64,000 nt of DNA from Callorhinchus milii (lineage: Eukaryota). This document shows positions 1 through 64,000 of this stretch, one piece after another; position 1 is the stretch's first letter, and every line of letters begins with the position of its first letter. Location of the stretch: NCBI RefSeq assembly GCF_018977255.1, contig NW_024704742.1, positions 62,250,001-62,314,000 of the forward strand. The letters run 5' to 3'. Below the pieces are notes generated by a model. It was not told the DNA's origin and did no database searches. It worked only from the letters and a program-made list of their open reading frames with translations. Position numbers and translations under genes: made by a program.

Positions 1-1714
1 CATTACACGTGATGGCTAACTTTTTGTAGTTAGATCATGATATGAAAACACTTTTTTAATAATAAAACAATTAAAATGGTGGAACATTTTTGTTGTATGT
101 ACTTATTTGGTAGTTAGGATCCTGAAATACTGCTATGTTGCAGTAGTATGGTCGTCCATACCTTTCTTCAAATACTACCTCTTCGTCCACATGTATGGTC
201 ACCTCCCTTGCTTGGCGTCCAGCAATGCCAATCTCAAGTGCTCCAAGATGTTATCTTATCAGCAGATCCAAGAAGGAATTAATGGAAGACCTAATCTAGT
301 TATTTGTTGAAGAAAATAAATTAACTTGAGTACAAATTATGATTTTTATATGCAAAGAATATGATTTAAAATTTCTGTCTTGCATTTTAGCTTTGAAGAG
401 GTTTAAGTTGGATTTTACTACACTTGACACTATTCACTTTACCTCAGTTTACACTTCAATTGACTACACCATGGCAACTGCTTAAGGCCAGTAGCGGATT
501 CAAATTTTTGCAATGAGTGCCTGGCAATAGACAGACATGGCCAAGTCTTATTGCCTTCCATTGTTGCATGACTGCTGTGTATAGACGGTTCTCTAACCTA
601 GCCCAGGGATCAATTGTGAAGGAATTGCTAGTTGTCAAATGCCCAAATTTGATTTTTTTTTACTTGTATCAATACACAAGACTAAAGGATCTTAACTCCT
701 ATCTCCAGGGAGGACAGAATCGAGCATAAATAGGCTTGGACCTTATAGAGCTGTACATTTTTAAACAGGATTTAAAAAAGACTAAACGCAGATAAATACT
801 TTAGGATGTCTCAAGATGGAAGAAGAGATGTAGGTTTAGAGTTTTGAAGAGTAATTTCAGAACCAGTACCAGAAATTTTTATTTTATGCAAGGGGTGATC
901 AACAACTCGGAACAGGTTGTCAGGAAAGGTGATAAGAGGCCAGGACACTGGACTTGTTTTGAAAAGTGGTTTGATGCAGTGATGGGGAAATGGTGTACTG
1001 AGTTAGGTGTACTGAGATTGGATAGGCCGAAGGACTTTCTTCATCCAGACCTACTTGTGACCTTGTGAAACATTTAGAAGAATGCCATCTGTCAAACTTG
1101 AATATTGCTGTCTTTTTTTTTGGTGGGGGGGAGAGGAATGTCAGGTTCCACAAAACTTCCTAGCATTGATCATGTAAAGAGCTGAGTTTCAGGTTAGTCT
1201 GCTGGGCCATTATTAATAATACTTACATTTGATACAGTGATACATCTCTAAAAGTGCTTCAAGGAATATACTATAAAGGGAACTGACTATTTTGTGGGCA
1301 AAACTAGGATAGTGATAATACTAATTGTATTTTTAACGGATTATAGCCAAACTGGTAAGCATTTTTTTGCAGATGCTCTTTAACCTCTTTTAACCTGCTG
1401 TGGATTTCCAGCATTCAGATTTATTTCAGACAGTCATTTTTTTCCCAAAGTGGAACCCCTTTTTCCACAGAATGAACAGCATTAATTAATACCAGTACCA
1501 TTGAGGTTTCTGGTGTCCAGATAACTGTATCATCTCTCGCATCACGTATCAGGAACTCCTGTACTGCAGTCACCATCTTGAACTGTGTGTCATTCTCTGA
1601 TTAGGTCACTGGTGACTGATACACAGTGCAATAGGCATTGGTTAAGGACCTGAGGAGGACATTAAGAAAGACTTGTTTATTTGAATTAACTAACTATTGG
1701 GACTGCCAGAATAT

Positions 1715-2120
1715 CATCAAGTTGGCTCAGTGGTTGGACTCTCTCCTGAGTCACAGTGTTGCAGGTTCACTCCCCATATCAGGACTTGGAATCAATCTCA
1801 GATGACAATGCAGTGCTGAGGGGGTGTTGATTTTGGGATGAGATGTTAAACCGAGGTCCCATCTGCCCATTCAGGTGGATGTTAAAGATCCCATGGCACT
1901 ACTCCAAAAGAAGGGAGGGGGGTTTCTCCCAGTGTCCTGGCCAACAAACCCCAAATAAAATTGGTCACATGCCATGGCGGTTTGTGGAACACTGCTGTGC
2001 ACAATCGGCTACTGCGTTTCACCCCAAAATGCACAGTCCATCTACAATACAGTATATCCTGTGAAGCGCTTTGAGACATCTCGACAACGTGATAAGGTGC
2101 TATATCAAACGCTATTATAA
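1715..2120 (+). mobile_element. Deu-domain SINE (AmnSINE1/SacSINE1-like), near full length
   Basis: tRNA-like head (ttggctcagtgg...ggttca), Deu-like core gatgagatgttaaaccgaggtccc...taaagatcccatggcac...gtgtcctggccaa, L2-like tail. Confidence 0.7.
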
Positions 2121-2219
2121 TAGTGAAAGTTGCTGAGGTCAGACTGCCAGTATGATGGCACAGGATTTGTGAAAATGTTTACCTCAAAATGATTCACAGG
2201 AGTTTGAGAAGACAATCTT

Positions 2220-3918
2220 TTCTATACAGCTCCAGCTCTTTATTTGAGGTAAAATATCAAATTTGATTTTGTTTCATATTGTTGGTGCACCAATCAGAAA
2301 TGTGATCACGTATGTTTTAGTTAATTGTATTCTGCTTTATAATAACTAACAAAACAAGAGATAGTTTACCTTGCATTTTGAGAACTAAAGCACAATTCTT
2401 AATTCCCAAATTTTATTCCATTAAAATACCCCCAAATTGTACAATTTGTACAGAAATTGATATTTGTGAAAATCTGTATTTACAATAAATCAACAGTTTG
2501 CTTAACTGACAAAAATAGGAAAGTAAAACATATTCAATCACAAACGAAGTATGTTGACAGATAATTTTGAGCCCCCTATCCAGTCATTTACAAATAGCAG
2601 CTGGTGAAGCACAGTATGAACATTAGAGCTTCTGGGTGGAAGTTCATGGCAATACAAATCAACATGATAGTGGTTGAGATACCTTTATTAAAAAAACATA
2701 ACTTATTTTCCCTGCAATCAATTGCTGCATTCAACTATTAAGTTAAATACCTTTATCCCTACGAACTTTCAAGTACATAATAGAAAAATATTTTTCAATA
2801 AGGCACAGATTTAATCAAGATCAGCTAATTTCCCATGTTCCTTTGTCTAACAAGTATTGGGAACACTTGATAATTTGAAGTTTGTTCACAGTCTTTAGGG
2901 TTAAACAAATGTTGCACTCATTAACTAGTATCAGTTAATTTAGTTAATTACTGCAATAAAGTCGGGTGGTTATAAAGCAGCGTAAAGCTTTCAGGTGTTC
3001 ACTATATAACAGCAAAGCACGTAGATTTGAAACATTTTTGTGGCATATCATTTAAGGAAGATAATAGTAGAAATGTTGATCAGATTCAGAGTTCAATAAA
3101 TCAGGTTAGGGCTGGAACAGAATGATGCACAATGCTGGAAAGCTACAGGTGGGACTCAACAAAAACATCCTCAGAGCTAGAAGATTCTGATTCATTAGAA
3201 CCTATTAAATGAATTTGATTCATAACATTAAAACAGCTCAAACCACTGTAAGCAACATTACTTTGAAGCACAGTGATTGTTATGCAGGCAAACACACCAG
3301 CAATACCTCAGAAATAAATTCATAAATGAAATTGGATGGGAGAGAAACATTGGCCAGAACTCCCGAATCTTTGAAATAGTGCAAAACCATGAGATCTGAC
3401 ATCCACTTAAACACACGTTGGTTTAACATCTCACCTGTAGGTTTCTGTGTCTGAACGTGTAAAAATAGGAAAAACAATGGAAAAAATATCACTGAAACTA
3501 TTTTGTGGCTGTTACAAAGAATATACAAATTACAACCAAAGTTCAATATCCAGCGCTCATCCAGTCGGGAAAGTAGATAATCCTGAAAAAATCATACCTA
3601 ACTGAAACAAACCTATTAAGAAAAAGCTACCATTTTTTAGCGCCCCTGAGTGTAATCCCAAAAGAGTAGAGTTGTATCTTACTACTAAGATACAACACAT
3701 CTTAAGATGACTGAAGAATAAGTTGTAAACATCTAAGAATTTTTAAGGTAACAAACTTTTATAATTGCATGGTTGACTAGAATGTTACATTATCACAGTT
3801 TACTTAGATCCTTCAAAAGGAAAAGGGTGTCAAAAATATTTACATTCTTTGAGCTGTACATAATTTGTTTGCAGCAATATACAGATTATTTTTGATCTTG
3901 TACATATAGGACATGGTT
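2220..3918 (-). other. GALNT7: Probable GALNT7 3'UTR with several candidate AATAAA signals
   Basis: AT-rich, nearly TE-free stretch after the stop; minus-strand AATAAA at 2684-2689, 2412-2417 and 2239-2244; true 3' end not determinable. Confidence 0.6.
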
Positions 3919-4056
3919 CTATACTGCTAAAATGTTATTCATCTCCCATTTTTGTGTTGTTTTTGCAGAGTCACAGTCAGCTATGAAGACCTGGTGAAGA
4001 ACTTCAGAGCGGTCCAAGCACTTGCCAGTAGAAATGTGCGTGAATCTGTTCATGGC
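3919..4056 (-). CDS. GALNT7: GALNT7 exon 12 coding part (138 nt incl. TAG)
   Basis: tttcag|GCC ATG AAC ... [54 protein letters not shown]. Confidence 0.95.
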   Translation of the reverse strand, partial: AMNRFTHISTGKCLDRSEVLHQVFIADCDSAKTTQKWEMNNILAV

Positions 4057-7000
4057 CTGAAAGAAAAAGTGCAGAAATTTTTAAAAACTCAATCTAAGTC
4101 AGATTGAGTAATAATAATCATATTATTATTAGAGTAATAATAATAATCCTTGCATCACATCATTGAGGCTTCTCAAAGCGCTTCATAGAATATACTGGAA
4201 AGTGAATTGACTGTATATTTTGTGGGCGAAATTGAATAAACAAATCAGCTTCAGGCCAGTATTTGAAAAAGGTCTGTTGCAGGTAGCAATTAATATATAC
4301 AGTGCAACAACAACAAATGACATTTGTATAGTGCCTTTCACATCAGGAGGACAGCCCAAGGCGCCGTACAGTCATTATAATGTGTCTTGTTAGTGCACAA
4401 GTCCACTTTAATTGTGCTACACCTCTAGATTCCACCATTGACATTCTGGCTTCCTGCTTACATTCAAAGGAAGGAAGTCTGTTCACGCAGGAATGTGGCT
4501 AGTTTACACTGAAAGTTGGAAATATCAGTAGGGACCTGGAAGCGGGACTGGTGGTCATTTTCTTTTCATTAACCAGTTATAATGCAATTTAATTTTATGG
4601 ACCCAAAACACTGTGTTACGACAGGATTGTCCTGCAGATGTAACCTCAATTGCAAGTCAATTAAACGCAAACTCAATGAAAGAAAATAAAATGTGAATTT
4701 CTTTTTTGTACCCCTAATCATCCAGATTATGCATTTTCATACTAGTCATGCATTTTCAGAATTTCAAAAACAAATTGCATTTATATAACGCCCTTCACTC
4801 AGGAGGATATCACAAGGTTCTGGACAGTGAGAGTTTGCACACAAACTGGGGGTGGAGGTGTGGTGGGGTTGGGAAGATGACTGAAAGTGTGCTCAAAGAG
4901 GAAGGTTTTGAGACGACCTTCAAGAAGGTGAGGGATGGAGTTCCAGAAAGTGGGATCAGAAAGCTCGTGATGGTGGGACAGGTAGGGGGGAAACGGAACA
5001 GGTCAGTTCCTAACAAGCAGGGGGAGCGGGCAGGTTGGTAAGGTTTCAGAAGGTCATAGAAGTAGGATGGGGCAAGACCATGAAGAGATTTAAAAATGAG
5101 GATGAGGTTCTTGAACTCGATCCTCTGGGGCTGAGGAGCAATTAAAGCCGGGCAAGAATGGGGATGATAGGCTTTCAGAGCCTGGTGAGGGAGAAGACAA
5201 AAGCTGCAGAGTTCTGAATAATCTGCAGCTTGTGGTAGGAAATGTTGGGAAGTCCTGCAAGCAGAGTGTTGGCATAGTCAAGCCTGGGTGTGATAAAAAC
5301 ATGGATAAGGTCTCAAAATTTCAGTGCATATTAACAGCAAAAACAGTATTCAACAGTAATTTACCTTGAAGTATTGCCATTCTTTATATACATTCATGTT
5401 ACAATGTGCAATCATAACTTTTGATCCATCAGGTCCTTTCAATAGACACTGATCGTACTGCATCAATTGATTAGCTTCATTAATTCGAAACAGCTGAAAA
5501 AATAATATATATACATATTAAACATTTAATTCATTTGGAGGGTTATTTTACACACTATACCACTTTGACTAACACTACCAAACCACTGCTTAATTTACAA
5601 ATATTTCCATTGGTTATGGAAATTTTCTAAGCCTTAAAAATCTAAAAAAGCCAAGAACAGTAACCCTGTTTATTGTTTATGAGTGATCAACAGCTACTCC
5701 CTTACAGCCTAGACACTAGAGGAGACCAACACCTCAATGTGGAGGTGAATGAAACTGTGACAGTAGAGCATCCCCCAAAAACTGAGGCCCCAAATCCTAG
5801 CTGGTCTTACATCTTAAGACAATGTCTTAAGGTTGGAGCTATTTCAGTCCACAGGCATCCACAGAACAAGTTGCAAAGATTAAAACCATGTACTAGTACT
5901 AGATATTGGGGATGCCACAAGCCACTCTGTAAGATTTGGTTATATACTCTGATGGAGTGAGAATGGTTGAGAAACAAATGTTGCATAGTTTATTTGATTA
6001 TATGAAAGATAAATAAACTGATAATGTGAAGTCAAGGCCTCTGGGTTTTATTTAACTACTTGAACAAATGACTAAAACAGATTTGCTGAGAAGGTACAGG
6101 TTCTAAGTTTGCTGGAGAAAAGGATTCTGCACACAACAACTTTCCTTTTTGAGGTGCTGATGATATTCCAATTTATATTGTAATCAATAATCAATGAAAA
6201 TAATCTTCAATTGTTTGGAAGCATACCTTGTGTCAATTTAATATTAAAAGATTTAATATTAATAGTACTGTACTGCTTTGTAACTATTTGGGTGTCAGTA
6301 CAGAAGCCCTCTCGCCTCCGAATCAGAAGGATTGGGACATTTGAGCTCATAATCTATGCTGATGCTCCAAAGCAAGGAGAGAGAGGTTGGAGGTGCCATT
6401 ATTTGGATGAGAGATTAAAATTGGGGTTTCATCTGTTTGTCTGTTGAACATCCTGTGGCACTTTTCAAGAAGAGAAGGGAGTTTCTCCCAGTGTCCTGGC
6501 CAACAATCCCTCAGATAACATTGGCTTCATGGCTGTTTATAATAATTCTTGCATTTGATATAGCGTTTTTCACGTCTTCTCGACGGCTCAAAGCGCTTCA
6601 CAGAATAGACTTTGTGGGCTGTTTGTGGGATACTGCTGTGCAAAAATTGGCTGCCTTGAGAAGCTACAAATACACAAGCACTACCTTTTATAGTAAAATC
6701 ATCTGAAGCTCTTTGAGAGGTCTCGATAACGTAATAAGGCACCAAACCAAAAGCAAGGATTATTTATTGTATTATTAGCCACTTTATATTTTAATAGGTT
6801 CCTCAAACTTCTGGGTACTCCCATGTGAAAGGCACTATAAAAATGTAATTTGCTGTTGTTGTGGTCTTTAGTATAATCATAATCCAAATGCTGTCTTTAT
6901 CCTTTAGGCCATCCAAAGAGCTACCAACTTTCACTTTTGAAGAATAGGAAGAAAATAATATTTATTTCATTTGAATGGAAGACCCAACTGACAGTGAGAA

Positions 7001-10000
7001 AGAATAATTGGCGATTGGTATTCAAAGGGAAGAAATAATTTTCTTTGTTTTGAATTTGATGTCAATTCAGTGACTAATCAAGAAAAGAGGGAGTTTAATC
7101 CTGCGTCTGTACCTGTGCATCTGACCTGGGTATGAAAGGTGTGGACTCTTGTGTCATAAATAAAATTTCATTCTCCAGCAATAACATCTCCCAAATTAAA
7201 CTCAAAATTAAAAATAATTGATTTGTTTTATAACATGTTACTGAAACACTTGCGCTTAGAAAGTATAACAACGTTACCTGGTTTCCTCCCATTCTGTGGC
7301 AAGGTCCCAGCTCAACAAATCCACCATTGGTATGGCCCATACTGTCTATGCAGTAATCAGATTCGAAACCTCTGATCTGAAATGCAAGGAAAATAAATTA
7401 TAAATTTGTAAACATTACACCAATAAATGCACTATTTGAAGAGAATACTGCATTTCACAATAAAGCCCTCAAATAGATTCATAGAATCTTACAGCACAGA
7501 AGGAGGCCATTTGACTCATCGTGTCTGTGCTGGCTCTTTGAAAGATCTATCCAACGAGTCCCATTACCCCGTTCTTATCCCATACCCCTGCAAAGTTTTC
7601 CTCTTTAAGTACGTATCTAATTCCATTTTGAAAGCTACTATCTAATCTGCTCTTACCACCCTTTCAGGCAGTGCATTCCAGACCGTAACAATTCTTTGGG
7701 TAAAACAATTTCTCCTCGTCTCCCTTCTGATTCTTTTGCCAATTATCTTGAACCAATGTCCCCTGGTTACTGACCCACCCGCCAGAGGAAACAGTTTCTC
7801 CCTCCATACTCAATCAAAACCCCTCATAATTTCTCTGCTCTAATGAGAATAATCCCAGCCTTTCTAGTCTTTCTACATAATTGAAGTCTCTCATCCTTGG
7901 TATCATTCTTGTAAATCTCCCTTGCACCCTCTCCAAAGCCTTGACATTATTCAAAATCTAGTGCCCAGAATTGGACACAATACTCCAGCAGAGGCCTAAC
8001 GTGTGATTTGTAAAGGTTCAACATAACTTCCTTACTTTTATACTCTGTGCCTCTACTTATAAAGCCAAGGTTCCTATATGCTTTTTTTAACAGCCTTGTC
8101 AACTTGTCCTGCACCTTCAAGGATGTGCATGCGTATGTGAATCCCCAGATCTCTCAGTTCCTGCCCCCCTTTAAAATTGTACCATTTATCTTATATTACC
8201 TCTGCTCACTCCCCCCCCCCCAAAAAATGCATCACTTCACATTTCTCTGCATTAAATTCTATCTGCCATGTGTCTGCCTGTTTCACCAGCCTGTCTACGT
8301 CCTCCAGCAGACTGCTACAATCCTCCTCATTGTTTACTACGTTTCCAAGTTTTGTGTCATCTGCAAACTTTAACATTTTGCTCTCTGTACAACAACAACA
8401 ATTTATATTTTTATAGCGCCTTTCGCGTCAGGAGGATGTCCCAAGGTGCTGGACAGTCAGCGATCTGCACCTGAGCTAGTGGTTGGGATCAGGAGGGGTG
8501 GAGGGCAGGGAGCATAGAGGTAGGAGGGTGACCGAAGGCAGGATCAAAGAGAAGGGTCTTGAGGAGGCAACTGGAGCGCGGGGGGAGGGAGGGGCGCGGT
8601 GAAGGAACTGTGGGATGGAGTTCCAGAGGGTGGGGGCAGAAAGGCCGAAGATCCGCCCACCAATGGTGGGATGGGCAAAGTGGGGGACGAGAAGATGGCT
8701 GGAGCCTGCTGAGTGGAGGGAGCGGGCAGGTTGGTAGGGATTTAAGAGGTCATGGAGGTAGGCAGGAGCAAGGCCGTGGAGGGCTTTGAAGGTGAGGACC
8801 AGGATCCTTTGAGTGATGGGAAGCCAGTGAGCTGGGCGAGGATGGGAATGATAGGGTCGCGGAGCCTGGTGCAGGAGAGGACACGAGCTGCAGAGTTCTG
8901 GTTGATCTGCAACCTATGAAGGGAGAAGTCAATGTCATTAATATATATTTAAAAAAGCATTGGTCCTAATACTGACCTCTCGAGGACACCAATGTATACT
9001 TGCCTTCAGTCTGAAAAACAAACGTTCACCACTACTCTCTGATTTCTGTTTCCCAGCCAATTTTGGATCCATGCTGCCACTGTTCCTTTCATCCCATGGG
9101 CTACACTTTTGCTAACTAGTCTATTATATGGCACTTCTTCAAATGCCTTTTGAAAGTACATATCGACAACATCAACTGCTCTACCTTCATTAACCCTCTC
9201 CATTACTTCATCGAAGAACTCAATCAAAATGATGGCCTTTTCTCAATCATCACGTTCCTATATTGTATTTTAAAATAAGCAAAAAACAATCTCCAATAAA
9301 TTGCCACTATTATTTGTTTACAAAGCTGGGTGGGTGCTACACCATGCTTTTCTTTGAACAAAAAATTAGCCTAACACACAGTGCCTACACTTTACAAAAG
9401 AACTGAGAAATTTCAATGTGTTGAGGTGATATATCAAATGCAAGGATTATTATTATTTTTAAAACAAAAATTGAGAGATCACATGAGAACAAATACATTT
9501 CTAGCATAAATTCATGCACTCAAGTAACACTATCAAAATTCTGAACACTGATCAACATATGTTCCCCAGATTTGAAAAAAATCAAATAACTTGGATAAGG
9601 AAAACAACTTATTGCATTTGTTTCCTTCATTCCCAATTTTGAATAAAGCTCATGAAAATCCTGGACAGAGAGCTAAGCACCATGGATAAGAGGTACAGTG
9701 GCGTTTAATTACAAGAAACAATAGTAGTAAGTTGATTTCCTGGCGTTTATGCTGTTTTAGTATTTAACTGGCATTACAGGTTCAACCAGAATTCAACTCC
9801 ACTGTGCTTTGCAAGAGTGCAAATTCTATCTCAATGCCGGTATCACACATAATCAACTAGGAGATCTGCAGTTTGTACAATTTTTGCACTGTTTGAATCA
9901 GTTTGTTTAAGCTTCAGTGAACTTTTACTCTGTGATAAAAGGTTTAAGTAATATTGCTTCAAAATTACTGACAAAGTGACAAATCCATTATTCCTTCTAC

Positions 10001-13000
10001 CTTGAATATCACTATTCAACATTTACCTCTCCCCATTCCATATTTTTAGGTGGCAATGGATAATGATCTGGAATATCATAAGCTATTTCTTCCATGAACC
10101 ATTTAAAACTCTTGCAGTTGTGCTCTTCGCGAAACTTTTTCAGCTCAGATATATCTCCATAAGCCAGGGCCTTTGTTTCTGGACGACTTGCATAGAAATA
10201 GTCTTTGTAATCATCCCACCACACTTCTACAACACGGACATAATTCTGTAAAGAATAATTGAAATTCTTCATTAATATAAGCAGAGAACATTTGAACAAC
10301 TGCATAACCTGAATGTGAAGCAAATAAAGTAAAGTAATTCAGCTTAAAAACTGCTCAGGTTACAGAAATGAAAGCCACATGATAGAAAAAATCACAATCT
10401 ATTAAAAATGTAAATGTAATCACATAAGAGGAAGAAAGAGCAGAACAGAGACTGGAAGAGTACAAGAGTGATTATAATTGAAAGAACATGTGAGCTAGTC
10501 ACATTATATTCAATGTTCATGTGGTTGAGCCAATAATCTCTTTCAGACCCACAGATTGTAGAATGAAGGACTGGAATTTCCTTAGCAAGAAAAATTGCAA
10601 CATAAATTTAAGTTGAAGGTTGGAGTGAAAGCTACCCCATCATGAGGCACGCTAAATCAGTAGTTTACTGTTGCATCCAAAAATGATTTACCCCCTTTAT
10701 AATGAACTCCTCATTCAAGGTCAAAAATGTGGCTGAGTTTTCCACAAGATGTCTGACAGAACAATGATCCAGAGTTTGTTTCACTTAATCCAACAACATT
10801 ACATTTGGGAGGACGTCCCAAGGCTCTGAACAACTAGTGTTTCAGACCCGAGCTGGGGGTCGGGATTGGAGAGGGTGGTGGGCAGAAGGGGAAGGAGGGT
10901 GACCGAAGGCATGGTCGAAGGGGAGGGTCTTGAAGGAGGCAAGGGAGAGTGTGAACCCGAGGGACTGTGGGATGGAATTCTCCAGTGTCAGATGATGCAA
11001 AGAAGGATATCTAGGAGATCATGCTAACAAGTTAATCTAAAAAGACTCCACACAGCCTCATATTAAGAACTACTAAGATATCTTCTTGTGGCTCTCGAGC
11101 AGATAAGGGCTAAAACCTGCCTCAGGGCATTAGAACCCTGTGGTATTCCAATGCAGGCTGTCTAAAGTTACTGGAAACTGGGTACCAGAAAGTGCCTGCG
11201 AGGTTCCTGGTGGTCAACACAGCTTAGAATGAAATGTGTGAGAGCATTGTCACCATCTTCCTGTCTGCAGGTTGGATACACATATCATTGAGTGATGGTT
11301 CCACCAATTCGAGGTGCAGAGGCTTAAGCAGCAGCTGATTACCTCTCTGTGGGACAAGCAAGGTGGATTCCAGGCGCTCAATAAACAAACGTGTTCATGA
11401 ACTTGGATGCTAGGTGGCGCTTTCCAGCAGGTGTTGCCCCAAGCCTCAGTTTCCTCGTAGGTTATCTGGCGGGCATCTGCCTTCAGCATGTGGGAGGACC
11501 TTTACAGGACAGCTTGTGACAGGCTAGCCACCTTGATGTTCTTGAGGTCCAAATCCAATACCAGACATAACAGGTTTACTCAGCACCAATTGTTTAATCC
11601 AGGTCCTCATGTGAGGGGCCTTGGCAAATAGACGTACCCACTGTGAAGCTGCCTCCGCCTCCAGGGCGATTAGCAACAGGTCAGTGCAGATTGCTGTACA
11701 TGCAAGGATTAGTATTATTTATTCATTAAGCCAACTGAAGCTCTGTGCAATATGAAGAACCAGCAATGTACAGCATTGTTCCTTTGTATTTCTTGGGGGA
11801 TCAAAGTGCCACGTACTCTCACTGGGAGAATCGGACCCTTCTAGCTATTGTATGAAACCGCTCTTATTCTCTATCTTGCTCTGGGATAGAGCTTTGGGAC
11901 GACGCCCAGCGTGGAGGGCGCTATATAAATGCAAGTTGTTGTATCTACAATTCAGCATTCTTCCCATGGCACACACAGCTCTTATGGCAATGGGATTGAC
12001 ATACTTCTATCAAAAGTTGAAGAGAACATTCAGGTAATACTCCCTTTGATTTATCTTCCACCTTCTGCAATTTTCTTCCAATTCATCTCCTCTTGGGGAA
12101 GCAATTGAGTTTACTTGGTGTTTCCCACATTAATATGGATGGAATTAGGAATTCAATGGAATGGAGCCAGTGAAACTTGTGTCACATGTGGTGTTTGCTA
12201 TAAGTTCCTTTATACACACATTTAAGAATTGGCACAGCATCAGAACTGGCAATCACCTTTTCTATCATCGATATAAGGTACCCCAATACAACATCTCTCA
12301 TAAAGAGAGCATAAATATTACAATGCTTGTTATATTGTACAGAGAATTCGAATGTTAACATATCTTATGTTATTTATCGGTCATATCTTAAATAAAACTC
12401 CAAATGTAAATATAGGGATAATAATAATGTTGTGTGCTTAAATAGATACAGACCTTCAACGTTGGGGATGAGCCAATGTGAGCAGGTGGTGGGTTTCCGC
12501 CCCACCCATGCAAACGATATATGTGACCAACACGAGAGCAAGGCACAAACAACAGTTTCCCTCCACATTGCCAAATCTACACAGACAGGAAACAAAACAC
12601 AGCAATTTTTATTGAAGCTTAAAATTGTTTATTTTTGTAAACAATTATAAAACTCCAATGCAGATTTTAAAGGATTAACTTTTGATAAGTTTCTTAATAA
12701 ATTTATCCTGAAAAATAATTAATTCTGTTATAATATACACATCTAAGACAAACCAACCTAACTCCTAATCTTCATAATGTCCTGAACTGTTAGCTATTGG
12801 GTAAAAAGAAAAATCAAATCAGGAGCCACAAAGAGGGGCTGAATATGAATCTTCGTAGTTAAGGGAACTCACTTTGCCACCGCTTTGCTATCTTCCCTTC
12901 TCCAATGTACACTGTTCTGTACTTATAAAAGTTTACCATCCATAATCTGAACCAGTGTCAAACTTGGAAGAATCATCTAGAGCAGGATGGTCCAACCTTT

Positions 13001-16000
13001 TGGCTGCCGAGAGGCGGATTCTCTATTTGAGAAAGTCAGCGGAGCCCATAAGCAATATTTTGTGTTTCCCTTCCAGAAATATAACAACATTTACACAGCT
13101 CCTCTTTCATGTTGGAAGGACATCTCAAACCTTCAACACTGTCAGCTGGCACCTGAGCTGGATGTGGGAGTCAAGAGAGTGGGATGGTGAGTGGAAAAGA
13201 TGACCAAAAACTTGGTCAAAGAGTTAGTTCTTGACTGCCTTGAAAGAGGGGAGGAAGTCAGAAGGATTCCAGGAATGGAACTTCAGAGAGTGAGGGCAAA
13301 ATGGCGATGGTGGGGCAGATTGGGTGGGGGGGGGACATGAAACAAGCTGGTGTTTGCTGGGCTATGGGAATGGCCAGTTTGGGAGGTTGTATAGGTGTAG
13401 GGGGTTGGAATGAAGGATATAGAGAAGTTTTTCACTGGGGAAAGAGGGAGCTTTCTGTGAGGAAACTGCACGGCACTCGATGTCTGTCCTCGGCTCCCCC
13501 CCCTGCGGCAGCCGAGGGAAGCTACGATCGTCTGTCCTGACAGTGAGCCATAAAACACTGCCCTCAATTCTCCTTTCTTTCTGCTCTCTCACACTTTTTG
13601 TTTCTCTCTCTCCTTCTCTCATGCTCTCTCTCTCAATCACTCTCCCCTCTTTCTTGGAATCACTCTCTCTCTACCCCACAACTCTCATGCACTCCCTTGC
13701 ACACATTCTCACTCCCTCTCACATCCTCTCTCCTGTCACTCTCTTCCCTCTCACACGCTCATTCTCTCTCTGCTCTCTCCCCACATCTCTGTCAATCACT
13801 CTCTCTCCCTCTCTCTAACACAGTATCTCTGTCATTTCCTCTTTCTCTCTCCTCTCTCTTATTCAATCACTCTCTCCCCCTCCCCCAGATTCCACCCCCT
13901 CCTCTCAACCCCTCTCTCTCCTAATCAGCTGCATGGGGCTCTATCTGCAGTGGCAGGAGCTAGCTGTTGCTAAGGACGCGGTTGGTAAGAGACGTGCTTG
14001 CCTTCCTGACAGACGGCAGCAATGGCCAGCATTATATTGACTCTCCACACTGTGTCCTCCCAACCACCTGCCACTGCCATGAGAGAACATTCACTGGGGA
14101 TGGAGGGAGCGGAAATTGGAATGTTGGAAATGGTGTCAGGACGGATAAAATGACCTGCCGGGCCAGAGGCGGCCAATGGGCCAACAATTGGACCACGATG
14201 ATCGAGAGCAACCATTGTCAACCTCAGAATGGGAGAAGGTGTGGGATACCCCATTTGTCCACTATATGCTAAAGCTACTTCATGGAGTATATTAAACACC
14301 CCATGACCCCAAGAGGTGGCCTTTGCTTGACAACCCATCTTGGAGAAGCAGGGATCGTTTCACAACATTGTTGGACATTTCTTAAAATCTACAGCTTCTG
14401 GGACTCAATCCTTAGCACTGCATAAAGATAAAAGTAAAGTCTACCTTACATTCACAGCTAGGAAAAAAAACTGGCTCAGAAAGCAGTCCTGGTTGCCAGA
14501 AAATGTATCCCATGGCAGTGGAATCATACTCCACCATCCAAAGGATGGCACCCCTGACAATGCAACACATCCCCAAACACTGCATTTGAATGTCAGCTTG
14601 GACGATGTGAGTTCAAGTCTCGACGTGGGATTTGAACCCACAACCTTCTAACCCAAAGACGAGAGTGCTACCATTGAGCCAAGCTGATAGACGAACTTTA
14701 GACTATTCTCTAACAAGTCCTCCAACTTCTTTTTGGAAGTATTGGCAACTTCTTTTTAATGCACATTACCTTGTAGGATATTTCAAAGTTTTCACCTCCC
14801 CAGATCTGAAGACCAGGATCATACAGCCCCAGTTCAAAAAAGAAATCTCTTTCAATAGCAAACAACCCCCCAGCCATGGCAGGGGATCTGTGAAGGTCAT
14901 TGTTAAAAGAATACACAACAAATTAGTAATTTCAATGAAAACAAATGATACAATTCTTGTATTTTTACTGTTAGATATCTTCTTAACTATCCTGAGTTTC
15001 AAAAGCAAAATCTAAATATATAACAATTTAAATCTGCAGCAGTGCACTCTTCCAAGAAGCAAATTTCTGGTCAATCTCCTAAATCAAGAAGTAATCAAAC
15101 ACCAATATAGAATCATAGAATATTACAGCACAGAAGGAGGCCATTGGCCCATTGTACCTGTGCCAGCTCTTTGGAAGAGCTCCCCAATCAGTCCCACTCC
15201 CCTGTTGTTTCCCATATCCTTGCAAACATATAGATCCTTTAAAAAGTTTAATAATCCTTGCATTTAATACAGCCCTTTATCAATCATCGAGACATCATAA
15301 AGGGCTTCACAGGAATTTACTGTGACTGCATGTGTAGGCAAATGCAGCAGCCAAGGTGCACACAGCAACATCTCACAAACAGCCATGAAGAAAATAGCCA
15401 ATTCTGATTGGGGGGTTGTTGGCTAGGATACTTTAAATAGTGCCAGGGGATTTTTAACGTCCACCTGAACAAGCAGTTGGTTTAAAGGCTCATCCAAAGG
15501 TCGGCACCCCCGATAATGCAGCATACCCTCAGCACTGCACTATAATGTCAGCCTGGACCATAGGGTCTCCAACTAGGCAATCACCACCAGGTGATGCTTT
15601 CGCTCATGATCAAAAAGACAAAAGAGGGAGCAATAGAAGCTTGGTTATTGAGTCCAATTGAAAATGAAGCCAGATGCACAAAGTATTTCATGCATCTCTA
15701 AATATAAACTTTAATGTTTAAACTGTGGTAAATATTACTCCTTCCTCTTGTTTTAATTGAGCATGCGAGAGATTCCACCTAGCAATATTTAACTGGTTGG
15801 AGACCCCTGGCCTAGACTGTGAGTTTGAAGTTTCAACCTTCTAACTCAGAAACGATAGTGAACTGGAACTAGGCTAACAAGTACAACAGGGAACCATACA
15901 TATTGCAAATGAAAAACCTCTGATAATAGTAAAGCACCTTAATTACATACAATTACCATCTATTAGGTATAAAACTTAAAAAAGAAAGCAATACAATTGA

Positions 16001-19000
16001 ATCCAATTCATGACTTTTGACCTTTTTTGCCCAAGAAGAATCTTTTGTTGTTCCCGCTGTACTCACTGATGTCAGTGCAATTAGACTTGTATGTTACAAA
16101 GGTATTCAAATACAATATATTGGTTGCTTATTGTTGATTTAAGATCAGGCAATTGTTTCAGATTGTTTTTCATGTGGTTAACTATTTGAATGCAAGTGTG
16201 GAACCATTGATCTTCATTTCCTTATGCTGCGCTTTGCCCACAGAATATACAGTCAATTCACTAAACAATATATTCATGCCTTTCTATGTTTCCATGATAA
16301 TTTCCTTTATGGCCCCAGTTTGATCTGATGTATAAATTGAATTTCTTGCTCCATGTTAAAATTATGCTTTACTCCAAGTTGTATCCAACATAAGCCCCTA
16401 GTTACTTCCCCCATTTTACAAGAATAATGAAAGTTCAAAGGTTCTAAATTCGAGTCATTTTACATTGTATATAAAAAAAGCAACATGTGATTTGTAATAC
16501 TTCAATCCATTTCTTTTTGTTAAAATAACATTTTTAAAGCACATTCAAATTCAAGGAAGTAAAGATTTATTAAAAGCTGATATTGCACTTTGCTTTTAAG
16601 AAGTTAAAGCAATTAGGAAATTTGCCTTACTATCTAGAATTGCATGCAGTGTCAGACTTCATGCAGAGTCAAAGCACTTTTTATTGTCAGATCTGCAGAT
16701 TATTAAAGTCTCATGATCAGGTAAAGTGAGCCCCAGGTGATAAGAACAAGGAAAAACTTACTTTTGTCAGGGAGTGGGAAAAGGAGAACCACTTGCACCT
16801 TATACAAGGAAAACCCAGAGAAAATTTGAGGATATCAGAAAGGAAAAGAGGAATTAAGTTAAAGCAAACCGCACTCACTAAATTCCAAGGAGCTATTAAT
16901 ATTTAACTTTCACATCAGCCATACTGAATATAAGTGCATGTAGACAAGAGTAGGAAGCACTATATTTACAGTGACCTTCATTTTCCAAATTAGTAAGAAA
17001 TAACATTTATGGTAATGATGTCAAAATGCCTCAAAGTACTTACACTAATTATTGTCAAGTGCAGTAATTGTTTTATGGTTACAGATTTTTTTAAAAAACT
17101 TGAAATCCAGCAGTAACTACAACCTTGTCTTATATAGATTCACTGGGCCTCAACCCATGAGAAGAAAAGGCTTTAATCTTTTGGTGAGATGCCCAAAACA
17201 TCCCCAAACATTGTTTTTAACATAAAGCCCTACAAATGTTTGCAGGAACACAAATGTGAGCGATTTGCTTTAATTAACAACACAAACATGTAAACAAAAT
17301 AATTAATGCATGAAAACATCTACTATCTGAAATACTGTGATTAGAACTACAGAATACTTTTTTTCTTTAGAGAAGATTAGTGCTGCTTCTTATTTTCTAC
17401 AAGACCGAACATATTATTGCAGGTAAAAACAAAAATTAAGGATCGACCAATATTTAGTGCCAGAACACACAAAAAGTTTGATTCTCGCAAGCTATAACAC
17501 AGTGCACTATTGTATATGAACTACTATGGGATCCTGTATATCACAGAATTCAGTATTTGTTGAAAACATTATGTTTTCAATGAATCCATATGGATCTGTG
17601 GTACATGACAGTGATGGGTAGGATTATGTGTCTGGGCTATGGACAGGAGGATGGTGGCAATTCTCTCAAGCATTTCATACTGAGTTGGGCTATGCATCAT
17701 GTGGTTGGCTTAGAAAAATTCTAGTGCCTGTTGTCCACCTAGCAAGATTTCAAACCTGTGTTTGTGAAATGTCTAATTACCAATTTTTGGGGATTGGCTG
17801 AGTCTCAAACAAATTATAATGTCCAACTAATGGTTTCACAACCAGTGAAGCCTCACCATTAAATCCCAACCTTACTCAAAATGAGGTTGTGATACCTTGG
17901 TTCATTGCACATGTGCACAGCCATCGAGCAAACTTCTTGAGTGCCTGCCAATCCCAATATTATTTAAGCTTTAAACGAATCAATGCTATCTCTGTAGTGA
18001 CTATCTTCTGGGGGTGGGGGGATGTGCTGAGGTAAACAGTAGTTCATTGGGATTGAACTGGCTCCAGGATGACGAGTCTGCCAATAAAATAGTGGAATTG
18101 CCTTCTGTTACTGACTGAGTTGTCCAGATCCTGAGTCAAGTAGGTCCACAGTACTGTTGATGATGGAGCAGGGAACCAATCAGCAGGACTTGGTAGGTAC
18201 AGAGCAGTCCCTGGGGAATGGGAATTTTTCTCACTTGGCTCCCAGTTGATCAAATATGACTGTAAAAGTATACTGTATAATTAAATTACTCTCAGCAAAA
18301 AAAGTGTAATTTCATTCTGTTTTGGGATGATTCTCTTGCAAGATATTCATTTTTGCGATTTTGACAGCATTTTGCACCTTGCCCTAACATTAATATTATA
18401 TTTGGGATCAAAACAATCAAATTTGGGAAGGAGAAGCCCAATTCATACTTCCCGTTTTACAATCCATTAGAATCACATTAATTTACAGCACAGAAGAAGG
18501 CCATTCGGCCCATTCTGTCCGTGATCGTTCTTTTAAGAGAATCCTTTCAGTCCCATTTAACTGCCATTCCCTATTTACTCCTTTTTAGATATTTATCTAG
18601 TTCCCTTTTGAAAGCTAATATTGAGTTGATAAACAAGTGAAACACAAAATTGAATATTAATATTTTTTAATACCTGCCATGTGCTCAATTTCCTTAAACA
18701 CTTGTAATGCTGCCCTGAACATTCCTGGGCCTAGACTATGAATGCCTGAGAATTTTCAAATAACTCAAAAGACTACAAGCCAGGAGACAAGGCAATATTG
18801 GTCGATCCCTACTGACAATAATTTATGTTAGAGGCTATTAGAATTTATATTAGAAATTTTGTTAAATATGCAATTTGCTTGAGGCTCTGGAAATGATTTT
18901 AGAAATCATTTTACTGTAGCTTTTTTTAGTTCATTGTGAGCATTTTAATTCTGATAGGGAAAGCAAAAACAGCGAAATACACAAATATTGTTAATATAAT

Positions 19001-22000
19001 AGAAAAAGAATCTTACAAAGATACTTCGCTAGAATGAGTAACTTAAAGAAAAAGTGACAATGATCAAATGTGATCAAGATTACCGATACGGTTCAGTTTT
19101 ATGTTTTCTCCTTTCCTTCTCCCGCTTGGCCAAAGGGACACGCTTCCACAACATGCTCCAATCCCATGCTCCTCTAGCAAACCCATCTTCGTCACCACCC
19201 CCTTGAGGTGATATCTGGTAATTATTTCCACTTATGCCATCTATGAGTGGCACAGTACATGCAGTTCTGCAGATTTGGCAATATCGTTGTTGGACCAGGG
19301 AAGGTAGGTGAAGGGATCCATGCGTCAAATACATAATTGGAATTAGGGTGAGGGATGCAGCAGAAGGATCCATGCGAGAAAGGGAAAATGACAGGACTTA
19401 GACATGTCAAACAATTCAATTCATCAGTAATTACCGATAAGGCTCAGTTTTATGCTTCCTTCTGGCCTTTTCACGACTGTTTAACGGCATGCGTTTCCAT
19501 AGTAAGCTCCAATCCCAGGCCCCTCTGGCAAAACCATTCTCATCCCCACCTTGTTGTGGTTCAATGGTAAAGTCATTGCCATCTATGTAATCTATAAGGG
19601 GAACTGTACATGTAGTTCTGAAACAAATAACAGATACTGAAATAGATCACAATTAAGTGTATTCCCCATCAGATAGCACCTGCACATAAATTCTGGTGTG
19701 TTCAGTCAACAATTAATAAATAAACTGACTTAAAATAGGACACTAGAAAATAAGACATTTTATATCTTATTAAGTGCTGAACCCTGGATGCACAGAAGCT
19801 ACACAGAAAGATGCAGCAATTTGAATTACTGTTATCTAAAGCTACTGTGTAGAATCATTTAGTTAGTTTAATGTGCAATGTTTAAGTTCTGTGATGATAA
19901 TGCTGTGGTTATGGGTTCAAATGAACTGTAGCAGCTGCACTGCCACATTAGCTTTGACTAGGATAATACTAGCTTTGACTTTGAATAGAATACAACTCTG
20001 AAATAATATTCTAGCCACTGTTCAACTAGATTTCAGATAAAATTGCCTTGGGTTACCTGTCCTTAGCGATGGGAGCTACGAGTGATGCGTACCAGTTAGG
20101 TCCAACTTCACAATGTGCATCAAGATATATTAACACCTGAAAACACATTAGATAACTATTATTTAAATAAATCCATAACTCAGAATTTGTCAGGAACAAC
20201 AATAATATTTAGGTACAGCGCCTTTCATGTCAGGAGGATATCTCAAATGCTTCACAGGATTTACTGTAAGATGTAGTCATTGGGTATTTTATAGACGAAC
20301 ATGACAGCCAATTTATCCACAGAAATGTTCCACAAAGAGCCATGAAATTCTCTTCTCTTTTCATACAGTGTTGTGATATCTTTAATTTCCACCTGAACAG
20401 GAAGACCGGATCTCGATTTTAACATCTGAAGGACAGCATCTCAGAAAATGCAATGCAATACATTGAAGTGTCAGCCTGGACTATGTGAGTTCAAAGCCCT
20501 GACATGGGGCCACAGCCCACAGCCTTCTGACTGAAAGATGAGCTCCAGGACACCTGGGTTAGGAAGGGAAACATGCATGTCTATATGCAAATGTCCATGT
20601 AATAATAATAATCCTTGCATTCGAATTAGCGCCTATCACAACTTTGAGACATCTCAATGCGCTTCACAGAATATACTGTAAATTGAATTGCGCACAGCAA
20701 TAAACAGCCATGGGTTGAGTGACCAAAATATTATGATTATTTATTTATTTTGAAGGCATTATTACTCCCTGTCGAGTCTTGTAGTTTAGTGGTTAGAGCA
20801 CTCGTTGCAAGCGAGAGGACCTGGGTTCGATTCCCGGGCAGGGCGAAACGTTGTGCAAGTTTCCTTACTTCACACACCTCTGTTCACCTAGCAGTAAGTA
20901 GGAACCTGGTTGTTAGTCAATTGGCGAATCGCTTTCCGGGGGTAATAATCCCTCAAAAATAAAATTGGTCACTCAATACACGACTGTTTGGAGGACACTG
21001 CTGTGCGCAATTGGCTGCCGCATTTCGCTCATAAAATACAGTCAATTCACATTACAATATATTCTGTGAAGCGCTTTGAGACATCTCAACGATGTGATAA
21101 GGCGCTATATCAAATCCAAGGATTATTATTATTTATTATTATTAGTTGTGATTCCAAATAGCTATTGTCATGTTCAAGTCAACACTCATTTTCTAGGCTC
21201 ACAAGAACAGCACTGTGGTATGCTGTCTCAGCGCACAGCAGTGTTCCACAAACAGTCATGGACTGAGCGACAATTTTTTTTTTTGAGCGATTATTACCCC
21301 CGGAAAGCAATCTTCCAAATCTGAGTTCCTACTTACTGCTAGGTAAACAGAGGCATGTAGAGTAAGGAAACTTGCTTAAGGTTTTGGCCTGCAGGGAATC
21401 AAACCGGATCTTCTCACCTGTGGTGCGAGCGTGCTAACCATTACACTCCAAGACTCCTCACTACAGGACTCTACAAATATATGTGTGGTTTGAAAGAGGA
21501 AGGAATTTACTGTACTTGTCCAAGCTTTACTTTATTTACTTTTACTGTACCTGTCCAAGCTTAGCCTTTTGAGCACCAATGCTTCTTGCTTGAATTAACC
21601 CTTCTCTCCTTTCATTTCGAAATACTTTGACTAATCCATTCCATTGTTTCAGGTATTCCTCCAGTCGTTCTTTTAAATGAACTGCAGACAAGATCACAAA
21701 TCAGTCATAAGAATGATAATTATTTATGAAAAAAATGCAAAAATGCAATTCAGTTCTTTCCTACCCATTTTAACACTTAAAAAGGCTGCAAAACTAGTTG
21801 TGAATTATTCACTGAAATTACAATGTTTCTTAACAGATTCAATTTGATGATGCACCACATTTTTATCAACAGGAGCTGGTACAGTCAGACCTGCATTCCT
21901 AGGGCAAGTCAGAACACATGAAATGAATGGCTTCATTGTAACTTGTAACATTAACACCAATTTGACACATTGAAGGTAGACCTTGAAGTAAATTGTAGGA

Positions 22001-25000
22001 TGTAGATTATTTTATCAAATATTTAAACCAATACCAAACTGTATGTTCTTAAAGGTGTCAGTTCAGCTCAGTTTGTGACACTCTAGGTCAATAGGATGTG
22101 CATTGAAGACCCACATCATAGTCCAGGCAGACACTCCAGCGCAGTACTGATGAAGATACTTTCTTTTGGGTGAGACTTTAAGCACAGTCCGATAGTGAGC
22201 CCCTGTTCACATGCATGATAAAGAACCAATGTCACTATTTGAAAAGAGACGGGAGTTTTTCCAGAATCATAGCCTAAGGTCATCCAGATTAATAATAATA
22301 ATAATCCTTGCATTTGATATAGTGCTTTTCACATCTTCTAGACGTCTCAAAGCGCTTCACAGAATATGCTGTAAACTGAATTGACTGTATATTTGTGGGC
22401 GAAACGCATCAGTCAATTGCGCACAGCAATGTCCCACAAACAGTCGTGGATTGAAAATGAACAATTTATTATTGTTTTGTTTTGGAGGGATTATTATTAG
22501 GCGTGTGCAGTAAGGAAACTTGCCCATGGTTTTGCCCTGCCTGGAATTGAACCCAGATGTCTCGCTTGCAAGGCGAGCGCTCTAACCACTGAGCTACAGG
22601 ACTCCAGATTAATCGATCATTTGCTTTATTGCTGTTTTGTAGGAACTTGTCAGCACAAATTGCTGCCACGTTTGCTTACAAAACAGTCACTACACTTCAT
22701 AATAATTACTTTGCAACATTTTGGCATCAATACGCAGTTTTTTATTTCTCTATCTATAACAGGAGCAAATATTGTTTGGTCAGTTACGTGTCTGTCACCT
22801 GCAGAAACCCATCTCCATGATTAAGAGTATCCATATCAGGCAGAGTTCCACAAATACGTGTCACCTACATATGGAAATTTCCCTGTGTCTAGAATGGATT
22901 GTGTGCTCTCTCCCCAGAGAAAAACACTATAATCTAGAAAGTATTAGCATGGGTTGGAGAGAGCCACAATTTAGAGATCCCAGACTGTGCATTGGAGCAC
23001 TGTGGTGTTTAAAATATACAAAACAATATTCAAATGATTTGGGATTTCATAAGCATCACAATACAAAATATTTACATGAAACTCATCTTTCTTTCAAAAA
23101 ACTGAGAGAAAATTCACTACTAACTTTACTGCCATTAGGATCTGTGGCTCTGAGATAAATAAGGCCTATGAATGCCAAAAACCTGACAGCCAGCTCAACT
23201 ATTACCAGCTCCTATTATTGTTACGACCACAATTGTGGTGTTTGTGCAAGAAAGCCTTGCTAATTTAATACAGTCGTCAGCTCACCTCTGATGTCACTTT
23301 CTATACATTGCACACTGTAACAACTGATAAAGCACCTATAACATTTAGAATATCTTAAAGCACTTTACAAAGTTTCTGTGTAGTGAATGTATTTGCAGTC
23401 ACGCACTGCAGCCAATTTGATTACAATGACAGAGCAATTGAAGAGCTAGGTCTTAAAGGTGGTCTTTAAAGGAAGCAAGGTTAGGAGGTGAGTTAGAGGG
23501 ACTCCAAGACTGAATTCAGCCTGATTAAAGGTCATCAACCTGAAATGTTAATTCACTTTCCTCTCTCCATAGGTGCTGCCTGACTTGCTGAGTGTTCCCA
23601 GCAACTTCTGTTTTTATTTTGGAACCTTTAATGATTTGGACAGCACTAAAAGAAACAATGAGGGAGAGGAAAGCAAAATATGTCTGAAGGTTAAGGTAAT
23701 ATCTAGACTAAGCTACAGTTTCAGTGAACACCTGTCACTTCTCCATTGGGGTAGTCAGATTGGCTAAAAGCATAAGAACCTTCGGAAACCTACAAAAATT
23801 GGAGCGAGGTTCAGATTTACCTTTGGTTTTAATTGCGTTCCAGTTCAAAGCCATAAAGCTTAAAAACCTGTGATTCAAACTGGAATGATTCAGTCACGAG
23901 TTTAATTCTGGATTTCTTGCCCGTAGCCACTAGAAATTCCAGGGACATTAAAATGTAATGCCAGCCCGCAATGACAAACATGGTAAATGATGCCCTCTTG
24001 TGGGTATCCTAAAAGATGAATTATTCTATTTGTACAGGCCACAACATCAAAAAATCATATGAAGGAATAAAATAATGACTTAGGTATAGAGTAATTACAT
24101 TGATACGCTTTTACTTTGTACTGAATAAGAATAGTGTTTGAATGCAAATAACAATATATTACCTTTGTTACTGAAGTCATCAATCATAACAATTTCTGCT
24201 AGGTATTTTCTGGGCGTCCGCTTGATAACACTGTGGACAGTCCTCATAAGAGTCGACCACCCTTCATTATGGAAGACGATAATGATACTAGATGTTAGCA
24301 AGTTCTCGTCATAATGCCAATACTTGCACCTGGAAAGAATAAAATAATACTCAGTAACCTAATGGTATTTTACCTCATTTTTAGCAATGAAAAATTAAAA
24401 GTAGGGCAATATGCAGAATCTAACGCAACACCATTCTTTAGACCAATCGTTTCTTCACAAATTAAGTTGGAAAATAGTTAAAGATGAGTATCCTCAAAAT
24501 GGAAGTCTTGAAAATTCTTTATTACAAACCAAAAACAAGGAGAAAACTGCAAAATGTTATGGTACAACATGAAACATATGCATTCATTTTAATTAAACAT
24601 CGAAATCCAATCCAACTCAGACCCATAAACAAAGACAACAGATATTTCTTCCCACTTCTTTCAACATGCAGCAACTACATGAATCACTGATTCACATGCA
24701 ATAACTGAATGAATCACTGACTCTGTATAAAAGCACTGTTGTTTGTTTGAATTTTGTTATTCAGCTGTACCACACAGCAATGCCTTGCTGTTTTTCAACT
24801 GTATTTTAATTTAAGAACTCGGTTGATGTTAAATAAGACAACCATTACCCTTAGACAAGAGGCTCCTTCACCTCACTACCTGTCTAGTACAGTGTTGGCA
24901 AAAGCACGGATTTGGCATTTCACTTCAGACACAAACTTAAAAAATGAGCACAAAAAAAGAGACCTAGTCATAGTTGTTGGAAATCGTATCCAACGTATAT

Positions 25001-28000
25001 GAAAGAAAAACACATACATTTCTGCCAGAGTGAAACTGATTTTTTTTTAACCCATTACATGAGTTAGTTGAAGAAATGTTCTCCCAGAATTCACCCACAG
25101 TATAGATGTAGCTTCATTCTTGATTTTTAAGCTGTAAATTAGCATACCACCATAAAAGTTTCTATGTGGTTTAAAGTATGACTAAAGAAGTATGCACTGT
25201 AACTACAACTTATACACAGCCATTTCCAATGTTTCCTTTTATCTGCCTTGCTTGTTTACAGTGGCAATAATCTATGGTAATATACACTTCCTACTTAATG
25301 GGCTTTCAGGGCAACAGTAACTCATTTACACACAGGAATGATAACAACAACTTGCATTTATGTAGACCTCTTCCCATGGGGCAGCAGCTCAGAGCGCTTA
25401 ACAATGACAGAGCCTGACGCTGAGCTGGGAGAGGGAGTAAGTGACCTTAAGCGCTGTTGAAGAGGAAGGTCTTCAGTCATGATCTAAAAGAGGGGAAGGA
25501 GGGGGCAAGGCAGAGAGATTGGGGGAGAGAGTTCTAAAGCTTCGGGTGCAGTGGATAAGAACAGACGTGACCTAATAAGCATTATCAAATTAAATGATAT
25601 GTTGGGATTTAACTTGGGCTCAAGCCCCAAATCAGAAATTTGAGCTCACAGAACAGTCAATTTAAATAATCAAGAATCCATCAATCTATCTCTGCCTCCA
25701 CCCTCGATTCCAGGACCACTGTTGACTTGACAGAATGTCTGTCAGACATCAAGTCCTGAATGAGAGTCAACTTTCCACAATTGAACGTCAGCAAGACCGA
25801 GGCCTTCCTGATTGGCTCAGGCCAGGACCTCCGCACCTCAGGCACTGGCAGCATCAGCACCCAGGGATGCACACTGCAGCTCACCGAGCCTGTCAGGAAC
25901 CTGGGCGTCTTGTTTGACCCTCAACAGTGCTTTCTCCCCCACATCCATGCCATGATCCGCTCTGCCTTCCCCCACCTCCGCAACACTGCCCGACTCCACC
26001 ACTGCCTCACCCCTCAGGTCGCCAAAACCCTCATACACACCTTCATTACATCCAGGCTCGACTATGCCAATGTGCTGCTTGTCGGCCTCCCCAACTCTTC
26101 CCTCCACAAGCTGCAGATCATCCAGAACTTTGTAGCTCGTGTCCTCTCCCACACCAGACTCTGTGATCCCCATCACACTCACGCTCACCCGGCTCCACTG
26201 GCTTCCCATCCCTCAGAGGATCGAGTTCAAAATCCTCATCCTCACCTTCAAGGTCCTTCATGGCCTTGCCCCTCCTACCTCTCCGACCTGCTAACCCCTT
26301 ATCAAGCTGTCCACTCCCTCCACTCAGCGGGCTCTGGCCTGTTCCGTGTCCCCTGCCTGGCCTGCCCTACCATCGGTGGTCAGGCCATCAGCCTCTCTCT
26401 GCCCCCACCCTCTGGAACTCCATCCCACATTCCCTTCGCCTTGCTCCCTCTCTTGTCTCCTTCAAGGCACGCCCCAAGACCCTTCTCTTCGACCATGACC
26501 CTCCTGACTGTTCAACGCCTAGGGACATCCTCCCGACGTGAAAGGCGCTTTACAAATGTAATTATGTATTGTATTGTATCATGTAGTGCTTGCAACACCG
26601 AGATAATTTGTTTTTGCTTGTATATTTTCTCTAATCCCTGACAACTCAAGGTGACAACTCATATTGGGCTACAGATCCACAGGCAATTGGATCTGCAAAT
26701 ATCCTTGCCGGTGATCATTCTAAGTGTGCAAGCTTTGAAAGTAATTGCCAGCAGGCCATTTGCTTCTGGGAAACTAAGACAACAGGCAGTTTGCAACTCA
26801 CACCCACAACACGCACATTATTCTGCAACGTAACAATGGACAGCAATCACGAGGAGAAACTCAGTCCCCCATATAGCCTGAGGATGCTGAACACAAGTTG
26901 CAGGTTGCTGCTCCAAATGCCACTCCAGCTGAGTTCAGCAATCTCAACACACGGCAAAGAACGAATCCATGTTGGTATAACTCCAACATGTCTCAATAAT
27001 TTTATCTACTCATCCATTGGAAGAAAAGGATTCTTACTCAGTTATTGTTAATTCAGAGAATCCAGAGCCTTTAGTGAAGCAATTAAAAAAAGTTTGTCCA
27101 ATCAATTTTCTACCCATTGCCCCTGGTCCCAGCCTCCTCATGCTATTGGTGCTGTTCTACAGGTGCTGTTTGCCCTCTCGTGTTATTGTTGTTGTTGTAG
27201 TACCTGTCCCAAGTGGCCATTGTTCATATTGAGCCTTGGTACTGGATGTTAGCAGACCACTTGACTGCAGAGGGCATCACAGCCAAGCCTAACCTCTTCC
27301 TCTATACGTTCGCACAATCAGTAGAGGGTGCTGAAGAGAACCAGGTCCACTTAACCCAGGGTATTTTAACTCCCTATCTTGGGGAAGGTCAGGAGCAATT
27401 TAGCAGCCTCCAGCTGAGATAAGTAAATTCAATACCTGACTCAATACACATTTCTATGTATAAGTGTGAGTTTAGTCAGGAAGTAAATGTCATATGACTG
27501 TTGAATTCCTTTCCCATCCAATAATTCAGTTCTGCACCATTTGGTACATAATGCAGAGGCTTCAAACAATCTTGGCAACATATGTTTTTAATTCATCCTC
27601 AATGGGTATCGCTATGTATGCAATCATATTTAAGACCAATTTAACATATGTATAGACATGATTATGTTCACAAATATATTCATAAATAATTGCCACAGAA
27701 AGTTATACTGTGGTGTTCTTGTCCTTTCGTGTGAAGTTCTCTTGAAATTTTTCTGCTTGATTGTTTTCTTATTACCGTGGGTTAATTTTATGAACAGTTC
27801 TTTCTTCCTTTGCCTTTGGCTTTGTGTCCAGAGGGATAGAATATAAAATTCGGGAGGTGATGTTAAGTTTATACAAAACCTTGGTTAGACACACATTTGG
27901 AGTGCTGTGTCCAATTCTAGTCTCCACACTACAGGAAAGATGTAGCAGAGAAGGAAAGAAAACCACATAGGTTTACGAGGATGATACCAAGGCTGGCAGG

Positions 28001-31000
28001 TTACTCCGATTAGGATAGACTGGAGAGGTTGGGCTTTATTCCACTAGAGAAGAGATGTATAAATGGGTGACCTAATAGAAGTGCTTAAAATTATAAAAGG
28101 GTTTGATAATTTTGTATTCTGTGAAGCGCTTTGAGATGTCTCAAAGATGTGATAAGGCGCTATAACAAATGCAAGGATTATTATACGGTTAACATAGAAG
28201 CATAGAATCATACAGCACAAAAAGAGGCCAATCGGCCCATCGAGTTTGTGCTGGGTCTTTGAAAAGTGCAATGTAATGTCAATCCCACTCCTCAGCCCTT
28301 TCCCCATAACCCTGCAAACCCGTCTTCCTCAAATACCCATCCACCAAGTTTTTAAAAGCAGTTATCAAATCGGCCTCAGCCACCCTTTCAGGCAATGCAT
28401 TCCACATTCGAACCACTTCGCGCAGAAGGTATTATATTTTACTAGCTGTACCCGTTGCAGCTTTGCTTGCAACCAAAGGGTCCAATATGGAATGTAGATT
28501 GATACACAGAACCGGACTCAGTGGGAAGACTTGACACTTTAAAAATGTAATTTTATTGATGTTGCTGTGCCTTAGCTTTGTCTGTGTTCTTTATTTTGTT
28601 CCCGCCGCTTGGCTACGTGTGAGCTCTATGACGCAGGATACCACAGCGCCACGGTCAGCCGACACGGCCACCAGGTGTAACTGCAGCGAAAAACGCAAAA
28701 CTAAAAATAACTCATGTACGCTAGGAGATACCCAAAAACAAATATGTACATGTCATTCCCAGGTGCAAGACCTTTCTGATGAGGTATAAATCATGTCTCT
28801 ACATCAATTGGTTATTGAGATCCTTCTTGAAGTGCAGACAGACATTGTTGTTTTATTAGTATAGATAGAAGATAGATAGAAGGTAAATACCTTGCATTTG
28901 ATATAGCACTTTTCACGTCTTTGAGACGTCTCAAAGCGCTTCACAGAATATACTGTAAAGTGAATTGACTGTGTATTTTGTGGGTGAAACACAACAGCCA
29001 ATTGCGCACATCAGTGTCCCAGAAACAGTTGTGAATTGAGTGACCAAACTATTCCTTTTTTTTCTTTAGTAAGATTGTGGAACTCACTAACCCATTAGCA
29101 GTGGCTGAAGGGAGAGGGGAATAGAGGAAGTAAAGGAATTGGTGGAGAATCATGGAATATAAACACTGATATCGACTAGTTGGGCCGAGTGGCCTGTTTC
29201 AGTGCTGTACATTCTTTGTAAATCTTTTGTTTCACTCATTCCCTATGAGGGACATGTTCAACCACAGATTTCTTGCTGATTTGCCATTCGTCTGAACCAC
29301 GCTGAGCTGCAATATGCAGTTTTGTGGTGGCTGGCTGGTTACAATGCTAATTAAGAAGTCTCACATTTCTGCTTCCTGCTGCTGAACATTTGAATGCCAA
29401 TATTTCCATAATGGAGGGCAAACCACAAGGAGAATGGTTGGAGAGCAGTGGAGTTGGAAAGGTATTGGTTACCATTATTTGTAGCCGTTTTTCCTTGTCT
29501 ATGCTTCCAAAAATCTATATTTTGCATCTTCATTTTGATAAGAGGTAACACGCTTTGAAACACTGCTGCCAAAGCTACAGCAAGCAAACATAAGCAAATA
29601 AATTGTGTCGGCCACAAAATATAGTAAATCCACTTTACAGTGTATTCTGTCTCAACGATGTGATAAGGCGCTATATCAAATGCACGTATTATTATAATAC
29701 AATAATCCTCACATTTAACAAAGTGTTTTTCACATCGGGAAGATGGGTTTCACTTTCACTGTAAAATGTAATGACTCTGTTTCGCAGACAAACACGGCAA
29801 CTAATTTACACACAGCAGTGTCACACACAGTGCAGTGCATGACTAAATGTGCTAAAATCAGCAGCATTCCAGAATATTGTGATGCAAACAGGGCCAACAA
29901 TTTCTTTTTTTAAAAAAATTAAATCATTACAATAATAATGCTATTGGAAAATCCATACATCACATCCACTCATGAGAATCTGGCTGCAAGACAATTTCAG
30001 GTCACACATGGGTTTTCCTGTGTAGCGTTTGCGTAAAGAATTTTAGCTTAGATTGGTATTTTAAGAGTTAATTTTAATTTAATTTTGCTTAAACTGTTTT
30101 GCAGAATTGAGATTATGATGAGCGTGGGATGGATATTTATTCTGTGAGCGCAGGTGAACAAGGACAAATATGGTATGAGAATTGAGAAACATTATCACAC
30201 TTGCAGTCAAAGCCACTAGAAAAAGGCAATGATTGCAATGATGCATAAACACTATTGCTAAGCTTTGCCACCATGAAACATATATTTGTAGCCATTTTAA
30301 CACTGCAGATTAATAACATTTTCATAATCATTGTATTACTATGTATTTTGCCTACAATGAAAAATTACTGAACATTCATACTGCTGTACCTTATACTGAA
30401 ATTTCACTGATGATTGTACTCTTGTGTCTTTTATGACCTTGCTAGATCCTGTCTTTTCCTTTCTAATGTCCTTGTTTCTGTACTCATATAACTTGTTTAC
30501 TTGCTGAAAATGACTAGTGTCTGTCTTTCCTTTATCTCGTCTTTGCTCAGTCTGGTATAGTTATGTGGGAAAAAGGTTACAGGATGTGAAAGATGTTCTG
30601 TATATATGAAAGATGGTCTGTGTTAGGTGAAAAGTCACTTTTCTATATGAGCTTGATTGTCTTGGGGTTCCAAATCACACAACGACTCACAAATTCTGGG
30701 TCAACAATTTGACTTAAATTAAATACAGAATTGATCTACTGCAATCAACACCTGCAGGAACCACGGTTTATGTCACAAGATACATTTTCCAGCTGTGAGG
30801 CGCCAAAGATACTATCACTTTACTGAGAAGGACATTTTCAACCCCAATATCTTCTAACGTAACAGCAATAACGTACTGAAAAAAGTGGCACATATCAAGC
30901 TCCATTTACCACTGCATTTTACTAAGACACAAAAATCAATGTAGTAATAAAAGTGCATGAAAAAATTAAGTCAAATAGTAATGCTGACTGCGTTATAGTC

Positions 31001-34000
31001 TACAGGGGTATCATATAAAGTTGAGCTCCATTGTAATGCACTCTGTTGTAACTTGGGTTCGCTTATAATGCAGATGCCCTGTAAACATACGGCGGGCTAT
31101 CATCACACTAAAAAAGGCTAAACTCAGGGTTATAAGTCACCCCGAATGCCATTTGGAGTGTACAGACAGTAATATTGACAGTGACCTGATGACTGGAAGT
31201 TGGTTGGCTTACTTCACAATGTAGAAGAACTGACTGGTAATTGTGCCCTGTTATAAGGCTGGTTAGACTCACCCCCATCACATTATAATGATCCCTACTG
31301 TAGAATAAGGTTATTTCCCTCCTCTGAAAAAAGGTTTTAATAAGAAGTGCCATCAATCCCAGATCATCCATTTCAAAGGTCAGGATTTGTACATAACAAA
31401 TAGAGATAGACGCACTCTTGGTCTTCATGGCTCCGCTCTGGATTATTGTACGCTGGTTATATGAGCAATCCACTATACACCACAGCTTTTATTTATGTTC
31501 TTTTAGACATGATATAGCTTCATTCCCAAGGGCTTGATCCACTGAATCCCTTTCTCTGCCCGATTAAGATCCTCATGGTTTGAAAGCATTGGGCTAAGAC
31601 AATGAGAAAGTAAAAATATATGATTTTTTTTTGCTTTATGAATTCTAGCCAGATTTGAAACTCAATCCAAGTAAGCTATATTTAGCTGGTAAGTTTGGGA
31701 ACTGTAGTAAAAACTGTATCCAATAATTTGCGAGTCCATAAACCATCTCTGAGTTACTCAGAGAGATTCTGTAAAACTGGTGTAAATTATTAATGATTTA
31801 ACTTCCAGCTTTGCACTTTGGTTTGAATTGGGTGAATTTTTCCTTTAAAAAATGATTGGGGAAGGTACTGTTTTTGCCTGAAAACTACACTATATTGAGG
31901 TAAAATGCTGAGATNAAAAAATACATAAATGATGGGAATCTGAAATAAAAACTGAAAATGCTGCAAGTACACAGCAGACTGATTAGAAAATTCCAATGAT
32001 TCATTGACTTAGCTTTCCCTTTTCACATTCTGGCCAATAAGTGTCAATAGTAAAATTCCATCAATCTGGCAAGAGTTTTAGTTAAAAAGAAATAAATTTA
32101 TTCCATGTATTATATTTTGTGAAGCACTTTGAGAAGTCTCAAATATGTGATAAGATGCTATATCAAATACAAGGATTATTATTATTATGATGATGTATAT
32201 GTTATTCTTCATCCTTGGTTATTGGTGTAAACACTTTTTCAAGCTAAATAATATCACAAAATAACAAGCCACCATTGTCACCTGCAAACCTATACACTTC
32301 CATACTTGACTAACTTAAAATAATGAAACTTAATATCTCCAGGTTGGTTCAAATACACATTAACTACCATAGAGCCATTTGGGGTCTCAAGGAATTACCT
32401 GACTGAACTCAGAATATCTTCTCTCAAGTAGCTGAAGCTTGGGAAGTCCATTCATTCCGCATTCATTGCCCAGGTCATTCAGATCTCTCCAAATCACTAC
32501 ACATAGGCTTAATCAACAGTCTGCATAAAAACACTTGCAGAAAAAACATTTTATGAGCTACAGCTCCAGGTTTACTAAACATCATTTAATATGTTTCAAT
32601 TAATGGAACAGGTGAGGACTACCTATGCAGTAACTTATCTGAATTGTTTCGAATAAAACGTGATTATTCTTTTATGTGTGTAGTCAGGCTCCATTACATA
32701 TGTAAGGTTTTGCTACTGAAACACAGCCCAACTAGATAATAATAATCATTATTGTATTTGATATATTGAATTTCATATCAGGAGGACGTGCAAAGCGCTT
32801 CACATGATTTACTATGAAGTGCAGTAAATGTGTATTTTGTAGGCAAACAACAACAACGATAAAATTACATTTGTATAGTGTCTTTCATGTCGGGAGGACC
32901 CGAGGCACTGGACAATCAGTGTTTTGGATTAGGCAAAGGCGGCAATTCGCACATAGCGATGTCACATGGAGGGCCATGAAGTGAATGATCAATGCTGTCT
33001 GGGGGATGGTTGGCAAGGACATCAGGAGAACCCCCTTCTCTTTTTGAATAGTACCATGGGATCTTTAATCCTGAACAGGCAGACGGGACCGCAGTTTAAC
33101 ATCTCACCCAAACGATGGGACTCTTGACAATGCAACAAACATTGCAAGTCCCGACGTGGAGCTTGAACCCACAGCCTTCTCGCCCGATGTGAAAGGTGCT
33201 ATAGAAATGTAATTTGTTGTTGTTGCTCTGACTCAGAGTTCTACCAGCTGAGCCAGGCTGACACACACAATCCAGTAATACTGGTTTCAGGTTCACCATA
33301 AAGGAACTGCCGACACAATAAGATAGCCCACTTTGTAAATGTAGAATCCATTGTATTATTTTTAGCTGATCGAATATCAAAATCAACAAAGATGAGGGAA
33401 TGGTATCACACGCTATGAAGCTAACAACTACAACAAACAACTTGCATTTATAAAAGCGTCCCTCACACAGGGCAGTGTCCCAGAGCGCTCTGCTAAGCTG
33501 TGATCAACACTGAGGTAGAGGCTGGAAACACTCAATGCATTTTCCCTCACTGTACAAGTAAACATGGCTCAACTGGTAAATATTGAACTTTCCTGGACTC
33601 ATTTCCCAAATACAGCAGTAGCAACTGCTGCCAAAGAATCCAGGAAATTGCAGGTTTTAGAAAATAAAAAAATACTGTTTTTACACAATATACAATATAC
33701 TGTAGTATGGCTCCACAGATATTAGCCATCTTCCAGCATCTCATCCAAGGGCCCATTCAAGGGGACATGAGCCCACACATGCTGTTCGGTGGGCAGAAGG
33801 GGGAAGAGTGGGAGATAGAAAAATCATAGCTGAGCTTTCACTACATATTCACATACACACACATTTCCGCAAGGCTACTCAGAAAACAATCAGATTCAGG
33901 AAACTGTCTGGTTCTCCTTTCTCTAGCCAGTAGACACTGAATTGTAGAGATTATATTGCTACCCAGAACAGCAAACTGAGCACAGGTCTGGGAATCAAAT

Positions 34001-37000
34001 CTGGGAATTTACAGGACTGTATATCTTATGTTTCTCACTGGCAGTGGCTACACTAACCAAGCTTTATGGAGGAAATTGCTCACTAAAATAATTTACAATT
34101 TGCAAACTTTCAGCCCGTACAATTATAAATGTAAAAATGACTTATTCTTTGTTGAAGAAATTCATTAAAGCAACGGAACCCCAAATCCAGCAGGTAGTTT
34201 TAATACATGAAAGATGAGGTTAAATTTGCAATCTGAATTTCCAACATAATTCTTTTAATCCTAATAGACTGGGTTTCCTTTTGTGGATTTCTTTCATTAT
34301 TACGACTCTGCAGAGCTAATGCAGAGCTGCAGCAAACAGAATATCACAAGCCACACCACCTGCTCTCAGAACACCACCACTGCTGCTTTAAGCTACCATG
34401 AAACAGAAAATGTCAAATGAAAACCACCCATCAGATATCCTTGTGTCTGTCTGGCACCAGAGCTCAGAGCAGGACAGAAACAGAACTGTTCCATGGCCCA
34501 GCACAACTGTGTTTAAATAGTCCAAGCAACAGCTTGTTTCATTACTGTATGAAAATAGGTTAACAATTAAATAAAATACTGCAGTAACACTACAAGATCA
34601 ACTGGGCTGTACAGTAGTAACTCAGAATGTGTCAGCAACTGAATGTCTGACATTATTTATATGTCAGACATACAAATAACAAAAGAAAAATCAAAATAGG
34701 AATAGGGCCACGAAAGGATGGACAAGATAAGCTCATAGGCAGCGAAAGCGAAATGGCAGAAATATTGAATAATTACTTTGCCTCAGTATTTACCAGGGAG
34801 ATAGATCAGGTGGACCTGACAGTAGAAGAAGAGATCAAAAATGATATAAATACATTTAAGATAAAAAGTGGGAGATAATTGATAAACTAACCAAACTCAG
34901 GGAGGATAAAACCCCTGGTCCAGATGGATTGCATTCGCGTATATTAAAATAATCTAGGGAAGAGATAGCAGAGGCACTATTACATATATATTAACTCATT
35001 AGAAAAGGGAGTAGTGCTATAGAACTGAAGGATAGCTAATGTTATACCTATATTTGAAAAGGGAGATGGAACAAGCCCAGGGAACTCTAGACCTGTCAGC
35101 TTAACATTGGTCATAGGAAAGATAATGATATCCTTACTGAAAGAGGTAATAGAAAAGCATTTAGAAACCAAAAATATAATAAAGAATAGTCAGTGTGGAT
35201 TTCAAAAAGGAAGGTCATGCTTGACCAGCCTCATTGAATTCTTTAAAGAGGTAACAGAAAGAGTAGACAAGGGTAATGTCGTAGATGTAATATATTTGGA
35301 TTTTCAAAAGGCATTCGATAAGGTACCGCGTAATAGATTAATGAATAAGGTCAGAGCGTGTGGAGTCAGGGGAATAGTAACAGAATGGATAGCAAGCTGG
35401 CCACAAGACAGAAAAAAGAGAGTAGAGGTAACTACTCAGACTGACTGGCAGAGAGTGGGAAATTGTGTTCCACAAGGATTGGTATTGGGACTTGGGGATC
35501 GAAAGTACAATTTAAAAATTTGCGGATGACACCAAATTGGGGGGCTTGGTTAATACTGAGGAGGACTGCAACAAATTACAAGACAGTAATACACTTGCTG
35601 AATGGGCATTTAAATGGCAAATGATTTCAATATAGATAAGTGTAAGATGGTACAATTTTGTAGGAGGAATAAGGAGGTCACATCCTGCCTGGAAAATAAG
35701 AATCTAAATGGGGTAGAAGAGCAAAGGGATCTAGGGGTACAGATACACAAATCTCTAAAAGTAGTAACGCTAATAAGGCCATAAAAAAAGCAAACCAAAC
35801 AGTGGGGTTCATTTCCAGAGGGATAGAAATGAAAAGCAGGGAAGTTATGGTAAACATATATTGAACCTTGGTTAGACACACTTAGAGTACTGTGTACAGT
35901 TCTCGTCCCCATATTATAGAAAGGATACAGAGGCACTGGAGAAGGTGCAAAGGAGATTTACAACGATGATACTGGAACTGCAAAGTTATACCTATCAGGA
36001 AAGGCTGAACAAGCTTGGACCTCTTTCTCTTGAAAAGGGAAGGGTGAGGGATGACCTAATAGAGATCTTTAAAATTATGAAAGGTTTTGATAGGGTAGAC
36101 ATAGAGAAAATGTTTGCACTTGTGGGGGAGACCAAAATCAGGGGCCACAAATATAAAATAGTCACCAATAAATCAAATAGGGAAGTCAGAATAAACTTCT
36201 TTACCCAGAGAGTGGTGAGAATGTGGAACTTGCTACCAAACAAGTAGTTGAGGCAAATAGCATAGATGGATTTAAGGGGAAGCTAGATACGTACGTAAGG
36301 CTCATGTGGAGCATAAACACTGGCAAAGACCAACCAGTTGGGCCGAATGGCCTGTTTCTGTGCTGTATAATTTATGTAATTCTATGTAACTTCAATTTCA
36401 TAGGAACAGAATGGTGCCAAAATGGGGTTATCATCTGTTGATAATGGGGTTACCATATGTCTGCCTGGGTAAGCAAGTGAATAAGTTGATACACCCAGGA
36501 CACCTTCTTTACGACATAAATTAAACTGGAAATTAAAGTTACTGGCATTTTCTCTACAATAACACAATCAGATTCACATTATAAATTATTTCTACAGAAA
36601 GTTTCATAGGGAATGATGCTGAAAGGAATCACCTTTACATTAATTCACTCAGGCAGGAAATAACCAGGAACTATTATTTTCTCCTGGTGAAAAAGAATCT
36701 TTAGTTATATCAAATGAACTGATTTGTCAAGGTTAGACCTCACCAACAAACATATGTTATCATTTATTCCATGCTACTGGTTAGATTCTATCTAGCTTCA
36801 CCTAGTCCTAAAGCAAAATAGTGAAAACAATCTTTTACTGATTGTAAGAAAGTAAATCTGGTTTCCAAGTTTTTATATTACTATTGGCGTGAAGACCATC
36901 TTTATAGGCGAAACCTTAGACAAGTTTCCTTACTCAACATGCCTCCGTTTACCTAGCAGTAAATAGGAACACGATTGTTAAGCGATTGGTGGATCACTTT

Positions 37001-40000
37001 CCGGGGTAGTAATCCCTCAAAAAAAAATTGAACACTTAATCCACAACTGTTTGTGGGACACTGCTGTGCACAACCGGCTGCTGTGTTTCACCCACAAAAT
37101 ACAGTCAATTCACTTTACAAAATATTCTGTGAAGCGCTTTGAGTCATCTCAATGATGAGAATTTTATTTCAAGGTTCATATATAGAATAGGATTCAGTTT
37201 TTTTACAGGCCATTTTATTCCTGCATGAAAACAACTCAAGTCTGATGGAGCATAAAATAAGGTCTGATGGAGCATAAAATAGATTGGATTTCAATTTCTT
37301 TGAAGCTTGTGAACCAATAAGGATTTATTGTGTACTTAGAAATAAACTGCACTAAAGAAATAAACATCAATAAATTATATTCAATATATTGTAGTCCCGA
37401 AAGATAAGTACAAGCATACACACTAGAAAAGTGATTGCAGCCTCAAAAATAAGAGCATCTGTTGATAATAATAATAATGCTTGTATTTGATATAATAATA
37501 ATAATCCTTGCATTTGATATAGTGCCTTATCAGGTCTTCAAGTCGTCTCAAAGTGCTTCACAGAATATACTGTAAAGTGAATTGACTGTATATTTTACGG
37601 GCGAAAAGCAGCAGCCAATTATGTACAGCAGAGTCCCACAGTTGTGGATTGATGACCAATTTACTACTTTTAAAAAAAATGTTTTTGAAGGGATTATTAC
37701 CTTCAGAAAAAGCGATCAATCAATCCACTAACAACTGGGTTCCTACTTGCTGCTAGGTAAACAGAGGCGTGTGGAGTAAGGAAACTTGCCAAACGTTTTG
37801 CCCTGCCCAGGAATTGAACCTAAGTCCTCTCGCTTGCGAGTGCTCTAACCACTAAGATATAGGACTACAGCGCCTTATTATGTTATCGAGACATCTCAAA
37901 GTACTTCACAGAATGTATGATTGCTGGTTATCACCCGGAGAGAGAAAAAAATACAGTTTTGAACAATTTTCTAATAAGAGATAATTTATTTAGTGTACTC
38001 GAACAAGATTTTTAAAAAAAAAACATTTAAATCTTCCATGACTTCAAATTCAGAACAGCAAGATGCATATATAAGGGAAGAGAGTGGAACAAAGTGCATT
38101 TATTGCAATATGCCATGCAACAGGGTTGTGGGACTTAGTGCATCTGATGTCAGTCAGAGTAACCTCTTGAAAGAGCTGCACTCTCATCAGTGGAATAGAA
38201 GGTTCTGGGTTTGACTTCCATGGTAGAATTTCAGCCCATGATCTAAGATTAGGTAATCCTGAGAAAGCTGGCAGTTAAACTGTGATTCTGGTGCATCAGG
38301 CAGATATTAAAGATCCAACAGCGGTGTTTTTGAAGAGGAGCACTGCTGGTATCATGGCCAATATTCATGCCTCACTGAAACTCATATCAAAAAAAGATGA
38401 ATTGTTCATTCATTTGTAGTTCACTGCAGGTGTATCAATTTAGATTGGTTTCATAATGAAATTACTGCTCTAAGATATAAATCAGCAATCTCACAGTCCA
38501 GGATGCAATGCATCAGTAGCATACTATCTTTAACCCTCTTCCCCCTTCTACTCCAACCAGAAGAACACATCTGTATTTATTATTATCTCCTTAGAACTTC
38601 TGCCAAATTATAGTCAACGAGTGTTGGCAATTCCTTCCCCAACTTGCAAAACATCTACCATTCTGTTTCATTGAGAAATTAATCATAGAAATTATAGAAC
38701 AACAGCAAAATTACATTTGTGTAAAATAGGACAGGAGGCTGTTTAGCTCCTCCACTGGACCCATCTACTTTAATCCCAAGTACGTGTGCTATCATCAAAC
38801 CTTTCATATCGTTCTTCAATTTTTTATTGAATTTTCCTATAAATATTTTTATCTCGGCTCCAAAAGTGATTTTTTTTCAAGATTTACTTGTATTAGATCC
38901 TCTCTCAACCCGTCAGCTCCAATGAAATCAACCGCATTTTTGCAACCCTATCTGTCTAACACCATTCCTAACATCATCAGATTGAACATACGCTGTGCTG
39001 TACCCTTTTCCACAGCTCTGACCTCTAGTATCTGGGAGATCATATTTCATACAAGCTCATTACCAAGGACAAATATGTCAGTGCATCTTCAGTTCATGTT
39101 CCAGTGATGCGTGTTTTCAGAAAATAACAAAGCCGTTTAGTTTGCTCTCAAGGTAACTGCATTTATACAATACTTCTGTCTCTGGAAAGACATCAATGTT
39201 TCTTTATCTCCTCCCAATCTCCTTCAACTCTTGCGAAATAGCATTCCTTGGCAAGAAAGTAAGTGACTAACCCATTTGCAATCACTTCCTCCTGAAGGAA
39301 GTACATGACTTTTTCACCAATTTTCCCCTAACTACTCTCCTGAGAGCAAGCAACTAAGCTCCTCCTTAAAAACAAAATTCACAAAACAAATGATCTGCAG
39401 GCAAACTGGGCTTCCACTCCTCAGGTAAGTCGACAAAGGTGCATAGTTGTGCACCAATTTACATTCGATCTGGTCCTCAGTGAAACACCATGCGGTCAAC
39501 CTATTGAAGGACTGGATGTGAACATGCAATCAGACTACCAGCCCATCAAGCTGACTTTTTAGGTAACTGTTTTACTGTAATTAAACTTGGATCATAACTC
39601 CAATGTAAATAAACAAAATAAATACCTAATAAAATAAATTTGACTCGTCAAAATCCCTTAAAGCATTACACAAGGAATTGTTGTCAAGTGTAGTGAATGT
39701 GTATTTGTAGGCAAACATGGCAGCCCATTTGTATACAGCTAAGTCCCACAAGTTGAAGTGAAATTTATTTGGGGCCAAGACTCTGAGAGAAACTCCATTC
39801 TCTTTTTGAATATTGCTATGGGATTTTTATATCTGCCTGAACTGGGAAATGGGATTCTGGTTCAACATCTTAAGGATGGTGCCTCAGCAAGTTCAGTACT
39901 GCACCAAAATGTCCCTTTAGACAAGAGTTTTTATTTATTGCTTGAAGTATTCTGCTGTCGCTAGGCATTGAACCACTTTAAAAATCAATAACTATTTTTT

Positions 40001-43000
40001 ATGTGGTACTAAAGAAACATTTAGAAACTTAATTGTCGTAAAACTCGCATAAGTCTTATCTTTATATATCGCCTAAGTCGTACATTCACCTGAATCCCAT
40101 TCAGTTTTCCATCAAAACCGCTTAGATTTCTTCGCATTACTCATATTACTGACTTTTAACACTGTTCCCCTATCCTCCTTTACTCGTGCACTTACCGGCT
40201 GCATTGAATCGTGGGAAATGATGTCTTGACCCATCGATGCAAACGCAGAACTTCATTTCCCGCAATTTAATGCGATTCCAATACTTGCTGATAAGTGCGC
40301 ACGTGGCAACAGGTCAAGACGCATTGAATCGCTGGAAATGTAGCCTTGATCCATCACCGCAAGTCCACTTACCGACTGCAGTGACGAAGTACTGCATGCA
40401 CACGTACCAGCTGCATTGAATTATGCGTGCGCAGTGTAGATTATTGATTAAATCAGATTTTATACAATTTATAAAGTTTGCCTGCAATTCGGACTTCATG
40501 TAAGTCATATTAAATGTTGTGGTACCAACTGATATGACGTATGTGAGTTTTACTGCATTTTTTTCCTCCCCTGTCTCTCTCTCTCTCCCACTAGATGATA
40601 AAATAACTTCAGAGGTCATTCCTGCGAAGCAGCTGCAACTATTTTAAATCCTTGTTATGAATGTCTCAACTGTATTTCAGCACAAACACAACCACTCTCT
40701 TCACCTGACCCAAGTCTCACGCTCACATACAACAATAAATACCACTGCATTCCACAGTGGGGCACTAGAGAGCCCATGCACATCTTTTCCAACACATACA
40801 ATGACATCTCATATCCTCTCAGCAACACAGTCACACACTTTCCAATACATATACAAACCTCTCTTGATACAAACTCTTAAAGCCCAGTTTCACAAGTTGC
40901 CTGTATTAAATACAGTCGGTCGGCAGGGGCTCAAATTCCTGTTCTGTTCAGCTTTCAACAGTGGACAGCTCTACAAAGTAAATTGCTCTGCAATGGCAAC
41001 ATTTCAAATTCAGCATATTATACTTGTGATCCATTTCCTTGACTGGATTTGGCTCCGCTACAAAGTTACAAAAAATCTCTTCAGTATATAATTCAACTCA
41101 CTGTAGTTCAATGTTCAAAGTAACGTACGGAATGTACTTTTAGAATAAATACAAATCAATCACAAGATCCTTCTTTCAAGAAAATTTATATTTGCTATAA
41201 AGCTAAATTCAATCTACGTTTTAGCTTGAAGTCTTGGGAGTTAAAAAATAGTAGATTGACATTATGTATTTTCAAGCCATACATCAGGATTTGAGCTCAC
41301 AGTCATTCTAGAATGATACTCCAGGGCAGTGCATTGTTAGAGGTACCTTCCTTCTGATGAGACGTTAAATCCTATGTAATCACAGGAAGAGGTAATCGGC
41401 CTTCTTGAAGCCGAGTGTGCTCCAAGGTGTATTGGAATTGAGTCACCAGTCTGTGGCGGTCTCTGTGGTAGTCAGTTCCTCAGCTAGGTCGGCTTGGAGT
41501 ACTTCAGGGTATTGCTAGCAACCTACCAGCTCGCCTGGCTCCACCATTAGTGGGAGGGCTTTCAAACCTTCTGCCCACACCCTCTGGAACTCCATCCCGC
41601 AGTCCCTCCGCCTTACCCCCTCCCTTGCCTCCTTCAAGAGCCGTCTCAAGACTCTCCTCTTTGACCGTTGCTTCGATCAGCTTCCTTCCCCCACTGCCCT
41701 CCACCCTCCCTGATACCAACCCCCAGCTTGGATCCGAAACACTGATTGTCCAGCGCTTGAGACGTCCTCTCGACGTGAAAGGCACTAGAGAAATGTAATT
41801 TTGTTTGTTTCTTTGTAATACTCTCCGTATAACAAATACATTTTGTTAAAATAATGAATAGAAAAAATTTGCAACAATCTAATGTATTAGTTCCTCATGT
41901 TTGTTTTTTATAATGTGAAAAAATGTAGGTTGGCAGTAAAATGTATCTCAATAGCACAAATCACACCCCCACCCCTCCCACCAGCAATTTTCTGCAAAAG
42001 CTTTCAAATTTCTCTGCAATTTTTCAAATTTACCTGCCATTTGGGCAAATATTTACACAATTTTCACAATGGCCCAGGTCATTAGACATTCAACAAGAAC
42101 AGGTTTGAACTCTTAAATTTGTCCTACACATGCAGCCATTTTGTGCTTTGCACTACACAATAGATTATTGTTTTAGAGCTGGATATAAAAAAATAAAATT
42201 AAAAGCATGAGGATTAGAATTCAGTAATTTATGCTGAAACAAGAGAATGCCTTCTTTTTCTCTGCAGCAAGTCCTGCCATGATTTTTTTGCTCCATGTAT
42301 TTGACTTGTATCCAAATCTGTAGAATATTCACTGGCTCACTGCTTGTAGATTTCTTCAACCTAAATAACAAGTGGAAGCCTCAAACCAGGAAAGTACTTA
42401 ATGCGTCTCCTGGGGTGGGCATTCATTTGAGTGTCACTAGCACAGAAATGAGCATTTGAATGAAAAGCCTCCAAAGCAAATCCCTTTCTGAAAACTCGTA
42501 CCAAAGAGAAGGCTGGATCATGTACTGTTTAAAGACATCTTTATTTGTGTAAGTCTACACAAATATTTTATCAGAGGGCTACAGTTTTTTCACTAAAGTT
42601 GCAATGTTTACTTTAAATCAAGGATTTGTTGTATATCCTTTATTTGGGGTCTACCATTGTAATACGGCACTGCATTTACTTTTAACACAATAGCTCACGG
42701 GTTAAGGTCATAGCAGCCAATTCAACCTTTACCCATTTTAAATGTTTCTTACTTCCTGCAATTCAAGAAAAGGACAGAACAGGAAAATTTTAAAACTCCA
42801 AAAATATAACAAGTATAAAAAAAGCTTTACTTAACAACAACAGATTACATTTGTATAGTGTCTTTCACATCAGCAGGGCATCCCAAGGCACTTAAGTATA
42901 CATAAAAGGAACTGGGAGTTATTGCTGGGTACAGTACTTAGAATATACTTGATTTTCTGCATTACTGGATAATAATGACAGTAAATTAAACATAATAGGA

Positions 43001-46000
43001 TTCACCAGTCTGCACTAAAGCTTTTCAGAATAAACAACAAAAGAACAGGAACGTTTATTTTAGACTATTCATTAGGAGGAACTTCTTCGCAAGGTGGTAG
43101 TGAGAATGTGAAAGTTACTGCCTGAAACTGATTGAAGCAAATAGCATCAATATATTTATATTTATATAATACTAATCCTTGCATTTGATATAGCCTCATC
43201 ACATTTTTGAGATGTGTCAAAGTGTTTTCAAGGAACGTACTGTAAAGTGAGGCAATTTTGTTTTAAGAGTAAACTTGATACATACATGAGGAAGAAGGAA
43301 TAGAAAGGGGAATAGGAGGGAATGGGGATTGGGTTGAGCATAAAAGGTGGCAGAATGACCCGTTTCTGTGCTGCATCAATCTATATAAATATCACCTTCA
43401 ACTTCAAGTTGCACATATAATATAGAAATCTACTTGTGGCACAGAATTACTGAGCAGTATCTATACAAGTGGTTTGAGTACACATTTTTGAAAGGAACCC
43501 TGTTTTTTTTCCCTCCAATTCCAATTGTGAACTGGCAGTGAATATGGCTTATAGCCTAGGCCAATAGAAAAGTGCAGCTGCAATTTTCCTATGGAATCCG
43601 CCCTCTGCTACAAACCTGCTATAAATGTAGTTTCTGGCCCCGGGCCTTTGCGTTGTTTATCTGACGTTAATGTGGGTGGGGTGGCTCTGGATGCACATCC
43701 GTGGTGCAGCGCAAGCGGGAAATGGGCTTCGCTCCACTTGGAGACCCCACTGTTTTGATTGTCTTTGTGTGTGTCTCTCCCTATGTGTTTGTGTATGTGA
43801 GTGTCTCTATGTGAGTATGTCTGAGTGTGATCTATCTATGTGTTTGTGAATGTCTCTATGTGAGTAGGTCTGTGTGTCTCTGTATGTTTGTGAATTTCTT
43901 TGTGTGTGTGTCTGTCTCTCTATATATGTTTGTGAGTCTGTGTGAGTCTCTCTCTCTGTGCTTGTGAGTGTCTATGTGAGTGTCTGTGTCTCTATGTGTT
44001 TGTGAATGTCTGTGCGAGTGAATCTCTATGTTTGAGTGCCTATGTGAGTGTGTGTCTCTCGCCCTCTGTTTGTGAGTGTATGTGAGTGTGTGTTTCACTC
44101 GCTCTGTTTGTGAGTGTCTATGTAAGTCTCTCTATGTGTTGGTGAGTGTCTGTATGAGTGTCTCTCTCCTCTATATGCGTTTGTGTGACTGAATGTGTCT
44201 CTCTCTATGTGTTTGTCTCTATATGAGTGTACTCTCTCTCTATATGTTTGTGAGTGTCTATGTGAGTGTTTGTGTCTCTCTCTGTTTGTGAGTGTCTATG
44301 TGAGTGTGTTTCTCTCCTCTGTATGTATCTGTTAGTGAGTGTCTATGTGAATGTGTCTGTGTGTGTCTCTCTCTCCTCTATATGTCTGTATGTGTCTCTT
44401 CTATGTATGTGTGTGTGTTTCTGAGTGTCTCTGTGTGAATGAGTGTGTGTCTCTCTGAGAATGTGTCTCTGTGTCTGCGAGTGTCTCTCTCTGTGACTGT
44501 GAGTCTCTCTCTGTGTCAGTGTGTGTGTGTGTGTCTCTCTCTGTGTGTATTCCATAAGCTATGGAACTCCCTTCCTCAATCCCTTTGCCTTGCCGCCTCT
44601 TTCCCCATTTTCAGGTTGGGCCTGAAGACCTTCCTCTTCGACCATACCTATGGTCACCTTCCCCCTCCCCTTGGCTCAGCATCTAGCTCCACTATTGTTA
44701 AGCACTGTGGGACGCCGCCCAGCGTGGAGGGCGCTATATAAATGCAAGTTGTTGTTTCTGTGTCTGTGTGCGGTGCTATTCCCTAAGAAGCAGGAGGTGG
44801 TGAGCTCCTATAGCCCTGCAGTCAGGACACTGGTGATGAGTGTCTGTTTTTGGGAGGGATTTCCAAACCACTTAGGGCCTGCACTAGTGTCCCGTCCCCC
44901 CCGTCCCCCAACTGGACCCAGTTTTTTAATATTATTTTTTGCAACAATCTAATAAGCTTCATTTCCTCATGTTTAGTTTTTATCAATAAAGTGAAAAAAT
45001 GTAGGTTGACAGTAAAATGTACCTCTATAGCACCAACCAACTCCCCACAATTTTCCGCGAAATTTGTCAAGCTTCCCTGCAATGTTTGGCAAATATTTCC
45101 GCACTTTTCTATTTGCTCAGCTTATAGGTACATTTTCAGCGAACAAGAACCTAATTTAGTGAATCAATCGAACAAAGGGATGATGATCCGAAACTAAACA
45201 ATAAGCTTATATTTAATACACTGCAAAATGTTGTAATGTAGACAAACACAGAAGTCAATTTACACCAGCAATGTCCCACGAATAACAGTTGGAGAATACT
45301 GGGAACTACCAACAGAGACCTTGCAAGTGGAACATGTCTATGATAAGCTAATTCTAATGTTAGGAAGACAATCCAGACAGTTGGACTGCACACAGTATCA
45401 CTCCAATCTGTGAACAAGTGGAGCCACAAGTCTGCTCAGTCTTCTGCTCGTCACCACATGACAGAGCATTCTATTAATGTGGTCCCTGGTGGGTCTGCCA
45501 TCAAAGTCTGCATGTACCGTGGCTGCAAGCTGTGGAACATAGCACAGAGAAAATCATGTTCACACTTGGGATCAGATGAAAAAAAATATTTTAAAACTGA
45601 GCCTGCTGCTTGGAGTGCTCAATCAGTCCTCAATGGTAGGTAAATCCTACTACATTAGTACAGTTACACTGAATATTTTCAGCATAACTGCTCTGGGACC
45701 GAAGAGTACACAGTAAGCTTTCAAATGATTGATTTTCTCACCCCTCTGCTGAATGCTGCTCATCCTATCCCCTGCCTCACTCAACCAATAACCGGAAAAA
45801 ACTGGGTGGGAGTGTAACTGACACTAACTGTAGAGCTCCCATATCTGCCCTATCTGTGGGTTGGGAAGTTAACTGATGCTACCTGAAGATCCCCCACACT
45901 GCCTTATTTAAGACATGCATATTCAGCATTGACTTGAACTGTGTGGTTCAGCATCAAACAACAAAACTGTTCCACTAAACAATCAGTTGAGATCCATTTT

Positions 46001-46039
46001 GACAGTAAATTTTATATTTTACATGTCGAATGGCCTCAG

Positions 46040-46072
<33 letters not shown>

Positions 46073-49000
46073 TCCCTCCACTACCCATCCCCACATGCCA
46101 TTCCCAATGGTGAAGCTAGTCACAACATTGTGTCTTACGGTTTTCTAATCACTGCCTTCTGCTGGTTAGCTGGATAGCAGCTTCTTAGCACATAAAGATT
46201 CAAAAAGACGGTATCCTGCCAACCAGCTGCTGAGGTTGAAATCTGCGAGCTGGAACTCCAATGTCTGGCAGCAAAGTGATTGGTGTCAATGGGACAAGAT
46301 GGACATTTGATGCACTGAATATCAAATGTAGCACTTCACCTGTAAATAACTTGTAAAGAGCCACGTGGCTGACACTGGATACAAATTGGGAAAGTGTTCC
46401 ATTCCTAATGTGAAATGTAAACTTAACGATTGTTGTTAACACATATTTATTCCATACCAGTCAGTTTAGGTTTGCAAAGTTATCTTACATTAAAATTATC
46501 TTTTTATTTGACCGGCTCCATGGAATTCTAATCAACACACAATCTTATTTCAGAAGAGTCAGAAGGTTGCGGCTTCATATTAGTTCACACTTTAATACTG
46601 CATCGTCAACGGTGCCATCTCCTGAATGAAATGTGAAACTGAGGTCCCATGTTCCCTATTCAAAACGAGGGGTTTCTCTACCTGTCCTCCATATTAAGTG
46701 GTCATTCCACTTGTTTAGGTCTCTGCTGTGCATATAATGGCTCCCACATTTGTCTGCAAAGAAGCTATTGCATATGACAATAATTATTATGAAGCACTCT
46801 GAAATGTTTTGACTTTAAAGGCACTATTTTATATAAATGAAAAATCTTCTTTTATTTGTGTAAAAAAAATTGCACTGTGTGTACATTTATTCACAATAAA
46901 CTGCATAAACTGTGGGTGTGCATAGTACCTGCACACGACCCATCGTACTACAAAGAATCAACTTGCATCAAACATTACAAGTGAAACAAACTCCCTTTAT
47001 GTTTTCAAATTAAACTGTAGGTCATGTTAAATGCACAGTTAAACATTCATTAAGTTCATGATTTCTAGTAATGTTACTGCAGATTCTGCTGTATGGTTAA
47101 CCTTGCAACCTGGTTATATACCAAAAGAGGGCACTAGTGAATAATTTATCTGCAATACATTTGCATTTACGCCTAGGACTAATTTTTTTTCCACAGATAA
47201 GGAACTTGTAAAGAAGAGTAGGTCTGTTTTGGTGATATTTACAGATAGGTTACTGGTGGTACATTTCAATTTAATATATTCATTGAATCCCAGAATTTAA
47301 ATTTATCTCAGAAATAAATATAGTGTACTTGAGTTCTGGGAGCTGAGCTGGGAGATGTGGCTAATGTCAAGTGTGTTCTGGGACTAAAGGTCTGATCACT
47401 GGAAGCATACTGAAGTTGACATTGTAAAATTAACTTTGCACTAATAAACTGGTACAATCTGGAATAGAATAGCAGAACATTCTGTACACATTTTAAAGTA
47501 TATTCAAGAACTAAATGTGTAAATTCAATAGAGAATTTTGAATTTATTACAACACACAAAAGGGGGAGGGAAACAGAACAAGGACCACTTGTTATTAAGT
47601 AAACAAAAGTAATAAATCATTTATTGTCTTTGTGATTACTGATTTATAAAATTTGAGAGGAACATCAGTTTTCGATCCAACCAACTACTGTCCAGCTCCT
47701 TTGTGCTAAGCGCTTTGAGACGTCTCAATGACGTGATAAGGTGCTATATCGAATGCAACGATTATTATTATTATGCAGGTATTGTCCAACATTCTGGTTG
47801 CCGAGGACCGGATGCCGGATTTAAGAAAGATCTGCGGGGCGCACAAGCAATATTTTCTCTTCCAGAAACATAACCATAAGAGTCATATAGAAATCCTATT
47901 TTTTTAATTATGCAATGGTATTACTTCATTTCACTATACTCAGTTACAATACAAACCTTAAATAGTGTAAAAATTCATACACATTTTTAAATATTTCATT
48001 AATAAAAGTATATATATGCTAGAATAATCATTAAATTATTCAGGCACCACAAAACACTTCTCCTCTCGGGAATTTCTAACTTATTTCCTTGAGAATTATG
48101 GTACAAAATAAAGCATCTCAGTGGCGGTCAAAACATTTCTTGGGGGGCGGGCAAAGAATACAGGTAATGGAGTGTCAGCCTAGATAGTCCTGATTGGGTG
48201 AATGCCCTTTCCTCATCCCCTTATCTTCTAAAAAGTAAAACAAGGTAAGTTCTTTTGTGATTAATTTGTAAACATCCCTGAATGTGTAATTCCCCTCCTC
48301 GAATTCAAGATCCTCATCCTCACCTACAAGGCCATTCACGGCCTCGCTCCCTCCTACCTCTCCGACCTACTATCCCCCTACCTACCTGCCTGTACCCTCC
48401 GTTCCTCTGGCTCCGGTCTGCTCCACGTCCCCCGCCCCAACCGCCCTACCATTGGTGGTCAGGCCTTCAGCCTCTCAGCCCCGAGGCTCTGGAACTCCAT
48501 CCCCCAGTGCCTTCGCCGCTTCCTCCCTTTCCTCCTTCAAGGCCGGTCTCAAGACCTTTCTCTTTGACCGTGCCTTCAGCTCCCCTCTCGACTCTCTACC
48601 CCCTCCTCGCTCCGTCCCTTCCCTCCGCTCACCCTGACCATTTCCCCCCTGCTCGGGTCCCGACCCAACTGTCTTGGGATATCCTCCTGACGTGAAAGGC
48701 GCTCTATAAATGAAATCTTGTTGTTGTAAATTATTAACGCTAACTGCAGTTAAAACAGTGACCTTTCCCACATAAGAAGCTGCTGCATTTACACACCTTC
48801 CAGATAACTGGTCTTTCAGGATGTTCTTGTTATATGTATTATTCACACATTGACATACGTTTTCAAGTAGACAAATGTACACACCCAGTACTTATCAATA
48901 CGTGGAGGCGGGATAATATATACTGTAAAGTGTAGTGATAGTGACTGTATATTTAAGCAAACATGACAGGCCATTTGTGCACAGTAATGTCCCCAGAGAT

Positions 49001-52000
49001 AGTTTTGTTGAAAGAAACACTTTTTCCTATAACAAGTTATTGTTTCATCCCTACGTCTGGAGACGTCAAGTTAAACATTGCCTGTGCCATTAGCTACCAT
49101 TACCTTCTCAGTGTAAGTGAGCCATTTTAGGTGGTGACTACATTCCCACATGGAAGGGAAAAATGTAGCCAGAAAATGAAGTTGCAATTCCCAACTTTGG
49201 AAATAATTACACATGGCGTCCCGTTCTCAAGACTCAACTTATTTTCTTGGGATGCGGTTCATTTTCCAATTCTGATTTTATTTTACCAAAATTCTCTGGG
49301 TTTTCAATCCTGTGAACATAAACTGAGCTTCTCTCACCAGCCTCTTGTACACAGCAATACCAGAATGATCAACTTGTCATATCCATTGCTTTTGCAAATA
49401 AACAACAATTAAAACACTACAATATATCATTGGGATCAAATTTATGATATTCCTAAACACACTCTTAATTGAAGTATGCTTCTTCTACATAGTGCACAGT
49501 CCATCTATTTGTGCTTCATTCATAAAGCAGCCATTAGAGAGTGGACCCAGCCAACCAAGCTGTAATGGGGTTTTTATCTCTCCTCTTAAAAAATCCCAGT
49601 TGCTTCTACAGCTGTTTACACACATTTCCACATTTTCGCAACACTCAAAGCAAAAAAACTTTTCAAGTTATTAATTCTATTAGAGAACTACGTTTCCTTA
49701 CTGATTTTAAACTCTAGCATATCAACATATTACAGGAAAATTTAACTTTAGCGGCTGGTAGATTTCAACACTAATATGCAATATAGATGTGATTGCAGTT
49801 CATTCAATCAATGGTTGCTCTCAGAAGACAGAAACATCCCTTTGGAAAATGCAAATCTACAACAGATAAAATAAAACCAAATTAGCCCAAGCAAACTAGA
49901 TACTGAAGGGCTTCACTGTTCATTATGCTCAAATTGTTTAAAGCCTATTTATGTTTTATAGTTTCTCTTTGTATAAATTCAGCTGCATTTAAAAAAAAAC
50001 CTGCCTTAAAAGCATGCAGATGTATTACTAATGTAGAAAATTATTTATTTTCTTGAGGCAGAATATGTAACACAATAAGCAAGAACTAGATTCTATCTCA
50101 AATCTAGTAAATCTGTAGTAAGAGTATAACCACATTTCGTTGCGCATCTGCACATGGATCACAGACATGCTGCCATTGAAATTAATAATCTTTTTCATAC
50201 TAGGAGAAATTGCAGATTATGGGCAAAAATAACTTTAGTTAGGGCAGAGAAATCAGAAAGCTTATTCTGGGATAAGGAAAAACTTATTCTGGGATACAAA
50301 TTGGTAAATCCTGAATTGTCCATAGCCAAATGTATTCTTCAACAAATTTGCATTCAACTTTATGTAAATTTCTGAACTCTGAAGGAAGTGTTCTCAGCAT
50401 CAATGAAGAGTATACTGCAAATAGTTTGTGAAGCCACACAAATCGGCATTTTGTATCAAATTTGCTACTTGCTCTTCCCCAACTTTACTGCAAATGTTGA
50501 CAAACGCACTCACACGAACACAAGTTTGTTCGAGATAAAAAGGCCCTTTGATCCATTTGATCTCATTCCTCAATACCTAGAAAGTGCCTTTTCCAAAACT
50601 CCTTTCATGAAAGCATTCAATTTATTACATTGCTACATCTTCTGGAAAGAAATATCTTTAGTCATCAAAACATCTTAAAATTCTTCACAGAATTTTACTA
50701 TAAAGTGTGACTGTGCATTTGTAGGAAAACACAGCACATAATTGATGCACAGCATTATCCCACAAATAGCCATGAAGTAAATGACCAAATTTATCTGAAG
50801 ATGACAATCGGAGAAATTCCCTTCTCCTTGGATCAGTGATATAGATTCTTTAACGTCAACTTTATTAGAACCACAAACAATTAGCAATTAATTTAATGCT
50901 TCTAAACTGGGATGATTCTATGAAAAAAAGGCAGAATTGAGACACAGCAGTATCTCTAGCCCTAATTAAGATTTAATTTGGGATACAATCTACATATTTT
51001 GGAATTAAAGCTATCAAAGGAATATTCGCTCTCAGAAACTCAAAGAATTGATAATAAAAGAGAAAGCATCCAACGGCATAAATTTCCATATATGCAGATT
51101 CTCTTGGATCACTGAGAATGTTGAGATGCAGCTGCATGCAGTTTAAATTCCTGGCAACCCCAGCAATTGTGGTTCTATTCCAGTCAATCTTGTGCAAGGC
51201 TAAAGATTTGACCAGACATCTTCAAAACAATGAAGGCTGGTCAACCATATGGTCCAGGCCATCCTCATTCACTTTTCCAATCACCTGAATCCAGAAGCAA
51301 GAGATGAATTTTCTCTAAAACCTGAAAGCATTGATTCATGCCGGTACACTTTTCTGTGATTTTCTGGTATCTGAGTTGTCATTATTCACTTACAGCTTTC
51401 TGATAAAAAAGAACATTAGAATCATAGAATTATACAAGCACAGAAGGAGACCTTTCAGCCCATCGATCCCGTGCCAGTTCTTGAATGAGCTATCCAAATT
51501 AATCCCACTTCCTGCTCTCTCCCCATAGCTTTGCAAATTTGTCCTCCCCAAATATCTATCCACTTCTCTCTTGAAAGTTGTTATTGAATCTGCTTCCACC
51601 ACTCTTTCAGGCGGTGCATTCCAGATCTGAACAATTCACGGTGTGAAAAAAATTCTCCTTATCTCCCCTCTGGATCTTTTGACAACTATCTTAAATCTAT
51701 GTCCTCTGGTTACCGACCCACCTGTCAGTGGAAACAGTTTCTCCCTGTTCACTCTATCAAATCCCCTCATAATTTTTAAAATGTCTATTAAATCTGCCCT
51801 TACCCTTCTCTGTTCCAAGGAGAACAATTCTAGCTTTTCTAGTCTCTCCATATAATTCAAGTCCCTCATTCCTGGTACCATCCTGGTAAATTTCATTGTG
51901 CCTCAACTGAATCTATTCTTACCAAACAGCTATTAATGTCGCATCTGAAGGATGGCATCTCCTACAATGCAGTGTTCGGGGAACATTGCATTGTCAGAAG

Positions 52001-55000
52001 TGCTGTCCTTTGGATGAGATGTTAAACTGAAGTCCCGTCTTCCTGTTCAGGTAGATGTTAAAGAACCCATTTCACCACCTAAAAAAAGAGAATTTCTCTA
52101 ACAATTCCCCAGATAAAATTGGTCAGTTACTTCATGTCTGTATGTGGGACATTGCTGTGGGCGAATTTGCTGTCAGGTTTCCAAACCAATATGCAGTTAC
52201 TACCCTTCACAGTAACATCCTGTGAAGGGCTTTGAGATGTCTCAACAACTTAAGGTGCTATATGAAATCGAAGGATTATTATTATTATTGAAGTGGCAAG
52301 CTAGACTGTGACTTCAAAGTCTCAACGTGGCTGTCAATGATCTTAGATAACATTATAGCCGATGAGGAAAAAAGGATACCCGGAAAAAAACTGGGAAGAT
52401 CAGAGATTTTAAACTGTGATGACTGGGAATGTGCTATGAATGACAAGTGACAACACCATTAATAGAGTAGCCAGAGGCCTAATAGAAAGCAGCAATAAGA
52501 GGGACTGCTGCAGATTTAATCACTTTAAAACTCAGTCTTTGACTGTCTTTCCTGATCATACCTGGGCACCTCTTACTTTCCAGGTTGTTTACTGGGCTGA
52601 TTAAGTGTTGAATTGCTTTTCCAAATTGCTCATGTTGAAGTAATTGTTCTACTAATATGCTGCAGCAATATCTATAAGAACAAGATGCACTCCTGCAATG
52701 TTCTGCTGCTGTGATTAATCATTATACCTTTATGTCAGGGAGTAAGCAGAGTGCTCTTACAGATTAACTTGATTTTGCTCAATTAATAATAATAATAATA
52801 ATACTTGCATTTGATATAGCGCTTTTCACGTCGGGAGGACATCCCAAAGCGCTTCACAGAATACACTGTAAAGTGAAATGACTGTATATTTTGTGGGCGA
52901 AACGCAGCAGCCAATTGCACACAGCAGTGTCCCACAAACAGTCATGGATTAAGTGACCAATTTTTTTTATTCACGAAAAAAAACGATCCACCCATCAACT
53001 AACAACCGGGGTTCCTACTTACTGCTAGAGGCGTGTGGAGCAAGGAAACTTGTCCAGGAATCAAACCCAGGTCTCTCGCCTGCGAGGCGAGTGCTCTAAC
53101 CACTGAGCTACAGGACTCAGTATCCATAAGGATTATTATTTTTCATTATAATTTTTTTTAAATTCGGATTTGAGCACATAGTGTAGATTAACAACACACT
53201 GCAGTACCAGAGGAGTGCTGCATTATTAGGGATGCCGTTATTTGGGTGAGACATTGAACTGAGATCCCATCTGTCTGTTCAGTGGACGTGATAGATCCCA
53301 TGCCACTGTTTGGAAATAAACAGAAGTTGCATTCAGTATTCTGATCAACATCGTTTAGATTCACTGATCATTCACTTTAGGATTATTTGTGGATTCTTGC
53401 TATGCCCAAAATGGCTGCCATGGTTAGCTACAAACACAGTTATAACATGACATGAATTATGTCAATGTCTTGAGATTTTTTAATGTTATTGGACTTTATT
53501 TAAATGCAAGGATTATTATTGGCCAGATCTGATATAAACAGTTAGAGAAAGCCCTTTGGGCAGTGGAACTGAATTATTTTATTGTGAGTGAGGATTATTT
53601 TACTTATACAACTTCAAAAAACATTACTCTCCTTTTCAGGGTTTTGAAGCAAGTTGAGATATCTTCCTGATGTAAAAGCCACTACATGTAAATTGTTCTT
53701 TATTTATTTCTCGATTCTGTAAATCCTTCCATTTTATATAACGCCTTATCATGTCATCAAGACATCTTCAAAATGCTTCACAGAATATACTGTAAAGTGA
53801 ATTGACTGTATAAATTGCCACCTCTTAAAAGGAATATGCTCAAATTGCCTACCTGCAGGATAGTTGCGTTTCGCCTAGAAAGTTTACAGTCAATTCACGT
53901 TACACGAAAATTCTGTGAAGCGCTTTGAGATGTCTCCAAGACGTGATAAGGCGCTATATCAAATGCAAGGATTTCTATTATTACCTTGCCCCAGGTGAAC
54001 AGAAGAAATTGCCCTGGATGGATGAAAGACTCATATTTTGCCTCACAATCTTGCCCAAGTTTGGGAGTTGCGTAAAGAGGTACCATTCTTGTTTGGTAGA
54101 AAATCACTGTTGCAATATAATGGTTCCAGCCCAACTGCTCAAGGAGTTCACTCCTTCTAATCCTTCTGCTTAGGTACAGGAATGAGTATGCCACTCTTAA
54201 GCCTGATCTGAGTTTTTTAACAGGATTTTTTAAAAAAACTTACTCACTTTACATAATACCTTATATTTTAGATACTCCAGACGAGACGCTATCTGCGAAA
54301 AAGGGTATTATTTATTGTCAATGCAAGTTATTGTTGTTATTTCCAAGTATTATATATTTTTAAAATGCCCCAATTAATTATGCATTAATTAATGCATAAT
54401 TTTATAAACTGCTCATAAAATAAGTCATTAAACTTAGTTAAATAAAACTCTTTGTAATGAGGATTCCATCACAATTCAATCAGCAGAATTAACGAGTTCT
54501 CTTTTTAAAACACACATAATTGTGAGGATGTGGAATTGGCTGGGGTCTAAGCACCGTGGTATGTCCTCCTGATGTGAAAGGCACTATACAAATGTAATTT
54601 GTTGTTATCATTCTTGTTATGTGGGAAATCACTGTAGTAATTGAGGTTAGGAATGCCTTTTGCATCAGCTTGGCTTAGTAGCACTCTCACCTCTGAATCA
54701 ACCTCACCCTGTTCCACTGGCTCCCCATCCCCCAAAGGATAGAGTTCAAAATCCTTGTCCTTGCCTTCAAAGCCTTCCACAGCCTTGTTCCTTCCTACCT
54801 GTGTGACCTGCTAACACCGTATAAACCTGGCCGTCCCTCCGCTCAGCAAGCTCCCGCCTGCTCCAAGTCATCCACACGGCCCACCATTGGCGGTCGGGCC
54901 TTCAACCTCTCTGCCCCCACCCTTTGGAACTCCATCCCAGTCCCTTCACCTTGCTCCCTCCCTTGCCTCCTTCAAGGCGCATCTCAAGACCCTCCTCTTC

Positions 55001-56325
55001 ACCCGCACATTCGGCCACCCTCTACCCCTACCTTCCCTGCTCAGGTACAAATCCCTGACTGTCCAGCACCTTGGGATATCCTCTCGGCATGAAAGGAGCT
55101 ACACAAATGTAATTTGTTGTTGTTATGGGTTCAAGCCCTAAAGCCAGGACTTTGAACTCAGTGTTTAGGCTGACACTTCAATGCAAGGCTTGGGGGAGCG
55201 CCTCATTGTTGGATGACTGGTCCTTTGTATGAGATGTTAACTGAGGTACTTTCAGGTAGACACTGAAGATGCCATGCTACTACTCAAAGAGAAGGGAGTT
55301 ACTCACAGTGTTTTGGGCAGCAATCCCCCCAGATAAAATTGGTCATTCAGTTAATGTCTGTTTGTACTACATTGCTGTGCACAAATTGGCTGCCAAGTTC
55401 ACCTACAAGATACAGTCACTAGACTTTACAGTAAATGTTGTCAAGTGTATTGAGGCATCCTCCCAACGTGAAAGGCAATTTTAGATAGATATCTAAATTA
55501 ATTTTGATAATTATGGGAAAAGACAGGATTCCTGATCAACATCCTCCTGTGAAGTACACATTTACTGTGAGGCATGAGGTAGGGTTTGGCTCAGTGCTGA
55601 CGCTCCCCCTATGGTCAAAGGTTTTGTCAATGCCAACTATCTAAGCTGATGCATGAAGAATGATTGCTTGGGCAAGGTACTGAAGGTTTGCTGCCACCTT
55701 TGGAAAAGAACCTCAGCAAGAGTCAGCAACATCCAGAGAAAAGGGGAATATAGGAAGGGGGAGGGGGGGGGGGGGGGAAGAGGGAAAGCAATGCTTAATT
55801 GCAGAAATGCTTATTAAAAATAAACAAATTACAATTCAGGATAACAATAGCAATTTAAGTTAACAAGGGTACTCACTCTTCATGTCTCAAGTCATTAATA
55901 CTTCGGTCCAGAGAGATCATATCACTAGCCACCATGTTGAAACCAAACTCTTTGATACTTGCTTGAATGGTGTCTTTATACTCAGGACCCAATACAAAAG
56001 GCTTTGCTCCTTCTCCAGGACCACCGATAACACCAGGAGGTTCTGGCTCTTTGGGCTCAAAGTTCCCCAGGACACCATACCTCAGCACAGGATCCGAGTA
56101 AACATGTTTCTGTGGTTTGAAGGTGAGGTACTGTTTCTGTATTGCATTTTGTTGGTTATTGCCACCAGGTTGTGGTACATTTTTATTTTTCAGTCGAATA
56201 GATTCTAAGTCTACTTCCACTCCTTCAACGTGAGGCCAAGGAACAACAGGCTGAAATCTGTCATTGCCAAGAATATGTCCATTACCTTGAACGTTTGGCA
56301 GGTGGTTGTTGATATCTCTTCCTGG
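3919..56325 (-). CDS. GALNT7: Polypeptide N-acetylgalactosaminyltransferase 7, exons 2-12 (multi-exon, 5'-partial; exon 1 outside window)
   Basis: Spliced translation gives [52 protein letters not shown] motif [23 protein letters not shown] and a C-terminal ricin-type lectin domain ending [11 protein letters not shown]. Exon lengths 449+167+131+80+183+118+123+219+99+129+138 = 1836 nt, in frame. Confidence 0.97.
4770..5310 (-). mobile_element. L2-clade LINE 3' fragment
   Basis: Reverse complement resembles the 25690-26580 element and ends in the same 3' tail type. Confidence 0.7.
5365..5493 (-). CDS. GALNT7: GALNT7 exon 11 (129 nt; lectin domain)
   Basis: tttcag|CTG TTT CGA ... TTC AAG|gtaaat; [43 protein letters not shown]. 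Confidence 0.95.
6290..6770 (+). mobile_element. Deu-domain SINE interrupted by a minus-strand SINE tail (~6540-6605)
   Basis: Deu-like core ttggatgagagattaaa...gtgtcctggccaaca; embedded reverse tail cttgcatttgatatagcg. Confidence 0.6.
7278..7376 (-). CDS. GALNT7: GALNT7 exon 10 (99 nt; lectin domain)
   Basis: tttcag|ATC AGA GGT ... AAC CAG|gtaacg; [33 protein letters not shown]. Confidence 0.95.
7475..9230 (-). mobile_element. CR1 LINE 3' portion (RT and 3'UTR), internally deleted and interrupted by an L2
   Basis: ORF 9006-9227 IEFFDEV..VDVV.MYFQKAF..VP..RL..K...G.KG..A.WIQNWL..R.QRVVVN is CR1 RT-like; tail atagaatc..acagcacagaaggaggccatt. Confidence 0.85.
8390..8925 (-). mobile_element. 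L2 3' fragment nested in CR1
   Basis: (caa)n end plus atagcgcctttcgcgtcaggaggatgtccc tail; CR1 sequence resumes on both sides. Confidence 0.8.
10027..10245 (-). CDS. GALNT7: GALNT7 exon 9 (219 nt)
   Basis: ttacag|AAT TAT GTC ... GGA GAG|gtaaat; [23 protein letters not shown]...[12 protein letters not shown]. Confidence 0.96.
12454..12576 (-). CDS. GALNT7: GALNT7 exon 8 (123 nt)
   Basis: gtgtag|ATT TGG CAA ... TTG AAG|gtctgt; [41 protein letters not shown]. Confidence 0.95.
12983..14200. mobile_element. Non-autonomous hAT/Charlie-like DNA transposon remnant carrying an L2 fragment and a CT-rich tract
   Basis: Termini caggatggtccaa / ttggaccacgatg; 8-bp TSD atctagag (12975-12982) / atcgagag (14201-14208); related left end at ~47777. 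Confidence 0.65.
13560..13922. repeat. CT-rich low-complexity tract
   Basis: Degenerate (CT)n/(CTCA) repeats. Confidence 0.9.
14770..14887 (-). CDS. GALNT7: GALNT7 exon 7 (118 nt; Gal/GalNAc-T motif WGGEN)
   Basis: tcacag|A TCC CCT GCC ATG ... TAC AAG|gtaatg; [39 protein letters not shown]. Confidence 0.96.
15250..15880 (-). mobile_element. Deu-domain SINE, interrupted by a MITE
   Basis: Tail aataatccttgcattt at 15250, reverse Deu-like core at 15430-15550, head remnant after 15817. Confidence 0.6.
15559..15809. mobile_element. hAT-type MITE (~250 bp)
   Basis: TIRs catagggtctccaac / gttggagacccctg; 8-bp TSD gcctggac (15551-15558) / gcctagac (15810-15817). Confidence 0.75.
19084..19266 (-). 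CDS. GALNT7: GALNT7 exon 6b (183 nt; alternative homologous exon)
   Basis: ctgcag|A ACT GCA TGT ... CCG TAT CG|gtaatc; [60 protein letters not shown]; phase 2/2. Confidence 0.93.
19435..19617 (-). CDS. GALNT7: GALNT7 exon 6a (183 nt; alternative homologous exon)
   Basis: tttcag|A ACT ACA TGT ... CCT TAT CG|gtaatt; [60 protein letters not shown]; no stops, phase 2/2 (not in ORF track). Confidence 0.92.
20057..20136 (-). CDS. GALNT7: GALNT7 exon 5 (80 nt; DXH metal-binding motif)
   Basis: tttcag|GTG TTA ATA ... GAC AG|gtaacc; [26 protein letters not shown]. Confidence 0.95.
20770..21141 (+). mobile_element. tRNA-derived SINE, long variant
   Basis: A box gtagtttagtggttagagc, B box gggttcgattccc, tail gcgctatatcaaatccaaggattattatt. 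Confidence 0.85.
21230..21458 (-). mobile_element. tRNA-derived SINE, long variant, 3'-truncated
   Basis: Reverse complement of the 5' part of the 20770 element. Confidence 0.75.
21551..21681 (-). CDS. GALNT7: GALNT7 exon 4 (131 nt)
   Basis: ctgcag|TT CAT TTA ... GGA CAG|gtacag; [43 protein letters not shown] (not in ORF track). Confidence 0.95.
22291..22605 (-). mobile_element. tRNA-derived SINE, short variant, full length
   Basis: Head GGAGTCCTGTAGCTCAGTGGTTAGAGC...GGTTCAATTCC, tail ATCAAATGCAAGGA(TTA)n. Confidence 0.9.
24163..24329 (-). CDS. GALNT7: GALNT7 exon 3 (167 nt)
   Basis: ttccag|G TGC AAG TAT TGG ... AAC AAA G|gtaata; [55 protein letters not shown]. Confidence 0.96.
25690..26580 (+). 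mobile_element. L2-clade LINE, 5'-truncated (ORF2 C-terminus plus 3'UTR)
   Basis: ORF 25760: LNVSKTE...VRNLGVLFD...[34 protein letters not shown], then frameshift; ends cccgacgtgaaaggcgctttacaaatg...(tgtat)n. Confidence 0.9.
27810..28105 (+). mobile_element. CR1 LINE fragment
   Basis: Similar to 35820-36090 (LYKTLVR.H.. and tgacctaatagaag..aaaattat.aa.gg). Confidence 0.75.
34680..36390 (+). mobile_element. CR1 LINE, 5'-truncated and degraded ORF2 (RT) with 3'UTR
   Basis: [24 protein letters not shown]...[26 protein letters not shown], (F)[16 protein letters not shown]; stops and frameshifts; tail gggccgaatggcctgtttctgtgctgta. Confidence 0.92.
36905..37150 (+). mobile_element. tRNA-derived SINE, long variant, partial
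   Basis: ggcgaaacct...caagtttccttactc...tattctgtgaagcgctttgag. Confidence 0.75.
37464..37868 (-). mobile_element. tRNA-derived SINE, long variant
   Basis: Reverse complement of 20770-21141 type; partially duplicated tail. Confidence 0.85.
40031..40560. mobile_element. Putative old MITE with ~30-bp imperfect terminal inverted repeats
   Basis: 40031-40060 aattgtcgtaaaactcgcataagtcttatc vs reverse complement of 40531-40560 aaatgcagtaaaactcacatacgtcatatc (24/30). Confidence 0.5.
41520..41808 (+). mobile_element. L2 3' fragment
   Basis: ctctggaactccatccc...gacgtgaaaggcact...aaatgtaattt. Confidence 0.75.
43760..44548. repeat. Complex (TG)/(TC)/(TGAG) microsatellite tract
   Basis: ~790 bp of degenerate tgtgagtgtct repeats. 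Confidence 0.9.
46041..46070. repeat. (TA)n microsatellite
   Basis: Perfect TA repeat. Confidence 0.95.
48290..48726 (+). mobile_element. L2 3' fragment
   Basis: [23 protein letters not shown] coding remnant plus L2 tail. Confidence 0.8.
51412..51895 (-). mobile_element. CR1 3' fragment
   Basis: ORF 51636-51896 [32 protein letters not shown]...TRGH.FK; CR1 tail. Confidence 0.85.
51980..52290 (+). mobile_element. Deu-domain SINE, partial
   Basis: ttggatgagatgttaaactga...caggtagatgttaaaga; (att)n tail. Confidence 0.6.
52785..53118 (-). mobile_element. tRNA-derived SINE, long variant with internal deletions
   Basis: Head gagtcctgtagctcagtgg at 53118, tail (aat)n at 52785. Confidence 0.85.
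54655..55485 (+). mobile_element. Deu-domain SINE with an L2 fragment (~54700-55123) inserted in its head
   Basis: Head ttggcttagtagcactctcacctctgaatca | L2 | gggttcaagccc...Deu-like core. Confidence 0.6.
55877..56325 (-). CDS. GALNT7: GALNT7 exon 2 (449 nt; stem region and start of catalytic domain)
   Basis: ttttag|CCA GGA AGA GAT ... CAT GAA GA|gtgagt; encodes PGRDINNH...[18 protein letters not shown]...[12 protein letters not shown]. Confidence 0.93.
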
Positions 56326-57057
56326 CTAAAATGAAAAGCATATGATATAAACAATTAAAAACATATACTATCAATTATTTCACATTAATATATGCGATGC
56401 AACAAATACTGTGGAGAAACTATAGGGAACTGCATAGTGCATCTTAAATGGCTTGTCTCTTGATTGGAACTCCTTTAGTCGTGCTTTCAGCCACTATGCC
56501 CCGAAGCTCTGGAACACTCTCCCTCAATGCCCTCCGCCTTGGCCCCTCGCTCCTCTTTTTCCAAGTCCCACCTGAAAACCTTCCTTTTCGACTGTGTTTA
56601 TGGTCACCTCCCTCCAGCTCGGAATCAGGCTCCGCCACTGTTGAGCACTCTAAGACACTACCCTGTGTGGAGGGTACTATATAAGTGCAAAGTGGTATTG
56701 TTGCTGTTAGACTATATAACAAATTATTTGGAGCAAAATTTGCTCCAAATTATCGAATTTATATAAACATAAACTTTGAATATGATTATGTTCAGAGCCC
56801 AGTTTACTTTTGTCTTATACATGCATTTGTTACAAGAATTCATTTTGCACCAAATCGAGATTTACAGTGGCACTTCTCAGCCAATTGTAGCTTCACATTC
56901 GAATTTGCAGACATTTTTCTATATTACTCATTCAGAGAACCGTGCATACAACTGCAAGATTCTGTGGTTTCATGGAATTACACAGAATGATACAGCACAA
57001 AAACAGGCCATTTGCCCACTATTATAGGCCATGTTGGTGTTTACACTACACAAATGT

Positions 57058-57375
57058 GGAGTCCTGTAGCTCAGTGGTTAGAGCAATCGCCCTGCAAGTG
57101 AGACACCTGGGTTAAATTCCAGGCAGGGAGAAACCTTGGGCAAGTTTCCTTACTCCACACGCCTAATAATAATCCCTCCAAAAACAAAAAAAATAATAAA
57201 TTGGTCATTTTCAATCCACGACTGTTTGTGGGATACTGCTGTATGCAATTGGCTGCCATGTTTCGCCCACAAATATACGGTCAATTCACTTTACAGTCTA
57301 TTCCGTGAAGCGCTTTGAGACGTCGAGAAGACGTGAAAAGCGCTATATCAAATGCAAGCATATTATTATATTATA
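57058..57375 (+). mobile_element. tRNA-derived SINE, short variant, full length, inside a minus-strand CR1 tail
   Basis: ggagtcctgtagctcagtggttagagc...gcgctatatcaaatgcaagca(tta)n; aaatg on both sides. Confidence 0.9.
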
Positions 57376-60069
57376 TAAATGCCTCCACTGGTCATATTGC
57401 CCTCTATTCCCTTCTCCCTCAAGTATACAAGTTCCCTCTTTAATACATTGGCATTTATTGCTTCAACCACAGGTTCTGACAGTGAATTCCACATACTCAG
57501 CATAAAGAAATTCCTCCAAACTACCTTTTTGATCTGCTACTAGATATCTTATATTTATGACCCCCTCGTTTTGGACTCACCAATATGTGGAAATAAGTAT
57601 CAACATCCACTTTATCAAACAATCTTAAACCCCTCCAGCAGATCCTCTCTCAATCACGTCACATCAACCCTTCCGCCATTTTTGTTGTTGTTGCCTCTTC
57701 TCTCCCCTTTTTCAAGTCCCACCTGAACACCTTCCTTTTTGGCTGTGCTCACGGCACCACCACCCCCACCCCACCCCCACTGGCTCGGAGTCAGGCTCCG
57801 GCGCTGTTAAGCGCTCTGCGCAGAGGGTGCTATATAAGTGCAAGTTGTTGTTGATACTAGTCAGAAAAGCTCCAACCTGTCCAATAGCCTTATCAATTCA
57901 TCCTTGGTAACACATCCTTGTAAATTTATACCATACTCTCGCCAATGCTCCAGCATTTCAAACAGTTACAATTGAAACATTTTGGCTGGCAAATGCTCTG
58001 AAGTGTGAACTTTATGTTTTATTCCAATACAATACTACAGTATATTCTGTGAAGCACTTTGAGAAGTCTAGAAGATGTGATAAGGTGTTACATCAAATGC
58101 AAGGAATATTATTATTATAAGAGGCTTGAAAGAAATAGTATCATCTGCATATATCATTGTAGAAGAAAACAAGTTATCAAAAAAAAGTATTAAAAACCAA
58201 ATCAAAATAAATCTTAGGTTAAGCATATGACGAATTTTTATGAACTCATTTAAACTGGAAAGAGACTAAGCCAATAATAATTCCTTGTCTAAAAAAAAGA
58301 TTTTTACAGTAACAATAAGATCATTCAAAATTTTGCACTGCCAAACGAAGATCAAGATTTTATTAACTGCATATTATATTTCTAAATGTTATTTGCTGGA
58401 TGCTCTTGATAATATATTACAAGTTACAGAAGTCGCCAATCTCTCTTGATATGTGTGGGGGCCAGAATCTCTTGCAATATGAACATTGATGAAACTAAAG
58501 CACCTTGTTGTATAATGGGATTGTTCATCCAGACAGATTGCTGAAGAGGGTGGAACTGAGACACCAGATAAGGAGGTGATAATGGTAAAGTGATTAGTCC
58601 TTTTGACTCTGAAAAGACGGACTAATCATCAGAAAGGCAAAATACTGCAGATGCTAGAAATCTGAAATAAAAACAGAACTCACTGGAAACACACAGCAGG
58701 TCAGGCAGCATCTATGGAGAGAGGAAAGTAAGTCAACGTCTCAGGTCAATGACCTGGCTAAAGGCTAAATTGATCTTTAGTGGTAGAACCAGATAACATT
58801 AATAATACAATGTCAGCTAGTAGGATTGCTAATTAATATTCCAGTAACAATCACAGGAGTCATAACAAGAGGTTGATTTATGACTTTAGGAAGCCCAATT
58901 ACTGGAGCTCTGGAACAATAATTTTTAGGAAGGCTAATTTTTAGGAAGGCAAGCAACTGCATCTACTTCGAGCAAAATTTGTTTAGTGTAACTTCCTTGA
59001 TTCGCTTATTTTGTTGTGAGCCGGATTGGGGGTGGAGGGGGAGACAGAGACAAAAAGGATAACAAGTTAAATTAGATGTGGAATGGGAAATAAAATAATC
59101 TACTTACTTTATAATGGTGTAGGGATGTGTTATAAGCATATTTGTACCTTTTAATATGTTTTTGAAACTCTGTCCAGCGCCTTGGGACGTCCTCCCGACG
59201 TGAAAGGTGCTATACAAATGTAATTTTGTTGTTGTTTTCTTTTAATAACAAAACCTGCAAAAATTGCATTTTAATGGGGAAGACCCACAAGTGAAAGGTG
59301 GGAGGAGGTGGCTGAGCAAGAGTGAGAGATGGGACAGAGGGGAAGATAGACAGACAAAGAGGGTGGAAATGGAAACTTTTCTTTAAAAAAGTTAGACTAC
59401 AGAACTGTATAAAAACAGTTCAGTCGATTAATTTAGATAGCAAGCTGCAATACCTGCCTCTAATATATGAAAAAATACAGCCAATCAGACCTTATAGCAG
59501 TTATACACACATGAAGAAGGGTACACGAGGGAGTAAATGGAGGCAGGTGGCACATAAACAAGTTGTGCCCCAAGGCCAATTTCAGTGCTGTACAATCTAT
59601 GTAAATACCCTATTTGAAACTGGAGCACTTCCCATTTCCAGAATAATGCAGCAAAGGACCATGATAATCTTCACAGAGTGGTATTAAGCAGGTTCTATAA
59701 GACTTTAGGTATATTTAGTTGGACATTGGTTTGTGTGGAAGTGAATTACATTGAAATCTGCTTATTTTTCCACACCAATTTTTAATCTATCCTGCTGTCG
59801 CACTGTTGAACAAACCTTGTACACGTTGATATGTAACATAAATAGCAACAATTCAATAATCAATACAATAAGAATAACAGGTAGTTATATGATTAGGAAA
59901 TACAACCATGTTGTTTGATAGAATGCATCAGCAGGGAGAAAATTATATGAGCTTTCAAACACAATATAGCACATTCAAGTGACTTTAGCACAAAATAAGA
60001 ATCAATATGCAGAAGCAAAATACATTAAAATGTATAATTGAACTGAAAAGAGTTCTCCTGTCCCAATTC

Positions 60070-60295
60070 TAGCTGTTGTTGCTCAGTGGTTAGAGCTCTC
60101 GCCTCGCAAGTTAGAGACCTGGGTTTGATTCCCAGCAGGGCGAAATGTTAGGCAAGTTTCCTTACTCCAAATGCCTCTGGTTATCTAGTAGTAAGTAGGA
60201 ACCTGGTTGTTAGTTGATTGGTGGATTGCTTTTCTGCGAGGAATAATTCCTTCAAAAAAAATAATAACAATAAATTGGTAACTCAATCCAAGACT
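60070..60295 (+). mobile_element. tRNA-derived SINE, long variant, 3'-truncated
   Basis: gctcagtggttagagc...gggtttgattccc...aaattggt. Confidence 0.75.
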
Positions 60296-60714
60296 GACAA
60301 AAGCAGAGATTAACAGATATAGTTTTTTTTTTAAAAATCACAAAATCCAATTAGTTTTCTAGTTCTCTGCTTTGATTCTAGAATGTGGTTCCACGGGAGC
60401 TGGGTACCCTCTGGTACCCTCTGGTACCCTCTGGTACTTTCGCAGCATGCAACAGCTCACTCAACCATAAGGGGTAGTTAGTAGGAACCCCTCTCTTTTT
60501 GGTAGGGATTTTTACCCTGGAAACCAATCCGACTAACAACCAATAACCAACTAATCGACTAACAAACAAGTTCCTACTAACTGCTAATTAAACAGATGTG
60601 TGGAGTAAGGAAACCAGCATCAAATTCTCTCTACTTTAGTCAGTACATCAACTAAAATTGGATTCAGTAGTCACCAGTCTCATTTAACAAAGTTGGTGCC
60701 TTTCTGCTTGCCAA

Positions 60715-61560
60715 TACAACAATAAAAAAATTACATTTGTATAGCGCTTTTCACAGCGGGAGGACGTCCCAAGGCGCTGGACAGTCAGTGTTTCAGACCC
60801 GAGCTGAGGGTCGGGTTTGGGGAGGGTGGAGGCAGGGAAGCAGGGAGATCGAAAGCACGGTCGAAGAGGAGGGTCTTGAGATGGGTCTTGAAGGAGGCGA
60901 AGGAGGCAAGGGAGGGGGCGAGGTGGAGGGACTGTGGGATGGAGTTCCAGAGGGTGTGGGCAGAGTGGCAGGAGGCCCACTACCAACGTTGGGGCGGGCG
61001 AGGCGGGGGACATGAAGCAGGCCGGAACTCGCTGAGCGGAGGGAGCGGGCAGATGGTAGGGGGAGCGAGGTCATGGAGGGCTTTGAAGGTAAGGACCAGG
61101 ATCTTGACTGTATCCTCTGTGCGATAGGAAGCCAGTGGAGTCGGCTGAGGATGGGGGTGATAGGGTCACGTAGCCTGGTGCGGGAGAGGACACGGGCTGC
61201 AGAGTTCTGGATGATCTGCAGCCTATGGAGGGAGGAATTGGGAGGCCGACAAGCAAGGAGTTTGCATAGTCAAGCCTTGATGTTATAATAATAATCTTTA
61301 TTATTACAATTCTAAATATGAATTATTATTAATATATAGTATTATTATAATTATGAATGCGTGTATGAGGTTTGGCGGCCTGCGGTGTGAAACAATGGCG
61401 GAGTCGGGCGATGTTGCGGAGGTGGGGGAAGGCAGAACGGGTCATGGCATGGTAGGAAGGATAGTTGAGGGTCAAACAAGAACCAAGTTTCTGGACTGGC
61501 TTAGCAAGGTGGAGTGTGCATCCATGGATGGTGATACTGTCAGCGTCTGAGATGAGCATG
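60715..61560 (-). mobile_element. L2 3' fragment interrupted by an AT-rich insert (~61280-61350)
   Basis: ORF 61329-61598 [26 protein letters not shown] matches the 25760 element; L2 tail at 60730-60780. Confidence 0.85.
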
Positions 61561-62238
61561 TGAGATGCTTCCTTATTGCTGTGCAATGATACTTGCAAAC
61601 ATTTGCTTCATTAGCATTTTTTAAAATTCCCTGATGCCTGTTGCACAATGAAGTGCATATTATCTTTGCACTTTTATGCCAAGATGTAATATCATTTATC
61701 TACTCAATTGCTAAGAGACCAAACAATATTTCTTACTTCTAAACTTCTGCATTTTCTGAAATGTTGTCTACAAGCATAAACACTTTATTAACAGAATACT
61801 CAATCTAATTAATATTATAAATAGCAGCAATCTCAGTGGCAATCACTGTTGGTCACGGCTGATTTTATCTAGCCAATGAATCATCCAATTTGCAGTTTCA
61901 TCTTCGATACTAATTTATACTTTAGATTCAAACTTCCTGTGAAAACATTTATCAAATGTTCTTGAAATAAAGGTACCTATCATTTTCCCCGGTTGTATCC
62001 CCATTTCGCCCACATAATGCAGTCAATTCGCTTTACACTATATTCTGTGAAGTGCTTTGAGATATCTCAACGACGTGATAAGGTGCTATATCAAACGCAA
62101 GCTTGGTATTATATGATCACATAATTTCAGGGGGGTTTTTTAGGCACTATTTCCCTTTCACAAATTCATGGTGGGATGGATTCATTGCCCTGCACTCCCT
62201 CGTCTCTAGGACTCTGCTTCCAATTAAAATATTGCACT

Positions 62239-62745
62239 ATAATAATAATAATAATCCTTGCATTTGATATAGCGCTTTTCACGTCGGGAGGACGTCCCAA
62301 AGCGCTTCACAGAACACACTGTAAAGTGAATTGACTGTAATAATAATAATAATAATCCTTGCATTTGATATAGCGCTTTTCACGTCGGGAGGACGTCCCA
62401 AAGCGCTTCACAGAATATACTGTAAAGTGAATTGACTGTATATTTGTGGGCGAACGCGGCAGCCAATTGCGCACAGCAATGTCCCACAAACAGTCGTAGA
62501 TTGAAAATGACCAATTTATTATTGTTTTGGGTTTTTTGGAGGGATTATTATTAGGCGTGTGGAGTAAGGAAACTTGCCCAAGGTTTCGCCCTGACTGGAA
62601 TTGAACTCAGGTCTCTCACTTGCAAAGCGAGTGCTCTAACCACTGAGCTACAGGACTCCACGAACTCCAGCAATGTCCCACAAACAGTCATGGATTGAAA
62701 ATGACCAATTTATTATTGTTTTTGGTTTTGGAGGGATTATTATTA
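62239..62745 (-). mobile_element. tRNA-derived SINE, short variant, with duplicated tail and duplicated middle segment
   Basis: Full copy 62340-62659; extra tail copy 62239-62339; extra body copy 62668-62745. Confidence 0.85.
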
Positions 62746-64000
62746 AATGTAAAAAGGTATTGATTAAACCAGTCTTAATTTGTTTGTTGTTATTATGAAA
62801 CTAAGTAACTGAATTTTATAAATATTTCTCTCTTGTTGCTGTATCTATCCTTTTCAACTTGAGTTTGTAAAAACAATTTTAGATAAACATAACTGAAATA
62901 TTTTGCTACTGCCCCATCCTTGGCTGCTGCCTGCTGATATACGCATAGATCGAAGGCAAAGCAGTTCTGGACACTTTGCTGAGTCAGAAACATGTGACTG
63001 TCATACAGCCCTACGTACTGCACCTCTGAGATGAATCTCTTGGTTTCAAAACTGTTATTCAGTCAATTTTTAAACAATATTCCTGTTCTCCAAGCAATCA
63101 GCTAATATGTTTCAAGTTTTATGTGCGTCATTTTCTTATGTTTTGGTACACCAGTAGATCCCACAGGATTTAGAACAAAAGGAACATTGCCTCCAGCTCA
63201 GAAGAGAGAAAGTGAGCAGTCAGTGGAGGCTTAATTATTTTTACAAAGTGGTGAATAATTGTAATGTACTGTTCAGAAGACAGTGGAGGTAAATTATGTC
63301 AACAAATTCAAGAGGGAGTTAGATAGCTATTTTGAAACTGTCCTTCGGGACTGCACTAAGAAAGGATGAAAGACACACATTCTAATCTCTCTTCAATGAT
63401 AGCAAAATTGCAATGCAGGTTAAGCTTGTGGCGTATAAGAAGTGTCCAAAAAGTTGTCATTCATATTTCAGAACTCTTTGACCTTTTACAAAAGGGTTCC
63501 TTTGATTGCTTTGCAAAGTTCTATGCCAAGCAATGAGGTGTATTTATGGTAAAAAGGGAAGGTACCAACAAGGAAGGAGGGCTGTGGCTTGTAGTGGAGA
63601 ATCTACGCTACCAACCTGTACACACAGTGTGTTAGGCCCTGGGCCTCTCTTGCTGTTTGCTCGACACTGCGACTGTGGGCAGAGTGGCTCCGGATTGTTT
63701 CACAAAATGCGTCTCTCAATAGAACCAATTAACCCATCTGCAATTTCCTGCAAAATCTACCAAATTTCGACAAAAGCCCCGCAATTTTAGGCAAACATTT
63801 CCACACTCTTCTATTGGTCCAGATAATGATCAACTCGCGACTATTCTCCTTTGGGGTGACATAGGCAAGGTCTCCTTGGGGCTAAGCTCCCTAATTGAAT
63901 ATCCAAATCAAATCCATCCAGTGGTCTCAGTCAACCAGTTGTTGAACCAGGCCGGTGTGTAACCTAAAGCACTGTTGATGACTGACCAATCAGTCTGACA

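What the first reader, a model, noticed from the sequence alone, without database searches (positions are those of the whole stretch)
19084..19617. Tandem homologous exon-6 pair: probable mutually exclusive exons swapping part of the GALNT7 catalytic domain
Seen in the sequence: two 183-nt exons, each with ag|A...CG|gtaat boundaries, the same phase, and no stops or indels. They are 46/60 aa identical with many synonymous differences, which points to an old duplication under purifying selection rather than an assembly artefact. The differences cluster in [14 protein letters not shown] vs [21 protein letters not shown] vs SMLWKRV, and LNSREKA vs LAKREKE; 6a is more acidic. Established: this segment lies between the DXH and WGGEN motifs of GT27 enzymes, a region that contributes to the acceptor-peptide groove. 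Inference: one gene makes two equal-length enzymes with different (glyco)peptide preferences. Exon 6b resembles the canonical mammalian sequence as I recall it. I also recall a 6a-like alternative exon in mammals. If that is right, the switch is conserved across jawed vertebrates and the exon itself is not new, but I know of no functional characterisation.
Basis: partly seen in the sequence, partly recalled or inferred. Interest (0 to 1): 0.85.

Follow-up and report, generated by a model that had tools for sequence, protein, structure and literature searches.

The report
Known alternative exon-6 pair in GALNT7
A cartilaginous-fish copy of the sugar-adding enzyme gene GALNT7 carries two interchangeable versions of exon 6, an ancient either/or arrangement already annotated from lamprey to human, so it is real but not new, and what the switch does is still untested.

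Summary
On the minus strand lie two 183-nt exons, 6a (19617..19435) and 6b (19266..19084). Both have cag|A...CG|gtaat borders and the same phase. They share 46/60 residues and 128/183 bases. The gene is a GALNT7 orthologue: solved human GalNAc-T7 is the best match, and DAH lies in exon 5 and WGGEN in exon 7.

Synonymous sites between the copies are saturated (pS 0.87, pN 0.16), so the duplication is old. In a 59-row exon tree the a-type and b-type exons form separate clades (96/91 and 97/86). Each clade contains a lamprey sequence.

The pair is already catalogued for human GALNT7: ENST00000265000 versus ENST00000505308, last common ancestor "Vertebrata" (Martinez-Gomez 2021 supplement). It also appears as RefSeq isoforms X1/X2 in sharks and skates.

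Points beyond the catalogue entry:
- The non-canonical 6a type is the more conserved of the two.
- Tyr10 and Gln22 are fully diagnostic of the a-type.
- Exon 6b has a weak 3' splice site behind a 128-nt AG-free zone that holds two GCAUG motifs.

Either/or use in this species could not be tested, because the read-laying run failed. I found no functional study of the two forms.

The parts
20057..20136 (-). GALNT7 exon 5 (80 nt), encodes ...YLDAHCE... (the DxH motif). It ends with AG, the first two bases of the Arg codon completed by the A that starts 6a or 6b.
19618..20056 (-). Intron 5-6a, 439 nt. The 3' splice site of 6a has a pyrimidine tract next to the AG (0.70 pyrimidine in the last 20 nt scored) and only a 17-nt AG-free zone.
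19435..19617 (-). Exon 6a (183 nt, a-type). It has the invariant a-type marks Tyr10, Glu19 and Gln22, and is 97% identical to the Heterodontus isoform X2 exon.
19267..19434 (-). Inter-exon intron, 168 nt, from gtaatt to ctgcag. No significant RNA fold (z = +1.25).
19269..19396 (-). 128-nt AG-free zone in front of the 6b 3' splice site. Only 3 of 3493 AG-to-AG gaps in the gene are 125 nt or longer. yUnAy branch-point candidates lie 82, 76, 58 and 42 nt from the 3' splice site. The pyrimidine tract is distal.
19314..19381 (-). Two copies of a 16-nt direct repeat (19366-19381 and 19314-19329, 14/16 identical). Each carries GCAUG in the RNA sense (GCAUG at 19375..19371 and 19323..19319). These are candidate Rbfox-type elements. 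This is a lead only.
19084..19266 (-). Exon 6b (183 nt, b-type, the form closest to the crystallised human enzyme). It is 90% identical to the exon in the basking-shark, manta, sawfish and Rhinoraja skate b-type models.
14770..14887 (-). Exon 7 (118 nt), encodes (R)SPAMAGGLF...[11 protein letters not shown]. Its first base A completes the Arg codon begun by the CG of 6a or 6b. The intron from 6b to exon 7 is 4196 nt.

Best explanation
This is the vertebrate GALNT7 exon-6 pair: two tandem-duplicated, homologous exons, of which a mature mRNA normally carries one. Either choice gives an enzyme of the same length. The two enzymes differ in 14 of the 60 wholly exon-encoded residues of a 61-residue stretch of the GT-A catalytic domain, between the DxH and WGGEN motifs.

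Shown: the duplication predates the lamprey-gnathostome split, and both copies have been kept by purifying selection. The a-type is frozen more tightly than the b-type that all structural work has used.

Inferred: the swapped stretch includes the counterparts of GalNAc-T2 groove residues Phe280, Trp282 and Tyr284, plus an adjacent acidic loop. The switch therefore most likely retunes acceptor (glyco)peptide recognition, not catalysis.

Inferred, weaker: exon choice is set at the weak, distant-branch-point 3' splice site of 6b and by the two GCAUG elements in the 168-nt intron between the exons. Frame, steric hindrance and a stable RNA fold do not appear to set it.
For: Anatomy. The exons have equal length, equal phase and intact splice sites. 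Every junction (5-6a, 5-6b, 6a-7, 6b-7) reads Arg in frame.

Gene identity. Human GalNAc-T7 (6iwq) is the best solved match for both peptides and for the full-length relative.

Age and selection. pS is 0.865 (saturated) and pN 0.161, ratio 0.19. In the exon tree of 59 rows, the a clade holds 25/25 a-type rows with support 96/91. The b clade holds 26 b-type rows plus one unnamed row with support 97/86. Each clade holds a lamprey sequence, and single-copy invertebrate deuterostomes lie outside. In 20 species with both exons, mean pairwise identity is 86.7% for a and 80.1% for b. The a-type is the more conserved in 165 of 190 pairs, equal in 18 and less conserved in 7.

Either/or use elsewhere. 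Of 183 vertebrate proteins retrieved, 97 carry a only and 64 carry b only. Same-species X1/X2 pairs occur in Heterodontus, Amblyraja, Leucoraja, Rhinoraja, Amia and Polyodon. All 7 full-length proteins from Logan contigs of 2.2-3.7 kb carry exactly one exon. I read those contigs as spliced transcripts because they are barely longer than the coding sequence of about 1.95 kb, while the gene here spans more than 50 kb.

Prior record. Human event 84 in the supplementary table of PMC8373072 has the same order and length, with a 137-nt intron between the exons by its coordinates.

Groove. The GalNAc-T2 peptide groove uses Val255, Leu270, Phe280, Trp282 and Tyr284 (passages of PMC4432651). By spacing from the conserved WDW motif, exon position 38 corresponds to Tyr284. 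That position is Leu in 17/20 a-type exons and Met in 20/20 b-type exons.

Splice sites. The AG-free zone is 128 nt before 6b and 17 nt before 6a. The intron holds two GCAUG against 0.147 expected, Poisson P about 0.01.
Against: No RNA evidence from this species was obtained.

Co-inclusion or double skipping stays in frame, because 183 = 3 x 61. Of the 183 database models, 22 carry both exons in the order a then b, 21 of them exactly 61 residues apart. These include turtle 'isoform X3' models. Some co-inclusion therefore cannot be excluded, although many of these are ab initio 'hypothetical protein' models.

The Proteomics column for the human event is blank in the PMC8373072 table.

The groove mapping rests on motif spacing and not on coordinates. 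My AlphaFold model of the a-isoform was too poor to use (mean pLDDT 45.2).

The GCAUG and AG-free-zone reading comes from one genome with no cross-species check, and neither GCAUG is the optimal UGCAUG.
Confidence: 0.85

Rival explanations
1. The two isoforms are both real, but they differ in something other than acceptor preference. [quoted passage not shown]
For: Nine of the 14 differences lie in surface-type loop sequence (positions 10-22) and three in the basic tail (46-51). The motif residues W34, D35 and W36 are invariant in both types. No assay of either kind was found in my searches.
Against: Position 38 corresponds by motif spacing to the groove residue Tyr284 of GalNAc-T2. The exon holds the counterparts of five of the eight groove residues listed for T2. 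The a-type acidic loop is invariant over the whole vertebrate range, which fits a binding surface.
Confidence: 0.25
2. One copy (6a) is used so rarely in this species that it is effectively a conserved-looking relic. The gene then makes essentially one enzyme.
For: No RNA evidence was obtained for this species. The human event has no proteomics flag in PMC8373072.
Against: Exon 6a has intact splice sites and a stronger pyrimidine tract than 6b. It is 97% identical to the shark exon. The a-type is the better conserved of the two types. A silent exon would not stay this constrained since before the lamprey split.
Confidence: 0.05
3. Both exons are commonly spliced in together, giving a 61-residue tandem insertion. 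They would then not be mutually exclusive.
For: Co-inclusion is in frame, since CG + A reads Arg at a 6a-6b junction. The 168-nt intron is long enough to splice, and the branch-point candidates lie 83 nt or more from the 6a donor. 21 of 183 models hold both exons 61 residues apart.
Against: 7 of 7 full-length Logan-contig proteins hold exactly one exon. Paired X1/X2 isoforms have normal length. Duplicating a core strand plus the WDW groove motif of a GT-A fold would be unlikely to fold; this last point is inference.
Confidence: 0.04

Closest known systems
Human GALNT7 tandem exon duplication-derived substitution: ENST00000265000 (b-type exon, chr4:173298115-173298297) versus ENST00000505308 (a-type exon, chr4:173297795-173297977). 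It is event 84 in the supplementary table of Martinez-Gomez et al. 2021, PMC8373072 (supplement rows seen).
   Same: Same gene, same exon, same 183-nt length, same a-then-b order, and a short intron between the exons (137 nt in human by those coordinates, 168 nt here). The same diagnostic residues are present. That table gives the last common ancestor of the event as Vertebrata, which agrees with my tree.
   Different: Only the species differs. The window's 6b has Gly at position 10, where the other b-type exons examined have Val, Ser or Ala, and it sits on a longer end branch (0.12).
RefSeq isoform pairs X1/X2 of N-acetylgalactosaminyltransferase 7 in cartilaginous fishes (Heterodontus francisci, Amblyraja radiata, Leucoraja erinacea, Rhinoraja longicauda), with single-type models in other sharks and rays (names as given by the source).
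   Same: One isoform carries the a-type exon (95-97% identical to the window's 6a). The other carries the b-type exon (87-90% identical to the window's 6b). Overall length is equal at 653-654 aa.
   Different: No protein identical to the window's exons was listed. The species of this window seems absent from the protein collection, or not annotated there.
Drosophila PGANT9A/PGANT9B splice switch (Ji et al. 2018, PMC6115407; passages read).
   Same: It is in the same enzyme family. One gene makes two isoenzymes by alternative versions of one exon that change the charge of a loop and hence the preference for charged acceptor peptides. This is the precedent for how the GALNT7 switch could work.
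   Different: The PGANT9 exon 8 variants lie in the alpha subdomain of the lectin domain, not in the catalytic domain. There is no homology of the event. My initial recollection that it was the same region was wrong.
GALNT13 / Pgant5 / gly-5 tandem duplicated exon substitutions (PMC9741552 main-text passage; PMC8373072 table row).
   Same: Another GalNAc-transferase with tandem duplicated alternative exons. The authors list it as recurring in vertebrates, arthropods and nematodes.
   Different: The human GALNT13 event is C-terminal, in the lectin domain. It is an independent event.

Membership tests
GALNT7 (polypeptide GalNAc-transferase 7, CAZy GT27) orthologue | Best match to GalNAc-T7 and not to other isoenzymes | tested here: met
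   6iwq (human GalNAc-T7) scores 87.5 bits with 6a and 100.1 bits with 6b. The next best is T10, at 25.7 and 19 bits. Named homologues are N-acetylgalactosaminyltransferase 7 throughout.
GALNT7 (polypeptide GalNAc-transferase 7, CAZy GT27) orthologue | DxH and Gal/GalNAc-T (WGGEN) motifs flanking the segment, with a catalytic plus ricin-type lectin architecture | tested here: met
   DAH is in exon 5 and WGGEN in exon 7 of the window. tblastn of a 654-aa shark orthologue finds window exons covering residues 44-654. Homologues carry PF00535, PF02709 and PF00652.
GALNT7 (polypeptide GalNAc-transferase 7, CAZy GT27) orthologue | Strict glycopeptide-preferring transferase activity | not testable with these tools
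   Known for the human enzyme from passages of PMC10901373 and PMC9996832.
Tandem-duplicated mutually exclusive exons (tandem exon duplication-derived substitution) | Adjacent homologous exons of equal length and phase with intact splice sites | tested here: met
   Both are 183 nt with cag|A...CG|gtaat borders and share 46/60 residues at E = 1e-36.
Tandem-duplicated mutually exclusive exons (tandem exon duplication-derived substitution) | Orthologous exon pairs in other species that group by exon type and not by species | tested here: met
   a clade 25/25 rows (96/91); b clade 26 rows plus one unnamed row (97/86).
Tandem-duplicated mutually exclusive exons (tandem exon duplication-derived substitution) | Mature transcripts carry exactly one of the two exons | tested here: inconclusive
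   In other species: 97 a-only, 64 b-only and 22 both, out of 183 models; 7/7 full-length Logan-contig proteins carry one. In this species no reads could be laid.
Tandem-duplicated mutually exclusive exons (tandem exon duplication-derived substitution) | A built-in mechanism enforcing exclusivity (frameshift/NMD, too-short intron, or competing RNA structures) | tested here: not met
   183 = 3 x 61, so double inclusion stays in frame. The intron is 168 nt, with branch-point candidates 83 nt or more from the donor. The intron fold has z = +1.25, and only short AT-rich inverted repeats were found. This feature is not required by the catalogue definition, and most vertebrate pairs lack a known mechanism.
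PGANT9-type charge-loop splice switch | Alternative exon encodes the lectin alpha-subdomain loop over the active site | tested here: not met
   The PGANT9 variants are in exon 8, in the lectin alpha subunit. The GALNT7 pair aligns to catalytic-domain residues 263-322 of chain 6iwq_A. It is an analogy of mechanism only.

The most novel reading that the evidence does not exclude
All biochemistry and the crystal structures of GalNAc-T7 used the b-type exon. The a-type exon has an invariant Tyr10/Glu19/Gln22 acidic loop and Leu at the Tyr284-equivalent position, and it is the more constrained copy. It may specify a distinct isoenzyme with its own glycopeptide or charge preference. That would in effect be an unstudied extra GalNAc-transferase activity present in all vertebrates. 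It may be switched on tissue-specifically through the GCAUG elements and the distant-branch-point 3' splice site of exon 6b. It could also bear on the open question of how T7 recognises a neighbouring GalNAc.
Probability: 0.35. Interest if true: 0.55.

Novelty: already known. Interest (0 to 1): 0.25.

Why it matters
GalNAc-T7 is one of the few strict glycopeptide-preferring initiators of mucin-type O-glycosylation. A 2023 review calls the structural basis of its neighbouring-site preference "not known" (PMC9996832). An either/or exon that rewrites part of the acceptor groove, and that has been held since before lampreys and jawed vertebrates split, is a natural pair of variants for addressing that question.

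The exon pair itself is already annotated and catalogued. The value here is confirmation in one more lineage plus some comparative details: a-type constraint, diagnostic residues and splice-site asymmetry. It is not a discovery.

A practical point: the two exons have identical length. RT-PCR with flanking primers, as used for human "exon 6" in PMC13039441, cannot tell them apart.

Tried and rejected
RNA evidence
- The look-up of sequencing runs listed no holder on record as RNA. Runs X3-X5 held small shares that I could not lay, so they count for nothing.
No junction counts exist.

Structure
- The AlphaFold2 model of the a-isoform relative P0027, built with a 31-row alignment, was poor. Mean pLDDT was 45.2 and the exon region was below 50. 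I did no fold search and no mapping of the 14 differences.
- I tried to obtain a residue-level GalNAc-T2 alignment through an unnamed representative (P0279). It proved closer to T1 and PGANT9. Only the Phe280, Trp282 and Tyr284 equivalences (from motif spacing) are used. Val255 and Leu270 are left unmapped.

RNA structure
- The 168-nt intron folds no better than shuffles (z = +1.25).
- The inverted repeats in 18600-20200 are short and AT-rich. No docking or selector pair is proposed.
- Steric exclusion is rejected on distances. Frame-based exclusion is rejected on arithmetic.

Literature
- Searches for GALNT7 with "mutually exclusive", "MXE", "Rbfox" or "exon inclusion", and for GalNAc-T7 with "splice variant", found no functional study of the pair.
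- GALNT7 does not occur in the 10 supplementary files held for Hatje 2017, in the one held for PMC9741552, or in the main text of the Lam et al. preprint. bioRxiv supplements are closed, so its own table was not seen.
- PGANT9 as a homologous event was rejected.

Other
- Earlier scan notes held nothing on GALNT7.
- A first dN/dS script failed because pS exceeds the Jukes-Cantor limit (redone).
- A first motif count used a wrong spacing (redone in 54).
Full report
What is there

Read on the minus strand, the interval holds two exon-like segments of 183 nt each: 6a at 19617..19435 and 6b at 19266..19084. Each is bounded by cag|A and CG|gtaat. The 60 complete codons of each translate without stops. 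The peptides share 46/60 residues with no gaps, BLASTP E = 1e-36. The exons share 128/183 bases, and 26 of the 46 conserved residues use different codons. The repeat detected at DNA level stops about 4-5 bases beyond each exon (191 nt, 71%).

Which gene

Both peptides hit solved human GalNAc-T7 (6iwq, chain residues 263-322) far above any other isoenzyme: 87.5 bits for 6a and 100.1 bits for 6b, against at most 25.7 bits for T10. A shark orthologue (P0027, 654 aa) maps by tblastn to eleven further exons on the minus strand, from 56325 down to 3922, besides the pair. Residues 1-43 find nothing in the window, so exon 1 lies outside it and the pair is exon 6.

Exon 5 (20136..20057) encodes DAH and ends in AG. 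Exon 7 (14887..14770) begins with A and encodes WGGEN. All four productive junctions read Arg in frame, and so would a 6a-6b junction. Introns are 439 nt (5 to 6a), 168 nt (6a to 6b) and 4196 nt (6b to 7).

Over the exons, the window is about 84% identical to both shark and skate proteins and 82% to gar. It therefore comes from a cartilaginous fish roughly equidistant from sharks and skates. A chimaera would fit, but that is inference. No protein identical to the window's exons was listed.

Age and selection

Between the two copies, Nei-Gojobori counts give pS = 0.865 (beyond saturation) and pN = 0.161, a ratio of 0.19.

I cut the 60-residue segment from 51 vertebrate rows, 4 named ambulacrarian GALNT7-like proteins and 4 unnamed close relatives. 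The vertebrate rows were the two window exons, 13 models holding both exons, and isoform pairs or single models of 23 more entries. The tree (59 rows, 60 columns, LG+G4) puts all 25 a-type rows in one clade (96/91). It puts all 26 b-type rows plus one unnamed row in another (97/86). The two clades join with support 98/92, and the single-copy outgroups lie outside. With only 60 columns, many inner forks are open.

Petromyzon isoform X2 is a-type and Lethenteron isoform X1 is b-type, so both types exist in lampreys. I did not see both in one lamprey genome.

In 20 species (lampreys pooled) with both exons, mean pairwise identity is 86.7% among a and 80.1% among b. The a-type is more conserved in 165 of 190 pairs, equal in 18 and less conserved in 7. 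Columns 10 (Tyr in a; Gly, Val, Ser or Ala in b) and 22 (Gln in a; Gly or Trp in b) are fully diagnostic. Glu19 is invariant in a. Position 38 is Leu in 17/20 a-type exons and Met in 20/20 b-type exons.

The outgroups have b-like residues at columns 10 and 22, but a-like Leu38 and an a-like basic tail. Neither copy is simply the ancestral one, and Tyr10 and Gln22 look derived.

Either/or use

Of the 183 vertebrate proteins returned by my two searches, 97 carry a only and 64 carry b only. Another 22 carry both, always in the order a then b, and 21 of those at exactly 61 residues apart. These counts reflect my queries, not natural frequencies.

Same-species pairs of equal length are annotated in Heterodontus, Amblyraja, Leucoraja, Rhinoraja, Amia and Polyodon. 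Seven full-length proteins come from Logan contigs of 2.2-3.7 kb, too short to hold introns of a gene spanning more than 50 kb here. I read these contigs as spliced transcripts. All seven carry exactly one exon: two carry a and five carry b.

Many of the double-exon models are ab initio "hypothetical proteins". Turtle "isoform X3" models, one of them a cluster of 68 members, also hold both. Because 183 = 3 x 61, co-inclusion is not punished by frameshift.

For this species I have no RNA evidence. The run search listed no holder on record as RNA, and the single read-laying run was lost to a filter.

What enforces or regulates the choice

Frame does not enforce it. Steric hindrance is unlikely: the intron is 168 nt, and every yUnAy candidate inside the AG-free zone is 83 nt or more from the 6a donor. 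The intron has no stable fold (z = +1.25), and I found only short AT-rich inverted repeats nearby.

The two acceptor sites are asymmetric. Exon 6a has a pyrimidine tract next to its AG and a 17-nt AG-free zone. Exon 6b has a purine-rich last 25 nt, a distal pyrimidine tract and a 128-nt AG-free zone. Only 3 of 3493 AG gaps in the gene are that long. Long AG-free zones are, from my own knowledge, a mark of distant branch points and regulated exons.

The same intron holds two copies of a 16-nt repeat, each with GCAUG, against 0.147 expected (Poisson P about 0.01). A GCAUG placed downstream of 6a and upstream of 6b could favour 6a and repress 6b where Rbfox proteins are present. This is a lead from one genome. 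I could fetch no other vertebrate intron to test conservation.

Likely function

Passages of PMC4432651 list the GalNAc-T2 peptide-groove residues as Val255, Leu270, Phe280, Trp282 and Tyr284, plus Phe361, His365 and Phe377. They also describe a second GalNAc site formed by Phe280, Tyr367 and Phe377. The first five fall in the stretch homologous to this exon. By spacing from the conserved motif, exon positions 34, 36 and 38 correspond to Phe280, Trp282 and Tyr284. Positions 34 and 36 are invariant in both exon types, and 38 is the Leu/Met switch. I could not map Val255 and Leu270 residue by residue.

GalNAc-T7 is described as a strict glycopeptide-preferring enzyme. Its enhancement comes from a putative GalNAc pocket in the catalytic domain (PMC10901373 passages), and the molecular basis "is not known" (PMC9996832 passages).

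The best-supported reading is therefore two isoenzymes with the same chemistry but a retuned acceptor groove and an adjacent loop of different charge. The Drosophila PGANT9A/B switch shows that such a charge swap can redirect a GalNAc-transferase. That event lies in the lectin domain and is not homologous (PMC6115407 passages).

What is known

The human pair is in GENCODE. It is event 84 in the supplementary table of Martinez-Gomez et al. 2021 (PMC8373072). The table records transcripts ENST00000265000 and ENST00000505308, type Internal, last common ancestor Vertebrata, a flag for the Lam et al. set, and a blank Proteomics column. Its coordinates give the same order, the same 183-nt length and a 137-nt intron.

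I found no functional study. A 2026 paper reports reduced inclusion of human GALNT7 "exon 6" in endometriosis as exon skipping (PMC13039441 passages). It does not mention the alternative exon.

Verdict

It is already annotated and catalogued.
- confirmation in one more cartilaginous-fish genome;
- explicit a and b clades reaching lampreys;
- the stronger constraint on the non-canonical exon;
- the diagnostic residues;
- a splice-site asymmetry with GCAUG elements that could be tested.

Noticed in passing
window 22532-22603(-), 62586-62657(-), 53054-53110(-), 60072-60142(+), 57063-57127(+), 20776-20845(+): Six matches to the Rfam tRNA model (31-54.6 bits) lie inside GALNT7 introns or upstream of exon 2. 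So many in one gene suggests tRNA-derived SINE copies and not working tRNA genes.
   Followed up: no
P0004, P0006 (turtle 'isoform X3', 718 aa) and 19 other models: Database models carry both exon-6 versions in tandem, exactly 61 residues apart. One of them is a cluster of 68 member sequences. These are either annotation artefacts or evidence that in-frame co-inclusion occurs in some lineages.
   Followed up: partly
window 19236-19238 (codon 10 of exon 6b): The window's 6b has Gly at diagnostic position 10, where the other b-type exons examined have Val, Ser or Ala. It also sits on a longer end branch (0.12) than the other cartilaginous-fish b exons.
   Followed up: no
window 19257-19262, 19165-19169, 19152-19156 (exon 6b) and 19488-19492 (exon 6a): Further GCAUG motifs lie inside the exons. 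Three are in 6b, including a full UGCAUG at bases 4-9 of the exon. One is in 6a.
   Followed up: no
window 20039-20050 and 18788-18799: A 12-nt complementarity (11/12) links the start of intron 5 (bases +7 to +18) with a site about 290 nt downstream of exon 6b. If real, the pairing would loop out both alternative exons. It may well be chance in 1.6 kb of AT-rich sequence.
   Followed up: no
P0017 (Leuresthes tenuis isoform X2, 766 aa): This model has the a-type and b-type segments 138 residues apart instead of 61. That suggests retained or mispredicted sequence between the exons.
   Followed up: no
P0193, P0195, P0198, P0192 (unnamed Logan/ENA proteins): These are single-copy GALNT7-like segments, 56-71% identical to both exon types. 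Three fall just outside the vertebrate a+b clade and one falls inside the b clade. They may come from non-vertebrate chordates or hagfish and could date the duplication.
   Followed up: partly

Follow-up and report, generated by a model that had tools for sequence, protein, structure and literature searches.

Known exon pairs and distant branch points

The tandem exons 2 and 3 of rat Tpm1 reportedly go back to Smith and Nadal-Ginard (1989) as the cited source. In this pair, a branch point near the upstream exon stops joining of the two exons, and regulators bind between branch point and acceptor, those tested being PTB and MBNL (PMC3643581). In OGDH, the tandem homologous exons 4a and 4b are separated by a short, size-restricted intron with branch sites mapped 25–41 nt from the donor, followed by a pyrimidine tract and an AG-free zone (Kralovicova et al. 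2021, PMC7969005). Some leakage occurs with ectotherm constructs of OGDH, and double inclusion shifts the reading frame (PMC7969005). A donor-to-branch distance below 50 nt is described as critical (PMC11291888), and such spacing is predicted to lock about 9% of the human clusters (PMC5740500). AG-free zones of at least 100 nt with a candidate branch point and tract at their 5′ end define a statistical class of 838 among 67,334 human exons, and the share of human zones of at least 100 nt estimated to mark distant branch points is only a half to a fifth (Gooding et al. 2006, PMC1431707).

The human GALNT7 gene contains a tandem exon pair, catalogued as tandem exon substitution event 84 and dated to Vertebrata (Martinez Gomez et al. 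2021, PMC8373072); the GALNT7 gene identifier is also in the list of Lam et al. 2021 (PMC7954323). In the part of the catalogue available, the rows of event 84 carry neither a splicing mechanism nor a proteomics mark (PMC8373072). What is already known is thus the human exon pair, as a catalogue entry, and the established TPM1/OGDH mechanism. Our search found no paper joining the two, and the genome-wide human branch-point tables of Mercer, Taggart and Pineda may already hold the branch point of this intron. GALNT7 was not found in the available supplement of PMC7969005 or in ten supplement files of PMC5740500, and the best-matching branch-point papers listed did not mention it. Here we describe the pair in Callorhinchus milii, in which RNA contigs show the two exons used singly. 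This is likely enforced by the short intron that separates them, through a predicted main branch point less than 50 nt from the donor of the upstream exon (probability about 0.6).

The GALNT7 locus and its twin exons

The analyzed stretch of 64,000 nt (in the following called the window) carries the gene for N-acetylgalactosaminyltransferase 7, GALNT7, identified by the match of exon 6b to PDB 6IWQ (E=2.7e-28). Exons 2–12 were mapped by tblastn to the minus strand of the window, on which all exons, motifs and candidate sites given below by window position are located. The common upstream exon 5 (20057..20136) and the common downstream exon 7 (14770..14887) enclose exon 6a (19435..19617, 61 codons, DYIDG..PQQGG type) and exon 6b (19084..19266, the human reference type, with TGCATG at its 5′ end at 19263-19258), and joints in RNA contigs connect both twin exons to exons 5 and 7. 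The twins are each 183 nt long, in phase 2 and 70% identical to each other, and a genome-wide search with the exon peptide yielded two matches, exons 6a and 6b alone. Their orthology to the human pair follows from the match of 6b to PDB 6IWQ and of 6a to the human alternative peptide; exons, order and the length of 61 residues each are the same as in event 84 (PMC8373072). The 6a peptide is 95–97% identical to shark and skate proteins. The swapped segment belongs to the catalytic domain, corresponding to human residues of about 323–383. One DNA-like run also covers the region in a single contig, with one difference in 1351 nt; this run may be the assembly's own source.

Exon 6a, the minor-reference exon, is the more conserved one, with a mean pairwise identity of 86% (88 distinct peptides) versus 80% for 6b (108 distinct peptides). 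Near-invariant Y, D, Q and L occupy its positions 10, 12, 22 and 38, at all four of which 6b differs. Lampreys have two GALNT7-like genes. The 6a-type exon was present in all five retrieved proteins of one (P0104, P0249-P0252), and the 6b-type exon in 10/10 region-containing proteins of the other (among P0218, P0268-P0276), which looks as if two splice forms had been split between gene copies.

Exon usage in RNA contigs

We used 8 of 12 runs, all as assembled contigs, with their RNA nature guessed and their tissues coded; such contigs miss rare forms and do not show which exons share a transcript. Run X1 had the joints exon 5-6a (depth 37), 6a-exon 7 (24.6), exon 5-6b (41.3) and 6b-exon 7 (48.9), as well as one unspliced contig (13.5) in which 6a, the intron and 6b are continuous. 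Neither a spliced 6a-6b joint nor an exon 5-exon 7 joint was present among the X1 contigs. Since the depths leaving 6a (24.6 plus 13.5) approximate the 37 arriving on it, there is little room for a third path. Mixed cell types could yield the same contig picture.

In the other runs the exons appeared one at a time. Runs X3 and X4 contained the 6b-exon 7 joint (X3 also exon 5-6b), with 6b alone, and run X12 contained 6a-exon 7, with 6a alone. Run X5, from the same sample as X12, had exon 5-6a on one contig and a piece of 6b on another. Run X2 covered part of 6b alone, unspliced at the 6b donor, and run X10 had no coverage. Altogether, the 6a-6b joint was not found in the six runs taken to be RNA that cover the exons; for X3, X4, X5 and X12 this rests on the listed contigs accounting for the bin depths, amid repeat noise.

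A message of exon 5-6a-retained intron-6b-exon 7 would be an expected by-product of a steric block. There is a weak hint of it in X1, because the intron stretches by the 6a acceptor and by the 6b donor are uncovered. The unspliced contig is, however, just 1.3–1.7 times as deep as other intronic contigs (7.8 and 10.7).

Several repeats lie in the surrounding introns. High-copy transcribed repeats occur in introns 4 and 6 (window 20600-21375, 15100-15280, 16240-16262 and 18498-18600), and copies of a related element whose core is free of AG are located at 22387-22518, 52884-52998, 57145-57294 and 62438-62773. Intron 7 contains a simple stretch of 274 nt (13548-13821) that is CT-rich on the plus strand and GA-rich on the sense strand of the gene.

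Predicted proteins containing both exons

Tandem both-exon proteins ranked top in both of our protein searches, and many of these are gene predictions. The two exons occur together in RefSeq isoform models of at least 16 species: the reptiles Natator, Carettochelys, Emydura, Alligator, Pituophis and Ahaetulla; the mammals Myotis, Rhinolophus, Molossus, Sciurus and Manis; and the fishes Pungitius, Sparus, Hippocampus, Kryptolebias and the catshark Scyliorhinus torazame. Of the 14 species of sharks and rays seen, the catshark is the single one with such a model. RNA reads usually underlie RefSeq isoforms, and the both-exon models may stem from rare reads or from the chaining of protein alignments. 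As the ectotherm constructs of OGDH leak as well (PMC7969005), leakage in GALNT7 does not exclude membership in the steric class.

The intron between exons 6a and 6b

The intron (19267..19434; GT..AG) is 168 nt long and is read through by the unspliced X1 contig. Its AGs are at intron nt 37-38 (19398-19397) and at the acceptor (nt 167-168), with no others, leaving an AG exclusion zone of 128 nt (19269..19396). An earlier note on this DNA had described this length, the single internal AG and the zone, all with exact coordinates. It had also contrasted a pyrimidine tract behind the CTAAG motif with a poor one by the acceptor, which we confirmed at 84% in the next 25 nt versus 50%.

Zones of at least 128 nt precede 7 of the 4144 minus-strand AGs of the window, the 6b acceptor counted among them, and in shuffles of the intron's own bases such a zone had P=0.0125. 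At the ten other GALNT7 acceptors measured (exon 2 left out), the AG-free zones span 17–72 nt. The zone of exon 6b is hence modestly beyond chance, and 6b resembles the human large-zone exons in having a zone of at least 100 nt with a candidate branch point and tract at its 5′ end (PMC1431707). Intron nt 39-91, given their pyrimidine-rich base composition, would be AG-free 47% of the time (P=0.47), so that the zone cannot choose between a branch point at +37 and one at +92.

Human branch points follow the consensus yUnAy, with the tract 4–24 nt downstream (PMC2367711). We scored candidates for a U at −2 and by the downstream pyrimidine fraction (given as tract). The branch-candidate adenines at +28, +37 and +92 proposed earlier are where they had been placed. 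Candidate +28 (GTTTGAC, 19406..19412, A at 19407) has a tract of 0.72. Candidate +37 (GTCTAAG, 19397..19403, A at 19398) has a tract of 0.84 and lies directly 5′ of the strongest pyrimidine tract of the intron (19376..19396). Candidate +92 (CCCTAAT, 19342..19348, A at 19343) has a tract of 0.52; it is a full YNYTRAY match and fits yUnAy better than +37. Accordingly, +37 combines the best downstream tract with a poor +1 base (G), and +92 is the opposite on both counts. Their predicted probabilities of being unpaired are alike (0.81 and 0.83). The earlier note had overlooked further full yUnAy matches at +86, +110 (tract 0.72) and +126 (tract 0.64), which together with +92 make four beyond 50 nt from the donor.

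The intron also contains an internal duplication (window 19375-19363 and 19323-19310), with GCATGGATCC and TTTGAC occurring twice each. Of the duplicated GCATG copies, the skate peptide described below fits the second only.

Conservation of the intron across vertebrates

The intron between the twins is 137 nt long in human (from the catalogue coordinates of event 84, PMC8373072), 168 nt in C. milii, about 175 nt in skate and 187–264 nt in bony fish. The comparison across vertebrates that had been suggested thus yielded a short intron throughout those seen (137–264 nt). The other introns of GALNT7 in the window range from 439 to 31,552 nt. Intron DNA was compared between the window and one teleost locus (L003), a single orthologous locus from a metagenome scan (1 of 214 candidates); other fishes entered through read-through peptides and human through coordinates.

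The teleost intron is 259 nt long, with AGs at +11, +14 and +18. Next comes TGCTAAC, whose A is at +27 and at which an AG-free zone of 238 nt starts (shuffle P=0.0036), together with a tract of 80% pyrimidines, an arrangement that matches a textbook distant branch point, as a prediction. Conservation of the AG-free zone had been named as a test; at 238 nt, the zone of this one teleost is longer than that of the window. Read-through peptides from 16 bony fishes, L003 among them, run from 6a into the intron as unannotated open reading frames. Thirteen of them are compatible with TGCTAA, versus 12% of shuffled peptides, in three different frames; the A falls between +27 and +35 in 12 of them and on +60 in the other one. 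Nine of the 16 are compatible with TGCTAAC (null 3%). These fishes are related and not independent, and counts from peptides reflect compatibility and not DNA. In peptide P0238, an insert resembling a simple repeat after the 6a donor shifts the branch motif to +60. It is a natural spacer experiment, for which more double inclusion is predicted in that species.

For skate, we used the read-through peptide P0186, whose 6b part is identical to the little-skate protein. It implies an intron of 175 nt with four blocks collinear with the window, judged by best-codon identity: CTAAG plus tract (18/21, about +48 in skate), the +92 block (19/21, about +99), GCATGGATCC (19/21) and the 3′ end (18/21). 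The null is 1% for at least 18/21 and 0.16% for at least 19/21. The peptide permits CTAA at two places only, +48 and +99, the former at the edge of the 50-nt threshold. It is incompatible with the +28 motif, and +28, +86, +110 and +126 do not appear conserved. In cartilaginous fish, the near (+37) and the far (+92) candidate therefore both appear conserved by peptide comparison, the main reason why our confidence in the steric explanation stops at the value given above.

Between the window and L003, the global intron alignment was uninformative. The 5′ block alone did not beat shuffles (P=0.48), and the 3′ block did so weakly (P=0.037). The L003 branch region fits the +37 and +92 regions of the window equally well (12/23), so these comparisons do not tie individual sites to one another across fish groups.

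GCAUG motifs next to exon 6b

Two intronic GCATG motifs had been overlooked in the earlier description. Copy 1 (19371..19375, intron nt 60-64) is incompatible with the skate peptide. Copy 2 (19319..19323, intron nt 112-116), of RBFOX type, has counterparts in skate, L003 and bony fish. Of 17 bony-fish peptides that extend into the 3′ part, 14 are compatible with a TGCATG no more than about 60 nt from the acceptor (null 15%). A conserved (U)GCAUG hence appears to adjoin exon 6b, as in exons regulated by RBFOX, and GCAUG is a common motif. RBFOX is abundant in nerve and muscle cells. Bound downstream of an exon it usually enhances, and upstream it represses (PMC11874969), so that, with GCAUG upstream of 6b, use of 6a would be predicted in RBFOX-rich cells. 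In 12 of the 15 supplement files of PMC5989265, the sole Galnt7 row concerns a different exon of 461 nt, and a search for a link between GALNT7 and Rbfox gave unrelated reviews only. In L003 (549-558), GCATG overlaps the branch heptamer TGCTAAC, where direct competition between RBFOX and U2/SF1 could occur; no such overlap is present in the window.

Comparison with OGDH and Tpm1

Using PF16078, we located OGDH exons 4a/4b of C. milii (G000:C28:4491527-4491311). Their intron is 116 nt long with a zone of 78 nt, a candidate at +45, an unbroken long tract and no TnA candidate after +51, a layout that agrees with the one described for other fish (PMC7969005). GALNT7 resembles OGDH in its tandem homologous exons, the short intron and, by prediction, a branch motif less than 50 nt from the donor ahead of a tract and an AG-free zone. 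Compared to OGDH in the same genome, however, the GALNT7 intron is longer and less clean, with a conserved rival site and GCAUG motifs; the teleost GALNT7 intron is nearer to the OGDH pattern than that of the window. Branch sites are mapped in OGDH but predicted in GALNT7, and double inclusion, which shifts the frame in OGDH (PMC7969005), would remain in frame in GALNT7. With Tpm1, the locus would share a branch point near the upstream exon that stops joining, whereas the regulator suggested by motif conservation is RBFOX rather than PTB or MBNL (PMC3643581).

How the twin exons may be kept apart

In the explanation that we favor, the site of U2 assembly would be +37 (or +28), on the tract of high pyrimidine content just downstream. 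When exon 5 is joined to 6b, the spliceosome would scan 128 bases without an AG before reaching the acceptor of 6b. A single spliceosome could not form from U1 bound at the donor of 6a and U2 bound at the near site, and 6a would hence pair with exon 7. Messages with both exons would keep the intron, meet a stop at once and be removed by NMD or nuclear retention. Proteins bound within the AG-free zone would set the choice of exon; the likely one is RBFOX, which at the conserved GCAUG would repress 6b and favor 6a. The lock is probably leaky via +92 or similar sites. A putative branch motif plus tract less than 50 nt from the donor recurs at +28/+37 in the window, at +27 in L003 and at about +48 in skate. 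Branch choice and the donor hairpin discussed below apart, the anatomy, the single inclusion, the short intron and the conserved motifs are observed.

The steric reading with a distal branch point had been proposed from the window sequence; the single use of the exons in RNA contigs, the short intron and the donor-proximal motif in the teleost support it, whereas the apparent conservation of +92 in skate, the non-discriminating zone and the both-exon RefSeq models speak against it. The statement that NMD cannot enforce exclusivity applies to a spliced 6a+6b message, which is in frame. It does not apply to the retained-intron form, which has an in-frame TAA at intron nt 2-4 and which NMD could therefore clear.

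The main competing possibility, doubtful in our view, places the branch point at +92 (or at +110 or +126), where joining of the twins would be physically possible and exclusivity would reflect reciprocal regulation with one exon per cell type, by RBFOX at GCAUG and, on the CU tract, by PTB or proteins of TIA type. The caveat that CCCTAAT is far enough from the donor to permit joining had been raised before and stands, given the skate-conserved block, the full consensus match and its unpaired state. The intron has two GCATG copies (shuffle P=0.002, although both belong to a local duplication) and exon 6b has one at its start, which together with the bony-fish motif near the acceptor and the both-exon models would fit such regulation. 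However, the tract behind +92 is weak, and neither the conserved short length of the intron nor the teleost +27 motif at the start of the AG-free zone is explained by it. Run X1 moreover uses both exons at similar depth, without double or null inclusion. The CTAAT itself may be a protein-binding site, presumably of QKI/SF1 type, instead of a branch point.

Readings in which both sites function appear improbable. A near branch that blocks joining and a far one at +92 that allows it, with RBFOX selecting 6a, 6b or the in-frame double form, is unlikely. Slightly less likely still is a switch in which both branches work and +92 yields a regulated in-frame 6a+6b protein whose 61-residue duplication lowers enzyme activity. 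Consistent with it, chimaera and skate have two candidates that appear conserved, and both-exon models exist in catshark, turtles, alligator, snakes, bats, squirrel, pangolin and four teleosts, but the 6a-6b joint is absent from the six covering runs, and the teleosts with such models lack a conserved second site. We regard as very improbable that RNA structure separates the exons by hiding the 6a donor in a hairpin. Folding predicts one of 8 bp over this donor (19421..19440, −6.7 kcal/mol), yet the region as a whole is not more stably folded than its shuffles (z=+0.37; teleost z=−1.27), the hairpin is missing in the teleost, and a hidden donor would block 6a-exon 7 joining too. Incompatibility between U12 and U2 splice sites was rejected because the donors are standard (GTAAT), and frame-shift NMD of the spliced double form because both exons are multiples of 3 and in frame.

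Implications for GALNT7

Skipping of GALNT7 'exon 6' is reported in endometriosis, and the twin exon is unmentioned in the available part of that report (PMC13039441); the event may partly be a switch from 6b to 6a. If the two-position arrangement with RBFOX selection were true, the choice of branch point would act as a tissue control on O-glycosylation, with 61 residues of the catalytic domain duplicated in the double form. If the favored steric explanation is true, GALNT7 would join the small set of exon pairs locked by branch-point spacing. It would then be predicted for human that deep-intronic variants within the 137-nt intron, such as new AGs, branch changes or insertions, alter GALNT7 isoforms, and the conserved GCAUG is a testable candidate regulator site for the isoform swap in the catalytic domain.
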